Origin: an uncultured bacterium | GTDB taxonomy: Bacteria > Patescibacteriota > Minisyncoccia > Phycocordibacterales > Phycocordibacteraceae | Length of the DNA: 54,125 nucleotides | Assembly (NCBI GenBank): GCA_947085505.1 | Contig: CAMTWI010000003.1 | Location: forward strand, 73,319 to 127,443 | Direction: 5' to 3' | The notes under the pieces: generated by a model | What the model saw: the letters and a program-made list of their open reading frames with translations, nothing else | Told to the model about the DNA's origin: nothing | Database searches by the model: none | Shown: positions 1 through 54,125 of the stretch, piece after piece | Layout: the number at the start of each line of letters is the position of its first letter | Position numbering within the stretch: position 1 is the first letter of the stretch | Translations under genes and position numbers: made by a program

Positions 1-1602
1 ACCATCCTGCGCCATAGTAAGGAATCCTTGGCGACGAACCGACTTCGCAATCTCTCCCTCACTCGGATTCTCTCGTAGGAAGTTGCCAAGTTCGTCGTCC
101 ATGAATATTGCTTCATGCACACCCGCACGCCCTTTGTATCCAGTCTCTTCTTCGCTCTTTGGGTCAGGTACCCATACCATATCGAGTGACGCTGGAAGGA
201 GGCTCTTGTCCTCAACAGTTGAAAGTACCTTTTCCATCATCTTCTTCTGCTCGTCTGTAGCTGGTACCTGCTTCCTTGCATCCGGATCAAGTGTGCGCAC
301 GAGACGTTGGGCCATAGCAACAGAGACTGCAGACGCGAAGGTCTTCGGATCAACACCGAGATCAACAAGGCGAGGGAAGGTGCCGGCCGCGTTGTTTGTG
401 TGGAGCGTAGAGAAGACGAAGTGTCCAGTAAGAGCGGCCTGCACTGCCGTTGTGGCAACCTCTGCATCACGCACCTCTCCAACCATAATTACGTCAGGGT
501 CTTGGCGAAGTACCGAACGAAGTCCTGAGGCGAAGGTGTACTGCTTGCCATCAGTCTGGGTCTGCACAATACCGGGAAGGTGATACTCAACTGGGTCTTC
601 AATCGTAACGATTTTGATTTCGGGAGTATGAATATGACGGAGGAACGCATAGAGCGTTGTTGTTTTTCCCGATCCAGTTGGTCCGGTAACCAGGAGCATG
701 CCGGTTGGGCGCGTAATCTCAGTCTTGAGTCGCTCAAGAAGATTCTCCCTAATACCAAGTTTTTCAAAGGAGACCCCGAGAATTCCTGGATCGAGAATAC
801 GCATAACGAACGACTCGCCGTATGCGCCAGGGATGAGTGAGGTGCGAATTTCAACTTCACTATCGCCAACAGGCACCGAAAAGCGGCCGTCCTGCGCACG
901 GTCCTTAATATTTATCTTGAGTCCCGAGAGGAGCTTGATGCGGGATGCGAAGAGATTGTACGTGTGTGCGTCGAAGGTGTATGCATCAATAAGCGAACCA
1001 TCTACACGGAGTCGTAACCTAATACCGGTTTCTTCCGGTTCGATATGAATGTCTGATGCTTTCATGGCGAATGCGGTTGCGAGAATGAACTCAAGCACGC
1101 GCGATACCTGTGCACGAGCACCGGCTTTAAGGGTCTCGTTGAGTTGAGTGCGGAGTGCCGCAAGGCTCGTGAGTGTTCCGCGCAGTTCGTGAAGTTCCTC
1201 GCCCCTAATATCAAAGACACCTGCTTTTGATTCACTTGCGAGGGAGAGCTCGACGTAACGTGCGTACGCCTTGTCGAGTGATTTTTTTGAGACCAAGAAG
1301 CGAGAGAGGATGAACCCCTGACTTTCGAGCGCGTGCTCGATCTGCGCAAGTGCGATGTTGCTCGGATTCCGAAGTGCAATTGAAAGGTGCTTACCGGTTT
1401 TCTCAAACGCTACTACTTCGGCCTCACGCGCCTCTTTCTCAGGGATAAGTCGAAGCGCATCCACATTAAGCGGCATGATAGTGAGGTCGGTATAGGTGAG
1501 TCCGTACTTCTCGGACAGTACACGTGCTAGGTCCTCCTCTTCTTGTTCACGTAAAGACGCAAGTTTTGCGTCTTCAGCATCGGTATCAAAATGTGCAGGC
1601 AT
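1..1602 (-). CDS. pilB: Type IV pilus / type II secretion assembly ATPase (PilB/GspE family), 3'-partial
   Basis: Hand translation of the minus strand; absent from the ORF track because it runs off the window. Motifs: Walker A MLLVTGPTGSGKTT (~660-700), VTIEDPVEYH, LRQDPDVIMVGEVRD and C-terminal GFLTMAQDG. ATG at 1602 (alternative 1611). Confidence 0.9.
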   Translation of the reverse strand, partial: MPAHFDTDAEDAKLASLREQEEEDLARVLSEKYGLTYTDLTIMPLNVDALRLIPEKEAREAEVVAFEKTGKHLSIALRNPSNIALAQIEHALESQGFILSRFLVSKKSLDKAYARYVELSLASESKAGVFDIRGEELHELRGTLTSLAALRTQLNETLKAGARAQVSRVLEFILATAFAMKASDIHIEPEETGIRLRLRVDGSLIDAYTFDAHTYNLFASRIKLLSGLKINIKDRAQDGRFSVPVGDSEVEIRTSLIPGAYGESFVMRILDPGILGVSFEKLGIRENLLERLKTEITRPTGMLLVTGPTGSGKTTTLYAFLRHIHTPEIKIVTIEDPVEYHLPGIVQTQTDGKQYTFASGLRSVLRQDPDVIMVGEVRDAEVATTAVQAALTGHFVFSTLHTNNAAGTFPRLVDLGVDPKTFASAVSVAMAQRLVRTLDPDARKQVPATDEQKKMMEKVLSTVEDKSLLPASLDMVWVPDPKSEEETGYKGRAGVHEAIFMDDELGNFLRENPSEGEIAKSVRRQGFLTMAQDG

Positions 1603-1661
1603 TAGCACCATAATAGCGCGCCGTGGAGCGCGTTCCTATGGCACTTGGTACAATTAGGGAC

Positions 1662-2102
1662 ATGAGAGCAGCGCGAACGATAATGGACCTTGCGGACCTC
1701 GAAGAGGAGGTTAGGGAATTTGTGTCCACACTCCACCCAAAACAAGACAGCGCAACACTGGTCACACTCTCAGGTAACCTTGGGGCCGGGAAGACGGCGT
1801 TTACGCAGGCAGTTGCGCGGACGCTCGGCGTTACTGATACCGTTACGAGCCCCACCTTCGTGCTTGCAAAATCGTACGAGCTTTCCGGAACGGAATTCTC
1901 GAAGCTCGTGCACATCGATGCGTACCGTCTTACGGAAGGGAAAGATTTGAAAGCGCTCGACCTCGCGCAGACACTTAAAGATGCGCAGACACTTGTGCTG
2001 CTTGAGTGGCCGGAGATGGTAGTGGACGGGCTTCCTCAGGCAGACGTCGCTATAACCCTCACTGTGCGCACAGATACCGAACGCGACATAGCCTATGCCT
2101 AA
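1662..2102 (+). CDS. tsaE: tRNA threonylcarbamoyladenosine biosynthesis ATPase TsaE
   Basis: LSGNLGAGKTAF P-loop, VTSPTF, HIDAYRL and LEWPE motifs. Start placed at ATG 1662, 7 nt after TACAAT. Confidence 0.93.
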   Translation: MRAARTIMDLADLEEEVREFVSTLHPKQDSATLVTLSGNLGAGKTAFTQAVARTLGVTDTVTSPTFVLAKSYELSGTEFSKLVHIDAYRLTEGKDLKALDLAQTLKDAQTLVLLEWPEMVVDGLPQADVAITLTVRTDTERDIAYA

Positions 2103-4476
2103 GAACAAAGACACAACCAAGCTCGTGCTTCTCGATGCGCACGCAATTATTCATCGCGCATATCATGCGCTCCCCGAGTTTACGGCGCCCGACGGACAGC
2201 CGACTGGCGCTCTTTATGGATTGTCTTCGATGCTCCTGCGCATCGCGACTGATTTAAAGCCCGACTATATCGTTGCGTGCTACGACTTGGCAGGACCGAC
2301 TGTGCGACACGAGGCATACGAAGAATATAAAGGAACACGCTCATCGATAGACGATGCGCTTATCACACAACTCAACACCTCGAGGAATGTCTTCAAGGCT
2401 TTCTGCATACCTGTTTATGAGAAAGCAGGATTCGAGGCGGACGATATCCTCGGCACTATAGTTGAGAAACTGAAGGACGATCCTTCCATTGAGATCATCA
2501 TCGCGTCTGGCGACATGGACACGATGCAGCTCATAACCGGAAAGAAGGTGCAGGTCTATACGCTCAAGAAAGGATTGAACGACACAATCCTTTACGACGA
2601 GAAGGCCGTTGAAGAGAGATATGGATTCTCGCCCGCACTCATCGCAGACTATAAAGGATTGCGCGGCGACCCATCGGACAACATTAAGGGTGTGCCGGGT
2701 ATCGGCGAGAAGACGGGAACTGAGCTTATACAGAAGTTTGGATCTGTTGAGGACATATACAAAGCAATTAAGAAAGATGAAGCAGCGGTGTTGGCTGCTG
2801 GCGTAAAGCCGCGCATTGTAAATCTTCTCAAAGAGCATGAAGAGGATGCGCTCTTCTCAAAATCACTCGCAACAATTCGTCTTGACGCACCTATTACATT
2901 TGCGATGCCTGCTAAGGCTTGGAAGGAGACCATCCTAACTGAAAAACTACTCGCACTTTTCGACGAGCTCGGCTTCCGTTCCCTCAAGCCGCGCGTTAGG
3001 TTGCTGCTTGGGGGAGACGACGACACGGAAAACGAAGAGGTGCTTGAAGAAGAAGCAGAAGAAGACATCCCACTCGATCGTCTGCAGGAAGCGAAAGTGA
3101 TGCTGTGGCTTTTGTACTCTGACTTTACGAATCCAACCCTCGACGACATCCTCGCGTACACTAAAGCGAAAGATTTCGACGAGGCGTATACTTTACTTGA
3201 GAAGAGTGTTGCGGAGACCGGACGCCTGAAGGAGCTATACGACACAATCGAGAAGCCTCTCATTCCAATACTTGAGGAAATGAAGCAGTGCGGTGTGCGT
3301 ATAGATACGAAGGTGCTTGAGACATTGCGAAAGACATATCGCAAAGAACTTGAGACCATAGAAGCCCGTATATACAAGGCAGCAGGGCACGAATTCAATA
3401 TAAGCTCGCCGAAGCAGTTAGGTGATGTTTTGTTCGACGAGCTCGAGCTTGGTGCGAAAGGACAGAAGAAGACCGCAACCGGCCAGCGCTCAACCAAGGA
3501 GTCAGAACTTGAAAAGATAAAAGACCTGCACCCAATTGTTTCTGATGTGCTCGAGTTTCGTGGACTTCAGAAACTCCTCTCCACGTATATAGAGGCACTC
3601 CCGCCACTTCTAGACGAAGGCAATCGTCTCCATGCGCAGTTCCTTCAAACCGGAGCGGTTACGGGGCGCATGGCGAGCCAGAATCCGAACCTGCAGAACA
3701 TACCAATACGTACCGATCGCGGACGCGCGATTAGAAATGCGTTCATTCCTAGAGACGGCTATACGCTTGTTGGCATCGACTACTCGCAGATTGAGCTGCG
3801 TATTGCGGCAATTCTGTCAAAAGACGAGAAGCTCGAAACGATATTTAAGAGCGGACGCGACGTGCATACTGAAGTTGCCGCTGCAGTGTTTAAGGTGCCA
3901 ACAGAAAGCGTGGACCGCGAGATGCGTAGACGCGCGAAGATAATTAATTTCGGAATTCTTTACGGCATGGGTGTGAACGCACTTAAGACACAGCTCGGCA
4001 CCTCGCTCGCTGAAGCGCACACCTTTTATGACGATTACTTTGCAACCTTTGACTCACTCGCGAAGTATCTTGAGTCAACGCGTGGATACGCACGGAAACA
4101 TGGGTATACCGAGACACTGTTTGGGAGAAGGCGTCAGTTCCCGGAGATGAAGTCTTCGTTGCCGTACGTACGTGCACAGGCCGAGCGCATGGCCATTAAC
4201 GCGCCGATACAAGGAACACAAGCCGACCTCATTAAGCGCGCCATGGTTGAGGTTGATAGGGAGCTTAGGGAGAACGGAGACCGCGAGGAAGCACATCTAC
4301 TCCTTCAGGTGCATGACGAGCTAGTGTACGAAGTGCGTGCTGAACGCGCAAAGGAACTAGGCACCCGTATCAAGGAAGTGATGGAGCAGGCATTTCCAAA
4401 AGAGCTCACAAATGGTGTACCGATACTCGCTGACGCAAAACAGGGAGCGAATTGGGGCGATATGCAACCGCTATGA
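2095..4476 (+). CDS. polA: DNA polymerase I (5'-3' exonuclease plus polymerase domain)
   Basis: LLDAHAIIHRAYHA, EADDILGT, GDPSDNIKGVPGIG, DYSQIELR, RRRAKIINFGILYG and LLQVHDELVYE motifs. Confidence 0.97.
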   Translation: MPKNKDTTKLVLLDAHAIIHRAYHALPEFTAPDGQPTGALYGLSSMLLRIATDLKPDYIVACYDLAGPTVRHEAYEEYKGTRSSIDDALITQLNTSRNVFKAFCIPVYEKAGFEADDILGTIVEKLKDDPSIEIIIASGDMDTMQLITGKKVQVYTLKKGLNDTILYDEKAVEERYGFSPALIADYKGLRGDPSDNIKGVPGIGEKTGTELIQKFGSVEDIYKAIKKDEAAVLAAGVKPRIVNLLKEHEEDALFSKSLATIRLDAPITFAMPAKAWKETILTEKLLALFDELGFRSLKPRVRLLLGGDDDTENEEVLEEEAEEDIPLDRLQEAKVMLWLLYSDFTNPTLDDILAYTKAKDFDEAYTLLEKSVAETGRLKELYDTIEKPLIPILEEMKQCGVRIDTKVLETLRKTYRKELETIEARIYKAAGHEFNISSPKQLGDVLFDELELGAKGQKKTATGQRSTKESELEKIKDLHPIVSDVLEFRGLQKLLSTYIEALPPLLDEGNRLHAQFLQTGAVTGRMASQNPNLQNIPIRTDRGRAIRNAFIPRDGYTLVGIDYSQIELRIAAILSKDEKLETIFKSGRDVHTEVAAAVFKVPTESVDREMRRRAKIINFGILYGMGVNALKTQLGTSLAEAHTFYDDYFATFDSLAKYLESTRGYARKHGYTETLFGRRRQFPEMKSSLPYVRAQAERMAINAPIQGTQADLIKRAMVEVDRELRENGDREEAHLLLQVHDELVYEVRAERAKELGTRIKEVMEQAFPKELTNGVPILADAKQGANWGDMQPL

Positions 4477-5126
4477 TTTATCTCTTCCACGGGACTGATA
4501 CAGGAAAGGCACGGGCAAAAGCATTTGCGTGGATTGCAGCAGCCAGAGCCAAGGCGCCAGATGCCGCATATATCAGACTTCAGGGAAGCCAAATAACCGA
4601 AGAGGCATTGCGTGATGCAATAAGTGCGCAGGGACTTTTCTTTGCGAAGTCTCTAATACTTCTTGACGATCCATTTTCTGACGAGAGTGCTGGAGAGACC
4701 ATGCTCTCAATGCTTGACCTGCTCAGAGCCTCCGAGAATCCCGTAGGCATACTCGCGCCAAAGTTGCTTGCTGCTCGAGCCAAAAAGCTTGAAGCAGTTG
4801 CAACAAAAGTTTTCAAAGAAGATGCTGCGCCGAAGCGAGATAGGGGATTCAATAGCGCGCTCGTGAACGCGCTCGGCAGTAAGGACGGAAAGACTCTTTG
4901 GAAAGAGCTCGTGAAAGCAGAACGTATGGGCGATGTACCGGAAGTAACGCACGGCCTCCTACACTGGAAGGCGCGCGACATGATGCAGAAGGGGAATACG
5001 AAATGGGGGAAGGATGGCGCACGTGCACTATCCGTCTCACTCATCGAACTTTTGTCCGATGCACGATCGGGAGATCTTTCGCTTGGTCCCGCGCTTGAGC
5101 GATTCGCACTCTCACTCAAACCATAA
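4473..5126 (+). CDS. DNA polymerase III delta subunit-like protein (short HolA-like)
   Basis: N-terminal IYLFHGTD and QGLFFAKSLILLDD resemble the HolA N-terminus. ATG overlaps the polA stop codon. Confidence 0.6.
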   Translation: MIYLFHGTDTGKARAKAFAWIAAARAKAPDAAYIRLQGSQITEEALRDAISAQGLFFAKSLILLDDPFSDESAGETMLSMLDLLRASENPVGILAPKLLAARAKKLEAVATKVFKEDAAPKRDRGFNSALVNALGSKDGKTLWKELVKAERMGDVPEVTHGLLHWKARDMMQKGNTKWGKDGARALSVSLIELLSDARSGDLSLGPALERFALSLKP

Positions 5127-5128
5127 GC

Positions 5129-5674
5129 ATGAATGAAATTATCTTTGTTACCGGGAATGTAGGAAAGGTGGAGGAAGTGCGTCGATTTCTTTCGATTCCC
5201 ATACGACACCAGGCACTCGATCTCGAAGAGATTCAATCCATTGATCCTGACGAGGTGGTGCGAGCCAAGGCCCAGGCAGCCTTTTCAATACTTAAGGTAC
5301 CGGTTCTTGTTGAAGATGTATCCGTTACATTCACCGCACTCGGAAGGCTGTCAGGAACGTTTATTAAATACTTTGAGCAGGAGCTCGGACAGGAGGGGTT
5401 GTGCCGTCTCCTTGATGGAAAGGATCGAGCATGTGTAGCTACCGCTCGATACGGACTTCATAACGGAGATACCGTAGAGATCTTCGAGGGATCAATGTCG
5501 GGAGTTGTTGCTGAGACCCCGAGAGGAACTCGTAGCTTCGGGTGGGCTTCCATCATTATCCCGGACGGGAAGACCAAAACCTACGCTGAAATGTCAGACG
5601 AGGAGCAGGCGGAAGTTGCTATGCGTAAGAAGGCACTCAAAAAACTTCACGACTCGCTCTCGAACTCAAACTAG
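5129..5674 (+). CDS. rdgB: Non-canonical purine NTP pyrophosphatase (Ham1/ITPase family)
   Basis: FVTGNVGKVEE, LEEIQ, PVLVEDVS, LSGTFIKYF and FGW motifs. Confidence 0.88.
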   Translation: MNEIIFVTGNVGKVEEVRRFLSIPIRHQALDLEEIQSIDPDEVVRAKAQAAFSILKVPVLVEDVSVTFTALGRLSGTFIKYFEQELGQEGLCRLLDGKDRACVATARYGLHNGDTVEIFEGSMSGVVAETPRGTRSFGWASIIIPDGKTKTYAEMSDEEQAEVAMRKKALKKLHDSLSNSN

Positions 5675-5676
5675 GG

Positions 5677-5749
5677 TGCGCCCGCCTGGGCTCGAACCAG
5701 GGACCGTCTCCTTAAAAGGGAGCTGCTCTACCGACTGAGCTACGGGCGC
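5677..5749 (-). tRNA. tRNA-Lys(UUU)
   Basis: Cloverleaf GCGCCCG...CGGGCGCA, anticodon loop CTTTTAA, T-loop TTCGAGC. Confidence 0.95.
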
Positions 5750-5768
5750 GTGTTTGCACGTTATACCG

Positions 5769-6695
5769 CTAATACGTATAGAGGTCTACCGTCCGGCCTT
5801 CAGAGTCAAGAAGCTTAACGGCATCTCTCGAGGATTTCCATAGCTCGTCAGACCTGCCGCGTGAGTTCTCATACTTGAGATAGATGCGCCAGGTACCCCC
5901 GGCGAAGTCTGCGTCGTTTTTGTGATTCTCGACGCATCCATTGTAGGTAAGGTAGTTATCGATGAGTGTAATACACGCATTCGAGACTCCACGATCGCTC
6001 GGAGTACGACAGGACGGTGTGCTACGTACTAAGTTATAGCAGGCGTCGTCTCGGAGCTGATTTCCAGTGTAATGATTCTGGAATTCTGCGTATGCAGATG
6101 GGCATCGATTCGAAAGGCTTGGATAGAATTCCTGGCGACTCATGAAGTATCCCGTGCACATGTTCTCTTTGAATGAGACCCCAGTTGGAGCCTCACCGGT
6201 AACAACGATTGCCTCGTCTCCAGGATTGAGGATGATGCGTCCCATATCGTTAACCCGTCCTGAGCGGGGGAGCACCGCGCCCTCTGGAATTCGCGCGCCA
6301 CGGCCGGATGCACCAGAGACGAGTCGCCAACCTGTTATATCGATGCTCGTATTGCCTGATGCGCGCAGGGTGACGTACTCGAGATCTGGATCTTCGCTAC
6401 TGACCCCGCCAATCCCTGCAACACGCACCTGTCCGCGATGTGGAGAGGGATTACTTACGCCCCCTAAGTTAGTACCGCCCGAGAAACTGCCACCAATAAT
6501 ATTGGACCACACACTGCTAGACCTGAAGTCTGCGGCGGGGGTGTCGCCATACCCTTGTTGAACAGTATCAACATCCGTTATCGGGGTGATGTAGGGACCA
6601 GCAAAGGAGATTGGTTTCGTGGGCCCTCCCGTTGCAAACCAAAGGATAAAGAAGAATGCCAGCACGCCGAGGAAGAAAATTCCGTCGCCTTTCAT
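5769..6695 (-). CDS. Membrane-anchored extracellular protein with a lamin-tail-domain (LTD)-like segment
   Basis: N-terminal TM helix; EYVTLRAS...IDITGWRL resembles the LTD signature; Cys-rich insert. Confidence 0.6.
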   Translation of the reverse strand: MKGDGIFFLGVLAFFFILWFATGGPTKPISFAGPYITPITDVDTVQQGYGDTPAADFRSSSVWSNIIGGSFSGGTNLGGVSNPSPHRGQVRVAGIGGVSSEDPDLEYVTLRASGNTSIDITGWRLVSGASGRGARIPEGAVLPRSGRVNDMGRIILNPGDEAIVVTGEAPTGVSFKENMCTGYFMSRQEFYPSLSNRCPSAYAEFQNHYTGNQLRDDACYNLVRSTPSCRTPSDRGVSNACITLIDNYLTYNGCVENHKNDADFAGGTWRIYLKYENSRGRSDELWKSSRDAVKLLDSEGRTVDLYTY

Positions 6696-6713
6696 ATTTC
6701 TATAGTACCAAGG

Positions 6714-7979
6714 CTATCGTCGTTTCTTCAGCTCTTCACGCACTACCTGCGCATCGCTCCATGGCGTTCGAGTATCGTTCGCCTCCATAATGTACGGATC
6801 AGTACCTTTACCGGTTACAAGAACCGCGTCGCCTGAGCGAGCGAGCGAGAGTGCGTGTGCGATTGCTTCTCGACGGTCCATGATAATCAGCGGCTTCTTC
6901 TCCATACCATCTGCCATGGCATCAACGATCGCGCGTGGATCCTCTTCGTACGGGTCTTCGTTTGTAAGGATTACGGTGTCGCAGTATGTTTCTGCAATCT
7001 TTCCCATCTCAGGTCGCTTCCAGGTGTCACGCCCGCCGCCCGTGTTCCCAAGAACACAAATCTTTCGTACTGGATACGCTTCGTAGAGCGCTTTCAATGA
7101 GTCAGGGGTGTGCGCGTAATCAACGATTGCCTGGAAGTCCTGGCCCTCCTCAATGCGTTCGGTACGTCCGGGGATACGGTCGAGTGCTGCGAGTGCGTCA
7201 GCGATGTGGGTAAGGGGGACCCCAAGGAAGCGCGCCGCATGGATAACGGCTAACGCGTTCATAACACTAAAGCTACCCGGGAGTTTCATGCCGAAGCGAA
7301 CACCCTCGTATGTGAATGCGACTGTACCCGGGCCATGTACAACGTCGGACACGGTGTCGTACGAGAAGGGGAGCTTCTCTTCGACAGGAAGCGCAAGATA
7401 TGGCGCACTGCGCTCATCGTCGGCGTTTGCAATCATCGCACGCGGCCGTTTCGGTGAGCGAGCGAGCTCCTTGCCAATCTCGAGCTTTGCGGCGGCATAG
7501 TTCTCAAACGAACCATGGGATTCAATGTGCTCTTTCTGCAGGTTTGTGAACACGAGTCCATCAAGGAATAGGTAACGATGGCGGTGTTGCCGCACGCTTT
7601 CAGATGTAATCTCCACAACCGCATGCGTCACGCCTTCTTTTCTGGCTCGTGCGAGAAACGCATGAATGAAGCCACGTCCTGGCATCGTCATCTTGAAAAG
7701 GTTTGGTTCCGAAGTGTCTTTGATTGCGAAGCGTATGGTGCCTGCGACTGCAGCGGGGTAACGCACGTGATGCAGGACCGTGAAGAGCATATCCGACACC
7801 GACGACTTTCCTTTGGTGCCGGTGACGCCGATAATAGTCATGTGTTTGGCAGGGAAGCCATAGCTTGCTGCTAGTACATAGGCCATCACACGGTGATAGA
7901 GCGGGAGGAGTGGCTTCACGAGCGAAGCCGGAAGGACCTTCTTAAGAATGCTAATGATGAGGTTAAGAATTCCGTACAT
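6714..7979 (-). CDS. murE: UDP-N-acetylmuramyl-tripeptide synthetase MurE
   Basis: GVTGTKGKSS, VFTNLQKEHIESH, VDYAHTPDSL, DTVILTNEDPYEEDP and LVTGKG Mur-ligase motifs. Confidence 0.9.
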   Translation of the reverse strand: MYGILNLIISILKKVLPASLVKPLLPLYHRVMAYVLAASYGFPAKHMTIIGVTGTKGKSSVSDMLFTVLHHVRYPAAVAGTIRFAIKDTSEPNLFKMTMPGRGFIHAFLARARKEGVTHAVVEITSESVRQHRHRYLFLDGLVFTNLQKEHIESHGSFENYAAAKLEIGKELARSPKRPRAMIANADDERSAPYLALPVEEKLPFSYDTVSDVVHGPGTVAFTYEGVRFGMKLPGSFSVMNALAVIHAARFLGVPLTHIADALAALDRIPGRTERIEEGQDFQAIVDYAHTPDSLKALYEAYPVRKICVLGNTGGGRDTWKRPEMGKIAETYCDTVILTNEDPYEEDPRAIVDAMADGMEKKPLIIMDRREAIAHALSLARSGDAVLVTGKGTDPYIMEANDTRTPWSDAQVVREELKKRR

Positions 7980-7980
7980 A

Positions 7981-8526
7981 TTATTTGCCGCTCAGCGCAG
8001 CCTTCAATCGGGCATCTTTGCCAACGACGGTTGCGGGTATTTTGCCGAGCGTCGCGCGAGCCTCACGTTCTGTGTAGCCGAGTGCTATAAGCGTATCAAA
8101 CACTTCCGAGTCGTCTGCGTCCGGTGCGTGGCCCTGGCCAACTTTTTCGGACAATTCAACCATGAGCTTCTCCGCAGCCTTCTTTCCAAGACCAATAACA
8201 CGGGTGAGGTAATCGAGATCACGTTTGCCAATAGCCCCCTCGAGCGCTTCGCGGGGAGCACGTCTAAGTATTGAGAGGGCTGTCTTTGGACCAACGCCTG
8301 GTACACCAAGCAAAAGTTCAAAGAATCGGCGTTCTTCCTCGTCCGGAAAGCCGTACAGATCCATGCCGTCCTGCTTTACGGCAAGATATGTCTTGAGTGT
8401 TACTTCCGTACCTTCTTTATAGGTATCTGGGCTTGCGACGTGGACGAGTGCTCCCCAGCCAGAGACGTCCAGGACGATACCGCCTGCCTCGTTTCCAACC
8501 ACAGTCCCGCGTACCTGCCGAATCAT
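7981..8526 (-). CDS. ruvA: Holliday junction branch migration protein RuvA
   Basis: MIRQVRG, LYGF, LLGVPGVGPKTALSIL, GLGKKAAEKL and ALGY motifs. Confidence 0.95.
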   Translation of the reverse strand: MIRQVRGTVVGNEAGGIVLDVSGWGALVHVASPDTYKEGTEVTLKTYLAVKQDGMDLYGFPDEEERRFFELLLGVPGVGPKTALSILRRAPREALEGAIGKRDLDYLTRVIGLGKKAAEKLMVELSEKVGQGHAPDADDSEVFDTLIALGYTEREARATLGKIPATVVGKDARLKAALSGK

Positions 8527-8584
8527 ATGCGTATCCTAACATTTCTTGCGCATATTCCCGGAATGCCGTACTATCCGGTCTACA

Positions 8585-8848
8585 ATGGCAATCACGAAGA
8601 ACGCAAAGAAGGCGCATCGCGCATCCCTCAAGAAGCACGTTTTCAACGTGCGCCGCAAGCGCACCCTCGCCGACACCACTAAGGTTGTCCGCAAGGCTAT
8701 CGCAACTGACGTAAAGGAGGCTGAGAAGTCCCTTTCGGCAGCCTACAAGGCTATCGACAAGGCGGCGAAGACTGGTGTTATCAAGAAGAACGCAGCATCT
8801 CGCAAGAAGTCCCGCCTTGCAAAGGCAATCGGCCGCGCGAAAGCGTAA
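8585..8848 (+). CDS. rpsT: 30S ribosomal protein S20
   Basis: MAITKNAKKAHR...IDKAAKTGVIKKNAASRKKSRL. Confidence 0.95.
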   Translation: MAITKNAKKAHRASLKKHVFNVRRKRTLADTTKVVRKAIATDVKEAEKSLSAAYKAIDKAAKTGVIKKNAASRKKSRLAKAIGRAKA

Positions 8849-8855
8849 CGAAGCA

Positions 8856-8890
8856 AAGGAAAAAGCCCGCATCATGCGGGCTTTTTCCTT
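8856..8890. terminator. Bidirectional intrinsic terminator between rpsT and tRNA-Arg
   Basis: AAGGAAAAAGCCCGC-ATCAT-GCGGGCTTTTTCCTT perfect inverted repeat. Confidence 0.85.
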
Positions 8891-8893
8891 ACA

Positions 8894-8968
8894 TGGTGCT
8901 CCTGGCAGGAATCGAACCTGCATCTATTCCTTCGGAGGGAACCATCCTATCCATTGAACGACAGGAGC
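8894..8968 (-). tRNA. tRNA-Arg(CCG)
   Basis: GCTCCTG...CAGGAGCACCA, anticodon loop CTCCGAA, CCA encoded. Confidence 0.95.
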
Positions 8969-9000
8969 GAGTTCCCATGGTAACGCAGCGCCCAGTGTAG

Positions 9001-9072
9001 TGCTCTTGGATGGAATCGAACCATCATTACAACTTCCGCAAAGTTGCGTCCTATCCATTGAACGACAAGAGC
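9001..9072 (-). tRNA. tRNA-Arg(GCG)
   Basis: GCTCTTG...CAAGAGCA, anticodon arm CAACT-TTGCGGA-AGTTG. Confidence 0.92.
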
Positions 9073-9105
9073 GTATGAGGACTCTACCGCACCACGCCCA
9101 CTAAA

Positions 9106-9579
9106 TCAAAGGCGCAGGAGGTCGATGATGCGGTCGACCACTGATTCGTCATGACGTCCCTCTTCAACATGGTCCGCGAAGAACTCGTAGATATCCATAG
9201 GATCATGTCCAACGATAGGGATAAGGAGGTGTGGGGCGAGAAGGTAGTGAGTGCGGATTGAGAGGGTAGCAGGACGCTCTGGGTCGATGTACTCAAGCAC
9301 TGAGAACGAGATGATGCGGTCGTACTCGTAGAGATTCTCGTCAATCATCACGCCCTCGTCGGTGATCCGGAAGCGATGGAGCTGTGGACGCTTCATGGTG
9401 GTGAGGGCGAGCACACCGGACGCAACGATAATGAGAAGTGCAAGAATTACGTTCCCGAAAAGAATGCTTGCCACTGCAGCAGCAACAGCAATGATGCCGA
9501 GTGCCCAATACCAATCACCGCTCTTCTCTTCGAAGACGTATCCATCTGCTTCCCACTCGAAGAACACAGCGCGTGCCAT
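9106..9579 (-). CDS. Hypothetical membrane protein (2 TM plus small cytoplasmic domain)
   Basis: 157-aa ORF with a hydrophobic hairpin (WYWALGIIAVAAAV...LLIIVASGVLAL). Confidence 0.75.
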   Translation of the reverse strand: MARAVFFEWEADGYVFEEKSGDWYWALGIIAVAAAVASILFGNVILALLIIVASGVLALTTMKRPQLHRFRITDEGVMIDENLYEYDRIISFSVLEYIDPERPATLSIRTHYLLAPHLLIPIVGHDPMDIYEFFADHVEEGRHDESVVDRIIDLLRL

Positions 9580-9694
9580 AGATAAAGGAATGATACCACT
9601 CGTACTCGTACGTTAGTGCGCGAAATCACACTCGCGTGCGATTTGGCCCACATCCCACAGGGGCTGGTATATAATTAAAAGAGCAACAACTCAC

Positions 9695-9997
9695 ATGGAC
9701 CCAAATAGTCAACCAGCATCGGTAACGTTTGAGGGCGAGGAATTTCAGAGACCCGCGACATCTTCACAAACGCAGGCCCCAGGAATTATGGGATTGGTTA
9801 TACAGAGCTCGGGTGGTCTTATAAAGAATGAGAAACAAGCTCAGCACGTGCTCATTGGGTTTGTGGTTATTGCATTCATCTTCGTCTTCTTTCTTATGTT
9901 TAATAGTGGAGGTACAGGTGCAAAATTTGAAGCACCTCCTGGTCAGCAGGTTATATATCCACAGAATGAACCACCACGACTCGAGCAAAAAATTTAA
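9695..9997 (+). CDS. Hypothetical single-TM protein
   Basis: 100-aa ORF with TM VLIGFVVIAFIFVFFLMF; TATAAT upstream; AT-richer sequence. Confidence 0.7.
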   Translation: MDPNSQPASVTFEGEEFQRPATSSQTQAPGIMGLVIQSSGGLIKNEKQAQHVLIGFVVIAFIFVFFLMFNSGGTGAKFEAPPGQQVIYPQNEPPRLEQKI

Positions 9998-10000
9998 CCT

Positions 10001-10519
10001 ATGACTTTTCACACCCAGAAACAAACTAAAGGTTTTACACTCATTGAGTTGTTGGTTGTGATCGCCATCATCGGCATTCTTTCAAGTGTTGTGCTAGTAA
10101 GTCTAAACACTGCGCGAGCAAAAGCTCGGGATGCAACGCGCAAAACTGACTTGAAGCAACTTCAGACTGCGCTTGAGTTGTATTTTAACGACTACGGAAG
10201 GTATCCCATTACAAGTACGTGGCACGGATACCAGACCAGTGGCTGCGGTGTAGCGGGAGGACTTACTGGTCCGAGTGGATATATTCCCGATCTCGCACCA
10301 ACGTACATTCCAGTGCTCCCAGTTGACCCAAGTAGACAATTTGGCGGCTGTAGTGGCTATCTATATTACTCGGGCGGGAATGGGGCGAGCTATAAGTTGT
10401 TGGCGCATGCAACTGGTCCGGAAAGTTTCCCGACTGCGTCACAAGCGTTTTATGACCCTGTTCGCCCAACATGGGCGTGGATGATATGTAGCGGAGCCAC
10501 GGCCTGCAGCACGTGGTAG
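10001..10519 (+). CDS. Type IV pilin / GspG-like pseudopilin
   Basis: Class III signal KG|FTLIELLVVIAIIGILSSVV, then ARAKARDATRKTDL...ALELY...GRYP. Confidence 0.93.
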   Translation: MTFHTQKQTKGFTLIELLVVIAIIGILSSVVLVSLNTARAKARDATRKTDLKQLQTALELYFNDYGRYPITSTWHGYQTSGCGVAGGLTGPSGYIPDLAPTYIPVLPVDPSRQFGGCSGYLYYSGGNGASYKLLAHATGPESFPTASQAFYDPVRPTWAWMICSGATACSTW

Positions 10520-10566
10520 AGGACTTCTCTAGTTTTATACAGTCTTCTAAAACTGCTTTGGTTTTG

Positions 10567-10651
10567 CGGAGGAGGTGAGATTCGAACTCACGGTGCCTTG
10601 CGACACTCTTGTTTTCAAGACAAGTGCGATAGACCACTCTGCCACTCCTCC
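10567..10651 (-). tRNA. tRNA-Ser(UGA)
   Basis: GGAGGAG...CTCCTCCG, anticodon loop CTTGAAA, long variable arm. Confidence 0.95.
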
Positions 10652-10664
10652 CTACCTATGAGTT

Positions 10665-10946
10665 TTACTCTTTTGAAGCGGGTGATGCAACCGCAGGTGC
10701 AGATGCGGTATGTAGTACCTTGTCTTTTCGGAAGGCGACAAGGTACACAATCTCAAGAATACCAAGTGTATTAAGGACAAGTATCGCAACAAACCAGAGC
10801 ACCTGATGATTGCGTGCAGTATGCCAAAGGGCGAACGCTTTGAGCACGGTCGTGATCACAAGAACTACGAGAAGAAGGGTGAGGAGAACCCCGGACGGAA
10901 CTACGGAGAAAATTGGAAGGCTCGCGAGATCGTTCAATGGAGACAT
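10665..10946 (-). CDS. Small membrane protein (DUF5652-like)
   Basis: KAFALWHTARNHQVLWFVAILVLNTLGILEIVYL pattern; start ATG 10946 is 7 nt after TACACT. Confidence 0.7.
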   Translation of the reverse strand: MSPLNDLASLPIFSVVPSGVLLTLLLVVLVITTVLKAFALWHTARNHQVLWFVAILVLNTLGILEIVYLVAFRKDKVLHTASAPAVASPASKE

Positions 10947-10992
10947 TGCCGGGAGTGTAGCATGCGGGCGAAAGGCCGTGTAGCATGGGTCC

Positions 10993-11391
10993 ATGCGCTA
11001 CATGGGAATTGACTTCGGTACCAAAAAGATAGGCATCGCTCTCTCGGACGAAGCGGGTTCTATGGGCTTTCCGCACTGCATCATTCCGAACGATGGGCGC
11101 TTGATAGACGAGGTTCTTGCACTTATAGAACGTAAAAACGTTGAGGCGATTGTGATAGGGGAATCGATGGGTATGGACGGCACCGAGAACAAGGTCGCCA
11201 AGCTCGCGAAGGAATTCGCGGCACTCCTCGAACGACGTTCTGAAATCGAGGTGTTCTTTGAGCCGGAAATGTACACTACCCAGGAAGCACGACGCGACTT
11301 CGAGGGCGTGCGCATGCCAGGGAGTCCTGACGTCGATGCCTCTGCAGCAGCTCTTATCCTTACTAGCTACCTCACCCGTACCCATGGCTGA
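10993..11391 (+). CDS. ruvX: Holliday junction resolvase-like / pre-16S rRNA maturation nuclease RuvX (YqgF)
   Basis: MGIDFGTKKIGIALSD, IVIGES, EMYTTQEA and VDASAAALILTSYL. Confidence 0.92.
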   Translation: MRYMGIDFGTKKIGIALSDEAGSMGFPHCIIPNDGRLIDEVLALIERKNVEAIVIGESMGMDGTENKVAKLAKEFAALLERRSEIEVFFEPEMYTTQEARRDFEGVRMPGSPDVDASAAALILTSYLTRTHG

Positions 11392-11728
11392 CGAAAACCA
11401 CATTTCCATAGATGAGTTCGCAAAGATAGAGGTGAAGGTTGGTACCGTTAGAAGCGCCGAGCTTGTACCCGAGACCGATAAGCTTTTGAGACTCGTCGTT
11501 GATTTCAACGAAGACACGGGACCGCGCCAGATTGTCTCTGGCATACGCGCGTATGTGAACGAACCTGAAGATCTTGTTGGACGCCAGCTTGCGTTCGTCA
11601 CGAATCTTCTACCGAGAAAAATAAAAGGACTCGAATCGAACGGTATGTTGTTTGCGGTTGGTCAGGACGATACGTTTGCATTCCTCTCGCCCGATCGGGA
11701 CGTACCACCGGGAACAACTGCACATTAA
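11384..11728 (+). CDS. Stand-alone tRNA-binding OB-fold protein (Trbp111 / MetRS C-terminal domain family)
   Basis: ISIDEFAKIEVKVGTV, DKLLRLVVD, RQIVSGI and NLLPRKIKGLESNGML. Confidence 0.88.
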   Translation: MADENHISIDEFAKIEVKVGTVRSAELVPETDKLLRLVVDFNEDTGPRQIVSGIRAYVNEPEDLVGRQLAFVTNLLPRKIKGLESNGMLFAVGQDDTFAFLSPDRDVPPGTTAH

Positions 11729-11769
11729 GCACACTTCATGCTCGTGCACGCGGTATACTCTGCGTACGT

Positions 11770-12858
11770 ATGGCCAAGAACGCTCTCGCCCGACTCACGC
11801 GCATAGAATTCGCTCCGCCGAAATATCTCGCATTTCCAACCGCAGGTATTGATGTGTCCGCAAGCGGCGTAAAACTCGCGGTGCTCGAGGAACGTCTCCA
11901 CGGACTTGAACTTGTTGCGTTTGGCGAAGAGCGGCTCCCTATGGGTGCCGTTACGGGCGGTGAAATGACGGATCGTGCAGCGATTGTTGCAGCCGTTCGG
12001 ACCCTCGCGAAGAAGCATCATGTGCGTTTTGCTAACATCGCACTTTCAGAATCTCGTAGCTATTTGTTCGAAGCTCAAGTGCCGGGAAAGGATAGTAAGG
12101 AACGGCGGACTGCTGTAGAACAGCAACTCGATGAGTATGTGCCGCTCCCGCCATCTGAAGTCGCGTTCGATCTCGTTCCTGCTGGGGTGGTGGGGGACCA
12201 GACTCAAGTGCTCGGCGTAGGTTACGCTCGACGTGTGATCGAGGAGTCGGTGTCTGCATTTGACGAGGCGAATGTTACGGTACGTGCCGTTGAGAACGAG
12301 ATGTTCTCGATGCCCCGTGCACTGCTTCCGGCAGGAGATCAGGAAACGGTTCTTCTTATTGATATTGGTAAGACCACCACGAAACTCGCGGTTATATCGC
12401 GCCGGGTTCCACGTTTCGCTACAACGCTTGAGGTTGGCGGGCATGCACTCACGCTCGCAGTGCAAAAACACTTTGGCGTAACAGAAGAGGAAGCAAAGCG
12501 TGTGAAGGCGGAACACGGACTCGTTATTAATGAGTCAGATCCGGGATATCTCGAGGCCATGCTTTCGACCGTTTCTGTTATTCGCGAGGAGATTGTGCGC
12601 AGACTGGACTATTGGCAGTCACGCTCGGCCGCGGGAGGTGTGCACGAGCCGGTGACGCGTGCGATTCTTGCAGGAGGTAATGCGACGGTTCGAGGGTTAC
12701 CTGAATTTCTCGAGACATCCCTTAAGATTCCGGTTGAGCTTGGCGATGTGTTTGTGAATCTAGCACCGCGAGAGTCCTGGCTTCCGCCACTTGATTATCT
12801 AGAGTCGCTCGCCTATGGGACTGCGATCGGTCTCGCTCTACGAGAGTATGGAAAGTAA
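11770..12858 (+). CDS. pilM: Type IV pilus assembly protein PilM
   Basis: AGIDVSASGVK, LLIDIGKTTT, VGGHALT and ILAGGNA actin-like ATPase motifs. Confidence 0.9.
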   Translation: MAKNALARLTRIEFAPPKYLAFPTAGIDVSASGVKLAVLEERLHGLELVAFGEERLPMGAVTGGEMTDRAAIVAAVRTLAKKHHVRFANIALSESRSYLFEAQVPGKDSKERRTAVEQQLDEYVPLPPSEVAFDLVPAGVVGDQTQVLGVGYARRVIEESVSAFDEANVTVRAVENEMFSMPRALLPAGDQETVLLIDIGKTTTKLAVISRRVPRFATTLEVGGHALTLAVQKHFGVTEEEAKRVKAEHGLVINESDPGYLEAMLSTVSVIREEIVRRLDYWQSRSAAGGVHEPVTRAILAGGNATVRGLPEFLETSLKIPVELGDVFVNLAPRESWLPPLDYLESLAYGTAIGLALREYGK

Positions 12859-13405
12859 ACTCACAAATCTTCTTCCTGAAGAGCGTATACGCTCGCTGCG
12901 CCACATATACTTTATGCGTCTTGCGGTTGTGGCGGTCCTTCTTCTATCTGGGGTGATTCTTGTACATGGCGTGCTTTTACTGCCGTCCTATCTGTATGTG
13001 CGAAACCAAGTAGGGGAGCGGACAGCATCACTTGCGGCGCTTACCACGACCCTTGCGGGAAGCCAAGAGAAAGAGATAAGTACACGCGTTGCTGCGTTAG
13101 GAGCTGACTCAGAGTATCTTGCACGACTCTCTTCTGTACCAAAAGCATCCGCAGCAGTTCGTGCGATTGCGGCACTTCCGCGTTCTGGCATCAGGCTTAC
13201 GGGATTCTCATTCGCACCAAAAGCAGGCACAGAGACGACCATGTCTGTTTCAGGTGTCGCAACAACACGTGAAGCACTTCGAACCTTCGAGCAGTCTTTA
13301 GCACGTCAGCCGTTTATAACGTCCGCTGACCTGCCGATTAGCGCGTACGCCAAGGAGCGCGACATCTCGTTCACTATTCGCCTAACGGGACCCTTTGCTC
13401 TATGA
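12848..13405 (+). CDS. pilN: PilN-like pilus alignment protein
   Basis: NLLPEE N-terminal motif, a TM helix, a coiled segment and a ferredoxin-like C-terminus; follows pilM. Confidence 0.75.
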   Translation: MESKLTNLLPEERIRSLRHIYFMRLAVVAVLLLSGVILVHGVLLLPSYLYVRNQVGERTASLAALTTTLAGSQEKEISTRVAALGADSEYLARLSSVPKASAAVRAIAALPRSGIRLTGFSFAPKAGTETTMSVSGVATTREALRTFEQSLARQPFITSADLPISAYAKERDISFTIRLTGPFAL

Positions 13406-13929
13406 AGCGCGCTTCTTTAATCCAGCTCGTTATAGCGCTCATCGTGTTCGTCGCTGCCGTTGGCGCGTACGGTTTCTGGTATTCGCTTGTAGGAAAGGCA
13501 AGTGTTGAGGCAGCTACACTCTCTAAGGAGATATACACAAAGAGCCAGGATTCGGCACGGGTTGCAGCGGCAAAAGTTGCACTCGAGTCTCTTGCAGAAG
13601 ACGAAGCTGCAATGCGTGCGTATTTAGTACGTGAGCAAGATATCGTACCGTTTCTTAGTACGCTCGAGGACACGGGCGTGTCGCTCGGCTCTAAGGTAGA
13701 GGTGGCCTCAGTATCTGCGGACAGTAAGGGAGAACGAAGTCACATACAGCTTTCCTTGAAGATAACCGGATCGTTTGATGCGGTACTCCGTACCTTGGGG
13801 GCAATTGAGTATGGGCCGTATGATAGTGCTATTCAGTCAGTAACGTTCGATACCGTTCCAAGCGAAGGAACCGCAGCATGGACTGCAGCTGCAACCTTCC
13901 TACTTGGAACCCAGTCAGAGAAACCGTAA
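13402..13929 (+). CDS. pilO: PilO-like pilus alignment protein
   Basis: N-terminal TM, coiled coil, LKITGSFDAVLRTLGAIE; third gene of the pilMN operon. Confidence 0.7.
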   Translation: MKRASLIQLVIALIVFVAAVGAYGFWYSLVGKASVEAATLSKEIYTKSQDSARVAAAKVALESLAEDEAAMRAYLVREQDIVPFLSTLEDTGVSLGSKVEVASVSADSKGERSHIQLSLKITGSFDAVLRTLGAIEYGPYDSAIQSVTFDTVPSEGTAAWTAAATFLLGTQSEKP

Positions 13930-13931
13930 GT

Positions 13932-14234
13932 ATGAAAACCTCACTCAATCTCGCTCCAATACTGAAGAAATTTTCGTACGGCAATTACGTGCACCCTGCG
14001 CGTGATTGGTTCTACCTACTCGTTGCTATGACGGTCCTTGTTGCGCTCTCCATTGGCTGGAACCTATGGCTACTCAAAAGTGTCGAGAAGGGAGGAATAA
14101 TTGGAGACGAGAATGCGGTAGTTGAATCCTTTGATGAAGCACCTATCGAATCGGTACGGGCGGTATTCGAAGAGAGACGCGCGGAGCAGCTTCGGTATCG
14201 CCAGGAGTACCGGTTCGTTGACCCGTCTCTCTAG
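13932..14234 (+). CDS. Small single-TM protein, fourth gene of the pilMNO operon
   Basis: 100 aa with TM DWFYLLVAMTVLVALSIGWNLW; starts 2 nt after the pilO stop. Confidence 0.65.
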   Translation: MKTSLNLAPILKKFSYGNYVHPARDWFYLLVAMTVLVALSIGWNLWLLKSVEKGGIIGDENAVVESFDEAPIESVRAVFEERRAEQLRYRQEYRFVDPSL

Positions 14235-14252
14235 GACCGCTACTGTACTAAA

Positions 14253-14324
14253 GCCCCTATAGCTTAATGGATAAAGCTGCGGACTTCTAAGCCGTCGATC
14301 TTGGTTCGATTCCAGGTGGGGGCA
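14253..14324 (+). tRNA. tRNA-Arg(UCU)
   Basis: GCCCCTA...TGGGGGCA, anticodon loop CTTCTAA. Confidence 0.93.
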
Positions 14325-14374
14325 CTGACGTGAAATAGAAAAGAGCCAGCGATTTGCTGGCCCTTTTCATTGTG

Positions 14375-14448
14375 TGGGCGATGGAGGACTCGAACCCCCG
14401 GCCTACCCGGTGTAAACGGGTTGCTCTAACCAACTGAGCTAATCGCCC
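14375..14448 (-). tRNA. tRNA-Val(UAC)
   Basis: GGGCGAT...ATCGCCCA, anticodon arm ACCCG-TTTACAC-CGGGT. Confidence 0.95.
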
Positions 14449-14521
14449 GTAGGGCCTAGAGTAGCGCATAACGCGAATATTTTGAAGTAACCTCGCTCCA
14501 GCATGGTACGTTCTTATCTGT

Positions 14522-14797
14522 ATGCATGAACGCCTTGAAGCCATAGTCTCTGGGAGAGTACAGCTGGTTATGTACCGAGACTTTGCCCAACGGAAGGCGA
14601 GGCGACTTAAACTTGTTGGTTCGGTTGAGAATCTTTCGAATGGAACGGTGCGTGTAATTGCGGAAGGTCCTCGCGACGTGCTCGAGGCGTACGTAACGCG
14701 CCTCGAAGGCGGACCGCTCCTTGCACGTGTTGAACGCGTTACGTCACTGTGGTTGCCAGCGACCGGAGGTTTCCGTGACTTCAGCATTATCTATTAG
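14522..14797 (+). CDS. acyP: Acylphosphatase
   Basis: VSGRVQLVMYRDF and GSVENLSNGTVRVIAEG. Confidence 0.88.
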   Translation: MHERLEAIVSGRVQLVMYRDFAQRKARRLKLVGSVENLSNGTVRVIAEGPRDVLEAYVTRLEGGPLLARVERVTSLWLPATGGFRDFSIIY

Positions 14798-14798
14798 C

Positions 14799-15476
14799 AT
14801 GAGCACCTTGCGATCAATCGGCGTCATTATGGACGGCAACCGCCGCTGGGCGAAGGAGCACGGACTTCCAACCCTTGAAGGGCACCGGAAGGGTTTCGAG
14901 CGTATACAGGATCTTATCTCCTGGTGTCGAGACACTTCAATTGAGGAAGTTGTGCTCTATGCATTCTCCACTGAAAACTGGAATCGGTCTCCTGAGGAAG
15001 TTGAGTATCTTATGGATATATTCGAGCACTCATTTTCAAACACGCTCGCTCAAATAGCAGAAAACGGAATTCGCGTCAGATTCATGGGGCAGCTTGAACG
15101 CTTCTCTCTAGGTCTTCAGCAAAAGATGCAAAAGCTTCAAACGGAAAGTTCTACCGGCACAGCCGGAACACTTACGGTTGCGTTGTCGTACGGAGGGCGT
15201 CCTGAGATTCTCGCCGCTGTAAACAAGTTGCTGCAGGAAGGAAAAGAAACCGTAGACGAAGAGGGATTCTCAGACGCACTCTGGAGTGCAGGACTTCGCG
15301 ATCCTGATCTCATACTTCGCACGGGAGGCGAGCGCAGACTCTCGAACTTCCTGCCGTGGCAGTCGGTATACAGCGAGCTCTTTTTTACCGACACCAAGTG
15401 GCCAGACTTTTCGAAAGAGGAGTTTAATGCTGTGCTCGCAGAGTACGCTGAGCGCGAACGAAGGCACGGGAAATAA
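14799..15476 (+). CDS. uppS: Undecaprenyl diphosphate synthase
   Basis: IGVIMDGNRRWAK, YAFSTENWNRS and DPDLILRTGGERRLSNFLPWQSVYSEL. Confidence 0.96.
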   Translation: MSTLRSIGVIMDGNRRWAKEHGLPTLEGHRKGFERIQDLISWCRDTSIEEVVLYAFSTENWNRSPEEVEYLMDIFEHSFSNTLAQIAENGIRVRFMGQLERFSLGLQQKMQKLQTESSTGTAGTLTVALSYGGRPEILAAVNKLLQEGKETVDEEGFSDALWSAGLRDPDLILRTGGERRLSNFLPWQSVYSELFFTDTKWPDFSKEEFNAVLAEYAERERRHGK

Positions 15477-15498
15477 GGATGCGTGCTAGGGTGTCTTC

Positions 15499-16233
15499 AT
15501 GGAACTTCCGGTTATATACGAAGACGACGAGATCGTCGCCATAGCAAAGCCCGCTGGTGTTATGACCCATCCGGACGGACACTCGACGGACGAGACCGCA
15601 AGCGATTGGTTTGCGCGTACCTACCCAGCCTCTGCTGAAGTGGGGGAGACGCAGCGTCTTAAGGACGGGACCGAGATTGCACGTCCTGGCGTAGTGCATC
15701 GCCTTGATCGCGATACCTCAGGAGTACTCGTCTTTGCAAAGACGCCCGACGCGCACGCCCGCCTCAAGCTCGCATTTCAGAATAAGCAGGCGAAGAAGAC
15801 GTACCTGGCTATCGTGTACGGCACGCTCAAAGAAGAGAAGGGAATGATTAACTTCGCTATTGGCCGCAGCCGCAAGGACTTTAGATTGCGCAGTGCACAG
15901 CCAAAAGCAAAAGGTCTTATGCGTGAAGCGCTCACGCGTTTCCAGGTTGTGGGGGATATCGAGACGCATTCCCTTGTTCGCCTTATGCCCGAAACTGGCC
16001 GCACGCACCAGATTAGGGTGCATTTGAAGGCGATTCATCATCCGATCGTCTGCGACCCACTCTATGCTCCTGGACGTCCCTGCGATCTGGGTCTCACACG
16101 TCTTGCACTCCATGCGTATTCGCTCGAGATTCCGCTCGCGTCTGGCCGTGTGCTTATTACCGCGGAGGTCCCAGAGGACATGAAAAAGGCGGTTCAGGGC
16201 TTCCCGGGAAGCGAGACCTTCGTTGCTCCGTAG
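15499..16233 (+). CDS. RluA/RluD-family pseudouridine synthase
   Basis: [15 protein letters not shown] and [11 protein letters not shown]. Confidence 0.93.
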
Positions 16234-16261
16234 AAACGGCTGTGATACAGTGCGCAGGCTT

Positions 16262-16789
16262 ATGAACGCAGTCCATACACCCGTCGCTCAGGATGAGCGC
16301 ACCAAGCTCGGCATCCGCCCGGGCGACACTGTCCGTGTCCACCAGAAGGTGGTCGAGAAGGGTAAGACCCGCCTCCAGGTATTTGAGGGCCTTGTTCTCG
16401 CGGTGAAGCACGGCACTGAGGCTGGTGCGACCTTCACGGTCCGTGCAACCATGTCCGGTATTGGCGTTGAGAAGATTTTCCCGCTCTACAGCCCGGTTAT
16501 CGACAAGATCGAGATTACTCGTCGCTCGAAGGTCCGTCGCGCAAAGCTCTACTTCATCCGTGAGAAGGTTGCTCGCGAGGTCCGCCGCCAGCTCCGCAAC
16601 ATGCGCATGGTTAACCTCTCCACTACTGACTTCAAGGAGGAAGAGAAGCCAGAGGAGGTCGCAGCGGATGCTCCAGAGGAGGTTGTTGTAGAAGTTGACA
16701 CTGTTCCTGAGGGAGACACTGGTGAGGTTACTCCCGAGGAAGTAGCAGCTGAGGAGTCTCGCGAAGAGAAGAAGAACGAGGAAGCGTAA
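16262..16789 (+). CDS. rplS: 50S ribosomal protein L19 with acidic C-terminal tail
   Basis: [29 protein letters not shown] and KVRRAKLYF. Confidence 0.96.
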
Positions 16790-16855
16790 GAGAATTTGTA
16801 AATACTGAGAAGGCCCGCTATAGTAAGCGGGCTTTCCTGTTAGGGGAGTGTACCT

Positions 16856-16940
16856 GCCCGGGTGTTGAAATTGGTAGACAAGCATCCTTGAGGTGGATGT
16901 GCCGCAAGGCGTGGAGGTTCAAGTCCTCTCTCGGGCACCA
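16856..16940 (+). tRNA. tRNA-Leu(GAG)
   Basis: GCCCGGG...CTCGGGCACCA, anticodon loop TTGAGGT, variable arm. Confidence 0.95.
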
Positions 16941-17008
16941 AAAAGATGAGCCGCACCAAGTGGTGCGGCTCATCTTTTTGTTCTAAATGTGCTATAACCC
17001 AACTACAT

Positions 17009-17084
17009 GGCGGCTATGGTGTAACGGTTAACACTACAGATTGTGGTTCTGTCAATTCGGGTTCGATTCCCGGTAGCCGCCCCA
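17009..17084 (+). tRNA. tRNA-His(GUG)
   Basis: G-1 followed by GCGGCTA...TAGCCGC-C-CCA, anticodon loop TTGTGGT. Confidence 0.95.
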
Positions 17085-17098
17085 ATAAATTAATCCTT

Positions 17099-17500
17099 AT
17101 GAAATCATTTCTCTCAGAGTTTAAGAAGTTTGCTCTTCGCGGAAACGCGATTGATCTCGCGATCGGTGTTGTGATCGGTGCGGCATTCACAGCCATCACG
17201 AACTCACTTGTCACAAACATCATCACACCACCGCTCTCCTTACTCACGCGAGGTATTAACTTCGCAGACCTCCAGCTTGCGATCCCAACAACTGATGCTG
17301 CGATCCAGTATGGCCTTTTCATTCAGGCGGTAATCGCTTTTGTTATCACTGCATTCGCACTCTTCCTTCTCGTGAAGCTCATCAATCACCTTACAATGCT
17401 TGCACGTAAGGAACAGGAGGCAGGCAAGACCCCGCCCTCCGAGAAGAGTGCCGAACTTATGGTACTTGAGGAGATCCGCGACGCACTCAAGACACCGTAA
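17099..17500 (+). CDS. mscL: Large-conductance mechanosensitive channel
   Basis: EFKKFALRGNAIDLAIGVVIGAAF, YGLFIQAVIAF and LEEIRDAL. Confidence 0.96.
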   Translation: MKSFLSEFKKFALRGNAIDLAIGVVIGAAFTAITNSLVTNIITPPLSLLTRGINFADLQLAIPTTDAAIQYGLFIQAVIAFVITAFALFLLVKLINHLTMLARKEQEAGKTPPSEKSAELMVLEEIRDALKTP

Positions 17501-17503
17501 CGC

Positions 17504-18172
17504 ATGAAGCAGCTACTGGCCGGCGTCGTCATACTCTTCGTTGTTGGTTTCGGTTCATTTCTGTATCGGAACACCGTTGAGCGACCGGGCATAACGGCAG
17601 CAATGCCTGTGTGTACCAGGGAGGCGAAGATTTGTCCGGATGGTACGTCCGTAGGACGGACAGGACCAGCCTGCGAGTTCGCTCCGTGCACTCTTCCAAA
17701 CGTGGAGATTCCGGATAGCGGGATTAGCTTTGCGATAACTACAGGGTACGTCGCGGAGGAGAATGTGTCCGGCGCGGATACTCGACTTCTTGCTGTGTTT
17801 GTAAAGCCATCCCTGGCAGGCAATCCGCAGCACACGATTGCGCTGTATCGTTTCGAGATTGGAGAAGGGGAGACGGCGAACGATGTAATTCTTGAGAACA
17901 CTCGCTTCCAACCTGCTGATATGCAGGTAGAGGATTTCAGTCAGTTCCGAGATTTATCGGTAAATGGAAGGACATTCAAGGAGACGACCATCGAACGCTT
18001 TGAGGCAATGGTGCACAGTAGCTACTATTTGGTGCGTGAGAACGACGTTCTTAGATTTGATATTACGGAGCACGATGTAACAGACTGGATGGAGCCAGGA
18101 CTTTCTATTCGCGACCTCCCAGAGCACACAGGACTCCTAGGGCTTCTTCAAACACTCCAGATAACCCTGTAA
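17504..18172 (+). CDS. Membrane-anchored extracellular protein with a four-Cys mini-domain
   Basis: N-terminal TM, then CTREAKICPDGTSVGRTGPACEFAPC. Confidence 0.75.
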   Translation: MKQLLAGVVILFVVGFGSFLYRNTVERPGITAAMPVCTREAKICPDGTSVGRTGPACEFAPCTLPNVEIPDSGISFAITTGYVAEENVSGADTRLLAVFVKPSLAGNPQHTIALYRFEIGEGETANDVILENTRFQPADMQVEDFSQFRDLSVNGRTFKETTIERFEAMVHSSYYLVRENDVLRFDITEHDVTDWMEPGLSIRDLPEHTGLLGLLQTLQITL

Positions 18173-18229
18173 GTAAAGGCTCATTCAGACGTCGTGCTAC
18201 CATAGTGCCAATAGCCTAATAGAATCATC

Positions 18230-19024
18230 ATGAACCAGCTTGTGAACGAACTTACCAGCAACCGCGCAGCACGTATCGCTGTTGTCGCAGTACTTTCCAT
18301 ACTCGCGCTCTTCCTCCTTGTGAAGACATGGGACGCGGCGTTTGGACGCGACATGAATGACCCGTACAACACCATTACGGTAGAGGGTACTGGCAAAGCT
18401 GCCATGGTTCCTGACACTGCACGCATTACGTTTACGGTCATGGAGTCGGCTAGCGAGGTAGGAGCGGCTCAGGATGCCGCAACGAAGCGTATGGACGACG
18501 CACTCGCTTCGCTCAAGGAAATGGATATTGACGAGCGTGATGTGAAGACTGTCTCGTACAACGTGTCTCCGAAGTACGACTACAACCAGCGGCCTTGCTA
18601 CCCGGGCATGATTTGCTCGACTGGCACCCCGCGCATTGTTGGATACGACGTATCCCAGACCGTTGAGGTTAAAGTGCGCGATACTGCGAAGGCAGGTGTC
18701 GTACTGGAAGCACTCGGAGGACTCGGTGTCCAGAATATCTCAGGCCCACAGTTCGTTGTTGACGACGAGAGCGCCGTTACGGCCGAAGCTCGTGCGGAAG
18801 CTATCGAGGAAGCTCGTGCAAAGGCAAAGCAACTTGCAAAGGAGCTCAACGTCCGTCTCGGCAAGGTTGTGTCCTTCTCTGAGGGAGCAGCAGGAGACTT
18901 CTATGGCTACGGAAAGGGCGGCGACATGATGATGTCGGAGGCCTCCATGAGCCGTACCCCAAGCCTTCCGGTAGGGGAAAATGAGACCGAGATCACGGTC
19001 ATGATCACCTACGAGATTCGCTAA
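18230..19024 (+). CDS. SIMPL domain (DUF541) protein
   Basis: ITVEGTGKAAMVPDTA, GYDVSQTVEVKVRD and EAIEEARAKAKQLA. Confidence 0.9.
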   Translation: MNQLVNELTSNRAARIAVVAVLSILALFLLVKTWDAAFGRDMNDPYNTITVEGTGKAAMVPDTARITFTVMESASEVGAAQDAATKRMDDALASLKEMDIDERDVKTVSYNVSPKYDYNQRPCYPGMICSTGTPRIVGYDVSQTVEVKVRDTAKAGVVLEALGGLGVQNISGPQFVVDDESAVTAEARAEAIEEARAKAKQLAKELNVRLGKVVSFSEGAAGDFYGYGKGGDMMMSEASMSRTPSLPVGENETEITVMITYEIR

Positions 19025-19070
19025 CAAAGTTCTCTACAACACAGCCCCGCACTCGCGGGGCTGTGTTCGT

Positions 19071-19099
19071 TTGACACAGCATTGAGGCCGTACTATCAT
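19071..19099 (+). promoter_or_regulatory. Sigma70-type promoter for secE-nusG-rplK
   Basis: TTGACA-17 nt-TATCAT. Confidence 0.7.
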
Positions 19100-19141
19100 G
19101 CATATATATAAGGCCCGCGGGGCTTTTTTATTTACAGGACC

Positions 19142-19330
19142 ATGAAATCATTCTTCACCTACCTCAGGAACGTTCGCGGCGAGCTCGCCCATGTCGTCTG
19201 GCCAGATCGCAACCAAGCGATGGTACACACGGTGCTCATCATTTTCGTGTCGGCAATTGTCGCGATCTATCTTTCTGGTCTCGACTACGTCTTCACTGGC
19301 GTGGTAGACCGAATCATCACGGGCTATTAG
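19142..19330 (+). CDS. secE: Preprotein translocase subunit SecE
   Basis: ELAHVVWP, a single TM helix, position upstream of nusG. Confidence 0.92.
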   Translation: MKSFFTYLRNVRGELAHVVWPDRNQAMVHTVLIIFVSAIVAIYLSGLDYVFTGVVDRIITGY

Positions 19331-19352
19331 TCCTTTCTAAGATCCTCTCATT

Positions 19353-19919
19353 ATGGAAATGAACGCACCTCAGTTCAGCGAAGATGCTGCAGACCAGACT
19401 CCACGCTGGTACACCATTCACACGTACGCAGGGTACGAGAACGCGGTAGAGCGCAATCTTAAGCAGCGCATCGAGTCTCTTGGTATGGAGAACAAGATCT
19501 TCGAAGTGGTTGTTCCAACCGAGAAGAAGATTCGCGTGAAGGCAGGGAAGCGTATCGTTGAGGAAGAGAAGATTTACCCGGGATACATTCTCGTACGCAT
19601 GGTTGTAGACGAGGACTCGTGGTTCGTTGTTCGTAACACGCCGCGCGTAACAGGATTTGTGGGTGCTGGAAACACCCCGGTCCCTATGGACGAGCATGAG
19701 GTATCGACACTCATGAAGCGCATGGGCCAGGAGGCACCAAAGCATCGTATCGACCTCATGAAGGACGACCCGGTTGTTATTGCGGACGGTCCGTTCAAGG
19801 ACCTTGAGGGCAAGGTTGGGGAGATTGATGAGGATCGCGGCAAGGTGAAGGTTATGGTGGCCATGTTCGGCCGCGAGACGCCCGTCGAGCTCGATTTCTT
19901 GCAGATAAGGAAGCTATAA
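19353..19919 (+). CDS. nusG: Transcription termination/antitermination factor NusG
   Basis: WYTIHTYAGYE, IYPGYILV, VRNTPRVTGFVG, GPFKDLEG and FGRETPVEL. Confidence 0.97.
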   Translation: MEMNAPQFSEDAADQTPRWYTIHTYAGYENAVERNLKQRIESLGMENKIFEVVVPTEKKIRVKAGKRIVEEEKIYPGYILVRMVVDEDSWFVVRNTPRVTGFVGAGNTPVPMDEHEVSTLMKRMGQEAPKHRIDLMKDDPVVIADGPFKDLEGKVGEIDEDRGKVKVMVAMFGRETPVELDFLQIRKL

Positions 19920-19942
19920 CGTAGAGTCTCTAAGCAATTCAT

Positions 19943-20362
19943 ATGGCAAAGGCAATTAAGAAGATTAAACTCCAGATCGCAGGAGGTAAGGCAACCCCGG
20001 CTCCTCCGGTGGGTACCGTGCTTGGTCCGGCTGGTGTGAACATTGGTGACTTCGTCAACAAGTTCAACGAGCAGACTCGCGACCAGATGGGCGTCATTAT
20101 CCCGGTGGAAATGACCGTCTACGACGACCGCACCTTCACCTTCGTCCTCAAGGTGTCTCCAATGTCTCGCCTTATCCTTAAGGCCGCAGGCGTTGAGAAG
20201 GGTTCTGGCAAGACGCCAATGTCCAAGGCCGGTTCTATCACCAAGGCTCAGGTTACGGAGATCGCAGAGCAGAAAATGCCAGACCTCAACGCTGGCTCCC
20301 TCGAAGCTGCGGAGCGTATGGTTGAGGGTACCGCTCGCTCAATGGGTATCGCAATCAAGTAA
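19943..20362 (+). CDS. rplK: 50S ribosomal protein L11
   Basis: [14 protein letters not shown] and GTARSMGI. Confidence 0.97.
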
Positions 20363-20376
20363 GAGGTTTTGTAGTG

Positions 20377-20406
20377 AGAAAGCCCGTCCTAAACGACGGG
20401 CTTTCT
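20377..20406 (+). terminator. Intrinsic terminator directly after rplK
   Basis: AGAAAGCCCGTC-CTAAAC-GACGGGCTTTCT. Confidence 0.8.
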
Positions 20407-20496
20407 TCGTACGTAATACTTTGCTCCACCCTCATATGTAGTGTACGTTCAATCGTGACAGTTCTTTTTCACTCAGGAATATAGCAGGAGGGTTTT

Positions 20497-21114
20497 GTGA
20501 CGAAAGTGTGTCTAGACTTTAACGGGGTCCTCGCGGACCCGGCAGGAGCGCTGATCGAAATTCTGAAGAAGGACTTCGGTATGCGTGTGCCACGCGAGGG
20601 CTTCGGCAAACATCTCATTGGAACGTCGTTCCCGAATCTGGTTCGGGGCGGTCGTCCGAAACTTCTGACGAAGAGTATATGGGAAGATGCCAAGGACAAG
20701 CTCTTCGATACGAACGAGTTTTTGGCCATACCGCCGATTAACGGGGCTATTGCCGCGCTCAATGCGTTTCAGGATGCGCGATGCGAGATTCGCATCGTGA
20801 CTGATGCTCGCACCGTTACCCGGGAGCGGATGGAGGCGTGGCTCAAGAAGCACCACTTTGAAGGGGAAATCGACATCATCTTCTCACGCAAGCGGGGCTC
20901 GAAAGAAAAATATCAGTCTTGCTGCGACGTGGTCGTCGACAATGAGCTCGAGCAGCTCATACCGCTTGTCGGCAAGGAAGGGCCTCAGCTTGTGCACTTC
21001 CTTTCAGCTGGCAGTGGCGGGATTACGAGTCTCGACGCCCGCATCCTCTCACTCAGAGGGTGGCCCGAGGTCATCGAGTGTCTACTCGGTCGCGACATAG
21101 AACTTGCTGCCTGA
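20497..21114 (+). CDS. HAD-superfamily 5'(3')-deoxyribonucleotidase-like protein
   Basis: VCLDFNGVL (motif I), IVTDAR (motif II), KYQ (motif III) and VVVDN (motif IV); GTG start with GGAGG Shine-Dalgarno. Confidence 0.6.
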   Translation: MTKVCLDFNGVLADPAGALIEILKKDFGMRVPREGFGKHLIGTSFPNLVRGGRPKLLTKSIWEDAKDKLFDTNEFLAIPPINGAIAALNAFQDARCEIRIVTDARTVTRERMEAWLKKHHFEGEIDIIFSRKRGSKEKYQSCCDVVVDNELEQLIPLVGKEGPQLVHFLSAGSGGITSLDARILSLRGWPEVIECLLGRDIELAA

Positions 21115-21154
21115 AGAAAGAAGGCCTCGCACGGAATCCGTGCGAGGCCTTTTC

Positions 21155-21673
21155 TCATCGTTCGAGATCTACCCAAGAATAATTGAGGCCATTCCACTCA
21201 CGCTCTTCGCGTGCAGTCTCTTTTGGAAATTCTCCTTCATATGCAGGAAAGAACGCATCACCCTCTTTCTCGTCATCGATAACTGTGAGGTATAGATTTG
21301 TAGTGAAGGGAAGTGCACACTGATAGATCTCAGTACCTCCTGCGACAAATATTTCACTAGCGCCTTCTGCGTTACGGGCGAGTGATATAGCCTCAGGAAA
21401 TGAGTGCGCAATCAGGGCACCCTGAGCGCGGTAATCATTATCACGAGTCACAACGATATTAGTGCGGCCGGGCAATGGCCTGACCTTCTCTGGTAGTGAT
21501 TCCCAGGTCCGACGGCCCATGATGACCGGGTGTCCCAGAGTAAGTGCCTTAAAGCGCTTTAAATCATCAGGTATGTGCCATAGGAGGTCCCCTTTGCAGC
21601 CAATTACGCGATTATGCTGCTGGTCGCGACCGATTGCGACAGCAATACTTATTTTTTCGGCTTCTTGTGCCAT
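21155..21673 (-). CDS. folA: Dihydrofolate reductase
   Basis: IGCKGDLLWHIPDDLKRFK, VIMGRRTWESL, PLPGRTNIV and GDAFFP. Confidence 0.96.
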   Translation of the reverse strand: MAQEAEKISIAVAIGRDQQHNRVIGCKGDLLWHIPDDLKRFKALTLGHPVIMGRRTWESLPEKVRPLPGRTNIVVTRDNDYRAQGALIAHSFPEAISLARNAEGASEIFVAGGTEIYQCALPFTTNLYLTVIDDEKEGDAFFPAYEGEFPKETAREEREWNGLNYSWVDLER

Positions 21674-22356
21674 GTCTGTACTTTCTTAATGTCGCGGTCT
21701 CCCCAGAGCTTTGGGAGCATCATCTCGGGCTTCCAGGTCTTCTTGAGTTCGGAAAGGTTCGTGGATGCTGCGTACTTGCCGGACTTTGTGTAATCGCGTT
21801 CGCGGATGGGTCCAGTCTCGAAGAAGATGATCTGCGCGATGCGGCGTCCAACGACGAGTGGGATGATGTAGTTCTTCGAGTTGTTCGTAATCTCCATAGT
21901 CCAGCGGTTCACGTAGCCAACGTCGCCCCAACCAGCGCACTTGCAGACCTCGATGAACTGGCGTCCGGTAGAAGAGCGAGCCTTCATCATGGTGGTGATG
22001 TGATCCTTGCCGCCGATGAACTCCTGCGTATGGGCGAGGATAGTTTCTCCAGGGCGCAGCACAATAACCTTGTCGTCTGGGCGGATGCCCCCAGTCCAGT
22101 CAAAGTTGTACTTCTTAAAGGCCTCCTTTGCGGTAACTGCACGCTGCACATCATCCGCACCCCATACGTGGCGAGTATGTTCCTCGCTCCAGATGTTGTA
22201 GAGGCTGTGATTGTACTTTGGTGGCTGTTCGCGATAGAACCACTCGCCAAGCGTTACGTCGTAGCTAGAGGTTGCGAGCTGCTCGTCATTAAACGGGGAG
22301 ATGATGATGTCGCCCTTTTTCATCTCTTCAAGGATTCTGCGGTCTGAAAGTGCCAT
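21649..22356 (-). CDS. dcd: dCTP deaminase (trimeric dUTPase fold)
   Basis: LSDRRI, SSYDVTLG, LRPGETIL, KARSSTGR, GDVGY, MEITN and GRRIAQIIF. Confidence 0.85.
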   Translation of the reverse strand: MALSDRRILEEMKKGDIIISPFNDEQLATSSYDVTLGEWFYREQPPKYNHSLYNIWSEEHTRHVWGADDVQRAVTAKEAFKKYNFDWTGGIRPDDKVIVLRPGETILAHTQEFIGGKDHITTMMKARSSTGRQFIEVCKCAGWGDVGYVNRWTMEITNNSKNYIIPLVVGRRIAQIIFFETGPIRERDYTKSGKYAASTNLSELKKTWKPEMMLPKLWGDRDIKKVQTWHKKPKK

Positions 22357-22383
22357 GATTGAAAGAGTGTACTAGTGTCTTCG

Positions 22384-23214
22384 TTAAACGGCCATCTTTG
22401 CCTTGATGGCCTCGTGCGACTCATACCCTTCGAGCTTGATGTCGTCCATGGTGAATGAGTCTATATCCTTAACTTCAGGATTGAGCCAGAGCTTCGGAAA
22501 GGGAAGCGGGTCGCGTGTGAGCTGCTCCTTTACGGCATCGAAGTGATCGTGATAGACATGCGCGTCGTTTAGCGTAAGGACAAGCTCGTGCGGCGTTTTT
22601 CCGGTGACCTGCGCCACCATAGCAAGAAGGAGTCCGTAGGATGCGATGTTGAACGGAACGCCAAGGAACATGTCGCACGAGCGCTGCACCATATGGAGCG
22701 AAAGCTTGTCACCCGCAACAAAGAATTGGAACATCATGTGGCATGGAGGGAGTGCCATCTGGTCGATCTCTCCAGGATTCCATGCGGAGACGATTAAGCG
22801 GCGATCGGTAGGATCATTTTTGATCTTATCGACGACGCGCGCAATCTGATCAACAACGCTCCCGTCCGGAGACTGCCATTTCCGCCACTGTACGCCATAC
22901 ACGCGGCCGAGGTCGCCTGGGAACTTTGCTTTTGGGGTCCAGTAGTCAGCCTCCGCGTTTGCGGTCCAGATGGTTTTCTCAGAGCCATTCAGCTCCTTGA
23001 GACGGTTGTCATCGCCTGAGCCTTCAAGGAACCAAAGAAGCTCGCTCTTAACGGCCTTGAAAGCCAGTTTCTTGGTTGTGAGGGCAGGGAAGCCGTCCTC
23101 GAGATTGCAGCGTATCTGAAGCGCGAAAAGGGCGCGCGTGTCGCCGTTGCGGCCTGTCCGGTCGACGCCGTTTTCCATAATGTTCTTGAGGGCGTCGAGA
23201 TAAGCCTGTTCCAT
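22384..23214 (-). CDS. thyA: Thymidylate synthase
   Basis: ELLWFLEG, GRVYGVQWR, MALPPCH, QRSCDMFLGVPFNIASY and DAHVY. Confidence 0.97.
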   Translation of the reverse strand: MEQAYLDALKNIMENGVDRTGRNGDTRALFALQIRCNLEDGFPALTTKKLAFKAVKSELLWFLEGSGDDNRLKELNGSEKTIWTANAEADYWTPKAKFPGDLGRVYGVQWRKWQSPDGSVVDQIARVVDKIKNDPTDRRLIVSAWNPGEIDQMALPPCHMMFQFFVAGDKLSLHMVQRSCDMFLGVPFNIASYGLLLAMVAQVTGKTPHELVLTLNDAHVYHDHFDAVKEQLTRDPLPFPKLWLNPEVKDIDSFTMDDIKLEGYESHEAIKAKMAV

Positions 23215-23319
23215 GAGTCCAGTATACAGGGGAGGCTCCTGAGCCTTTTGGTTGGGGAGAGCGGGGATAACGCCGTGCTAGGGTATGCTGAGATTATTGT
23301 TCAAAAGGGCACGTACATA

Positions 23320-24024
23320 ATGACCAACCAACGCAAAAAAGGCCTGTTCGTTGTCCTTGATGGGAATGATGGATCAGGAAAGGCGACACAGGCACAGAAC
23401 CTGGTCGCGAGACTCGAGTCAGAAGGACGGGAGTGTCTGTTACTGAGTTTTCCCGAGTATGACAACAATCTCTTCGGCGAGCTTTTGGCTGAGTGCCTTG
23501 CAGGGAAGCGTGGCGACTTCGTTCACCTCGATCCGCACATAACCTCTACGTTGTATGCGGCAGACCGTTTCGAGTCCTCAACAAAGATTCGTACTGCACT
23601 CGAAGAAGGGAAGGTGGTTATCGCAGACCGCTTCACAAGCTCAAACCAAATTCATCAAGGGGGAAAGATTCCGAACGAAAATGAACGGATTTCATTCCTT
23701 GCCTGGCTTGATCGCATGGAGCACGAAACGTTCGCTATTCCGCGGCCCGACGTGATCATCTATCTGAAGGTTCCTGTCGAGACAAGCTTGGTACTCCTCG
23801 CTGACAAGCGTCGAGCCAAGAACATTAACCTCGGCGACGGGGAGATGGATCAGGTCGAAAGCGATCGCGAGTACCTCGACTGCAGCCATGAGACCGCAGG
23901 CTGGCTTATGAGTCGTCAGGAGAACTGGCGCCTCATCGATTGTCTCGGTGCGGATGGGCAGATGCGTACACGTGAAGAAATCGGCGTCGATGTTATGGCA
24001 GCAATCAAGCCATTCGTTGACTAA
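23320..24024 (+). CDS. tmk: Thymidylate kinase
   Basis: FVVLDGNDGSGKATQ, FPEY, LYAADR, VIADRF and RPDVIIYL. Confidence 0.9.
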   Translation: MTNQRKKGLFVVLDGNDGSGKATQAQNLVARLESEGRECLLLSFPEYDNNLFGELLAECLAGKRGDFVHLDPHITSTLYAADRFESSTKIRTALEEGKVVIADRFTSSNQIHQGGKIPNENERISFLAWLDRMEHETFAIPRPDVIIYLKVPVETSLVLLADKRRAKNINLGDGEMDQVESDREYLDCSHETAGWLMSRQENWRLIDCLGADGQMRTREEIGVDVMAAIKPFVD

Positions 24025-24157
24025 CAGAGCCCGCGCAGCAATGCGCGGGCTTCAGTTTTGAGAGCATGGGCTCGAGAGGTACTATAGAAACAATATTTAA
24101 TTCGTATGAGATAAGGTCACTGGCGAGCACGCGTTTACTACTACACGGAACCGACCT

Positions 24158-25459
24158 ATGAATCCCTACGACCACATCAAGAACGAAGACCAGGAAGTCT
24201 TTAGTGCCATAACAGGAGAAGAGACACGTGAAGCAGAAGGGCTTGAGCTTATTCCTTCGGAGAACTATGTATCACTCGCCGTACGCGAGGCGATGGGTAG
24301 TGTGTTTACGAACAAGTACTCGGAAGGGTATCCCGGCAAGCGCTACTACGGCGGACAGGAGTTCACCGACCAAGTGGAGACGCTCGCGATTGAACGCGCG
24401 AAGACATTGTTCCGTGCTGATCACGCCAACGTGCAGCCCTTGGGAGGAGCTGCTGCGAACATTGCGGCGTACTTCGCATGGCTTGAACCCGGAGACACCA
24501 TCCTTGGCATGGACCTTGCACACGGAGGACATCTTACGCACGGCTCGCCCGTGACCTACATGACGAAGCTCTACAACTTCGTGCGGTACGGTATGAAGGA
24601 CATCGACACCGGAGAGATCGATTATGACGAGATGCTCGAAACCGCAAAGAGGGAGCGTCCTAAGATCGTCCTTGCCGGATTCTCGGGGTACCCACGCACA
24701 CTTGATTGGAAGAGAATAGCTGACATCGCGCGTGAAGTAGATGCGGTTGCAATGGCAGACGTGGCACACATTGCAGGACTTATTGCGGGAGGCGCCCTCG
24801 AGAACCCACTTGATCACGGGTTCCATATCATGACCACGACGACGCATAAGACGCTCCGCGGACCGCGAGGCGCGATGATTCTCTCGAAGGGAACAGTCTC
24901 AACACCACTCAAGGCTCCAGAGAAGACTATCGAGAATCTTCCGACCCTGATTGATCGCAGTGTGTTCCCGGGATTCCAGGGAGGCCCGCACATGCATCAG
25001 ATTGCAGCAAAGGCTGTTGCATTCAGGGAGGCAGCAACACCAGCCTTCGCGGAGTATGCGCATCAAGTTATTAAGAATGCGCAGGCGATGGCTGAAGTAT
25101 TCACTGCGGGAGGTGTTCGTCTCATCACGGGAGGCACCGACAACCATCTCATTCTTGCTGATGTGTACGGTTCGCTCGGTATCAGCGGGGGAGACGCCGA
25201 GACACTTCTTGATCGCGCAGGCATGACGCTCAACAAGAACTCAATTGCTGGCGACACCAGGAAGCCATTTGATCCGTCCGGTATTCGTTTCGGTACACCG
25301 GCCATGACAACGCGCGGACTAAACGAAGAGGATTCACGAGAGATTGCGAGCATCATGCTCGAGGTTCTCGACAAGCGAGATGACGAGACGGTTGCGAGTG
25401 CGAAGGAGCGCGTGTGTTCAATCGCACTCGCACATCCAGTGCCAGAGTCGTTCGTGTAG
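24158..25459 (+). CDS. glyA: Serine hydroxymethyltransferase
   Basis: LIPSENY, NKYSEGYPGKRYYGG, GGHLTHG, TTTTHKTLRGPRG and GIRFGTPA. Confidence 0.98.
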   Translation: MNPYDHIKNEDQEVFSAITGEETREAEGLELIPSENYVSLAVREAMGSVFTNKYSEGYPGKRYYGGQEFTDQVETLAIERAKTLFRADHANVQPLGGAAANIAAYFAWLEPGDTILGMDLAHGGHLTHGSPVTYMTKLYNFVRYGMKDIDTGEIDYDEMLETAKRERPKIVLAGFSGYPRTLDWKRIADIAREVDAVAMADVAHIAGLIAGGALENPLDHGFHIMTTTTHKTLRGPRGAMILSKGTVSTPLKAPEKTIENLPTLIDRSVFPGFQGGPHMHQIAAKAVAFREAATPAFAEYAHQVIKNAQAMAEVFTAGGVRLITGGTDNHLILADVYGSLGISGGDAETLLDRAGMTLNKNSIAGDTRKPFDPSGIRFGTPAMTTRGLNEEDSREIASIMLEVLDKRDDETVASAKERVCSIALAHPVPESFV

Positions 25460-25530
25460 CATCACCGATGCTTCAGGTTCTGTGTGGTTAGATACCCTCA
25501 TTACTAGAGGGACATGTAACCGCAACGCAT

Positions 25531-25647
25531 ATGCACACTCTTGGAAAAACACTTCTCGAATCAGCAGCGGTACTCGCTGTTGGCCTCTCAATCGTCGGAT
25601 TCATGCTCTACGCGTTCTCGCAGAACATGGCTCTGTACGCAGCTTAG
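25531..25647 (+). CDS. Putative 38-aa small membrane protein (below ORF-track cutoff)
   Basis: MHTLGKTLLESAAVLAVGLSIVGFMLYAFSQNMALYAA*, immediately followed by a terminator. Confidence 0.55.
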   Translation: MHTLGKTLLESAAVLAVGLSIVGFMLYAFSQNMALYAA

Positions 25648-25655
25648 AGACACAA

Positions 25656-25691
25656 GAAAACAGCCCGCTCCTCACAGAGCGGGCTGTTTTC
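25656..25691 (+). terminator. Intrinsic terminator
   Basis: GAAAACAGCCCGCTC-CTCACA-GAGCGGGCTGTTTTC. Confidence 0.85.
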
Positions 25692-25707
25692 TGTTACTAT
25701 CCGCCTA

Positions 25708-27381
25708 ATGGAAGAGACGCTGAAAACTGCCATACGCGAAGCCCTGGTATCGATGGGTGCCCAGGACGTTACCTTTGCTGTTGAGTGGCCAGCAGATCTC
25801 GCGCATGGGGACTTTGCAACGAATGCTGCACTTGCTGCAAGTAAGACTCTCGGACGCTCTCCGCGCGATATCGCTGACGAGCTCGTGTTGCTCCTTAAGA
25901 AGTCTCTCGGAGATGAGGTCGCGTCGATTGAAGCGGCAGGTCCTGGGTTCGTGAATATTAAGCTTGCGCGGAGCGCGGTAACGAAGTCACTCTCAAACGC
26001 CCTCGATCCTGAATGGGGTAAGGGCTCAGCTCGCGCAGGGGAGAGAGTGGCTTTCGAATATTCATGCCCGAACCCGTTTAAAGAGATGCATATCGGGCAT
26101 CTTATGAACACAGTTATTGGGGAGGCAGCATCAAGGCTTGTGGAGAATCAAGGGGCACGTGTAATACGTGATAGCTATGGCGGTGATATAGGTCCACATG
26201 TCGCTCGAGGCATGTGGGGGCTTTCCGACATGGGAATCACGGAGCCTACGTCAGCCTCAGAGATCGGTAAGGCGTACGAACATGGGTCACGCGCATATGA
26301 GGAGAGCGAAAAAGCGAAGACTGAGATCGATTCGCTCAATGTCGCACTTTATGAAGCTCTCGCGAAAGAACCACAGCAGTGGAACGAAGAGGAACGTACT
26401 CGGATGGAATTGTGGCGTAAGGGGCGTGAGGTAGCACTAAGTGCATTTAGAGAGATATATGCGCTGCTCGGTACGCATTTCGACTACTACCTATTTGAGA
26501 GCGAAACCTCGCCGATTGGTATGAGTATCGTGAAGGAGTACCTTGTGAAGGGTGTGTTCGAAGAGAGTGAAGGTGCGGTGATATATGCTGGAGAGAAAAA
26601 GGGTTTGCATACGCTTGTATTCATCACTTCCCGGGGCACACCGACCTACGAGACGAAGGATGTCGGCCTCGCGTTCCTGAAAGAGGAGAAAATCCCGAAC
26701 GACAGTTCCTACATCGTCACCGGCATAGAGCAGGTAGGGCACTTCAAGGTATTCCTTGCTGCTCTCGAGGAGATAGCGCCCAAGGTCGCGCTCAAGACCC
26801 ATCACATCCCTCATGGCCTGCTACAGCTTACGACGGGTAAGATGGCTTCGCGGAAAGGAAATGTCGTCACTGCCGCAGGTATGATTGAGACCGTTCTTGC
26901 TATGGCTCTAGAGAAGAACGAGGATCCGTTAGTCGCAGAGCCGGTCGCAGTAGGTGCACTTAAGTACATGATTTTACGCAGTGCTCCTGGCTCCAGTGTT
27001 ATCTTTGATCCGGAAAAGGCGCTCGCGCTCGATGGCGACTCAGGTCCGTATCTCCAGTACGCGCTCGTGCGCGCAAAGTCCGTCATCTCTCAGTCAGAAG
27101 TAGCGGCAGGAAAGGAAGATGCTCCTGCTGAAGTTTATGACATTGAACGGCTTCTCATCCGGTTCCCTGAGGTGGCTCGCTGTGCCGAAGCCATGATCGC
27201 CCCGCATGCCATAGCCCAGTACCTAACCACACTCGCTTCAGCATGGAATTCGTTCTATGCAGCAGAGCGTATCAGAGGTGGCGAACACGAAGCGTACAAG
27301 CTCCTCATTGCGCAAGCGTTCGTTACGACAATGGAGAACGGTCTCGCACTTCTGGGTATTCCGGTTCCAGAACGGATGTAA
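25708..27381 (+). CDS. argS: Arginine--tRNA ligase
   Basis: HGDFATNAA, GPGFVNI, EYSCPNPFKEMHIGH, KMASRKG and GPYLQYA. Confidence 0.97.
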   Translation: MEETLKTAIREALVSMGAQDVTFAVEWPADLAHGDFATNAALAASKTLGRSPRDIADELVLLLKKSLGDEVASIEAAGPGFVNIKLARSAVTKSLSNALDPEWGKGSARAGERVAFEYSCPNPFKEMHIGHLMNTVIGEAASRLVENQGARVIRDSYGGDIGPHVARGMWGLSDMGITEPTSASEIGKAYEHGSRAYEESEKAKTEIDSLNVALYEALAKEPQQWNEEERTRMELWRKGREVALSAFREIYALLGTHFDYYLFESETSPIGMSIVKEYLVKGVFEESEGAVIYAGEKKGLHTLVFITSRGTPTYETKDVGLAFLKEEKIPNDSSYIVTGIEQVGHFKVFLAALEEIAPKVALKTHHIPHGLLQLTTGKMASRKGNVVTAAGMIETVLAMALEKNEDPLVAEPVAVGALKYMILRSAPGSSVIFDPEKALALDGDSGPYLQYALVRAKSVISQSEVAAGKEDAPAEVYDIERLLIRFPEVARCAEAMIAPHAIAQYLTTLASAWNSFYAAERIRGGEHEAYKLLIAQAFVTTMENGLALLGIPVPERM

Positions 27382-27445
27382 ACGGCACCTCGTTGCATAT
27401 TTACGTATAGAGCGGTAGGGTAGCTCTTGTCCTCATTTTGGGAGG

Positions 27446-27652
27446 ATGTCGTTGTTTCGGGAGAAGACTTTGACTGATACGGCTTCGAGTTCGGGGAACT
27501 GTTCGGGCGGGACGAAGTTTCGTCGCAATGAGGACCCGCGCCCTTCGCGTGAAATGCGCAATGCGCAGATCAATCATGCGGCAGTGGGCGCTGGTCCGCC
27601 CAAAAGCGGTATCGACCGCTTCAGGGACAAATACAAAGGGTTCGGCTGGTAA
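27446..27652 (+). CDS. Hypothetical 68-aa basic protein
   Basis: GGAGG upstream of the start and a hairpin/U-tract downstream; no recognisable motif. Confidence 0.4.
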   Translation: MSLFREKTLTDTASSSGNCSGGTKFRRNEDPRPSREMRNAQINHAAVGAGPPKSGIDRFRDKYKGFGW

Positions 27653-27733
27653 AAGCTGAACTCAAGATGGGACGGCCCGCGCTTGCGTGGGTCGTTTTCC
27701 TTTTAGTACGCAAAACGCTAGGATGAGGAGACT

Positions 27734-30700
27734 ATGGCTGATGCAGAGAAATCAGAAGTCTCAAAACGCGAGGAAGCGGTCCTTGCGCTCTGGAACGAGA
27801 AGGGAATTTTTGAGAAGTCCCTCAAGAAGCCATCTCCTAAAGGGGGGTTCGTTTTCTTCGAGGGCCCTCCAACAGCAAATGGACGCCCGGGCGTGCACCA
27901 CATGGAATCACGCTCATTTAAGGATGCAATTCCTCGGTACAAAACCATGCGCGGATACAAGGTTGAGCGACGTGCCGGATGGGATACGCACGGGCTTCCG
28001 GTAGAGCTCGAGGTTGAGAAAGAACTTCAGTTCCGTGGGAAGAAGGATATCGAAGAGTACGGTGTTGCAGCATTCAACAAGAAGTGTCGCGAGAGCGTCA
28101 TGAAGTACATCGAGGAGTGGTCGCGCTTCACGGATCGTATTGCGTATTGGGTCGATCAGGAGAAGGCCTACTTTACTTTCGACGCTCCGTATATGGAATC
28201 GGTTTGGAGCATTATGAAGAAGGTGTCGGATGACGGGCGCCTCTTTAAGGATTATCGCGTTGTACCGTGGTGCGCACGGTGCGGGACCGCACTTTCTTCG
28301 CATGAACTTGCCCAGGGCTATGCAGACGTGAAGGATCTTTCTATAACAGCAAAGTTTAAAGTCGTGGGGGAACCGAATACGTATTTCCTTGCGTGGACAA
28401 CAACGCCATGGACACTTCCTGGAAACGTCGGGCTCGCAGTAGGGAAGGACATTATGTATGCGTACGTGACGCGTGAAGGAGAGACCTTCATCGTCGCGTC
28501 TGCGCTTGTTGAGAAGTTGTTTGGAGCTGCCGAGGTTATGAAGGAAGTACCTGGATCAGATCTCATCGGACTCGCATACGAACCGCTCTATCCATTCTCT
28601 CGCACACTCGCTCCAGAAAGCGAGAAAGCAAAGTTCGAGGACGCGGCGTATCGCGTGCACGAGGCATCATTTGTTACAACCGAAGACGGAACCGGTGTAG
28701 TACATACGGCAGTGATGTATGGACAGGAGGATTTCGATCTCGGACAGAAGGTAGGCTTGCCGAAAGTACACCTTGTTGCTCCTGACGGACGCTTCATCTC
28801 AGGCACGGGCTTTCTTGAGGGACGATTTGTGAAGGAAGAGGACGAGAACGGAAAGCCGACACTCGCGGTCGACATCGTTGATGATCTTACGACGCGCGGA
28901 CTCTTTTTCTCTAAGGAGAACTATCTCCACAGCTATCCTTTCTGCTGGCGCTGCAAGACGCCGCTCATTTATTACGCCCGCGACTCTTGGTATATCCGCA
29001 TGCAGGATCTTCGCGAGAAGCTCATGGCATCGAACGCGAGCGTTAATTGGGAGCCATCTCATATTCGGGAGGGTCGCATGGGTGAGTGGCTCTCAAACGT
29101 GCGTGACTGGTCTATCTCACGTGAGCGCTACTGGGGAACACCGCTACCAGTGTGGCAGAGTAAGGACGGCACGGAACGCCTAACAATCGGGTCCGTTGAA
29201 GAACTTAAGGCGCGGACCAAGAAAAGTGGTAACCGCTACTTTGTCATGCGACATGGTGAATCGACCAACAACCTGCTGGAAATCAATAGTACCGACCTCG
29301 GTGGTGCAGAAGCAGGGCACCATCTTACTGACCTTGGACGAGAAACAGTCAAGGCAAGTGTAGCTCGTCACGCGGACGCGCCGTTCGATCTCGTGTTCGT
29401 GTCTCCGTTCACCCGTACCCAGGAGACAGCGGAGATTATCGCAAAGACGTTGAATCTAGCACCTGAACAAGTGGTTACTGACTCTCGTCTACGGGAGATT
29501 TCCGTCGGCGAGTTTGAAGGGAAGACGTACGCAGAGTACCGCAGCTTCTTTGCATCTCCCGCAGAGCGCTTCACAAAGACACCAGAAGGCGGAGAGAACT
29601 GTAACAACGTGCGTAGGCGAGTAGGCGAGCTTCTGTATGAGGTTGAAGGTCTCTACGCCGGCAAGAAGATTCTTTTCATAACGCATGGTGATGTTCTCTG
29701 GATGCTCGGCCTTATCAAAGAAGGACATACTCGTTCGCATACGACGTCCGTTGCCGACCCCCTAACTGGGAAGATAGAGGAGTTTGCCTTCGTGCCGCTT
29801 CCTCATAACGATGACTACGAACTCGACCTGCACCGTCCATATATAGACGATGTCGTGCTTATCGCTGACTCAGGGTCGGAACTTACACGCATCCCTGAAG
29901 TTATGGATGTGTGGTTCGACTCAGGCGCGATGCCGTTTGCGCAGGATCACTATCCGTTCGAGAATAAGGAGAAGCTTGATACCACTGGTTACCCTGCGGA
30001 CTATATATCCGAAGCCATCGACCAGACCCGCGGTTGGTTCTATACCTTGCTTGCGGTAGGTACGCTGCTTGGACGTGGCGCTCCTTATAAGAACGTTATC
30101 TGCCTTGGGCACCTTCTTGACGGGAATGGACAGAAGATGTCGAAGTCAAAGGGCAACATCGTTAATCCATGGGAGGCTATAGAGCGCTATGGCGTCGACA
30201 CGCTCCGGTTTTGGATGTTCAGTGTGAATCAGCCAGGAGATTCAAAGAGCTTTGATGAGAAGACCTTGAAGGAGTCTGCACGTGTTATCTCCTGGCTTGA
30301 TAATAGTGCAAAGTTCTACGGACTCTTTAAGGATAGTGTTGGAGAAGGTGAGAAGACAACCATCGACCGTTGGATGGATGCGCGTGTCTCACGTGCTGTA
30401 CGTGAGGTAACGGACGCCATGGACGCCTACAAACTCTATGACGCGTCGCGCGCAACTGCACGTCTCATCGAAGACCTGTCGCAATGGTATGTGCGTCGCA
30501 TTCGCGATCGTGCGCGTGACGGAGACACAGCTGCACTGAGTACGTTGCGTACGTCTCTTAAAACCTGCGCACTCCTGATAGCGCCACTCTCTCCGTTTAT
30601 AGCGGAAGAGGTGTATCAGCTTGTACGTGAAGACAATGATGCGGAGAGCGTGCATCTTGCACAGTGGCCTCAAGCCGAGACCTCCTTCTTTGGCCGGATG

Positions 30701-31114
30701 TTTGGTGGTAAGGGAGATGATGTACTTCTCGATGACATGACACGACTACGCTCGCTTGCCTCTGAAGCGTTGCAGCTTCGCCAGAAAGCCGGTGTTGTCG
30801 TGCGTCAGCCACTCCAGAGCCTTTCAATACCAGGAACGCTCTCATCTGGCCTCGCATCGATCCTTGCAGAAGAAGTGAACGTAAAGGAAATTTTGGAAGG
30901 AGCAGAGGCACTCGCGCTCGACACTGCACTTACACCCGAGCTCGTTGCAGAGGGCGATGAGCGAACATTCGCACGTGCGGTTGCTGAAGCGAGAAAGACA
31001 GAGGGCCTCTCGCCAAAAGACACGGTCTCAATTGATAAGAGGGAAGACGGCACGTATGTCGCTGAGCTCTCTACTGGACCAGTACGGTTCTCTCTCGTCC
31101 GTAATGCGACATAA
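27734..31114 (+). CDS. ileS: Isoleucine--tRNA ligase (IleRS2 type) with inserted histidine-phosphatase domain
   Basis: [59 protein letters not shown] and KMSKS; an RHG-domain insert at ~29228-29790. Confidence 0.96.
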
Positions 31115-31655
31115 ATACGTCACGACCGCGCTCGTCCTCGCCCGAACGTCGCTCAAGGAATCGGCAGCACTCGTTACACTTCTCACGGAAGAGTTTGGGT
31201 TGGTGCGTGCTCGCGCAGAAGGCTTACGCAAGCCTGGTGCAAAGCTTGCGCACGCACTTCAGACACTTGATCGCTGCGAGGTGACCCTTGTTCGTGGGAA
31301 AGAGGGATGGCGATTGTCAGGAGCAATCCTCGAGGACAGTTGGTTCAAAAGACTGACGCGTGCTGAGCGACTACGTGCAGGGCGTGTTGCGGGGCTCCTT
31401 CTTCGCATGGTGCATGGCGAAGCAAATGATCCGTCCCTTTTTGTTTTATATACAGAATTTCTTGATGCCTTGCCGGGGCTTTCCGAGGAGGCGCAGGATG
31501 CGGCAGAAATTATGACAGCACTCCGTATCCTTTCCGTACTCGGTCTTGATATTGGTGTTCTGCCGCAAGTAGGCTCATACGAACCGCTCCTGCCGGACCA
31601 GAGGCGCATGCTTGTTATGCGGGTTAATAGGGGAATCGCTGCCTCGGGCCTGTAA
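31104..31655 (+). CDS. recO: DNA repair protein RecO (short form)
   Basis: ALVL...[32 protein letters not shown]-fold signature. Confidence 0.8.
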
Positions 31656-31678
31656 CGGACTTGCTATACTTGGGAGCA

Positions 31679-33577
31679 ATGCCTCCAAACACGCCTGACG
31701 ATACGAGCACACTCGAACGGTTGCGACAGAAACTCTATGCGTCACAAGCGCCAGAGAGTTTCCCTGCACCGACACTCTCGCAGACGCCTGCTCCTTCTGT
31801 TTCAGCAGAAGAAGGGTGGGCACCTCCGGCACCCGAAGTGCTTACAAAGAAGTCCCGCATCTCCTGGGCGGCGATATTCCTTGGTATTGCGGCCATATTC
31901 TTCATACTTGCGGTTACGAGTGCTGCATACTTCCTTATGTTTGGTGGACGCTCGGTATCAACAGACCGCATCACGATTCTTGCAGACGGTCCGACCTCGA
32001 TTAGTAGCGGAGACGAGGTTACAATCCTCATCTCTATCGAAAACAGAAATCCCGTTACGGTACTCAGTACCACGCTATCGGCAGAATTCCCAGATACGAC
32101 ACGATCTCCTGATGATGTGGAGCAACCGTTTACGCATTACGAAGACACCGCAGGAGACATACTCTCCGGACAGAGTAGTGCTCGCTCTGTACGTGCGCGC
32201 ATGTATGGAAGTGAAGGACAACGAGTTACGGTGCCAATACGATTTGAATACCGTATTGAAGGATCGAACGCGGTTTTCGTGAAAGAGGCAGAGTATGAGG
32301 TACAGATCACCTCGTCCCCACTATCAGTTCGTGCAGAAGCGGTATCTGAAGCGGCGGTAGGGCAGCCGCTCACCTTCGCGGTGACGGTCCGTTCGAACGC
32401 TAAGGAGCCAATCGAGAATGTCGCGGTCCTTGCACAGTACCCATTTGGGTTTACGGCACGTCGTGGCGAGGGCCCGGTATTTCCCGTTGGAACCCTTGCG
32501 CCAGGTGAGGAGCGTACAATTACCGTTACTGGAACCCTTACGGGCGAGAACAATGACGAGCGCGTATTCCGCTTTACGGGTGGTATCCGGCGCGGGGAGG
32601 AGACGAGCGTACTTTCGGTGTCGTATTCAACGGCACTCGCGTCAGTAACGCTTGCAAAGCCATTTCTTTCGACTGGTCTTTCGTTTAACCGAGATACGAG
32701 CAGTACGCCAGTTATAGAAGCCGGTGCGCCAGTTCAGGGCATCATTTCGTGGGTGAATACACTCGCAACACCGATTCTTGATGGTCAGGTTTCGGTAACG
32801 CTTTCGGGTGCCGCCCTCGACCCTTCGTCGGTCAGTGCATACGGAGGGTTCTATCGTTCGTCTGACACCACAATCATCTACTCTCGCGAGACCGACAGTG
32901 GCCTCGGAAATCTTGCACCAGGCGCAACGGGAAGCGGTACATTCAACTTCAGGACAAAGTCTGCGGCAACACTGGCAAGCATGAAGAATCCGACTATTAT
33001 CGCAACTGTCTCGGTCGCGGGTCGTCGAGTAGGGGAGAGTAATGTGCCAGAGAGCATAGCGTCATCGGTTACGCGCACGATAAAAGTCGGGACCGATCTC
33101 GCACTTACCGCAAAAGCGCTTTACAGCAGCGGTGCATTCAAGAACACGGGCCCATGGCCGCCAATCGCAGATCAGGAGACAACCTATACAATTGATCTCT
33201 CGCTCACGAATACCGTTAACTCTGTTGCCGATACAGTCGTTACTGGCGTACTGCCATCCTATGTTCGTTACGTTGGTGCGACGGGCGCTGCGGATGGATC
33301 GGTGTCCTACAATACTGCAACCCGTACGGTTACGTGGCGAGCAGGTGAGGTCGCGAACGGTGTTGGCTTTAGCACAAGTGCCCGATCCGCTGCGTTTCAG
33401 GTTGCGCTGTTGCCAAGCGCGTCGCAGCGGGGTACAAGTCCTATACTCATGTCCTCAATTAAAGTCACGGGCACGGATCGCTTTACCCAGAAAGCCCTTA
33501 CCTTGACTCGTCCTGAGATCACGACCCAAGTCACCCTTGACCCTAGCTATGTGCAAGGGAAGGGAGAAGTCCGATAA
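31679..33577 (+). CDS. Large membrane-anchored extracellular protein with repeated beta-sandwich (DUF11-like) modules
   Basis: TM WAAIFLGIAAIFFILAV; repeats such as GQPLTFAVTVRSN and QETTYTIDLSLTN...LPSYVRY. Confidence 0.65.
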   Translation: MPPNTPDDTSTLERLRQKLYASQAPESFPAPTLSQTPAPSVSAEEGWAPPAPEVLTKKSRISWAAIFLGIAAIFFILAVTSAAYFLMFGGRSVSTDRITILADGPTSISSGDEVTILISIENRNPVTVLSTTLSAEFPDTTRSPDDVEQPFTHYEDTAGDILSGQSSARSVRARMYGSEGQRVTVPIRFEYRIEGSNAVFVKEAEYEVQITSSPLSVRAEAVSEAAVGQPLTFAVTVRSNAKEPIENVAVLAQYPFGFTARRGEGPVFPVGTLAPGEERTITVTGTLTGENNDERVFRFTGGIRRGEETSVLSVSYSTALASVTLAKPFLSTGLSFNRDTSSTPVIEAGAPVQGIISWVNTLATPILDGQVSVTLSGAALDPSSVSAYGGFYRSSDTTIIYSRETDSGLGNLAPGATGSGTFNFRTKSAATLASMKNPTIIATVSVAGRRVGESNVPESIASSVTRTIKVGTDLALTAKALYSSGAFKNTGPWPPIADQETTYTIDLSLTNTVNSVADTVVTGVLPSYVRYVGATGAADGSVSYNTATRTVTWRAGEVANGVGFSTSARSAAFQVALLPSASQRGTSPILMSSIKVTGTDRFTQKALTLTRPEITTQVTLDPSYVQGKGEVR

Positions 33578-33589
33578 TCCACTTACTTT

Positions 33590-34969
33590 ATGTCCGTCAC
33601 GCTTGAACAGATCGTCTCGCTCGCCAAACGGCGTGGTTTCGTATTCCCGGGTTCAGAGATCTATGGCGGGCTGGCGGGCACGTTCGACTACGGTCCACAT
33701 GGTGTAGCGCTGAAGAATAATCTAAAAGCGCTTTGGTGGAAGCGCTTCGTAGAAGAGCGTGACGATATGTATGGTGTCGATGCGTCATTAATCATGCCAG
33801 CACGCGTCTGGGAGGCATCGGGTCACACTGAGACCTTTAACGACCCGCTCGTGTCTGACGCAAAGACTGGCGAGCGATACCGGCTTGACCACGTGCTTGA
33901 GGCTGCGGGCATCGACCCGGCCGGCATGAGCCTTGAAGACATGTGGAGCGTACTTCAGGAGAAGGGTTTCAAGACTCCGGCTGGAAATGCGTACGAGCAG
34001 CCTATGACGTTCAATCTCCTGTTTCCGGTCACCATGGGTGCATCGAAGGACTCAGCTACGCTCGCGTACCTGCGTGGCGAGACCGCGCAAGGTATGTTCG
34101 TAAACTTCAAGAACATTATCGATGCGTATCACCCAAAACTCCCGTTTGGCATGGGTCAGATCGGCAAGGCATTTAGGAATGAGATAGCGCCTCGCGAGTT
34201 CGTCTTCCGTCTACGCGAACTTGAGCAGATGGAGGTGGAGTATTTCGTGTCACCCGAGTCATGGAAAGCATCATTTGAAGAATGGCTCGGTATCATGCGT
34301 TCCTATGCTGAGGAAATCGGCATCCCTCTTGAGCACTTGCATGAGAAGGAGATAGGAGACGAAGACCGGGCTCACTATAGTGAGCGTACGATTGATTTTG
34401 AGTATGACTTCCCAACAGGCACTAAAGAGCTCTGGGGACTCGCATATCGCACTGACTACGACCTATCGCGTCATGGAGAGTATTCAGGAACGCCACTCGT
34501 CTATATCGACGAAGAGAAGAAGAAGAAGGTTGTGCCGCACGTTATCGAGCCGTCGCTTGGTATTGAGCGCACCATGCTCGCAGTGCTTGCTGCCGCCTAT
34601 GATGAGGATGAACTTGGAGGAGAGACGCGCATCGTGTTGCGTCTTCAGCCAAAGGTAGCTCCGGTGAAGGCCATGGTATCGCCACTTCTTAAGAACAAGC
34701 CAGAACTTGTCGAGAAGGCGAAAGAGGTGCGGGCACTCTTAAAGAAGGTACATCCTGCTATTGCGTGGGACGACAATGGAAACATCGGCAAGAGGTATCG
34801 CCGACAGGACGAGATTGGTACGCCGTTCTGCATCACAATTGATTTCGATACGCTTGGCGAGACTCCTGACTTGAAGGACACCGTTACATTGCGCCATCGC
34901 GACACGGGAGAGCAGGAGCGTCTCTCGATTGAGGACGTTGCAGAGAAGATTCGCCTCGCGCTCGCGTAA
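33590..34969 (+). CDS. glyQS: Glycine--tRNA ligase, alpha2 (archaeal/eukaryote-like) type
   Basis: KRRGFVFPGSEIYGG, YLRGETAQG, GKAFRNEI, EQMEVEYF, VIEPSLG and GKRYRRQDEIGTP. Confidence 0.96.
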   Translation: MSVTLEQIVSLAKRRGFVFPGSEIYGGLAGTFDYGPHGVALKNNLKALWWKRFVEERDDMYGVDASLIMPARVWEASGHTETFNDPLVSDAKTGERYRLDHVLEAAGIDPAGMSLEDMWSVLQEKGFKTPAGNAYEQPMTFNLLFPVTMGASKDSATLAYLRGETAQGMFVNFKNIIDAYHPKLPFGMGQIGKAFRNEIAPREFVFRLRELEQMEVEYFVSPESWKASFEEWLGIMRSYAEEIGIPLEHLHEKEIGDEDRAHYSERTIDFEYDFPTGTKELWGLAYRTDYDLSRHGEYSGTPLVYIDEEKKKKVVPHVIEPSLGIERTMLAVLAAAYDEDELGGETRIVLRLQPKVAPVKAMVSPLLKNKPELVEKAKEVRALLKKVHPAIAWDDNGNIGKRYRRQDEIGTPFCITIDFDTLGETPDLKDTVTLRHRDTGEQERLSIEDVAEKIRLALA

Positions 34970-35033
34970 GGCTTGACGCAAAGGGCAGGGAAGTGCAAGC
35001 TCACCTAAGCTTGTTCTATAGAGGAGAGACGAA

Positions 35034-35426
35034 ATGCGTGTACTAGCGACGCTTATTTTTTCGTTCGTGCTCCTTACAGGTGCGAATGCTGAGGCACAAG
35101 AAGCGCTCACTATAACGACCCCTCCTGGGAAGCCCTTGGTTTGGATCCCTGAGTTCGTGATCCCTGATCACAACACTGAGACGGAGGTGGTTGCGTTCAG
35201 GCTTCTTCCGTTTGAAGTAGATACGGCCGACCTGCCATTCTTTGTTGATAGAGAAGGGATTATCGTCCCAAAGGACGGCGTAGATGCTTCTGTCGTTGTG
35301 CTCTCTGAGGACGCTCAGTTTGTTGTCCTCGTGTGCAAATTTCCCGAATCGGGGCCCTTTAACGTCGCGCTCCCTGGAGTCCGGTCGGAGTATTGTACGC
35401 TCCGGCGCGCAGAGCGGCAGCCATAA
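35034..35426 (+). CDS. Hypothetical secreted protein
   Basis: Signal peptide ending ANAEA|Q, GAGGAG Shine-Dalgarno, two Cys. Confidence 0.6.
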   Translation: MRVLATLIFSFVLLTGANAEAQEALTITTPPGKPLVWIPEFVIPDHNTETEVVAFRLLPFEVDTADLPFFVDREGIIVPKDGVDASVVVLSEDAQFVVLVCKFPESGPFNVALPGVRSEYCTLRRAERQP

Positions 35427-35466
35427 TACTGGCTGCCGCTTTCCCGTATGTGGTACCATTTCCGCT

Positions 35467-36507
35467 ATGAACAAGAATGTCTCAATTACGATTACACCCG
35501 GAACCATAGTGATGGTGCTTGTCATCGCGGCAGCCGCCTACGCTCTATGGCTCCTTCGTGATATCGCACTCTTGGTGCTTACGGCAATTGTTATCGCTTC
35601 GGCAATAGACCCGGGAGTTCTTTTCTTTGCGCGCTACAAAATCCATCGCGTTGTTGCGGTAACTATTATGTACGTTGGGGTGTTTGGCTCTCTTTTTGCG
35701 CTGACGTATTTCCTCGCACCACCAATATTGAGTGAGGCACAAAACTTCTTGTCGATGGCGCCACAGTACTTAGAGACGTTGAACATACCATCACCACTTA
35801 CTGGTACTAGCGCAGGGTCAGCGACTGGCCAGTCACTCTTCGATACATTACTCACATTCCAGTCTGCATTCGCAGACAATTCAGGAGGAACAGTGCGCGT
35901 TATTTCCTCCTTCTTTGGTGGAGTTTTTTCACTATTTCTCGTTATCGTGTTGTCTTTTTACCTCGCGGTTCGCGCCACCGGCGTCGAAGACTTCTTGCGG
36001 CTTGTTACACCGCATAAACACGAAGAATACGTAGTGAATCTTTGGGGTCGAGCGCAGCGCAAAATTGGTCTCTGGATGCAGGGCCAGTTACTTCTCTCTA
36101 TTATGCTTGGAGTGATTGTGTACCTCGGCCTGCTTATTCTTGGCGTGCCATACGCACTTTTGCTTGCGGTGATAGCGGCGATTATGGACCTGGTACCAGT
36201 GTTCGGGTCGCTCATTGCCGGTATCATTGCAACATTAGTCGCATTGTCTTCAGGGGGACTGTCGCTCGCACTCATTGTTGCTGGTTTCTTTTTCATTATC
36301 AATCAGTTCGAAGCCCACCTACTGTATCCGTTGGTGGTAAATAAGGTGGTGGGTATTCCGCCACTCCTGGTCATTCTTTCACTTATTGTGGGAGGCAGCC
36401 TCGCTGGCTTTCTTGGTGTACTGCTTTCGATACCGCTTGCGGCAGCAACGCGAGAGTTTCTAAACGACATGCAGCAGAGGAAGCGGGCAAGGACGACAAA
36501 AGAATAA
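35467..36507 (+). CDS. AI-2E family transporter
   Basis: Multiple TM helices; LVPVFGS, NQFEAHLLYP and GFLGVLLSIPLAA. Confidence 0.9.
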   Translation: MNKNVSITITPGTIVMVLVIAAAAYALWLLRDIALLVLTAIVIASAIDPGVLFFARYKIHRVVAVTIMYVGVFGSLFALTYFLAPPILSEAQNFLSMAPQYLETLNIPSPLTGTSAGSATGQSLFDTLLTFQSAFADNSGGTVRVISSFFGGVFSLFLVIVLSFYLAVRATGVEDFLRLVTPHKHEEYVVNLWGRAQRKIGLWMQGQLLLSIMLGVIVYLGLLILGVPYALLLAVIAAIMDLVPVFGSLIAGIIATLVALSSGGLSLALIVAGFFFIINQFEAHLLYPLVVNKVVGIPPLLVILSLIVGGSLAGFLGVLLSIPLAAATREFLNDMQQRKRARTTKE

Positions 36508-36519
36508 TGGGTTCCTAGT

Positions 36520-37962
36520 ATGGCCCGCTATCTTACGACCACACTCCCGTACGTAAATGCAGATCCTCACATAGGGCATGCGCTGGAGTTCGTACAGGCT
36601 GACGTACTCGCACGCGCCTGGCGCCTTCAGGGAGAGGATGTTTTTTTCTCCATAGGTACTGACGAGCACGGCCAAAAGATTTGGGAAGCTGCCCAGAAAG
36701 CGGGAAAGGACGTCAAGGAATACGTCGATTACTACGCGGGGGAGTTTGAGAAGTTACCCAACACCTTATCAATTAGTAATGACGGGTTTGTTCGTACCTC
36801 TGACACTAAGCACATCGCCGCTGCACAGGAAATGTGGCGCCGTTGTGCTGCCGCGGGCGACATTTACAAAAAGAACTACTCTGGTCTCTACTGTGTGGGT
36901 TGCGAAGCGTACAAGACCGAGAAGGAGGTGTCGGAGGACGGGCACTGTCTCATACATACGAACCTCACGCCAGAAACCATCACGGAAGAGAACTACTTCT
37001 TCCGTTTCTCGAAGTATCAAGAGGACCTACTCGAATACCTCGCAAAGTCAGGTTCAATTGTGCCTGAGTGGCGCCGACAGGAGGCAATTAACTTTGTGAA
37101 GGGCGGACTCGAGGATTTCAGTATCTCGCGCGACGCCGGACGGCTTTCATGGGGTATTCCAGTCCCGGATGATGAGACCCAGGTCATGTATGTATGGTTT
37201 GATGCGCTCACTAACTACGTGTCGACACTCGGCTGGCCTACCGAGGAAGGGAACTTCAATACGTTCTGGAATGAGGGGAGGGTAGTGCAGGTGGCCGGCA
37301 AGGATCAAATCCGTTTCCAATCCCTCATGTGGCAGGCAATGCTCATGTCCGTAAACATTAAGAACACGGATCAGGTGTTTTATCATGGCTTCATAAATTC
37401 TGGTGGCCAGAAGATGTCGAAGTCTTTGGGTAATGTTATAAGCCCGTATACACTTGTCGAGAAATACGGTACTGACGCTACCCGCTATCTTTTTGTACGT
37501 CACGTACACCCGACCGAGGATTCTGATATCACCTGGGAACGACTTGATGAGTGGTACACCGCGAATCTGGTGAATGGTCTCGGGAATCTTGTTGCACGCG
37601 TTATGAAGCTTGCCGAGGATAATCTCACAGGCCCCGTACAGTTACAGAAGGGAGACATGGATATAGACGCTGCGTTCATGTCAGCTCTTGATGAATTTCG
37701 GTTCAACGATGCCATCGACTATGTCTTTGCCATCATTGGCGAGTGCGATGCATATATGACAAACAAAGAGCCGTACAAGAAGGTGAAGAGTCCAGACGAC
37801 GGTATTACAAACGAAGGAAGGGAAGACATTTCGTTCTTGGTCCGGAAACTCGCGCTTATTGGTACACACCTTGCACCAATCATGCCGGCAACGAGCGAAA
37901 CGATTCTGAATGCAGTTCAGAGTAATCTGAAGCCTGAGAATCTATTTCCGCGCCTTAGCTAG
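36520..37962 (+). CDS. metG: Methionine--tRNA ligase (lacks C-terminal tRNA-binding domain)
   Basis: PYVNADPHIGH, GTDEHG, SWGIPVP, YVWFDAL and KMSKSLGN; 480 aa. Confidence 0.97.
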   Translation: MARYLTTTLPYVNADPHIGHALEFVQADVLARAWRLQGEDVFFSIGTDEHGQKIWEAAQKAGKDVKEYVDYYAGEFEKLPNTLSISNDGFVRTSDTKHIAAAQEMWRRCAAAGDIYKKNYSGLYCVGCEAYKTEKEVSEDGHCLIHTNLTPETITEENYFFRFSKYQEDLLEYLAKSGSIVPEWRRQEAINFVKGGLEDFSISRDAGRLSWGIPVPDDETQVMYVWFDALTNYVSTLGWPTEEGNFNTFWNEGRVVQVAGKDQIRFQSLMWQAMLMSVNIKNTDQVFYHGFINSGGQKMSKSLGNVISPYTLVEKYGTDATRYLFVRHVHPTEDSDITWERLDEWYTANLVNGLGNLVARVMKLAEDNLTGPVQLQKGDMDIDAAFMSALDEFRFNDAIDYVFAIIGECDAYMTNKEPYKKVKSPDDGITNEGREDISFLVRKLALIGTHLAPIMPATSETILNAVQSNLKPENLFPRLS

Positions 37963-37964
37963 GT

Positions 37965-38756
37965 ATGAAATATTTTGATGCGCACTGCCACGTACAGTTC
38001 GATCCGTATGACTCGGATCGTGCTGCTGTTATAGCGAGCATGCAAGAGAAGGGGGTGGGTGGCATGGTTGTTGGCGTTGACCTTGATTCGTCAGTGAAAG
38101 CCTTGAGGCTCGTTGAGAATATTCCGAACTTCTATGCTTCGGCAGGGCTTCATCCAAATTATGTACTCGACGAGCGCTTCGACGAGGATTCTTTTCGAGC
38201 AATTTTAAGACACCCGAAGATGAAAGCTGTGGGAGAGTGCGGACTCGATAACTTTCGGCCCGAGGATGTATCGGTAGCCAAGGTAGAGCAATGTCGAGTG
38301 TTTGAGAAACACATCGAACTCGCCATAGAGGCGGATAAACCAATGATGATCCACTCCCGTCCCACAAAAGGTACGCAGGATGCGTACCGCGACATGATTG
38401 ATATTCTACGCACGTATAAGAGGGAGCATGGAGATCGTCTCCGGGGCGATATTCACTTCTTTGTGGGGAGTATTGAGGAAGCGCGCGACTTCCTTGATCT
38501 CGGATTCACGATGTCCTTTACAGCGGTCCTCACATTTACGCGCGATTACGATGAAGTGGTCCGTTTCTTGCCGCTTTCAAGCATCATCGCTGAGACTGAT
38601 TCGCCGTACGTAGCGCCGTCCCGTATCCGAGGGCAGAGGAACGACCCAGCGTCAGTTATTGATGTTGTGGGAGCAATAGCGGAGATACGCGCGGAGGACG
38701 AGGAAATGGTGCGAGAACAGGTTCTCCGGAACGCAACGAAACTCTTCTCGCTCTAA
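37965..38756 (+). CDS. tatD: TatD family deoxyribonuclease
   Basis: DAHCH, GLHP, VGECGLD, IHSR and ETDSPY. Confidence 0.93.
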   Translation: MKYFDAHCHVQFDPYDSDRAAVIASMQEKGVGGMVVGVDLDSSVKALRLVENIPNFYASAGLHPNYVLDERFDEDSFRAILRHPKMKAVGECGLDNFRPEDVSVAKVEQCRVFEKHIELAIEADKPMMIHSRPTKGTQDAYRDMIDILRTYKREHGDRLRGDIHFFVGSIEEARDFLDLGFTMSFTAVLTFTRDYDEVVRFLPLSSIIAETDSPYVAPSRIRGQRNDPASVIDVVGAIAEIRAEDEEMVREQVLRNATKLFSL

Positions 38757-38818
38757 GGCCATACAAAATAAGGGTTTCTTGCCGCTCCCTGCTTCACGTG
38801 GTACAGTGCGCGGGTTAT

Positions 38819-39307
38819 ATGAACACAGACATCGAACACGGTGCAGGCAGCACCGAGCAGGAGCTTGAAGCGGGATATAACGAATCCCGTGTATATGAGC
38901 TCGGCTTCCATATCGATCCTGAACTGCCGCAGGAAGAAGTAAAGAAGACGTACCAGTCCCTTCGCGAGAAAGCTTCAACGCTCGTTGCAGAAGGCGAGCC
39001 ACAGAAGATTCCACTCGCGTACACCATCTCTCAGAAGGTGCAGGGCGGGGGTCGTCGCGACTTCGATACCGCGTACTTCGCATGGTTTGCCTATGAGGCA
39101 GACAGTGCAGAGCACGAGGCAATTGTCGAGGCTGCGAAGGCTGAGGCACGTCTCATCCGCTTTATCGATCTTCGTACTGACACGGAGACTGCAAAGCATG
39201 CGGCAGAAATGCACGAAATTTACGCCAAAATGGGCGAGGTGCAGCAGGCTGAAGCAGAGGTATCCGATACCGAGCTTGATGCAGCTCTTAAAGAGGCTGG
39301 CGTGTAG
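38819..39307 (+). CDS. rpsF: 30S ribosomal protein S6
   Basis: YELGFHIDP, LAYTI, AYF and LIRF; position upstream of ssb-rpsR. Confidence 0.82.
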   Translation: MNTDIEHGAGSTEQELEAGYNESRVYELGFHIDPELPQEEVKKTYQSLREKASTLVAEGEPQKIPLAYTISQKVQGGGRRDFDTAYFAWFAYEADSAEHEAIVEAAKAEARLIRFIDLRTDTETAKHAAEMHEIYAKMGEVQQAEAEVSDTELDAALKEAGV

Positions 39308-39327
39308 GGGGTATATACTAAACGTAT

Positions 39328-39795
39328 ATGTACCTAAACAAAGTCCAGCTTTACGGAAATCTTACCCGCGACCCGGAGCTTAAAGCGCTTCCATCAGGTC
39401 AGCAGGTTGCATCGTTTGGTCTTGCTACCAACCGCTCGTTCAAGAATAAAGAAGGCGCACAGCAGGAGCAGACGGAGTTCCACAACATTGTTGCGTTCGG
39501 ACGCACGGCAGAAGTTATGGGCCAGTACCTCAAAAAAGGACGTCCAATCTATGTCGAAGGCCGTATCCAGACCCGCTCGTGGGATAAGGACGGGGTTAAG
39601 CAGTATCGCACCGAGATTGTCGTTGATACGTTCCAGTTCGGCGCACAGGCAGGAGGTGATGGACAGCGTTCCAGCAGCAATACTGCAGGTACTGCACAGA
39701 GCGACAACGCTCCTGCGCAGCAGGCACCAGCCGACATGGGAGCAGACATCCAGTACCCGGAGGAGGAGATCAATCCCGAGGACATTCCTTTCTAG
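39328..39795 (+). CDS. ssb: Single-stranded DNA-binding protein
   Basis: NKVQLYGNLTRDPE and YVEGRIQTRSW; C-terminal DIPF. Confidence 0.97.
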   Translation: MYLNKVQLYGNLTRDPELKALPSGQQVASFGLATNRSFKNKEGAQQEQTEFHNIVAFGRTAEVMGQYLKKGRPIYVEGRIQTRSWDKDGVKQYRTEIVVDTFQFGAQAGGDGQRSSSNTAGTAQSDNAPAQQAPADMGADIQYPEEEINPEDIPF

Positions 39796-39815
39796 TTTTC
39801 AGTTAAGTAATCACT

Positions 39816-40016
39816 ATGGCACATCAATCAGAAGAGATAGAGCACAAGAAGTTCGTAGACTACAAGGACGTACAGTACCTTCGTATGTTCATGAATCCAC
39901 ACGCGAAGATTCTTGCGAAGAAGCGTACCAACGTGCAGGCAAGCCGCCAGCGCGAGATCGCTCTCGCAATAAAGCGTGCACGCTATATGGCGCTTCTTCC
40001 ATACCTCGCAGCGTAA
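39816..40016 (+). CDS. rpsR: 30S ribosomal protein S18 (Cys-free form)
   Basis: DYKDV, KIL and QREIALAIKRARYMALLPY. Confidence 0.93.
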   Translation: MAHQSEEIEHKKFVDYKDVQYLRMFMNPHAKILAKKRTNVQASRQREIALAIKRARYMALLPYLAA

Positions 40017-40029
40017 GTAGCGAATGATA

Positions 40030-40064
40030 AAGAACAAAGCCCGGCTCTGCCGGGCTTTGTTCTT
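40030..40064 (+). terminator. Intrinsic terminator after rpsF-ssb-rpsR
   Basis: AAGAACAAAGCCCGGC-TCT-GCCGGGCTTTGTTCTT. Confidence 0.85.
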
Positions 40065-40168
40065 ACTATTTCTGGATAAAGACTAAAATATTTTGAGAAA
40101 AGGTCCCCCCGTGTTTATATAGATAAGCGACGCATGTGGCGTCGCAATTTCGTTCCTAGGGGTACAAC

Positions 40169-40345
40169 GTGCTTGCAGATCAATACAATAAGAAACTGTT
40201 CATTTCGAAGCGCCAGAAGGCGCTCTCAATATTCGGGGGTATTCTTGTTGGTGTGCTCGGGGTCGGCCTGTTGGTTGGCACGATAGACCACATGATTAAA
40301 ACGTCCTATTTGGATGTTCCCGTAACCCGGTCGAGCGCCCCTTAA
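40169..40345 (+). CDS. Putative 58-aa single-TM protein (below ORF-track cutoff)
   Basis: GTG start with AGGGG upstream; MLADQYNKKLFISKRQKALSIFGGILVGVLGVGLLVGTIDHMIKTSYLDVPVTRSSAP*. Confidence 0.55.
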   Translation: MLADQYNKKLFISKRQKALSIFGGILVGVLGVGLLVGTIDHMIKTSYLDVPVTRSSAP

Positions 40346-40423
40346 CAGGGTACTGACCAAACGTGCGTAGAATGCGCGCGAAACGCCCCCTTTTTTGGAA
40401 GGGGGCGTTGTTGGTTTTAATAC

Positions 40424-40999
40424 TTATGCCTTCTCGACGCGCTCGACATATTCTCCAGTATCAGTGTTGATCCGAAGAATGTCTCCTTCATTAATAAAGA
40501 GGGGGGTAGTGATAGAGGCACCACTCTCGAGCACTACTTTCTTGTCTCCGCCGGTGGCAGTGTCACCCCGAACCGCAGGAGGTGCTTCTTTAACCTTAAG
40601 CTCTACCTTGATCGGGATGGCAATTGTCATAGGGTTGTCATTGTAGAGAAGTACTTCAACGGGAGCGTTTTGCACAAGCCACTGTACCTTCTCGTGTACT
40701 GCGTTCTCAGGGAACGCGAAACGATTCTTTGGGTTTCCTGACTCTGCAAACCACGACTCGCCACGATTCGTGTAAAGGTACGTCGCCTGCATTTTGCCAA
40801 TGTCCGCTTCAGGTACCGTCTCTGATTGGTGGAAGGAGATTTCGAGTACTTTCCCGGAGATGAGATGCTTCAGTTTCGTCTGATTTACTGGCTTTCTTTG
40901 CTGCATACGAAACACATGGGAGGAGAGGACTTCATACGGCTCGTTGTTGTAAACGATAACCTTCTTCTGAGTAATCTCGTTGTAGGAAAGGATTGCCAT
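40424..40999 (-). CDS. efp: Elongation factor P
   Basis: YLYT, VELKVKEAPPAVRGDTATGGDK and ITTPLFINEGDILRINTDTGEYVERV. Confidence 0.93.
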   Translation of the reverse strand: MAILSYNEITQKKVIVYNNEPYEVLSSHVFRMQQRKPVNQTKLKHLISGKVLEISFHQSETVPEADIGKMQATYLYTNRGESWFAESGNPKNRFAFPENAVHEKVQWLVQNAPVEVLLYNDNPMTIAIPIKVELKVKEAPPAVRGDTATGGDKKVVLESGASITTPLFINEGDILRINTDTGEYVERVEKA

Positions 41000-41078
41000 A
41001 GGGAATGTAACGAGGAGAGCCTTCAGCGCGTTATAAAAAATGCCGGGCTCCCGGATAGGGGGTATGATACAGGACACC

Positions 41079-41660
41079 ATGCCGGAAGCAACCATACCCC
41101 CGGAGCTGTCGGACGAAGAGATCCTACGCGCCTGCCGCAAGGACCCAGAAGTCTTTGCCCTGCTTGTTGCCCGGTACGAGGCCGCCTTTCTACGGAAGGC
41201 CCGTTCGATTGTCTGGTCGCCCGAGGACGCGGAGGAAGTGGTGCAGGACGCGTTTACCCGTATCTACCTCTACGCTGACCGCTACGAGGCAATGGAGGGC
41301 GCCTCGTTCTCATCCTGGGGTTACATGATCCTCACCAGGCTCGCGTTCACCCGGTATCAGAAACTGAAGACCAAGAACGCACGGTTCTCAGATCTAGATC
41401 CAGAGACGTACGAGCGACTTCCAGAAGAGGGTACCTTTCTTGAGGATCTGACAATCAAGGACGAGGTGCTCATGGCATTAGCCAAGCTTCCAGAGGCAGC
41501 GAAGCGAGTGCTTTCCTTACAATTCCTTGAAGGGAAGACTCAAGATGAGATTGCTCGTAGTGAGGGAAGCACGGTACCGGCCGTTAAGACTCGGGTACAT
41601 CGCGCAAAGAAATTACTAAAAGACGCGTTAGAAGAGAATGCAAAACCCTATGACTCCTAA
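41079..41660 (+). CDS. ECF-type RNA polymerase sigma factor
   Basis: Region 2: FALLVARY...DAEEVVQDAF...FSSW. Region 4: LAKLPE...EIA...TVKTRVHRAKKLL-type (actual VPAVKTRVHRAKKLL). Confidence 0.9.
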   Translation: MPEATIPPELSDEEILRACRKDPEVFALLVARYEAAFLRKARSIVWSPEDAEEVVQDAFTRIYLYADRYEAMEGASFSSWGYMILTRLAFTRYQKLKTKNARFSDLDPETYERLPEEGTFLEDLTIKDEVLMALAKLPEAAKRVLSLQFLEGKTQDEIARSEGSTVPAVKTRVHRAKKLLKDALEENAKPYDS

Positions 41661-41979
41661 TTCATCCGTCTCTCGTACCGTTATGCGTCGTGTGCGCATA
41701 CTCTATGGCATACGTGCTGCAACTCCGGTGTTCGCAGCGAGCTTCCTTTTTGTACTTGCACTATGGGGTATTGGCAGGGAAGTGTGGGTCGCAAAAGTGT
41801 TCGAGAATATGTCGTCCCATGCTGATGCACCCGGTATGCTCAGCTTCCTTACAAGCGCGTTTCTGAATACGGACATCGTTGTCCAGGCGCTTTCCATTCT
41901 TGCACTTGGAGCACTTATTTGGCTTGCGCGCAGCTTTGCGATCGCTATAGGGGAATCGTTCACGACACGGCGCATCTAA
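41650..41979 (+). CDS. Small 2-TM membrane protein, candidate anti-sigma factor
   Basis: Start overlaps the ECF stop codon; two hydrophobic helices. Confidence 0.6.
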   Translation: MTPNSSVSRTVMRRVRILYGIRAATPVFAASFLFVLALWGIGREVWVAKVFENMSSHADAPGMLSFLTSAFLNTDIVVQALSILALGALIWLARSFAIAIGESFTTRRI

Positions 41980-42019
41980 GATAAAAAGATCGCGATATAA
42001 TCGCGATCTTTTTATCTTA
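41977..42019. terminator. Bidirectional terminator between the ECF operon and recA
   Basis: 20-bp perfect inverted repeat TAAGATAAAAAGATCGCGAT-ATA-ATCGCGATCTTTTTATCTTA. Confidence 0.85.
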
Positions 42020-42025
42020 CGTGCT

Positions 42026-43087
42026 CTAATCTTGCGCTAGCTTTTCTCGAATCTGCTTCAAGATTTCATTTGCAACTGGTTTATTCTCTCTAAGGAAGGT
42101 GCGTGTTGCATCATATCCGCGGCCGATAGAGTTCTCCTTATACTTGTAGCTTGAACCGGACTTCTGAAGAATGTCATACTTCTCGCCAAGTGCGATGATT
42201 TCGCCCTCCCGGGAGATACCCTCATTGTAGAGAAGATCGAACTCTGTGGTTTTGAAAGGTGCTGCTACCTTGTTCTTTACCACCTTCACACGGACTCTTC
42301 CGCCCACGATTTCTTCGCCCTTTTTGATCTGCGCGATACGTCTAATATCGAGACGGACAGACGTATAGAACTTGAGGGCCTTTCCTCCCGTTGTTGTCTC
42401 TGGGTTTCCGAACATTACGCCGATCTGCATGCGGATCTGGTTGATGAAGATGATGATGGTGTTCGATTTTGCAGTGATTGCGGTGAGTTTCCTGAGTGCC
42501 TGACTCATGAGACGAGCTTGCTTACCCATCTGTGCTGATCCCATATCGCCCTCAATCTCGTCTTTTGGTGTAAGGGCCGCGACTGAGTCAACAACAATGA
42601 CGTCGATAGAGTTGGCACGCACCAAAGACTCAACGATTTCGAGTGCCTGCTCGCCGGTATCTGGCTGCGAGATAAGGAGCTCAGGGAGTTTTACACCAAT
42701 CTTTCGTGCGTATTCTGGATCAAGTGCGTGCTCAGCGTCGACGAACGCACAGATACCCCCTTTCTTCTGTGCCTCAGCAATTACATGCAGTGCGAGTGTT
42801 GTCTTTCCTGAAGACTCAGGGCCGAATATCTCGATGATGCGGCCGCGGGGGAGTCCGCCGATACCGAGTGCAGCATCAAGACCAAGAGAGCCTGTAGGAA
42901 TGGAATCGATTGCTGCTACCTTGCCGCTGCCATAGGTCATAATCGACTCGTCGCCAAACTTGGTCTGAATCTCCTTGATAGCAAGATCAATAGCACGCTG
43001 CTTAGTATCAGCAGCACTTGCTCCTTCAACTACCTCGCTAGACGCAAGGATCTTCGGGGCTTTTTTGGCTGGTTTCTTTGCAGGCAT
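42026..43087 (-). CDS. recA: Recombinase A
   Basis: [41 protein letters not shown] and FINQIRM. Confidence 0.99.
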
Positions 43088-43098
43088 GGTAGGAAAAG

Positions 43099-43422
43099 TT
43101 AATTAACGAACACGGATCGCCGTTCGGTTATCTCGCGCCCGAACCGATCGGTTGCGGTTAGGGATAGTATAGCGCCCCCTGAAGGGAGGGTAATGAGTGC
43201 ACTGAAATTGCCAGATTCGTCCATAAGGAGCGGTGCTCCATTAAGCCAGAGTGTTTTAGTATGCAACGCCCGTCCCTCAATGTATGCATGCCCGTCTTCA
43301 AGGACCCCTTCATTAGGAGAATCGATAGCGATTTGTGGGCCTGTGAGTAGTGGCCACGCCGCCACTGCGCCATACGCGAGGAGTGCAAGTAGGAATAGGG
43401 CAGCGATAGAGCGTGTAGGCAT
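43099..43422 (-). CDS. Small membrane-anchored Ig-like beta-sandwich protein
   Basis: TM, then PQIAIDSP...IEGRA...LNG...GNF...TATDRFG pattern. Confidence 0.65.
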
Positions 43423-43424
43423 AG

Positions 43425-45572
43425 CTATAGTTCGTCTTCGTCGGTACTTGTTGCTCCACCTGTACTCAAGATTTCGCGAGGCCGTGACCCGTCAGCGGGG
43501 CCGATGACACCCTTTTCTTCGAGAAGGTCCATAAGGCGTGCGGCACGAGAGTAGCCGATACGCAGTTTGCGCTGGAGGTAGGAGGTAGAGGCACGGCCGG
43601 CTTCTTCAACAGCTTCACGGGCTTGTCCGTAGAGGTCGTCGTCTACATCGTCGTCTTCTCCTGCGAGCATAATCGCGTCATTTGCTTCGTGGACACCGGT
43701 TCCTCCGGTGCCCGTACCAAGATCAAGACTTGAGAGGGAACCGGCATTATGTGCCTTCAAGAAACTCACCACCTTCTTCACCTCCTGCTCGCTAATGTAC
43801 GCAGTTTGAAGGCGAACTGGTTTCTGCATATCTGCCGACTGGTAGAGCATGTCGCCGGCGCCAAGAAGGAGCTCTGCACCAGAAGCGTCGAGGATGGTGC
43901 GCGAGTCGATCTGGCTCGCTACCTGAAGCGCGAGACGAGTAGGGACGTTCGCCTTGATGAGACCTGTAATGACGTTAACTGAAGGACGCTGGGTCGAGAG
44001 GATCAGGTGGATACCGACCGCACGGGACATCTGTGCAAGCCTGACGATGGCACTCTCAAGTTCACGCGGGTAGCTCTGCATGATGTCGGCGAGCTCGTCG
44101 ATAACAATCACGACGTACGGCATGGCCTCAGGGATCTCTTTCGCTTTACGCTTCTTGGCAGGCTCAACGACAGTCGTGTGATAGGACTCAATGTCGCGAA
44201 CTTGGCGGTCCTCGAGAATGGTGTATCGACGTTCCATCTCCTTTGCTGCCCATTTAAGAGCAAAGATAGCTTTCTTAGGGTCGGTGATAACTGGCGTCAG
44301 GAGGTGGGGGATACCGTTATAGAGCGTAAGTTCAACACGCTTCGGATCAATCATGATGAAGCGAAGCTGGTTCGGGCCGTTCCTGAAGAGGAGGGAGGTA
44401 ATAACGGCGTGGATTGCCACAGACTTTCCGGATCCGGTTGCACCTGCAATAAGGCCGTGCGGCATCTTTGCGACGTTCACGTAGTGCGGGGTTCCGGTGA
44501 TGTCACGACCAACGGCAGCCAGAAGCGGTTTCTTTGATGAGGACCATTCGGCAGCGCCAATAACGCCTCCGAGACCAACCATTGCTTTGGATGCGTTCGG
44601 GACTTCGATACCAACCAAAGACTTCCCAGGGATTGGGGCTTCGATACGAACCGGGTGTGCGGCCAGTGCGAGCTCAAGATTTGTCTGAAGCCCAACGATT
44701 TTCTGGAGACGGACACCTTCGGCCGGCTTAATAGCGTAACGGGTAACGGTAGGACCGACCGAGACTTCGTCCATTTCTACGGAAATACCGAAGTTCTGGA
44801 AGGTACGCTTAATAATGTTCGCATTCGCTTTAATGTCCCCGACACCTGGCTTTCCTTTATCTTCTCCAAGAAGGGAGAGGGGAGGTGCCTCGTACTCTGC
44901 GTCAAAGTTTGGGATAGAGGGGTCGGTGCTTACGGACGAAGCTTGGTTGAACATAGTTACGACCGGTTCTTTCTCAGGAGCTTCTTCGTCTTCGGTAGCA
45001 GGTTCCTCGTCGTCTTCCTCAACCTCTTGTTCCTCATCGTCTGCAGCCTTCCTCTCAGAAAGCCGAGGAAGCTTTATGGAAGCAATCTTGTCGCTCGTCG
45101 CATCAGCTGCCTCTTTGAATACGCGTAGAAGCGCAACGACGTCGGTGGCGATGATGAGGCCAATGGCAATGATAGCGAGCAGGATGATAACAGCTCCTGC
45201 AACACCAAAGAGCTCTGCGGCAGCATGTCCAAGAGAGGTACCAGCGACACCTCCAAGAGCGTCTGTGATGATGCCAAGGAAGGTGAGGGTGGCGATGATG
45301 ATAAGTACGATACCGGCTGCGGTGAGGGGAGCGAGGAACGACCGCTCAAGCATAACCGAGAGACCCACACCTATAAGGAGTACCGGTAGAAGAAAAGCCG
45401 CGACGCCGATCACGCTGAAACCAAACCCAAAGATGGCAGTTCCAGCAAGACCAGCGAGACCAAGACAAGCCAATGCAAAGATTAGACCGAAAGCGATAAG
45501 CACAATGCCCGTCGTCCATTTGGCGAGAGCTCGATAGTTGTCCGCATCGCGGCGCTTCCGGCGCTTTTTCAT
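43425..45572 (-). CDS. ftsK: DNA translocase FtsK/SpoIIIE
   Basis: N-terminal TM helices; GPTVTRY, RIEAPIPGK, IAGATGSGKS, IDELAD, TQRPS and gamma domain STSYLQRKLRIGYSRAARL. Confidence 0.97.
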   Translation of the reverse strand: MKKRRKRRDADNYRALAKWTTGIVLIAFGLIFALACLGLAGLAGTAIFGFGFSVIGVAAFLLPVLLIGVGLSVMLERSFLAPLTAAGIVLIIIATLTFLGIITDALGGVAGTSLGHAAAELFGVAGAVIILLAIIAIGLIIATDVVALLRVFKEAADATSDKIASIKLPRLSERKAADDEEQEVEEDDEEPATEDEEAPEKEPVVTMFNQASSVSTDPSIPNFDAEYEAPPLSLLGEDKGKPGVGDIKANANIIKRTFQNFGISVEMDEVSVGPTVTRYAIKPAEGVRLQKIVGLQTNLELALAAHPVRIEAPIPGKSLVGIEVPNASKAMVGLGGVIGAAEWSSSKKPLLAAVGRDITGTPHYVNVAKMPHGLIAGATGSGKSVAIHAVITSLLFRNGPNQLRFIMIDPKRVELTLYNGIPHLLTPVITDPKKAIFALKWAAKEMERRYTILEDRQVRDIESYHTTVVEPAKKRKAKEIPEAMPYVVIVIDELADIMQSYPRELESAIVRLAQMSRAVGIHLILSTQRPSVNVITGLIKANVPTRLALQVASQIDSRTILDASGAELLLGAGDMLYQSADMQKPVRLQTAYISEQEVKKVVSFLKAHNAGSLSSLDLGTGTGGTGVHEANDAIMLAGEDDDVDDDLYGQAREAVEEAGRASTSYLQRKLRIGYSRAARLMDLLEEKGVIGPADGSRPREILSTGGATSTDEDEL

Positions 45573-45649
45573 ATACGTATTCTAGCACCGCACCAGATTC
45601 GGTGCGTACCGGAAAGCCTTTTGTCTGCTTGTCTAATAACGTTGTTGCG

Positions 45650-46522
45650 ATGATGTCCTATGGGACATATACTGACCTTGACGCAATAAAGGACATCATG
45701 AGCGATAAAGGACAGAACAGGGATTCGCATGCGATGAAGGCATATAAAAACAATGCTGACTTTAGTGATTTTGTCCTTGATAAACCAATATTCTCAGGAG
45801 TATTTGAAAAGGACATTAGACGCGTATACCTTTACAAGAAGGCTGAGCGACTCGCGAAAGCCATCCATCTAATCAGTCCAGCATTCGCAGAGTCACCTGC
45901 GTTAAAGGACCGGATTGAACGCATCGCACTCGGTCTTGTCGATGCTTCCGTACTTCCTCCAACTACATCGCGTGACGCACTCTCACGTGAGCTTCTTGCG
46001 CTCTCAAGTATTCTTTCAATTGCACGCACCGGAGGTATGCTGTCGAGCATGAACGCAGATCTCATTGTACGAGAAGCCCATCAGCTGCTTTCAGAGATCG
46101 TAAGCTATGAAGAACCTCGTCTGGTACTCGATGAGATTCCGTCTCTCGCGTCACTTGCGAAAGCATCTGCGGTGAGTGAATCCCGTGAGCGAAGCAGTCT
46201 CCGATCAGTTGCGCGCATCACATATGATTCGGATCTTGGTGCCCATGACATCGCTGAGTATAAAGGACAGTCTAAAGGACACATAAAGGACACATCCAAA
46301 ACAGACGTATCTTCAGCACAAAAGGGAAGTACTAATGGAGATCGTCGAGAGAGTATCCTCGCGGTCCTGCGCTCGAAGGGTCCTTCCTATATAAAGGATA
46401 TCTCCATGATTGTGCGCGACGTAAGCGAGAAAACTATACAGCGAGAACTATCCGGTTTAGTCACTGAAGGGGTTGTGAAGAGGAAGGGGGATCGCCGCTG
46501 GACTACCTACGAGATGGCTTAG
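45650..46522 (+). CDS. Four-helix-bundle plus C-terminal DeoR-like winged-helix protein (start uncertain: 45650, 45698 or 45734)
   Basis: Helical N-domain LYKKAERLAKAIHLI...LKDRIERIA; low-complexity linker; wHTH RRESILAVL...IKDI...VSEKTIQRELSGLV...G. Confidence 0.75.
   Translation: MMSYGTYTDLDAIKDIMSDKGQNRDSHAMKAYKNNADFSDFVLDKPIFSGVFEKDIRRVYLYKKAERLAKAIHLISPAFAESPALKDRIERIALGLVDASVLPPTTSRDALSRELLALSSILSIARTGGMLSSMNADLIVREAHQLLSEIVSYEEPRLVLDEIPSLASLAKASAVSESRERSSLRSVARITYDSDLGAHDIAEYKGQSKGHIKDTSKTDVSSAQKGSTNGDRRESILAVLRSKGPSYIKDISMIVRDVSEKTIQRELSGLVTEGVVKRKGDRRWTTYEMA
45687..46292 (+). repeat. TAAAGGACA direct repeats in two clusters
   Basis: Exact 9-mer at 45687, 45706, 46261, 46273 and 46284; the 7-mer core AAGGACA also at 45809 and inverted at 45772. 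Confidence 0.85.
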
Positions 46523-46540
46523 TTTCGCGTGAAGGCTTCA

Positions 46541-46569
46541 TTGACGAAAACCTTAAATAAGCTTATTAT
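46541..46569 (+). promoter_or_regulatory. Sigma70-type promoter upstream of the long leader
   Basis: TTGACG-17 nt-TATTAT. Confidence 0.65.
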
Positions 46570-46648
46570 ACTGAGCGTGGTAACTGCAGGGAGCTAGGTG
46601 TTCTAAACGGCCGGAAACGGTCTGTTTTGCGTTTAGCTGAAAACACGG

Positions 46649-46657
46649 TTATCCACA
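46649..46657 (+). promoter_or_regulatory. Consensus DnaA box
   Basis: Exact TTATCCACA match; function not shown. Confidence 0.45.
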
Positions 46658-46705
46658 ACGTTTTTGCAGGGTCTATCGCTCGTATCTCTGTATACTAGGT
46701 ATACA

Positions 46706-47000
46706 CCCGCGCGTTCGGTTCTATCCGAACCGCGGGATTCTGAAACGGCTGATACGACCCTGAAAGAAGGGATCCTTGATAAAGGAATAGTGAACAAAAG
46801 TCCTGCGGTGTAAGAACCTGCAGGCACACCCGTCTTCATGAACAGACGGGTGCCTGAAACGGATGCTTTTGATAGAAATGGATGAACGCTTGAATGAATG
46901 ATCATTCGCCAACTAGCCGATGGGACGCTCGTCGATAGTGCGCCCTGTCGGATAGTGTGAACCGTTCGAAAACTCACTCCCTTCCTCTCGGGGAGGGGAG
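46706..47000 (+). ncRNA. Candidate structured RNA / long 5' leader of the surface-protein gene
   Basis: Series of GC-rich hairpins at 46706-46736, 46821-46856, 46917-46951 and 46977-47000; no convincing ORF. Confidence 0.5.
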
Positions 47001-47088
47001 GAGATTACAAAGAGAGATTAAAGGTGCGTACGCGATACGAATTATTACTAGACGTACCGCGCACGTACTTCAACTACTTACAAAAAAT

Positions 47089-48978
47089 ATGATTGCAACT
47101 AGCAACACAATGATCGCGAAGATCTTCGCAGCTCTTGCTGTCGCAGGACTCGTTCTTGGTTCGTTTGCAGCACTTGCTCCAGTAGCAGGCGCTCAGACCA
47201 CGACCACGACGACGACTAGCGGAAGCACGACTACGGCACTTACGTTCATGAACGACCTTACGGTTGGTTCGACTGGAGTCGCGGTAACGTCTCTCCAGAC
47301 TTTCCTCATCGCTAAGGGTTTCAGCATCCCAGCTGGCGCAACCGGATACTTCGGTTCACAGACTAAGGCAGCTGTCGCAGCTTATCAGTCTGCTAACGGT
47401 ATCTCACCGGCTGTAGGTTACTTTGGCCCGATCACTCGCGCTCATGTAAACGCAGCAGGTCCGTCTACTGGTGGTGGCTCTAGCACAGTTCCTGGCTGTT
47501 CAGCCGGCGCTGCGTTTAGCTCCACTACAGGTGCTCCTTGCTCCGGATCTGGCTCTGGTTCTACCAGCGGTCTTTCTGGAGGCGAGGCTCGCCTCTCTTC
47601 CTTCGAACTTCGCCGCGAGGCATCTGATGGTTCAGAAGGACAGGTAGAGGTTGAGGTAGCAACAGCTGAGTTCGATGTTAAGGATGGCGACGTTCGCGTC
47701 GAGCGCATCGAGCTTACTGTTGAGGCTGCTTCTAGCACCCTTAGCATGCTTCCATGGAACTACATCGACCGCGTGTCCGTATGGGCAGACGGCGATGAGC
47801 TTTCTGACAAGCGTTCTACCTCGCGTAGTGACTGGAGCAAGTCCGGAAACAAGTACACGATTGTGCTCACTGACCTCGACTATGTAGTTGATGCAGGAGA
47901 CACAGCGGCACTTACTTTCGCCTTCGACATTAACAGCAGAATCAGGGTCGCAGATCTTTCCCAGACGTTCACCGTCTCGGTCCGCGATAGCGGAGTTCGT
48001 GCTGTTGATAGCAAGGGCATCCAGCAGTACACCGGAGCAAATGCTAAAACTGTATCCTTCGGCTTCAACGCTGAGAAGAACGGAACACTCCGTCTTAGCC
48101 TCAGCAGCAGCAACCCTGCTGCAGCTATTCTCGTCGCAGACGCGAATAAGGAATCAGGTAAGTACAGCGTGTTCAAGTTCGATATCGAGGAGCGCGATGA
48201 TGTGGACACCCTCATCACCGACGTCACTATCGATGTTGCAACAAGTTCTGGCACTGTAATGAATGACATCCGAAACGCGTACCTCGTCATCGATGGTGAT
48301 GAGTTCCGTGGAACAGTCAATGCCGCCGGCACTATCACGTTCGACGCTGTCGACGTTGAGGTTGGAGGTAAGGACAAGATCCAGGCTGAGCTCAAAATCA
48401 CTCTTGCGCGCGCCGCAAATGCAGGATCACTCACGTTCTCTCTTGACGCTGATGACCTCGTTGCTGAAGGTGTAGACAGTGGAAACGCTTCTACGGTTAC
48501 CGGTTCTGCGGACGGAAAGACTCACACAACGGCTCTCTCTGGTATCGCAGCTAAGGCAGTATCCACCAGTCAGTCTGTATCGACTCCTGGTTCTGCAGCC
48601 TCTTCAACCATCGGTACCTACACCATTAGGTTCGACGTAACAGCTCTTGAGGACAATGCATTCATCGACGATGTTGCAGCTTCCTCAACTACTGAGGGTG
48701 CAGGATTTGTTATCTTCGGTGACAGCTATGCTGGAACCATCTCAGCAATCCTCACCTCGACTGCTACGCTTGATGGCGGTACACGCTACATCGTTCGACA
48801 GGGCACTACCGAGACGTTCACGCTCACGGTAACGCTTGACCCATCAGCTGCAGGCACCTTCGGTGTTCGCCTTGATAAGGTTAGGTTCGCTGCTACAAAC
48901 GCGACTGCAACTGCAGGCCTCACGATTGATGCAAGCAACCAGGACTTCCGCACCAACGCGGTCTACATCGCTAACTAA
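47089..48978 (+). CDS. Large secreted cell-surface (S-layer-like) protein with a peptidoglycan-binding-like domain
   Basis: Signal peptide, T/S/G linkers, DLTVGSTGVAVTSLQTFL...TGYFGSQTKAAVAAYQ...GYFGPITR (PG_binding_1-like), a Cys pair and beta-rich repeats. Confidence 0.8.
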   Translation: MIATSNTMIAKIFAALAVAGLVLGSFAALAPVAGAQTTTTTTTSGSTTTALTFMNDLTVGSTGVAVTSLQTFLIAKGFSIPAGATGYFGSQTKAAVAAYQSANGISPAVGYFGPITRAHVNAAGPSTGGGSSTVPGCSAGAAFSSTTGAPCSGSGSGSTSGLSGGEARLSSFELRREASDGSEGQVEVEVATAEFDVKDGDVRVERIELTVEAASSTLSMLPWNYIDRVSVWADGDELSDKRSTSRSDWSKSGNKYTIVLTDLDYVVDAGDTAALTFAFDINSRIRVADLSQTFTVSVRDSGVRAVDSKGIQQYTGANAKTVSFGFNAEKNGTLRLSLSSSNPAAAILVADANKESGKYSVFKFDIEERDDVDTLITDVTIDVATSSGTVMNDIRNAYLVIDGDEFRGTVNAAGTITFDAVDVEVGGKDKIQAELKITLARAANAGSLTFSLDADDLVAEGVDSGNASTVTGSADGKTHTTALSGIAAKAVSTSQSVSTPGSAASSTIGTYTIRFDVTALEDNAFIDDVAASSTTEGAGFVIFGDSYAGTISAILTSTATLDGGTRYIVRQGTTETFTLTVTLDPSAAGTFGVRLDKVRFAATNATATAGLTIDASNQDFRTNAVYIAN

Positions 48979-49042
48979 TAGCCCTTCGAGATACGTCTCG
49001 ATAGCTTGAAGTGAATGAGGTAGCTTAGGGAAACCTAAGAAA

Positions 49043-49079
49043 AGCAAAAAACCCCACGGTACGCCGTGGGGTTTTTGCT
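49043..49079 (+). terminator. Intrinsic terminator
   Basis: AGCAAAAAACCCCACGG-TACG-CCGTGGGGTTTTTGCT. Confidence 0.85.
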
Positions 49080-49091
49080 ATACTAGCTGGA

Positions 49092-50024
49092 ATGTTAGTT
49101 TCGGTACTTTTGTTTATCGTAGGGTTCGTCATCCTTCTAAAAGGCGCGGACCTGCTTATTGACGGTGCAACGGTAATAGCAAAAAGTCTCCGTGTGTCAC
49201 CATTCCTCATCGGCCTCCTGATTGCAGGAATTGGCACCTCGCTTCCCGAGCTCGCTATAACCATTACGGCACACCTTACAGGGGGAGGGGACGTGGGACT
49301 CGGGACAGTGATGGGTTCGAACACGTTTAATATTCTTGCGATTCTCGGCCTATCCGCAGTTCTCGTACCGCTTTCATTTAAGAAGCAGTGGGTGGACCGT
49401 GATCTCGTATGGAACTTTGTTGCCATTATTGCGGTTGGGTTCTTTGCACTTGCTGACGGGATTATTTCCCGGTTTGAAGGAGGGGTGCTCATTCTTATGT
49501 TTGCGTGGTGGCTCTATCAGCTCGTGAAGGATAGAGATCTTCCTAATGTAAAAGAGGTAAAAGACCTCCTGCCGCTTAGGAATGCATTTGGCTATAGTCT
49601 CCTCGGTGTCGCGGGCGTGCTGCTTGGCGGACAGTGGGTGGTTGATGGTGCGGTAGCGATGGCGCAATCAGCGGGCATGAGCGAAGCACTCATCGGCCTC
49701 ACCATTGTGGGTATAGGTACCTCACTGCCAGAGTTAACGGTTACTATACGGGCCGCACTCCGCGGCAAACAAGCACTCGCTATCGGCAACATACTGGGCT
49801 CAAACATCTTCGACTTCTTGGCCATACTTGGCATTGCAGCGCTTATAAAGCCGGTTGCATTCGACATTGCACTTGGCCCTGATCTTGCTGTTACTGCCGC
49901 ATCGGCACTCGCACTTTTTCTTGTAGTGAAATTTAGTAAGAACAACACATTCGGTAAACGCGAAGGACTCCTTTTCCTGGTGGCATACGTTTGCTACCTA
50001 TTGTTCCTTATCGCGCGTATCTAG
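49092..50024 (+). CDS. Calcium/sodium antiporter (CaCA family, YrbG-like)
   Basis: Two alpha-repeats GTSLPEL; GTVMGSNTFN and GNILGSNIFD. Confidence 0.93.
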   Translation: MLVSVLLFIVGFVILLKGADLLIDGATVIAKSLRVSPFLIGLLIAGIGTSLPELAITITAHLTGGGDVGLGTVMGSNTFNILAILGLSAVLVPLSFKKQWVDRDLVWNFVAIIAVGFFALADGIISRFEGGVLILMFAWWLYQLVKDRDLPNVKEVKDLLPLRNAFGYSLLGVAGVLLGGQWVVDGAVAMAQSAGMSEALIGLTIVGIGTSLPELTVTIRAALRGKQALAIGNILGSNIFDFLAILGIAALIKPVAFDIALGPDLAVTAASALALFLVVKFSKNNTFGKREGLLFLVAYVCYLLFLIARI

Positions 50025-50146
50025 CGAAACGATTAGTTGCTGTCTAAAGAACTTACACTTCGATAGTCTTCGGGGAAGCCGTGGGAAATGCCGTGGTATG
50101 CTCAAGAAAATCAAGCACGAATCACGAGGCTCACGTACCGACTTTC

Positions 50147-50239
50147 ATGGACTACTTCTTCCACTTTCTTAAGTTCCTCACGGTCTTCGCCATAATCATT
50201 GGCCTTTCTCTCTTTGGGATGCAGCTCGTTGGTGCCTAG
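50147..50239 (+). CDS. Putative 30-aa hydrophobic peptide
   Basis: MDYFFHFLKFLTVFAIIIGLSLFGMQLVGA*. Confidence 0.45.
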   Translation: MDYFFHFLKFLTVFAIIIGLSLFGMQLVGA

Positions 50240-50280
50240 TTGCCTCAAGTCGCCTAAGAGGGTAGAGTGCTCTGGTACGG

Positions 50281-50316
50281 ACCGAAGACAGCAGGCACCC
50301 ATAAGCCCTGCCGAGG
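50281..50316 (+). promoter_or_regulatory. L10 leader (ribosomal protein autoregulatory RNA) core
   Basis: ACCGAAGACAGCAGG...TAAG-CCCTGCCGAGG upstream of rplJ matches my recollection of the Firmicutes-type L10 leader kink-turn core. Confidence 0.7.
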
Positions 50317-50425
50317 AACGAAAGGGGATCGCCATTATCATATCTGGCGTGAACCGGTCGAATCTCTCCTCACAATGGTCCCTTTACGGGACCGTTGTCC
50401 GTTTCGTACGAACCAAACACACAGC

Positions 50426-50920
50426 ATGGCAATAACCAAAGCAAAGAAGCAGGAAGTTATCGAGAAGATTGCTGATTCCGTAAAGGACGCAGCGTCGGTC
50501 GTCTTCGTGCACTTCAAGGGCCTCTCAGTAGGGGACACGAGCGCTATGCGCAAGAGTCTTCGTGAGGGTGGGGTTGGCTACTATGTAGCTAAGAAGACCC
50601 TTATCCGCAAAGCGCTTTCTGATAAAGGATACCAGGGAGAGATTCCTGAACTTCCCGGAGAGGTAGCGATTGCGTGGAGCTCGGACGACGCGACACAGGC
50701 GGCTCGAGATATCTTTGAGCATGGCAAGAAGCACAAGGGAGCACTCTCAATCTTGGGAGGTATCTTTGATGGGAAGTTTACGGACGCAGCTGGCATGAAT
50801 GCTATTGCGACCATCCCTCCGGTACCAGTACTCCGCGGCATGTTCGTAAACGTAATCAACAGCCCAATCCAGGGTCTCGTTATTGCGCTCGACAAGATTG
50901 CCGAGAAGAAGGCAGCGTAA
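50426..50920 (+). CDS. rplJ: 50S ribosomal protein L10
   Basis: FKGLSV, MRKSLR, VAKKTL and LRGMFVNVINSP. Confidence 0.94.
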   Translation: MAITKAKKQEVIEKIADSVKDAASVVFVHFKGLSVGDTSAMRKSLREGGVGYYVAKKTLIRKALSDKGYQGEIPELPGEVAIAWSSDDATQAARDIFEHGKKHKGALSILGGIFDGKFTDAAGMNAIATIPPVPVLRGMFVNVINSPIQGLVIALDKIAEKKAA

Positions 50921-50950
50921 CCATTAGACTAGAACCTAACCGTATTATTT

Positions 50951-51430
50951 ATGGCTGAAGAAGATGTAAAGCAGGAGGAGGCTGCCCCAGAGGCGGCTCC
51001 TGCAGTAGAGGAGGCAGCAGCTCCAGCACCAGCTGCTGAAGAGGCTTCTGTAGAGGTTCCTGAGAAGTTCAAGAAGATCGTTGCATCAATCGAGGAGATG
51101 TCCGTTCTTGAGCTCTCGGAGCTCGTGAAGGTATTTGAGGGTAAGTTTGGCGTATCAGCTTCCGCAGTTGCGGTAGCAGGGCCGGCAAGTGGTGGAGCAG
51201 CGGGTGGTGAGGATGCGAAGAGCACCTTCACTGTTGAGCTCTCTGACGCTGGCGCAAACAAGATCCAGGTTATCAAGGCCGTGAAGGAGATTCTCGGACT
51301 TGGTCTCAAAGAGGCAAAGGACCTCGTTGACGGTGCTCCTTCGGTAGTGAAGGAGAACGTTGGCAAGGACGATGCAGACGCCCTCAAGGCGAAGATCGAA
51401 GAGGCTGGCGGCAAGGTTACCCTTAAGTAA
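50951..51430 (+). CDS. rplL: 50S ribosomal protein L7/L12 with acidic N-terminal extension
   Basis: [30 protein letters not shown] and [10 protein letters not shown]. Confidence 0.97.
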
Positions 51431-51443
51431 GGGAACTAACGTC

Positions 51444-51484
51444 ACAAAAAGAACGTCCGGGTGAATGCCCGGACGTTCTTTTGT
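51444..51484. terminator. Bidirectional terminator after rplL
   Basis: ACAAAAAGAACGTCCGGG...CCCGGACGTTCTTTTGT. Confidence 0.8.
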
Positions 51485-51492
51485 ATTACCCC

Positions 51493-52146
51493 TTACCGAC
51501 CGACAACGGTACTAACCCCGTCTGGAATAAGCAGAGAGTCAATAATCTGCTTCAAGAGCCCAGGGTTGCTGTTCCCGGAGGCTGCAGAAGAGAACGAAGG
51601 GTATACGAATACCGCTCGATACCGGAGGGTATCCTCAGGATCCTCAACGGGCAGGGTAGCGTTGAAGACATAGAGTGGTGCGTATGTTTCCGAGGTCGTT
51701 GTACCGCTCTCGAGGTTCGTGCGCTTGAGCGTTAAGGAAAGTTCCTCACCTACGAGTCCCTGGGCGCTTGTGTACGGCGTCCGAACGAGGTCTGTACAGG
51801 TAAGACCTTCAACGGGTCCGTCCGAGCCACAGAGGGCTAATGCCTGCCTCTCTACGAACATGTCGTAGCTCGCAGGAAGTGCGACATCAGGGTCACTCTG
51901 GTAGCGAATTACTTCAACCAACGGAGTGAGCATGCCCTCCACGTTTTCTCTAATACCCACCGCGCTAGAATCGTATTCTAGAGCAGAGTAGATGCGTGGA
52001 TACACAAACGAGAAGGCGTTATCGTGATACGTAGTATTGTCTGGTGGCGGGTTCCAAAGGTCCTGTGTCATATAGAGGACAAGGCCAACAAGAAGCAGTG
52101 CGCCCATGATACCAATAAGGAGTTTGTGTCGGGGGGTAAGGGTCAT
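51493..52146 (-). CDS. Hypothetical membrane-anchored extracellular protein
   Basis: N-terminal TM, FSFVYP segment and one Cys pair. Confidence 0.7.
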   Translation of the reverse strand: MTLTPRHKLLIGIMGALLLVGLVLYMTQDLWNPPPDNTTYHDNAFSFVYPRIYSALEYDSSAVGIRENVEGMLTPLVEVIRYQSDPDVALPASYDMFVERQALALCGSDGPVEGLTCTDLVRTPYTSAQGLVGEELSLTLKRTNLESGTTTSETYAPLYVFNATLPVEDPEDTLRYRAVFVYPSFSSAASGNSNPGLLKQIIDSLLIPDGVSTVVGR

Positions 52147-52300
52147 ATCACCCTATAGTCTCATATACCGCATGGGGGCCCAAACAATTCGTTCATTCGT
52201 TACTCATGAGAGGCAGGAAACGTTTTTCCTGGTGTTTAACTGACACATTCTGTCAAGGTTGCGCCTGCCCTACGGAAGTGGGTACAATGCCCCAACGTTC

Positions 52301-52888
52301 ATGGACCACCTGTCACGTCTCTTCGGTTCTGCTGCGCGGGTAAAGCTCCTGCGACTCTTCCTTTTTAATGACGATCTAACGTTCCTCGCCACAGAAGCAG
52401 CGTTCCGCGCTCGTCTCACGAAGGACGTGACCCGCAAGGAACTGACGGCGCTTACGAAAGCCGGTATTCTCCGGAAGAAGACGGGGAAGAGTCCGGTAGG
52501 GTATAGTGCTGATAAGCGGTTTCCGCATTACGATGCGTTGCGCGTGTTTCTGCGCACGACGACTGACGTGAGTGATTCAGCGATCGTTACGTCCTTTAAG
52601 AAGGCAGGTACCGTAAAGCTCGTAGTTCTCTCAGGGCTCTTTACGGGCGCACTCGAGTCAAAGCTTGATGTGCTCATCGTGGGCGATCGTATGGAAGAGC
52701 GTCCGCTCGCTACCGCAATCCACGCGCTTGAGGCCGAGCTCGGTAGGGAATTGCGCTACGCGTGCTTCACCACAGAGCAATTCAAGTACCGCATTGGTGT
52801 CTATGACCGCCTGTTGCGCGACGTATTCGATTATCCGAACCGGGTAATCGTCGACAAGATCGGCCTCGCAACCACAAAGACCGGCTAG
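52301..52888 (+). CDS. Winged-helix plus degenerate nucleotidyltransferase-fold protein
   Basis: LFGSAARVKLLRLF...RKELTALTKAGIL (wHTH); VVLSGLF...SKLDVLIVG...LGRELRY (MNT-like). Confidence 0.65.
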   Translation: MDHLSRLFGSAARVKLLRLFLFNDDLTFLATEAAFRARLTKDVTRKELTALTKAGILRKKTGKSPVGYSADKRFPHYDALRVFLRTTTDVSDSAIVTSFKKAGTVKLVVLSGLFTGALESKLDVLIVGDRMEERPLATAIHALEAELGRELRYACFTTEQFKYRIGVYDRLLRDVFDYPNRVIVDKIGLATTKTG

Positions 52889-53004
52889 AAAGCCGGCCTT
52901 TTGCGTTTCTCGGACTGTCCACATACCCCCCTTCCTGAAGGCTTCACCTTGCTACACTTAGGGTATTAACGGAATTATGCCGCTAATTCGATAACCCACA
53001 TCCT

Positions 53005-53682
53005 ATGTTTCTAAACACCTGGGCAGATGTTCTGACACAGTCCTTCCAGAACTTGTTCTACGGACTCGTCTCGTTCATCCCTAACTTAGTAGTTGCGCTC
53101 GTCATCTTCGTTATCGGCTGGCTCGTCGGTGCTGGCATTGGCCGCCTCGTCGCGCAGGTCGTTGGTTCGCTTCGTGTTGATCAAGCACTCCGCGCTGCAG
53201 GCGTTGAGCGTGTTGTTGATCGTGCAGGATTCACCCTCGATTCGGGTGCCTTCCTCGGCTTCCTCGTGAAGTGGTTCTTCATCATCGTCTTCCTCGTGGC
53301 AGCTCTTGATGTACTCGGCCTCACGCAGGTAACCGCGTTCCTTACTGGTGTCGTCCTCGGCTACCTTCCGCAGGTTATCGTCGCGGTGTTCATCCTCCTC
53401 GTGGCTGCGGTCATCGCAGAGGCATCTCAGCGCGTTGTTGCAGGAGCCGCTCGTGCTGCTGGCATCCGCGCAGCGAACCTTCTCGGTGCGGTTGCTCGTT
53501 GGTCCATCTGGATCTTCGCGATCCTCGTTGCGCTTGAGCGCCTTGGTGTCTCGCCATTAATTCAGACCCTGTTTACGGGTATCGTCGTAGCGCTCGCGCT
53601 CGCGTTCGGTCTCGCGTTCGGTCTGGGTGGTCAGGCAGCGGCAAGCAAGTACATCGAGCGTATACAGAACGAAATCAAGTAG
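53005..53682 (+). CDS. TM-helix-repeat membrane protein (CmpX / MscS N-terminal-like)
   Basis: IPNLVVALVIFVIGW, YLPQVIVAVFIL and LALAFGLAFGLGG. Confidence 0.8.
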   Translation: MFLNTWADVLTQSFQNLFYGLVSFIPNLVVALVIFVIGWLVGAGIGRLVAQVVGSLRVDQALRAAGVERVVDRAGFTLDSGAFLGFLVKWFFIIVFLVAALDVLGLTQVTAFLTGVVLGYLPQVIVAVFILLVAAVIAEASQRVVAGAARAAGIRAANLLGAVARWSIWIFAILVALERLGVSPLIQTLFTGIVVALALAFGLAFGLGGQAAASKYIERIQNEIK

Positions 53683-53699
53683 CACTTCCTTTGGAAGCA

Positions 53700-53728
53700 G
53701 AAAAGCCCCGATTCTTCGGGGCTTTTCT
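53700..53728 (+). terminator. Intrinsic terminator
   Basis: GAAAAGCCCCGA-TTCT-TCGGGGCTTTTC. Confidence 0.85.
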
Positions 53729-53769
53729 CGTGACAGGACTCATAGGGAAGGTGAGGGGTCTATGAGGAT

Positions 53770-53798
53770 TTGACAGCTGTTTTAGGGCCGCGTATACT
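53770..53798 (+). promoter_or_regulatory. Strong sigma70-type promoter upstream of the 23S rRNA region
   Basis: TTGACA-17 nt-TATACT. Confidence 0.8.
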
Positions 53799-54037
53799 CG
53801 CTAATACGTGTTTAAAGCCAAGAAATTACTAACCAAACGGAGCGGGTAACGACTGGGTCTTCACGACTTGGCCATACCGCCCCGGAAGGGGCTTTTTTCT
53901 TGCCGAAACACGGGATCGTTGACAGACGAATATGCAAATAGGTAATCAACGCCGTTAGGCGTGTGCGTTCGCGTACACTCTAACGGAATGAATATTGCAG
54001 AATCACACAATCGTTAGAAAGTGGTGTTCAGGTTTCC

Positions 54038-54125
54038 GCACAGGAGACATGAAGGGTGCACGGTGGATGCCTAGGCTTGCGACAGCGATGAAGGACGCGA
54101 CTAATCAGCGAAATGCTTCGGGGAG
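54038..54125 (+). rRNA. rrl: 23S rRNA, 5' end (partial; start approximate)
   Basis: AAGGGTGCACGGTGGATGCCTAGGC...GCGATGAAGGACG...GCGAAATGCTTCGGGGAG matches the conserved 23S 5' region. Confidence 0.92.

Follow-up and report, generated by a model that had tools for sequence, protein, structure and literature searches.

A histidine phosphatase domain nested in the isoleucyl-tRNA synthetase of Parcubacteria-type Patescibacteria

Introduction

Few enzymes have been studied as thoroughly as the aminoacyl-tRNA synthetases, and a further active enzyme set within the catalytic core of a synthetase lies, to our knowledge, outside the textbook picture. The 54,125-nucleotide stretch of Patescibacteria DNA analysed here (the window) encodes an isoleucyl-tRNA synthetase (IleRS) in which a sequence-only reading had noticed an intact histidine phosphatase domain. 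The locus raises the question of whether this insert is a genuine and complete enzyme, where it came from, and what it might do inside a synthetase. The architecture itself is already known, being visible in database annotation. The IleRS of SR1 (Absconditabacteria) was reported, in one sentence with no analysis, to carry a Nudix domain and two phosphoglycerate-mutase-type domains, the sole mention of such an IleRS in print in the literature searched (Kantor et al., 2013; PMC3812714). The window protein is a further member of this group: like the SR1 enzyme it is an interrupted IleRS of the CPR, but it carries a single phosphatase copy at one site. As the sequence-only reading had supposed, no function has been assigned to such domains in the literature searched.

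Results

The synthetase body

The ileS gene of the window (27734..31114, + strand) is a single open reading frame of 1126 amino acids encoding a type-2 IleRS with a nested phosphatase. The full protein scores 836 bits against the NCBIfam profile TIGR00392 (ileS; cut-off 621 bits), and a tblastn search of the whole genome found no second IleRS copy in the assembly. It resembles the solved IleRS2 enzymes of Priestia megaterium (8c8u, 8c8v and 8c8w) and Thermus thermophilus (1ile) over the whole body (E=1e-223; fold TM 0.72-0.79, with 0.72/0.79 for 8c8v against the window model), and shares with them the type-2 C-terminal domains, the KMSKS loop and the editing motifs. In alignment with 8c8w, the closest solved IleRS, residues 10-493 correspond to 11-476 and residues 691-1051 to 480-845. 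The first part of the body (aa 1-493; 27734..29212, +) comprises the first Rossmann half, the CP1/editing domain, CP2 and the first CP3 arm. The second part (aa 691-1126; 29804..31111, +) comprises the second CP3 arm, the second Rossmann half, the KMSKS loop, the SC-fold and the anticodon-binding and type-2 C-terminal domains, with Pfam matches to Anticodon_1 and DUF5915.

The class I signature of the window protein is present in the swapped form G53-V-H-H56 (27890..27901, +), that is, GXHH for HXGH. Among 71 insert-bearing homologs, 49 have G/A-x-H-H and 22 have H-x-G-H/S. The GXHH form is functional in IleRS2, on which it confers mupirocin hyper-resistance (PMC10485003); GVHH was engineered into 8c8w, whereas the window protein has it naturally. 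The editing motifs TTTPWTLP and GTG.VH.A show little or no variation in the same homologs, and the editing-site residues H324/D333 are conserved. In the KMSKS loop (K801-S805; 30134..30148, +), K801 and K804 are invariant, and S803 and S805 nearly so. By its ileS score, its C-terminal domains, its structural match to IleRS2 and its signature and editing motifs, the body is a type-2 IleRS. Its likeness to the acquired mupirocin-resistance enzymes MupA and MupB (681 and 675 bits; cut-off 1900) is just that of one type-2 IleRS to another. The family NF040702, an IleRS with an N-acetyltransferase domain, likewise carries an extra enzyme domain, but the inserted enzyme differs; at 296 bits the window protein falls below its cut-off of 1999, and it has no acetyltransferase match.

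The nested phosphatase

The inserted module comprises 197 residues at the tip of the CP3 hairpin (aa 494-690; 29213..29803, +), as delimited by the 8c8w alignment. The interval first proposed for it, 29228-29790, falls wholly inside these borders, which are slightly wider. The canonical enzyme was said to lack the domain, and 8c8w indeed has a turn of about three residues at this point between two CxxC knuckles. The window protein instead has the phosphatase and no cysteines there: the flanks corresponding to the CxxC motifs read QSKDG and ADSG, and the zinc-knuckle Cys ligands are gone in 67/71 insert-bearing homologs. Within the insert, a His_Phos_1 core (aa 503-658; 29240..29707, +) matches Pfam PF00300 with E=2e-29 (103.1 bits; cut-off 21.7) and cuts the tRNA-synt_1 match in two. 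All the phosphatase motifs first read from the DNA are present in the single-ORF translation (aa 501-510, 556-566 and 584-597, PEGGE at 617-621 and ITHG at 649-652). No Pfam match to an intein, Hint or homing-endonuclease domain was found in the full protein at E<=0.01, and in the domain model the phosphatase fold accounts for the whole insert.

Six residues of the predicted active site are invariant in the 71 homologs, which bears out the expectation of an intact domain with retained catalytic residues. They are R506 and H507 of the RHG motif (29249..29254, +), the conserved Asn that follows it (N513; 29270..29272, +), a second phosphate-binding Arg (R561; 29414..29416, +), the predicted proton donor E588 of RLREI (29495..29497, +) and the second catalytic His, H651 of THG (29684..29686, +). 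The RHG, RLREI and THG motifs align with those of PhoE, with H507 as the nucleophile predicted to accept the phosphoryl group. Confidence in the predicted fold is high, both for the insert by itself (pLDDT 92.4, pTM 0.89) and in the full-length model (pLDDT 91.1, pTM 0.83; insert blocks 88-97). Because a fold search with the full-length model returned synthetases alone, the domain-only model was used to search for phosphatase folds. Its best matches were PhoE (1h2e; TM 0.79, rmsd 2.2 A), Rv2419c, PspA and CobC. The insert is under purifying selection as judged from codon comparisons, with dN/dS of 0.081 against 0.036 for the IleRS body (reference L008). Judged by its conserved residues and predicted fold, the nested domain is apparently a complete and active phosphatase.

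The insert belongs to branch 1 of the histidine phosphatases by profile score, by its RHG/Arg/Glu/His set and by its predicted alpha/beta fold, and features peculiar to the subfamily include an N-x-Y ahead of RHG. It shares the compact fold of about 200 residues of the broad-specificity phosphatase PhoE (YhfR) of Geobacillus stearothermophilus (1ebb, 1h2e), and Rv2419c (GpgP) and Hydrogenobacter PspA are compact in the same way. It has 22-26% identity to PhoE-type phosphatases and, unlike them, is not free-standing. None of the equivalog-level NCBIfam cut-offs was passed by the insert. Its scores lie below those for dPGM (dPGM_arch, 65 against 225 bits; pgm_1, 19.9 against 81.7), CobC (69.6 against 162.9), PspA (40.9 against 350) and SixA (27.5 against 74.5), and SixA is absent among the 50 fold matches listed. 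One of its best NCBIfam matches, at 68 bits, is NF005567, the RNase H / acid phosphatase of Rv2228c type, in which a nucleic-acid enzyme is joined to a CobC-like histidine phosphatase for an unclear purpose. That protein is an end-to-end fusion, whereas the insert is nested, and the score is far under the cut-off of 326. The domain is acidic, with a median net charge of -7 and a net positive charge in 3/71 copies, and gives no sign of a broad RNA-binding surface.

An erroneous join of an IleRS gene to a phosphatase gene during assembly is effectively refuted as the source of the insert by sequence comparison, since the ORF runs through uninterrupted, base composition is uniform across both junctions, and hundreds of independently assembled genomes have the same architecture, with conserved junction residues, at 44-98% identity. 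These independent records include a 98%-identical protein, and both PF00133 and PF00300 are found in 120/120 best homologs; the arrangement is common among relatives.

Distribution and other hosts

Close relatives of the insert are encoded in 587 Patescibacteria species genomes. In a sample of the phylum, about 58 of 401 genomes have the domain in a frame of at least 900 aa, among them 20 of the 24 genomes sampled from the window's class. This survey of genome sequences shows the nested phosphatase to be a lineage-wide trait of Parcubacteria-type Patescibacteria. A close homolog is absent in about 70% of the sampled Patescibacteria, so members of the phylum can live without the phosphatase activity. 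The window's own genome also has a second, distant His_Phos_1 gene.

Related phosphatase domains occupy four sites in IleRS, the window's and three others, and also occur as tandem copies. The earlier suggestion that other CPR synthetases carry similar domains is borne out, since a ValRS contains two copies and a class II AlaRS a single one. A related phosphatase is also fused to TsaC. The top 150 matches include 102 long hosts, and 97 of these are IleRS or ValRS; the list is biased by its ranking on similarity to an IleRS-borne copy. All the long hosts checked are adenylate-forming tRNA enzymes or phosphatase tandems. The hosts IleRS, ValRS, AlaRS and TsaC all form acyl-adenylates en route to tRNA and release PPi. 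One IleRS, P0138, carries both His_Phos and GNAT domains.

Operon context and origin

The ileS gene of the window lies directly downstream of argS (25708..27381, +; Pfam Arg_tRNA_synt_N, tRNA-synt_1d and DALR_1) and is followed by a recO-like ORF (30945..31655, +; RecO_N, E=2.4e-12), which overlaps the end of ileS and probably has its real start later, and then by the gene of a DUF11 protein. The order argS-(phosphatase)-ileS-recO is conserved by synteny with L096, L098-L100, L088, L093 and L003-L005, and recO holds the same position in L096 and L098. A free-standing phosphatase gene lies between argS and ileS in L096 and L098-L100, either overlapping its neighbours or separated from them by 1-4 nt; in L088 and L093 it follows argS with ileS in the opposite orientation, and in L089 it precedes ileS. 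The window insert falls within a clade of 18 inserts at the same site (site A; SH-aLRT 95) that adjoins clades of free-standing proteins. Gene order and phylogeny thus show that the insert derives from, or shares common ancestry with, a free-standing gene of about 190 aa that, in the nearest lineages lacking the insert, lies between argS and ileS. Adjacency to ileS is not general to every His_Phos paralog: when all paralogs were pooled, 5 of 45 free-standing copies lay less than 10 kb from ileS, and the linkage is confined to the close subfamily. The 353-nt argS-ileS spacer of the window holds no relic of a free-standing phosphatase gene, and no Rfam match to a T-box or other known leader RNA better than E=0.1 was found upstream of ileS. 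Operon adjacency alone could account for IleRS being the usual host, a point that speaks against a selected linkage.

Candidate metabolic roles

Two housekeeping roles were considered for the phosphatase. As a substitute for pyrophosphatase it is unsupported, because carriers have a pyrophosphatase as often as non-carriers (about 21 of 58 carriers, counted by hand, against 159 of 401 genomes overall), and the window's own genome encodes a family I enzyme (G000:C3:31682-32137). As a glycolytic mutase, it would be expected beside enolase, but in the window's own genome phosphoglycerate kinase is present and neither enolase nor iPGM was found. Enolase occurs in 24 of 80 near-complete genomes of the class, and the mutase role fails to explain retention of the domain, since 6 of 11 complete carriers have no enolase. 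In-frame TAA codons within the enolase matches were considered as well, and are absent on reading the loci.

Discussion

The reading preferred here, to which we give a probability of roughly one half, is that the window protein is a bifunctional IleRS whose nested domain is an active small-molecule phosphatase of PhoE-like type, which selection has kept in company with adenylate-forming tRNA enzymes. The synthetase would charge tRNA(Ile) in the usual way. The nested domain would hydrolyse a phosphomonoester through a phospho-His507 intermediate, with the phosphate held by R506, R561 and H651 and with E588 as the acid/base. The substrate would probably be a small phosphorylated metabolite or nucleotide rather than tRNA or protein, as suggested by a compact fold like that of PhoE, PspA and GpgP, by an acidic surface and by the lack of SixA-like features. 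Recurrence at four IleRS sites, in tandems and in ValRS, AlaRS and TsaC suggests that the linkage to adenylate-forming enzymes has been selected, and the phosphatase may therefore handle something that acyl-adenylate active sites make or require, or that is directed against them. The nesting is kept in hundreds of species and has recurred at several positions and in hosts of both synthetase classes; its history goes back to a translationally coupled operon partner. In organisms whose minimal genomes retain little that is not needed, this suggests an accessory activity not described so far.

A bolder version, which we consider rather improbable, makes the histidine phosphatase, nested or translationally coupled, a third catalytic site of the acyl-adenylate tRNA enzymes of Patescibacteria that performs a step of the aminoacylation cycle. 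Such a step could free a blocked CCA end of the tRNA, or clear the synthetic site of a phosphorylated inhibitor or by-product. An activity in the service of aminoacylation would amount to a novel form of protection or quality control; otherwise, the protein would be a clean natural case of an operon neighbour turned nested domain.

The second outcome corresponds to an account that is credible, if clearly the less probable, in which a housekeeping phosphatase of the strongly expressed argS-ileS operon was captured, as the genome was streamlined, by a surface loop of ileS that tolerates insertions, and has kept its catalysis for an unrelated job. The ancestral adjacency to ileS and argS makes such a capture easy and accounts for the preponderance of IleRS among the hosts. 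The insertion points lie in surface loops, where GNAT (ileS_w_GNAT, P0138) and Nudix domains (PMC3812714) are tolerated as well, the domain is closest to generic small-molecule phosphatases, and most Patescibacteria do without it. An upstream gene would, however, be expected to fuse at the N-terminus and not 493 residues into a hairpin. Four sites, tandems and hosts encoded elsewhere (ValRS, class II AlaRS and TsaC) demand repeated captures, and the restriction of the checked long hosts to adenylate-forming tRNA enzymes or phosphatase tandems is not what an indifferent passenger would give. The pyrophosphatase and mutase roles that might have occupied such a domain are unsupported, and the second, distant His_Phos_1 gene is free for other duties.

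The selected small-molecule phosphatase must also be set against an enzyme acting on the tRNA itself. The sequence-only reading had listed tRNA ends as possible substrates, alongside phosphorylated amino acids and nucleotides, and the phosphatase could strip a blocking 2'/3'-phosphate or a pyrophosphate remnant from A76 before charging, the block arising from ribonuclease damage or CCA-modifying toxins. The hosts IleRS, ValRS and AlaRS all bind tRNA at its acceptor end, the high pTM of the models, together with a connection through a rigid beta-stalk, suggests a fixed pose, and the Nudix domain with two such phosphatases in the SR1 IleRS would fit a two-step removal of pyrophosphate. The acidity of the domain nevertheless leans away from tRNA ends. 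Its nearest folds act on small molecules, with no RNA phosphatase of the superfamily among the matches, and one host is TsaC, which we take not to be a tRNA-binding enzyme. On balance, healing of tRNA ends appears unlikely.

Less probable still is a non-catalytic or regulatory module, either a brace replacing the lost zinc knuckle or a regulator of IleRS that acts as a sensor or protein phosphatase. The absence of zinc ligands in nearly all carriers may mean that the hairpin needs another stabiliser, but six invariant catalytic residues would be superfluous in a structural role, and the SixA comparison given above argues against a regulatory phosphatase. Two proteins bear directly on the brace: P0138 and G112 keep both zinc knuckles as well as the insert.

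The nested phosphatase domain and its synthetase host

The ileS gene (window 27734–31114, +) is a single open reading frame of 1126 amino acids that spans the whole region, and every motif quoted in the sequence-only reading is found in its translation. The phosphatase domain that this reading had placed inside the isoleucyl-tRNA synthetase (IleRS) at 29228–29790 is confirmed. Pfam His_Phos_1 matches aa 503–658 (E = 2e-29; 103 bits, cut-off 21.7), and the class I synthetase profile is divided in two, one part on each side of it. In an alignment to 8c8w, the type-2 IleRS (IleRS2) of Priestia megaterium and the solved structure closest to it, aa 10–493 correspond to residues 11–476 and aa 691–1051 to residues 480–845. 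An insert of 197 residues (aa 494–690, window 29213–29803) therefore replaces a turn of about three residues in the ordinary enzyme, and the interval first proposed lies entirely inside it. No break in base composition was found around the insert. The insertion point falls between the halves of the hairpin that bears CxxC...CxxC in 8c8w; by its sequence position, this hairpin would correspond to the connective peptide termed CP3 (PMC11685878). Where the hairpin would have its four cysteines, the window protein has QSKDG and ADSG; of 71 homologs with the insert, 67 have lost them too.

The host has a complete synthetase body. It scores 836 bits against the NCBIfam ileS equivalog (cut-off 621), KMSKS is found at K801–S805, the editing-domain motifs are invariant or almost so in the homolog alignment, and the full-length predicted model matches IleRS2 structures with TM-scores of 0.72–0.79. 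The class I signature is swapped, with GVHH in place of HIGH (HXGH) at aa 53–56 (window 27890–27901, +); in the insert-bearing homologs it takes the form G/A-x-H-H in 49/71 and H-x-G-H/S in 22/71. Since the swapped form is natural in IleRS2, where it gives mupirocin hyper-resistance at only a mild cost in activity (PMC10485003), GVHH is a known functional variant and not damage. A genome-wide tblastn search of the source assembly, which is 76% complete, found no second IleRS, so the enzyme with the nested phosphatase is very probably the cell's working enzyme.

Within the insert, R506, H507, N513, R561, E588 and H651 are invariant across the 71 insert-bearing IleRS (mean column identity 46%) and align to RHG, RLREI and THG of the PhoE phosphatase; the catalytic residues are thus retained, as had been claimed. 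The AlphaFold model of the domain alone has a pLDDT of 92.4 and a pTM of 0.89, and in the full-length model (pTM 0.83) the insert blocks score 88–97. The outer strands of the domain, its first and last, abut both arms of the hairpin in the host; as far as secondary structure indicates, a stiff stalk and not a floppy tether may join domain and host. All of the closest solved folds belong to compact small-molecule phosphatases, namely PhoE (TM 0.79, rmsd 2.2 Å), mycobacterial glucosyl-3-phosphoglycerate phosphatase, Hydrogenobacter phosphoserine phosphatase and CobC. The insert reaches the cut-off of no characterised NCBIfam subfamily model, scoring 70 against 163 bits for CobC, 65 against 225 for archaeal dPGM, 41 against 350 for PspA and 27.5 against 74.5 for SixA. 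The insert is acidic, with a median net charge of −7 over 187 aa, and is net positive in only three of the 71 copies.

Distribution and alternative hosts

The synthetase and phosphatase domains (PF00133 and PF00300) occur together in all 120 best homologs of aa 470–720, at 44–98% identity. In an even sample of the phylum, 116 of 401 genomes hold a close homolog of the domain, and about 58 carry it in an open frame of at least 900 aa, only some of these frames being confirmed as IleRS; for the window's own class the figure is 20 of 24 sampled genomes, again with some confirmed. Scanning species-representative genomes with a pattern gave at least 587 loci that encode relatives of the insert, and record titles among the matches listed include Kaiser-, Nomura-, Adler-, Yonath- and Zambryskibacteria, Paceibacterota and Minisyncoccia. 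As the same architecture recurs in many independent genomes, a chimeric assembly is excluded in practice. Compared with the closest relative for which DNA was available (locus L008; insert 84% identical in amino acids), dN/dS comes to 0.081 in the insert against 0.036 in the rest of the protein, both rough values given that dS is near saturation. The nested enzyme is real, conserved and selected, and probably active.

Multi-domain relatives mapped onto the window protein reveal four insertion points: the window's own site (aa 493/691), a second at about aa 717 within the second knuckle, a third at about aa 745–754, and a fourth at about aa 870–875, just before the anticodon-binding domain. Some relatives carry two or three phosphatase copies. 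The expectation that other CPR synthetases bear similar domains also held. A ValRS (L090:1875–5708, −, genome G147; NF004349, 867 bits, cut-off 704) has two tandem modules (376 aa) between WWGHRIPVWY and DTLDTWFSS, equivalent to the window's site. A class II AlaRS (L091:4133–6469, genome G100, family f55; NF002436, 875 bits, cut-off 529) has one 187-aa phosphatase at aa 221–408, just before motif 3 (DTGMGLER). Three further f55 genomes of the 401-genome sample contain frames of comparable length. In protein P0245 (387 aa), the same kind of phosphatase is fused to a TsaC/Sua5-type domain (Pfam Sua5_yciO_yrdC), of the threonylcarbamoyl-AMP synthase family; this host too is an adenylate-forming enzyme of tRNA metabolism. 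The best 150 domain matches comprise 96 IleRS, one ValRS, 48 short proteins and five other long ones (three phosphatase tandems, one TsaC fusion and one single domain with short unmatched flanks). Because this ranking favours IleRS-borne copies, the restricted range of hosts is suggestive and not proven.

Several IleRS relatives show other irregularities. P0138 (1066 aa) keeps both CxxC knuckles alongside a phosphatase at the window's site, and contains two further domains, a GNAT domain following HFPFEN and, within the CP1/editing region, an IS200-like Y1 transposase domain (Pfam Y1_Tnp, E = 7e-12). The IleRS of genome G389 (L005:3–2453, −) is about 180 residues longer in CP1, at window aa ~250. 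At L088:2682–5609 (−), ileS reads as two ORFs with a break near window aa 404–415, which may be a sequence error given the X residues in the record.

The architecture has been mentioned in a single sentence, for an SR1 IleRS described with a Nudix domain and two domains of the phosphoglycerate-mutase type (Kantor et al., 2013; PMC3812714), and a full-text literature search for the IleRS–phosphatase combination returned nothing further. Two recent papers on IleRS evolution, one of them a survey of 97,678 sequences, mention neither phosphatases nor CPR enzymes. A GNAT-bearing IleRS subfamily is catalogued by NCBI. The window protein is thus another member of a kind visible in databases, mentioned once in print and functionally uncharacterised.

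Probable origin from an operon partner

In a tree of phosphatase copies, the insert falls within a clade of 18 inserts, all at the same site (SH-aLRT 95), and this clade adjoins clades of free-standing proteins of about 190 aa; the other His_Phos_1 gene of the genome is a distant long branch. Genomic location was read for eight free-standing proteins from the adjoining clades. P0198 and P0258 share the gene order argS, phosphatase, ileS without insert, a small ORF, recO and a large protein, with gaps of 1–4 nt or overlaps; the large protein has only a faint DUF11/CLIPPER-type Pfam match, in L096. P0143 and P0150 follow argS and are succeeded by a convergent ileS, P0168 lies 11 nt upstream of ileS, P0189 has argS directly upstream, P0156 lies beside recO on a short contig, and the contig of P0188 is too short to show neighbours. 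In the only insert-less family of the window's class, the phosphatase gene and one to three other ORFs separate argS from ileS. The window itself has argS (25708–27381), ileS with the internal phosphatase, recO and a DUF11 protein, and its argS–ileS spacer holds no relic of a separate phosphatase gene. The simplest history is that the nested domain arose from an operon partner. Linkage to ileS should not be overstated. Across the full set of His_Phos paralogs, just 5 of 45 free-standing copies are encoded within 10 kb of ileS, and adjacency holds for the close subfamily only.

The argS–ileS–recO–DUF11 order (window 25708–33577) is shared with distant relatives (L096 and L098), in which smpB, infC, rpmI and rplT precede the block. 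A strong terminator-like hairpin (window 27669–27698; 13 pairs, then a T-run) lies about 35 nt before the ileS start, and L008 has a hairpin of the same structure and different sequence. The following stretch (27699–27736) is identical to L008 over the last 36 nt or so before and including the ATG, or over about 40 nt if two mismatches are allowed. The ileS upstream region matched no Rfam family at threshold and no T-box. Together these features probably represent a terminator upstream and a conserved 5′ region of ileS.

Possible functions

What remains after the candidates below is a predicted active phosphomonoesterase. That it has been joined to adenylate-forming tRNA enzymes again and again, and under selection, speaks for a working link with them, to which we assign a probability of about 0.5; a bolder reading, a third catalytic site serving aminoacylation, is unlikely. 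The main rival, in which these enzymes merely carry an unrelated housekeeping phosphatase as a passenger, is less probable than a working link, though it deserves more weight than that bolder reading. Action on tRNA ends, as the sequence-only reading had suggested, is improbable: the synthetase hosts do bind the CCA end, but the phosphatase is an acidic domain similar to small-molecule enzymes, and the TsaC host, to our knowledge, does not bind tRNA.

All hosts form an acyl-adenylate, releasing PPi and AMP, and substitution for a pyrophosphatase was therefore considered; it is rejected, as the genome has a family I PPase and PPase is about equally frequent in genomes with and without the insert. 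The glycolytic mutase implied by annotation fails as a general explanation, enolase being missing in 6 of 11 complete genomes with the insert; the window's own genome has PGK and no detectable enolase or iPGM. In-frame TAA codons had been flagged in several enolase matches of the class, but five flagged loci and one unflagged reference proved uninterrupted on reading, so these codons are not a real feature.

Elsewhere in the genome, the second, distantly related His_Phos_1 gene (contig C4, 149831–150436; L001:1402–2124) lies outside the window and overlaps the end of a sensor-histidine-kinase-like ORF; the opposite strand carries a GNAT-like ORF, and about 0.8 kb downstream there is a TyrRS-like one. 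The UAU isoacceptor of tRNA-Ile is unusual in bacteria, where AUA is mostly read by a lysidine-modified CAU tRNA; this genome has, besides tRNA-Ile(GAU), a tRNA-Ile gene with anticodon UAU (contig C1, 25294–25370, outside the window).

Follow-up and report, generated by a model that had tools for sequence, protein, structure and literature searches.

Why would the gene of a DNA-binding protein carry repeated copies of a short word both before and within its own coding sequence? The question is raised by a gene for a winged-helix (wHTH) protein in a 54,125-nucleotide stretch of contig C3 from an uncultured bacterium (the window). According to the original prediction, the 9-mer TAAAGGACA occurs at this gene in two clusters and is a binding site for the encoded protein, used in an autoregulatory loop or in a centromere- or iteron-like site next to the divergent ftsK promoter.

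Boxes, predicted promoter and surroundings of the wHTH gene

Five exact copies of TAAAGGACA, all on the plus strand, were re-found at the gene (45687, 45706, 46261, 46273 and 46284), the members of the second cluster being 12 and 11 nt apart. The additional AAGGACA cores at 45809 (+) and 45772 (-), the palindrome ATGTCC-TATG-GGACAT and the near-matches TTAAAGGACC (about 45901) and TATAAAGGATA (about 46390) were also present. A sixth exact copy, at 38512 (-) outside the wHTH gene, had been overlooked by eye. Six copies in the window compare with 0.28 expected (0 of 100 shuffles reached six), and 16 copies in the 515-kb genome compare with about 4 expected. These genome-wide counts and the Markov expectations ruled out that the word is simply common. 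Apart from one weak pair, the wHTH gene and the cca/parS/xth locus were the only places in the genome with at least two boxes within 80 nt. Rfam gave nothing credible at 45300-47200 and only tRNAs at the cca locus, ruling out a known RNA family as an explanation of the boxes. Among the other over-represented 9-mers of the genome were ACCGACGTT and GGTATTGGTA; the source of the latter was traced to a repetitive gene of contig C2, without relation to the boxes.

The coding sequence (45698..46522, +) specifies a protein of 274 aa. Its true start is almost certainly ATG 45698 (MSDKGQ...), judging from orthologue N-termini and the 274-aa NCBI model. With this start, box 1 (45687..45695, +) falls in the 5' leader, so that of the 5' cluster placed inside the gene by the original prediction, 45706 is coding and 45687 is not. 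Box 1 ends 2 nt before the ATG, at Shine-Dalgarno distance, and its AAGGA possibly doubles as a Shine-Dalgarno sequence. A consensus scan predicted a sigma-70-type promoter, TTGCGA-17-TATACT, at 45645..45673 (+). The perfect palindrome (45653..45668) consists of two inverted box cores that fill the -35/-10 spacer and thus overlap the gene's own predicted core promoter; we regard it as the candidate primary operator. Upstream of the likely start of transcription, one box copy borders directly on the predicted -10 hexamer. Genus orthologues retain this -10 sequence, TATACT, with GTCC immediately behind it (TATACTGTCCTATA); the ATG comes about 12 nt later.

Within the coding sequence, box 2 (45706..45714, +) occupies codons 3-6 (DKGQ), and its Gly is encoded by GGA in 18/18 orthologues. 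An inverted pair, TGTCCTT (45772) and AAGGACA (45809), spans 45770..45817 and encloses a 30-nt AT-rich spacer (genus consensus TTTGTCCTAGAAAAAnnnATATTTnnnAACATATTTGAAAAGGACATA). Synonymous constraint is strong in this segment (GTC 18/19, ATA 19/19, GAC 19/19), the GC content of which is 30%. The intragenic array of three exact boxes (46261..46292, +) corresponds to the codons YKGQ-SKGH-IKDT, and the homologous arrays of orthologues read TAAAGGACAT(A/G)TAAAGGACA. The degenerate box TATAAAGGATA (46390..46400, +) lies in the IKDI codons of the wHTH; its Ile codon ATA is kept in 18/19 orthologues, several of which have an exact box.

The divergent neighbor is ftsK (43425..45572, -; Pfam FtsK_SpoIIIE, FtsK_alpha and FtsK_gamma). 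Synteny of ftsK and the wHTH gene is kept at the genus and order levels, and the two genes are adjacent and divergent in genomes G027 and G037. Downstream, a site resembling a promoter (TTGACG-17-TATTAT), with a terminator-like hairpin behind it (46541..46622, +), is conserved in the genus alignment and could yield a short transcript. One of the three perfect DnaA boxes of the genome, TTATCCACA, is located at 46649..46657 (+); the long leader of the next gene has a conserved -10 (TATACT) about 33 nt further downstream. A perfect DnaA box was found 55-255 nt past the stop codon of the wHTH gene in 18/19 genus loci. In addition, a parS look-alike with 3 mismatches, GTTTCGCGTGAAGG, begins at the last base of this stop codon.

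The encoded protein belongs to an uncharacterized family of the Patescibacteria/Paceibacteria with more than 1500 homologues, every one annotated as hypothetical. The AF2 model comprises a disordered N-tail (residues 1-28), an up-down four-helix bundle (29-136; pLDDT about 90), a disordered segment (141-211) and the wHTH (212-273). The second box cluster was thus correctly assigned to the inter-domain linker. The recognition helix (SEKTIQREL) and wing (GERRW) are nearly invariant among 43 homologues. In Foldseek searches, the wHTH resembled Fur, MecI, ArsR, AspA and Z-alpha folds. The best neighbors of the bundle were S23p/Avd-type four-helix-bundle proteins (2rld and 2gsc chains; TM 0.65-0.72, per target), with weak E-values of 0.05-0.1; unlike the protein studied here, these carry no fused wHTH. 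Neither the protein nor its 43 homologues matched the 23S rRNA IVS/S23p/Avd family in Pfam or NCBIfam, even at E<=0.1. On the basis of the weak fold similarity to this family, whose members assemble as homo-oligomers (pentamers), the bundle domain may mediate oligomerization. PF08220 (HTH_DeoR) matched residues 216-262 with 15 bits against a cut-off of 21, and weak HTH_DeoR matches were obtained for 38/43 homologues (best E 4.9e-6). Membership in the DeoR family was rejected, since the HTH match is sub-threshold and C-terminal and a DeoRC domain was not found in Pfam or NCBIfam.

Nucleotide-level selection and linkage to the gene family

Selection on the boxes was analyzed at the codon level in 19 same-genus orthologues (50-64% aa identity; GC 45-61%). 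Each of the 18 complete orthologues contained 2-9 boxes in the same gene regions. Excess codon homozygosity was 0.53 in box-core codons versus 0.13 in other conserved columns (Mann-Whitney p=9e-5), and synonymous sites were saturated in strongly conserved peptides such as VSEKTIQREL and GERRW. The alignment thus shows that the nucleotides of the boxes are kept, and not the amino acids alone. In the gene itself, the box is read in two frames, as DKGQ, YKGQ and SKGH and as IKDT and EKDI; among the genus orthologues, K-D was encoded 46 times and K-G-H/Q 27 times. Boxes are most often 11 nt apart, a distance not divisible by 3; spacings of 12, about 21, 33 and 41-44 nt come next. Together with copies in both orientations and in non-coding DNA, these results bear out the earlier proposal of selection on DNA rather than on peptide, and we conclude that the boxes are under nucleotide-level selection. 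Part of the box conservation coincides with the conserved peptides EKDI, IKDR and IKDI, so protein-level constraint contributes at some positions.

Beyond the genus, TA(A/T)NGGACA arrays are kept at the 5' end and in the linker of order-level (about 30% identity) and class-level homologues, mostly within DNA encoding the disordered N-tail and linker. Nine genomes, drawn from 5 families, contained matches to AAGGACA-N(1-30)-AAGGACA in the homologue gene or adjacent to it. Of two complete genomes that belong to other families, G058 has its sole TAWNGGACA...GGACA direct pair in the homologue gene, and G118 has two of its three there. Helical phasing is not universal: the arrays of family f25 have spacings of 15-18 nt and a single frame. 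That the boxes travel with the wHTH gene family across the whole class is as expected of autoregulatory sites of the encoded protein.

Raw 9-mer counts per genome did not discriminate from a reversed-word control, and therefore pair and composite patterns were used for these comparisons. Two order-level genomes, G029 and G026, were without the gene, with ftsK cut at a contig end or absent. Since the locus is unassembled there, this assembly gap does not provide a clean presence/absence contrast. Across the class, the box core was too invariant for a convincing signal of covariation with the recognition helix; a single suggestive case is G169, in which AAACGACA repeats occur together with an SVKTLQRDL recognition helix.

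Boxes at the candidate origin and centromere

The second site of clustered boxes is the cca-xth locus, near the GC-skew minimum, where they bracket the only parS array of the genome and flank DnaA boxes. A search with the 16-bp palindrome tGTTTCACGTGAAACa gave seven parS-like sites with at most 2 mismatches, all at C3:39469-40565, outside the window. The boxes of the wHTH gene, a different word located elsewhere, were therefore rejected as parS. On one side, the parS array is flanked by four boxes inside cca, and on the other by a module of the form box-N3-box, DnaA box(es) and inverted box(es). This bracketing layout is common to six genomes. A second composite, TGTCCTTTATCCCCA-N12-TTATCC, was detected 2-3 kb from it, and palindromic box modules surround DnaA boxes in non-coding DNA. 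The centromere- or iteron-like site of the original prediction therefore exists in the sense that boxes bracket parS and flank DnaA boxes; its proposed place beside the ftsK promoter was wrong, since the locus is 79 kb away, at cca-xth.

The cumulative GC skew has its minimum at C3:28-46 kb, and from C3:46 kb to 124 kb the curve climbs monotonically, passing the wHTH locus (C3:119 kb). The cca-xth locus is a candidate oriC, as judged by skew, parS and only 1-2 DnaA boxes, with dnaA 24 kb away. Boxes were enriched on the origin contig (46/82 sites, p=1e-9; 26/60 loci, p=0.001), while a control word was not. In 201 class genomes, GGACA-N(0-12)-TGTGGATAA was matched 40 times, in comparison to 7 times for the control word, and it was commoner where a homologue of the wHTH protein was detected (19/35 versus 50/166; p=0.006). 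A role of the box as a KOPS-like polar word for the neighboring FtsK was rejected: the sites number only about 80 and are concentrated near the origin, not the terminus, and their strand bias on C3 is explained by sense-strand purine richness (46 sense versus 25 antisense).

Reader of the boxes and rival explanations

Which protein reads the boxes? Its likeliest reader would be the product of the same gene, to which the co-location and co-conservation of gene and boxes point. The nearly invariant recognition helix and wing match the invariant GGACA core, and the protein thus fits as the reader of TAAAGGACA or, class-wide, of TA[A/T]N-GGACA. We consider it reasonably probable that the boxes are operators of the encoded protein, which would repress its own promoter, use the intragenic array as an auxiliary site and bind the origin and centromere modules. 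According to this model, a protein made of a four-helix bundle, a disordered linker and a C-terminal wHTH would occupy box cores that fill the -35/-10 spacer, as the palindrome does here, or abut the -10, as in relatives (TATACTGTCC). Further boxes straddle the start codon, and their occupancy would block RNA polymerase, so that the protein would negatively regulate its own gene. The auxiliary operators of the model would be the inverted pair (+75 to +120) and, about 570 bp downstream, the three phased boxes; an oligomer held together by the bundle domain could bind them cooperatively and give rise to a loop or a roadblock, a loop that joins the two clusters being one of several options. The boxes can sit in coding DNA because they are located in the disordered N-tail and linker segments. 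The peptides KG(H/Q) and IKD would be by-products. At cca-xth, the same protein would bind the box modules on either side of the parS array and flanking DnaA boxes, and its autoregulated level would thereby be tied to origin or centromere function.

A different protein, for example an origin- or cell-cycle-associated factor or a nucleoid protein, might instead read the boxes, with the wHTH gene as one regulated target. In line with this, boxes are also present at the parS/DnaA-box locus and inside cca, and the conserved perfect DnaA box past the wHTH gene could mark the gene as part of an origin-linked regulon. Such a reader is nevertheless unlikely, because the densest and most widely conserved arrays were always those of the wHTH gene family, in many families of the class, and in two complete genomes they were the only or main direct pairs. 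Furthermore, arrays in the gene's own disordered-coding segments are most simply explained by self-recognition, in parallel with the invariance of both the recognition helix and the GGACA core. Quite improbable is a role in RNA, either as Shine-Dalgarno-like elements or as RNA-protein or sRNA target sites for translational control, an internal start or ribosome pausing. AAGGA is similar to a Shine-Dalgarno core, box 1 is close to the start codon, and the in-gene copies are mostly sense. However, the core that corresponds to the 16S anti-Shine-Dalgarno is GGAGG, from which the CA of GGACA departs, and in the source genome no in-frame start codon follows the linker array. Moreover, inverted copies are conserved (TGTCC at the -10, codons 26-27 and the palindromic modules), and some copies precede the probable start of transcription or surround DnaA boxes in non-coding DNA. 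The inverted copies, the copy abutting the -10 and the non-coding modules indicate that the box acts at the level of DNA and not of RNA.

The direct repeats in linker codons of a DNA-binding protein, the AT-rich patch under nucleotide constraint close to the 5' end and the conserved DnaA box just downstream of the gene are also reminiscent of iterons of a replication origin inside an initiator-like gene, such as phage lambda ori in gene O or SPP1 oriL in gene 38. The wHTH gene, in contrast, belongs to the chromosome, where it is conserved in single copy with fixed synteny to ftsK, and is not a mobile element; it lacks nearby replication genes, including a helicase-loader partner gene, and its boxes have 9 bp instead of the 19 bp of lambda iterons. 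Since the GC skew rises smoothly here, with its minimum 75-90 kb away, a second origin at the wHTH gene was ruled out, and the iteron reading is very improbable. Selection for repeated KG(H/Q)/IKD peptides, or slippage duplications with no function at the DNA level, would explain why KGH, KGQ and IKD recur in aligned orthologue columns and why the f25 arrays keep one frame. This we find scarcely credible: the codon test largely refuted it, with synonymous positions frozen (GGA, GAC and ATA) while the rest of the gene is saturated, and in addition the 11-nt spacing shifts the frame, the same 9-mer is found in non-coding DNA and in another gene, cca, and the array segments are predicted to be disordered.

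As operators of the encoded protein, the boxes resemble the sites in Escherichia coli DeoR, LacI and GalR loops: one site covers the -35/-10 region of the gene's own promoter, further clusters a few hundred bp away could cooperate via an oligomer, and the wHTH is weakly DeoR-like in sequence. In those systems looping is known, while for the wHTH gene it is proposed. The HTH here is C-terminal and without a DeoRC/sugar-binding effector domain, the putative auxiliary operators are in the regulator's own disordered-linker codons, and instead of long palindromes the sites are boxes of 9 bp, which mostly form direct repeats with a period of about 11 bp. Similar to MraZ, an autoregulatory ring oligomer that binds phased direct repeats upstream of the dcw operon, the protein is a small, widely conserved regulator candidate whose own gene carries short direct repeats at intervals of about one helical turn, and it may bind them as a multivalent oligomer; MraZ has a SpoVT/AbrB-like fold instead of a wHTH, and its box sequence differs.

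Origin-binding factors adjoining DnaA boxes include Bacillus subtilis Spo0A, Caulobacter CtrA at Cori, Helicobacter pylori HP1021 and Mycobacterium tuberculosis MtrA, and DnaA reportedly binds at the Caulobacter parS centromere. Likewise, the boxes described here are in a fixed register with DnaA boxes, which they adjoin or flank (TGTCCTTTATCCCCA; box-N3-4-TGTGGATAA-N0-2-box), and are neighbors of the parS array close to the skew minimum. Unlike those factors, the candidate binder is not a response regulator and combines a four-helix bundle with a wHTH instead of a receiver domain. Tentatively, and with considerable doubt, we suggest that it is a Paceibacteria (CPR)-specific factor acting on the origin domain. 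Its boxes would dock in fixed register against DnaA boxes and fence parS on both sides (inside cca and before xth), an oligomer could gate DnaA access or limit ParB loading or spreading, and the arrays in its own gene would hold its concentration constant.

Our literature searches revealed no description of this arrangement of box and regulator. Among the matches listed, those to the 9-mer were unrelated primers or oligonucleotides only, and those on CPR oriC included no paper containing "Patescibacteria" and no CPR-specific work. To our knowledge, little is established on the control of replication, segregation and transcription in the mostly uncultured CPR/Patescibacteria. The 274-aa protein, which should express easily, and the 9-bp box make up a testable pair with class-wide conservation, located at the promoter of the gene itself as well as at DnaA boxes and the parS centromere. 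These results can guide the annotation of origins and centromeres in these genomes. Regulatory DNA is written into the coding sequence, and the linker peptide (KGH-IKD) would be dictated by selection on binding sites, which bears on how "conserved" motifs of disordered regions are interpreted. If the protein indeed acts on the origin domain, it would be a previously unknown regulator of replication or segregation in bacteria lacking the known ones, with an operator code embedded in the regulator's own coding sequence.

Boxes in the wHTH gene and in the genome

The original prediction placed five exact copies of the 9-mer TAAAGGACA (the box; 7-mer core AAGGACA) in the wHTH gene, which encodes a 274-aa protein with a four-helix bundle and a winged helix (window 45698-46522, + strand). 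All five were found, at 45687, 45706, 46261, 46273 and 46284 on the + strand. The further core copies that had been noticed were present at 45809 (+) and 45772 (-), and the ATGTCC-TATG-GGACAT palindrome proved to be perfect (45653-45668). With a sixth copy at 38512 (-), the window holds six boxes versus 0.28 expected, a number reached by no shuffle. The genome-wide count that had been proposed as a check gave 16 copies versus ~4 expected in the 515-kb assembly (4 contigs, 52% GC; the window is C3:73319-127443). If one mismatch in the TAAA prefix is tolerated, two or more boxes cluster within 80 nt at only five places genome-wide: the wHTH gene and the cca-xth locus have two such clusters each, and the fifth is a weak pair. 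Boxes with up to one mismatch are enriched on contig C3 (46 of 82 sites, p=1e-9; 26 of 60 loci, p=0.001), and no enrichment on C3 was detected for a reversed control word. In the complete genome of a relative (G017), all 7 exact copies fall inside 724-872 kb, a stretch that also contains dnaA (782 kb). In the source genome, ACCGACGTT and GGTATTGGTA (25-33 copies; C2:19000-38300, outside the window) are among the most over-represented 9-mers; 25 of the 27 copies of GGTATTGGTA trace to a single, highly repetitive coding region of contig C2.

Orthologues of the wHTH gene were found in 37 of 41 relatives. No genome of the order that truly lacks the gene was found: in G029, ftsK is severed at the contig start, and in G026 it is missing from the assembly; therefore, the wHTH locus is simply unassembled in both. 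In 18/18 complete same-genus loci (50-64% amino acid identity, GC 45-61%), boxes are present in both the 5' end and the linker, with differing number and spacing. In a codon alignment of 19 orthologues, synonymous sites were saturated in most invariant-residue columns (e.g., VSEKTIQREL, GERRW, SRELLALSS), whereas excess codon homozygosity was 0.53 in the box-core columns versus 0.13 in the remaining columns (Mann-Whitney p=9e-5). Frozen box-core codons were the N-terminal Gly GGA (18/18), Val GTC (18/19), Ile ATA (19/19) and Asp GAC (19/19), and in the linker Lys AAA (15/17), Gly GGA (16/17) and Asp GAC (16/16); the expected conservation of nucleotides in homologues was thus observed. The two-frame reading that had been noticed also held among same-genus orthologues, 46 boxes being read as xKDx and 27 as xKG(H/Q). 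The commonest spacing, 11 nt, is frame-shifting, followed by 12, ~21, 33 and 41-44 nt. The linker has the genus consensus TAAAGGACAT(A/G)TAAAGGACA, and the 5' element, TTTGTCCTAGAAAAAnnnATATTTnnnAACATATTTGAAAAGGACATA, consists of two inverted boxes separated by a spacer of 30% GC. Most boxes thus fall in DNA coding for the disordered N-tail and linker. These alignments indicate that selection on the boxes in the gene acts on DNA, and KGH and IKD are most readily taken as peptides that result from the boxes.

Promoter region and encoded protein

The gene almost certainly starts at ATG 45698, as judged from orthologue N termini (MxDKGQ/MxDIGH) and a 274-aa NCBI model; therefore, the box at 45687 belongs to the leader and has the spacing of a Shine-Dalgarno sequence. 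The palindrome 45653-45668 fills the spacer of a promoter-like TTGCGA-17-TATACT (45645-45673). In many genus orthologues, the conserved -10 TATACT continues directly into GTCC (TATACTGTCCTATA), ~12 nt before the ATG, so this copy would lie at the likely transcription start or upstream of it. Inverted copies are conserved, and the boxes outside the wHTH gene form palindromic modules in noncoding DNA. Promoter position, inverted copies and noncoding modules argue that the boxes act at the DNA rather than the RNA level. The divergent neighbor, ftsK, carries the Pfam domains FtsK_alpha, FtsK_SpoIIIE and FtsK_gamma. Both genes look nearly leaderless in the genus (window 45573-45600; loci L002-L019), with conserved TACAAT or TATACT -10 boxes only ~12 nt from their start codons.

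AF2 modeling with 43 homologues gave disordered segments at residues 1-28 and 141-211, a four-helix bundle at 29-136 (pLDDT ~90) and a winged helix at 212-273. Foldseek neighbors were weak (E >= 0.008): Z-alpha, DsrD, Fur/PerR, MecI/BlaI, ArsR and the centromere-binding protein AspA for the winged helix, and the S23p/IVS-type bundles 2rld and 2gsc for the four-helix bundle. Pfam gave only a sub-threshold HTH_DeoR at the C terminus and no match for the N-terminal domain. More than 1500 homologues exist; among the matches listed, every source-named one is from Patescibacteria, Parcubacteria or Paceibacterota, and all are annotated as hypothetical, save for a handful of generic labels, assigned automatically, that read "ArsR family regulator".

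Just past the wHTH stop codon, a promoter-like TTGACG-17-TATTAT is followed ~40 nt on by the hairpin GGCCGGAAACGGYC and a T-run (window 46541-46630), both genus-conserved; this element may be a short sRNA (~55-70 nt) or a terminator of the wHTH gene itself. At 46649-46657 the window has one of the genome's only three perfect DnaA boxes, TTATCCACA. In 18/19 genus loci, such a box is kept 55-255 nt beyond the end of the wHTH gene; in the window, a conserved TATACT, the -10 of the long leader of the following gene (encoding a PG_binding_1 surface protein), lies ~33 nt farther downstream. That leader (46670-46956) contains genus-conserved blocks, e.g., CTTTGATAAnnGAATAG and CCAACTAGCCGATGGGACGC..GTCGATA..GCGCCCTGTCGGATAGTG; it matched nothing in Rfam and could be a cis-regulatory RNA of a new type.

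Gene and box across the class

In order-level homologues (~30% identity, GC 35-47%), up to 9 AAGGACA copies occupy the same two regions, 5' end and linker. Class-level homologues carry arrays of TATCGGACA, TATTGGACA, TAATGGACA, TAAGGGACA or TATAGGACA, with the general form TA(A/T)N-GGACA. Among 201 class genomes searched, at least 9, from 5 families, have AAGGACA-N(1-30)-AAGGACA within the homologue gene or adjoining it, the chance of such co-location being ~0.002 per match. In two complete genomes from other families, the homologue gene contains the sole TAWNGGACA...GGACA direct pair (G058) or two of three (G118). Helical phasing is not universal: arrays in family f25 have 15-18-nt periods.

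The recognition helix SEKTIQREL and the wing GxRRW are invariant in 43 homologues. This invariance, parallel to that of GGACA, and the co-conservation of gene and box provide the chief reason to infer that the boxes are bound by the encoded protein. One class-level homologue (L049, G169:C23:84549-86149) lacks GGACA, has four AAACGACA repeats instead and carries SVKTLQRDL in the recognition helix; box and helix may have co-varied there.

The cca-xth locus and a proposed operator code

In the source genome, all seven parS-like palindromes with up to 2 mismatches (GTTTCACGTGAAAC) lie at C3:39469-40565 (L025:4470-5579; outside the window), four inside the coding sequence of cca (CCA-adding enzyme) and three in the following spacer, an arrangement kept in five relatives. 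One flank has four boxes within cca (C3:39267-39330), read in three frames; synonymous conservation in this region was raised (0.76 versus 0.53), over 7 columns only. The other flank reads TAAAGGACA-gag-TAAAGGACA-acta-TGTGGATAg-AgTGGATAA-...-TGTCTTTTA-tga-TGTCCTTTA, its last box containing the xth stop codon. The order box cluster, parS array, box(es)-DnaA box-inverted box recurs in G017, G023, G003, G020 and G029, and the DnaA box is a perfect TGTGGATAA in G017, G023, G020 and G029. A third composite, TGTCCTTTATCCCCA-N12-TTATCC, lies 2-3 kb off on the opposite side of cca in five genomes. The cumulative GC skew minimum on C3 (28-46 kb) includes the locus; dnaA is at 64.6 kb. Across class genomes, GGACA-N(0-12)-TGTGGATAA gave 40 matches versus 7 for a control word, and it was commoner where the homologue was detected (19/35 versus 50/166; Fisher p=0.006). 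The cca-xth locus, the second conserved one, would tie the box to origin and centromere.

At C3:37350-37405 (L025:2350-2405; outside the window), the composite reads TGTCC-ta-TGTCCTTTATCCCCA-N12-TTTATCCCC-tgt-TGTCC; its DnaA-like boxes (TTATCCCCA) share 3 nt with the TAAAGGACA box. The composite, also conserved in G003, G020, G017 and G023, and the module on the xth side may mark an oriC in two parts that surrounds cca/parS and lies 24 kb from dnaA.

The box feature is real and strongly conserved. Under the proposed mechanism, the winged helix of the encoded protein would bind TA(A/T)NGGACA; negative autoregulation would come from the sites that cover the -35/-10 region and the start codon of its own gene, and farther into that gene the inverted pair and the phased boxes of the linker would be auxiliary operators, which a bundle-domain oligomer could engage to form a loop or roadblock. 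The same protein would occupy the modules that abut DnaA boxes and fence the parS array. The sequence features described above are shown; binder identity, repression, oligomerization and any effect on DnaA or ParB are what we infer. In the literature searched, we found no description of TAAAGGACA or of CPR origins. The feature can be counted among arrays of binding sites of types already known, autoregulatory or origin-associated. Most probably, an uncharacterized CPR DNA-binding protein has its operator code written into the gene that encodes it, and origin and centromere modules share this code.

Follow-up and report, generated by a model that had tools for sequence, protein, structure and literature searches.

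The gap at positions 46523-47088 of the window (the whole stretch of DNA that was analysed, 54,125 nucleotides) is best explained as a composite control region together with a long 5' leader RNA, acting in cis on the gene of a secreted envelope protein that binds peptidoglycan, with tandem promoters linked to DnaA. We give this reading a probability of about 60%. The gap comprises 566 bases and separates the gene of a winged-helix regulator from the gene of a PG_binding_1 protein. A promoter precedes the leader and the start codon of the envelope gene follows it, all in one orientation, and past the 5' domain there is nothing that resembles a terminator. The genome is a CPR/Paceibacteria assembly of 515 kb in four contigs; its public relatives carry the labels Candidatus Paceibacterota, Parcubacteria or Kaiserbacteria. 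The features of the locus are the following (positions are those of the window).

45602-46522, plus strand: upstream gene of 306 codons for a winged-helix (DeoR-like HTH) protein, with weak matches to HTH families only
46541-46569, plus strand: predicted promoter P1 (consensus scan, 10/12), with -35 TTGACG (46541-46546), a 17-nt spacer and -10 TATTAT (46564-46569); predicted start at ~G46577
46577-46656, plus strand: 5'-terminal rod of the P1 transcript (MFE fold and own-clade RNAalifold), with a basal helix of GUGGUAACU (46577-46585) and GGUUAUCCAC (46647-46656), a middle helix of ~46593-46602 with 46629-46638, and an apical hairpin GGCCG-GAAA-CGGUC (46609-46622) followed by UGUUUUGCG and flagged as terminator-like
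46649-46657, plus strand: DnaA box of perfect consensus, TTATCCACA, invariant across relatives
46664-46696, plus strand: promoter-like P2, with TTGCAG (46664-46669), a 21-nt spacer and TATACT (46691-46696); predicted start at ~46703
46690-46736, plus strand: region of two hairpins (fold and RNAalifold), GUAUAC-UAG-GUAUAC (46690-46704) and then a strong hairpin (46706-46736) with the arms CCCGCGCGUUCGG / CCGAACCGCGGG
46740-46790, plus strand: CUGAAACGG (46740-46748) and the conserved block CCUUGAUAAAGGAAUAG (46774-46790), from alignments A1 and A8
46802-46824, plus strand: hairpin C, CCUGCGG / CUGCAGG, with the loop UGUAAGAAC (consensus loop YGUAAKAA)
46821-46862, plus strand: hairpin D, with a core of 46828-46835 and 46844-46851 (arms ACCCGUCU / AGACGGGU, 46828-46851), an extension of CAGGC (46821-46825) with GCCUG (46852-46856), and a second CUGAAACGG on its 3' side (46854-46862)
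46869-46888, plus strand: second UUGAUAG..AUGGAUGAACG block, with ACGGAUG-like words twice, conserved in the long-type alignments
46903-46962, plus strand: 3' domain (covariance model R1), a long hairpin with the conserved loop GUCGAUA (46931-46937) and the flanks UUCGCCAACUAGCC ... GGAUAGUGUGAA; its inner helix is 46917-46951
46977-47068, plus strand: tail (fold and RNAalifold), composed of hairpin E (46977-47000, CUCCCUUCC-UCUC-GGGGAGGGGAG), GAUUAC (47003-47008) and hairpin F (~47023-47068, loop AAUUAUUACUAGA)
47069-47091, plus strand: A/U-rich stretch without Shine-Dalgarno motif, then the ATG (47089-47091)
47089-48978, plus strand: downstream gene for a secreted PG_binding_1 protein of 629 amino acids (ORF and match to Pfam PF01471)

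The gap is non-coding. The variable columns of its alignment number 91, 84 and 87 over the three codon phases, so that codon periodicity is absent, and only 13 of the 92 indels in the gap alignment are multiples of three; a hidden small gene was ruled out by the lack of periodicity and by these indels, which do not keep a frame. A sequence-only reading of the window had described the gap as a non-coding leader rich in hairpins and repeated modules. Its stems at 46706-46736, 46802-46824, 46821-46856, 46917-46951 and 46977-47000 were all recovered at these positions, and so were its modules, CUGAAACGG at 46740 and 46854 and GAAACGG at 46614. The structure exceeds what chance would give: the plus strand reaches a minimum free energy of -205 kcal/mol, compared with -161 +/- 6.8 kcal/mol for dinucleotide shuffles (z = -6.5). 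As the minus strand gives a similar z, folding energy alone cannot designate the transcribed strand. The asymmetry of the scores of the 3' domain model (60-85 bits on the plus strand versus less than 25 bits on the minus strand) and the many G-U pairs argue together for an RNA made from the plus strand.

With the eight closest relatives, RNAalifold predicts 106 pairs in the own-clade consensus, distributed over the 5' rod, the GUAUAC hairpin, the hairpin 46706-46736, a small hairpin UCCUU-GAUA-AAGGA (46773-46786, part of the block CCUUGAUAAAGGAAUAG), the hairpins C and D, the 3' domain and the hairpins E and F. Plain MAFFT alignments over the whole genus, submitted to RNAalifold, return empty consensus structures because the stems are too diverged. 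One long-range helix proposed by RNAalifold, between 46662-46666 and the pre-ATG stretch, was discarded as spurious, being without compensatory support. Similarly, a pairing of the P1 RNA 5' end with the start-codon region (AUUACC) works in some species and fails here, and was dropped.

The 3' domain is the most conserved part of the RNA. In 79 distinct copies, 93.8% of the cells are paired and 14 of the 21 pairs have changes on both sides (one pair, for example, is GC in 38 copies and CG in 30). The covariation score is 0.42 versus 0.20 for shuffles, none of 500 shuffles reaching the observed value, and it falls to 0.09 or less in a control where the partners are slid by 1-3 columns. The sequence-only reading had named covariation among homologues as a check on the structure; this check was run on the 3' domain, with the result just given, and on hairpin C. 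A model of the hairpins C and D together (R2) was too narrow, with 15 matches, and was replaced by an anchored per-sequence fold with a shuffled control. By this method, hairpin C averages 8.8 bp compared with 5.0 bp when its arms are shuffled. Its stems are unrelated between species (CCUGCGG, CCACGG, GAACACUUC, CGCGAGU, CUUAUGG, GGCAUAU and others) and its loop is kept; compensatory pairs are also visible in the own-clade alignment.

The other elements of the leader are conserved to different extents. The rod occupies the first 80 nt and has a cap GGCCG-GAAA-CGGYC among relatives, an extra hairpin standing in place of the tetraloop in two species. The hairpin 46706-46736 is an insert of ~35 nt confined to the closest clade, where the stem sequence varies and the pairing is kept. 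Of 82 distinct sequences, 58 contain the anchor UUGAnAA..GAAUAG, which was also recognised by eye in distant lineages. In hairpin D the 5' arm YCGUC is conserved, and this region forms a direct repeat with 46733-46751 (79% identity, family D7). The GAA(A)CGR motif occurs 1.24 times per leader versus 0.29 times in shuffles, an enrichment of about four-fold, and is missing from 31 of 82 copies. In the 'short-type' species, one hairpin, with a sequence that differs in each species, replaces the 120 nt between GAAUAG and the 3' domain. The layout of the tail (hairpin E, GAUUAC, hairpin F with the loop UUAUUACUA) is conserved, as is the A/U-rich stretch that leads to the ATG. Members of the own clade share an identical hairpin E, and elsewhere other hairpins take its place; the stem of hairpin F displays compensatory changes.

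The element has the same gene context in all the relatives found. A BLAST search detected the gap in nine relatives within the genus, with the invariable order FtsK (minus strand), regulator (plus strand), gap and large ORF (plus strand); in the present genome as well, an FtsK gene lies further upstream of the regulator gene, on the opposite strand. The covariance model R1, a model of 60 nt built on the 3' domain, matches 170 of the 201 species of the genus, 169 of them with exactly one copy and one with two, and 130 of its 141 high-quality genomes. When R1 was applied to 401 genomes drawn from across the order, it also matched three that belong to other families; diverged copies of the element are present in other Paceibacteria families. 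By tblastn, the regulator gene adjoins the element in all of 42 distinct loci, and a PG_binding_1 gene is located downstream in 38 of them, three of the four misses being incomplete loci. The product of the 629-codon gene consists of a signal peptide, a Thr-rich linker and the PG_binding_1 domain, and its N-terminus M..IAK.AAV.AGLGLVA is kept among homologues. A clear terminator is present on the 3' side of this gene (49047-49076). The word TAAAGGACA is enriched in the regulator gene; the best match to it in the leader (7/9, at 46781-46789) is not kept among relatives.

This context bears on a second reading, in which the element is a free-standing gene of ~390 nt (46577 to ~46962 or 47000) for a trans-acting ncRNA whose 3' end is made by processing. 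A large RNA with its own conserved promoter, P1, and with a very highly conserved 3' domain would suit such a gene. We consider it quite unlikely, however, as the downstream gene is always the same and on the same strand, even in diverged families, as nothing resembling a terminator separates the 3' domain from the ATG, as no separate promoter was found for the gene, and as the tail hairpins and the pre-ATG stretch are conserved. The sequence-only reading had left the choice between a novel structured ncRNA and a 5' UTR for a surface protein. That the RNA is structured is confirmed, and it is the leader that fits best, given the constant gene and strand and the absence of a terminator after the 5' domain.

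Shine-Dalgarno motifs precede 17.6% of the genes of this genome, compared with 21% of random positions. They are not enriched, so their lack at the PG_binding_1 gene is normal here, and the idea of a meaningful 'missing Shine-Dalgarno' was rejected for this general lack of use of the motif.

P1 is a conserved, predicted sigma-70 promoter of the pattern TTGAC(t/g)-16..18-TAnnnT, which is present at the same place in 74 of 87 loci and is kept in 54 of 62 in-genus-like loci found via the neighbouring protein. The predicted 5' end of the P1 RNA is GUG(G/A)UA(G/A)C, and the predicted +1 (46577) is the first paired base of the rod. The DnaA box sits in the 3' strand of the basal helix of this rod. 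In the 87 loci picked by the 3' domain alone, TTATCCACA is exact in every case. A second set of loci was picked by the regulator protein, which has 506 relatives among the species representatives; the best 80 of these 506 were retained, including 66 close and 14 distant ones (27-35% protein identity). The box is exact in 74 of these 80 loci (62/66 close, 12/14 distant), and it is found ~100-150 nt after the stop codon of the regulator gene. Only three perfect DnaA boxes exist in the 515-kb genome, all intergenic. One of the other two is at the dnaA promoter (GTATACTTATCCACACGATG), where the -10 is fused to the box and the ATG comes 3 nt later; the last one is in an AT-rich gap beside a Lys/Ala-rich mini-gene. 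A replication origin in the gap was rejected: there is a single box, no AT-rich unwinding element is present and dnaA is ~55 kb away. DnaA itself is the putative ligand of the box, on the strength of the consensus and of the same box at the dnaA promoter.

The sequence TATACT is present in 61 of the 62 in-genus-like loci and is located 29-34 nt after the box in 57 of these 61; a -10 at the same distance is found in 10 of 11 distant loci. The consensus box is fixed in position relative to promoter hexamers. In the distant lineages the -10 is TATAAT, with a -35 at 16-18 nt (TTGAAA, TTGCAG, TTAACA or TTGCCA) scoring 4-5 of 6 in 9 of the 11 loci; by these hexamers, P2 has a canonical promoter architecture in distant lineages, and the box lies immediately 5' of the -35. 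Within the genus, a sigma-70 pair of P2 hexamers at 16-18 bp was not found, and the best -35 matches at most 3 of 6 positions in 58 of the 61 in-genus-like loci. Because of this poor -35, the P2 of this genus would need an activator or may be weak; it may be inactive or fully activator-dependent. Three distant loci resemble dnaA in that P1 touches or overlaps the box (TAGAGTTATCCACA). Relative to the predicted starts, the box is at ~-49 of P2 and at ~+75 of P1, and the predicted P2 +1 (~46703) is 3 nt before the hairpin 46706-46736. With these predicted starts, each transcript would have the arrangement that is classic for 5' stabilisers. The sequence-only reading had missed all this conservation at the DNA level, that is P1, the invariant DnaA box and TATACT at a fixed distance from it.

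It could be asked whether the whole region acts as DNA, with promoters and operators for DnaA and for the winged-helix protein and with hairpins that are incidental inverted repeats. The box and TATACT, invariant at a fixed spacing, and the constant adjacency of the regulator gene are in line with this idea, and so is the fact that the strands carrying the box and TATACT are invariant while their pairing partners vary. It is nevertheless highly improbable: unrelated stems with kept pairing, the many G-U pairs and the strand asymmetry of the scores require selection on a plus-strand transcript, and loops of variable length do not suit palindromes bound by proteins.

A terminator-like site was detected in the gap at one place only, the apical hairpin of the rod, where GGCCGGAAACGGUC is followed by UGUUUUGCG. 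This site is conserved; in the extended rod, an A run further 5' is paired with its U run. Given the U-rich run, P1 could mainly make a short RNA. Between the apical hairpin and the ATG, a sequence scan found no terminator and no further promoter.

The RNA copy of the box has two candidate partners. The P1 5' end can pair in several registers with GUUAUCCAC; its duplex with the box has a mean energy of -9.7 kcal/mol versus -4.7 kcal/mol for shuffles, and in 53 of 65 sequences no other segment of the domain is a better partner for the box. The other partner was proposed by RNAalifold, which pairs GGAUG with UAUCC of the box. Both sides of this second pairing are invariant, so that it gives no covariation signal.

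A further reading is a leader that senses a ligand or a protein (riboswitch-like, or an autoregulatory operator) and in which alternative folds of the conserved core control read-through or translation. The sequence-only reading had pointed to this possibility from the CAGG shared by two stems, which it took to be mutually exclusive. The overlap of 4 nt between the stems 46802-46824 and 46821-46856 is real in this genome; by eye in the alignments, relatives show an overlap of 0-4 nt, and those beyond the closest clade do not preserve it, so the notion of a switchable leader receives no backing from the conservation of the two hairpins. The availability of CAGG to both C and D and of GGAUG to the box RNA, the invariant loop and junction sequences, the highly constrained 3' domain and the terminator-like hairpin of the 5' domain can all be cited for a sensing leader. 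Against them, besides the loss of the C/D overlap beyond the closest clade, no known aptamer matches, the terminator-like hairpin precedes the conserved core instead of following it, and the element is far larger than known riboswitches. We therefore regard a sensing leader as unlikely.

No known RNA family accounts for the element, in agreement with the sequence-only reading, which had recognised none. In Rfam 15, no family reaches its gathering threshold in the gap, and a search relaxed to E = 10 adds only three chance-level matches of 16-17 bits, where the thresholds are 40-90 bits; the match to HgcC (17 bits, E = 0.22) is one that we attribute to chance. The same search on 14 homologous loci returned no match. 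RNase P RNA was rejected, since RF00010 is found elsewhere in 37 of 41 relatives, including the carriers of the element G017, G020, G021 and G024. A tRNA or tmRNA was rejected as well, since ARAGORN places eight tRNAs in the window and predicts neither kind of RNA in the gap. That the gap holds the template or a spacer RNA of a diversity-generating retroelement has a negligible probability: no pair of template repeat and variable repeat links the gap to the neighbouring genes, and no reverse transcriptase is present among the four neighbouring ORFs scanned against Pfam. The literature search found no description of the element, nor of structured leaders in CPR bacteria.

In the preferred reading, that of a control region and cis-acting leader, which is the simplest model to account for all the observations, P1 and P2 would both drive one mRNA, whose leader would measure 512 nt from P1 and ~386 nt from P2. 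DnaA bound at ~-49 of P2 would tie the transcription of the envelope gene to the state of replication, and the bound protein may also block elongation from P1. The hairpins at the 5' end of either transcript, together with the compact leader, would shield the mRNA from decay pathways that require a free 5' end, in the manner of S-layer mRNAs. The 3' domain and the loop words (UUGAUAA..GAAUAG, GUAAGAA, GAAACGG and GUCGAUA) would form a docking site for a factor that tunes stability or translation, and translation would start within the unstructured A/U-rich stretch, with no need of a Shine-Dalgarno motif, the norm for this genome. The starts of P1 and P2, the read-through into the gene and the abundance of the RNA are predictions from the sequence.

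The leader probably stabilises the mRNA and binds a factor. A passive stabiliser would need far less sequence conservation than the 3' domain and the loops display; this counts against pure stabilisation, and a binding partner is expected. A bolder proposal, which we put forward tentatively, is that the conserved core, from the P2 start over the UUGAUAA..GAAUAG junction to the GUCGAUA hairpin, would constitute a class of large cis-regulatory RNA that is new and confined to Paceibacteria. A protein (perhaps the winged-helix protein, which is always adjacent) or a metabolite would dock on this RNA or be sensed by it. With the DnaA-gated promoter, the RNA would link production of a major envelope protein to the cell cycle in bacteria with very few transcription factors, the pairing of the 5' end with the box RNA being part of the circuit.

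In CPR/Patescibacteria, gene regulation is almost unstudied and few regulators are encoded. The element is near-universal in its genus, which comprises more than 200 species, is recognisable across other Paceibacteria families and is among the largest conserved non-coding features of these genomes of 0.5-1 Mb. The seed alignments (A2/A4, A6 and A8) represent a well-defined new RNA family for Rfam-type curation and structure probing. If the preferred reading is correct, ~400-500 nt of folded RNA would be spent on the control of one envelope protein, the replication initiator DnaA would be wired to the synthesis of the envelope, and a DNA operator and an RNA helix would share the same nine bases.

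Three kinds of known systems can be compared with the element. The S-layer genes of Lactobacillus have long stabilising 5' UTRs and two promoters (PMC3666127). With the slpA leaders of this group, the element has in common its position upstream of a gene for a secreted envelope protein, the lack of coding capacity and, as predicted here, tandem promoters and a stem-loop at the 5' end. It differs from them in being much larger and more constrained, with 386-512 nt, at least nine helices and invariant loop words, and in its DnaA box, the absence of a Shine-Dalgarno motif downstream and its CPR host; stabilisation of the mRNA and high expression are putative here.

Promoters regulated by DnaA have a high-affinity box near the -35 or the -10, as for dnaA and nrdAB in E. 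coli and for the DnaA regulon of B. subtilis. The present locus resembles them by its perfect TTATCCACA at a fixed distance upstream of a -10 hexamer and by the fusion of the same box to the -10 of the dnaA promoter in this genome. It differs by its target, an envelope protein, and by the predicted transcription of the box from P1, the RNA copy being paired with the 5' end of the transcript; the binding of DnaA is putative here.

Finally, the large structured RNAs OLE, GOLLD, HEARO, ROOL and raiA, discovered by comparative genomics and all in Rfam, are similar to the leader, which likewise extends over several hundred nt, contains many covarying helices and is restricted to one lineage. The leader matches none of them in sequence or structure and, unlike them, is tied to one downstream gene, which points to a role in cis.

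Hairpin E, located in the tail of the structured leader that precedes the PG_binding_1 gene (CUCCCUUCCUCUCGGGGAGGGGAGG, window 46977-47001), has the same sequence in all eight of the closest relatives, and its position is occupied by unrelated hairpins in other clades. Its arms pair a GGAGG-rich with a CCUCC-rich strand. The word AUUAC is repeated at unpaired sites of the tail (window 47003-47008 and 47044-47048): one occurrence is contained in the sequence GAUUACnAA on the 3' side of hairpin E and another in the loop of hairpin F, UUAUUACUA. A further occurrence, CAUUACC-AUG, is found just before the start codon in many relatives. AUUAC could represent a repeated binding word. Concerning the translation start, Shine-Dalgarno-like motifs are not enriched in the source genome (in 318 long ORFs, 17.6% ahead of the first ATG vs 21% at random positions), and initiation led by such motifs seems not to be used by this organism.

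Short-type leaders have a single variable hairpin between the conserved word GAAUAG and the 3' domain. In L047, a genome from the same genus, this hairpin is enlarged by an insert of about 90 nt; its loop accepts large insertions. The spacer of the predicted promoter P1 in several relatives (e.g. L051 and L042) includes a small palindrome, GGCC-N6-GGCC or AGGCC-N6-AGCCT, which could be an operator and is inconsistent across the genus.

In the winged-helix regulator gene located directly 5' of the leader, TAAAGGACA is present in five exact copies and five copies with one mismatch (window 45687-46400). With at most one mismatch, this word has 26 matches in the whole window vs 8.6 expected. On the 3' side of the PG_binding_1 gene, a perfect 13-bp hairpin (AAAAACCCCACGG/CCGTGGGGTTTTT, window 49047-49076), with an A run on one side and a T run on the other, is likely a bidirectional terminator.

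Besides the perfect DnaA box inside the leader, the genome (G000) contains two others, the first in the following feature:

G000:C3:64240-64290, dnaA promoter with a perfect DnaA box, some 9 kb ahead of the window

In this promoter the box is joined to the -10 element TATACT in the sequence GTATACTTATCCACACGATG, and the dnaA ATG lies just 3 nt 3' of the box, an arrangement which implies that dnaA would be autorepressed and its mRNA nearly leaderless. The third perfect box sits within a very AT-rich gap (G000:C2:50290-50470). Some 140 nt downstream of it is a mini-gene on the minus strand, whose product is a Lys/Ala-rich, histone-H1-like peptide.
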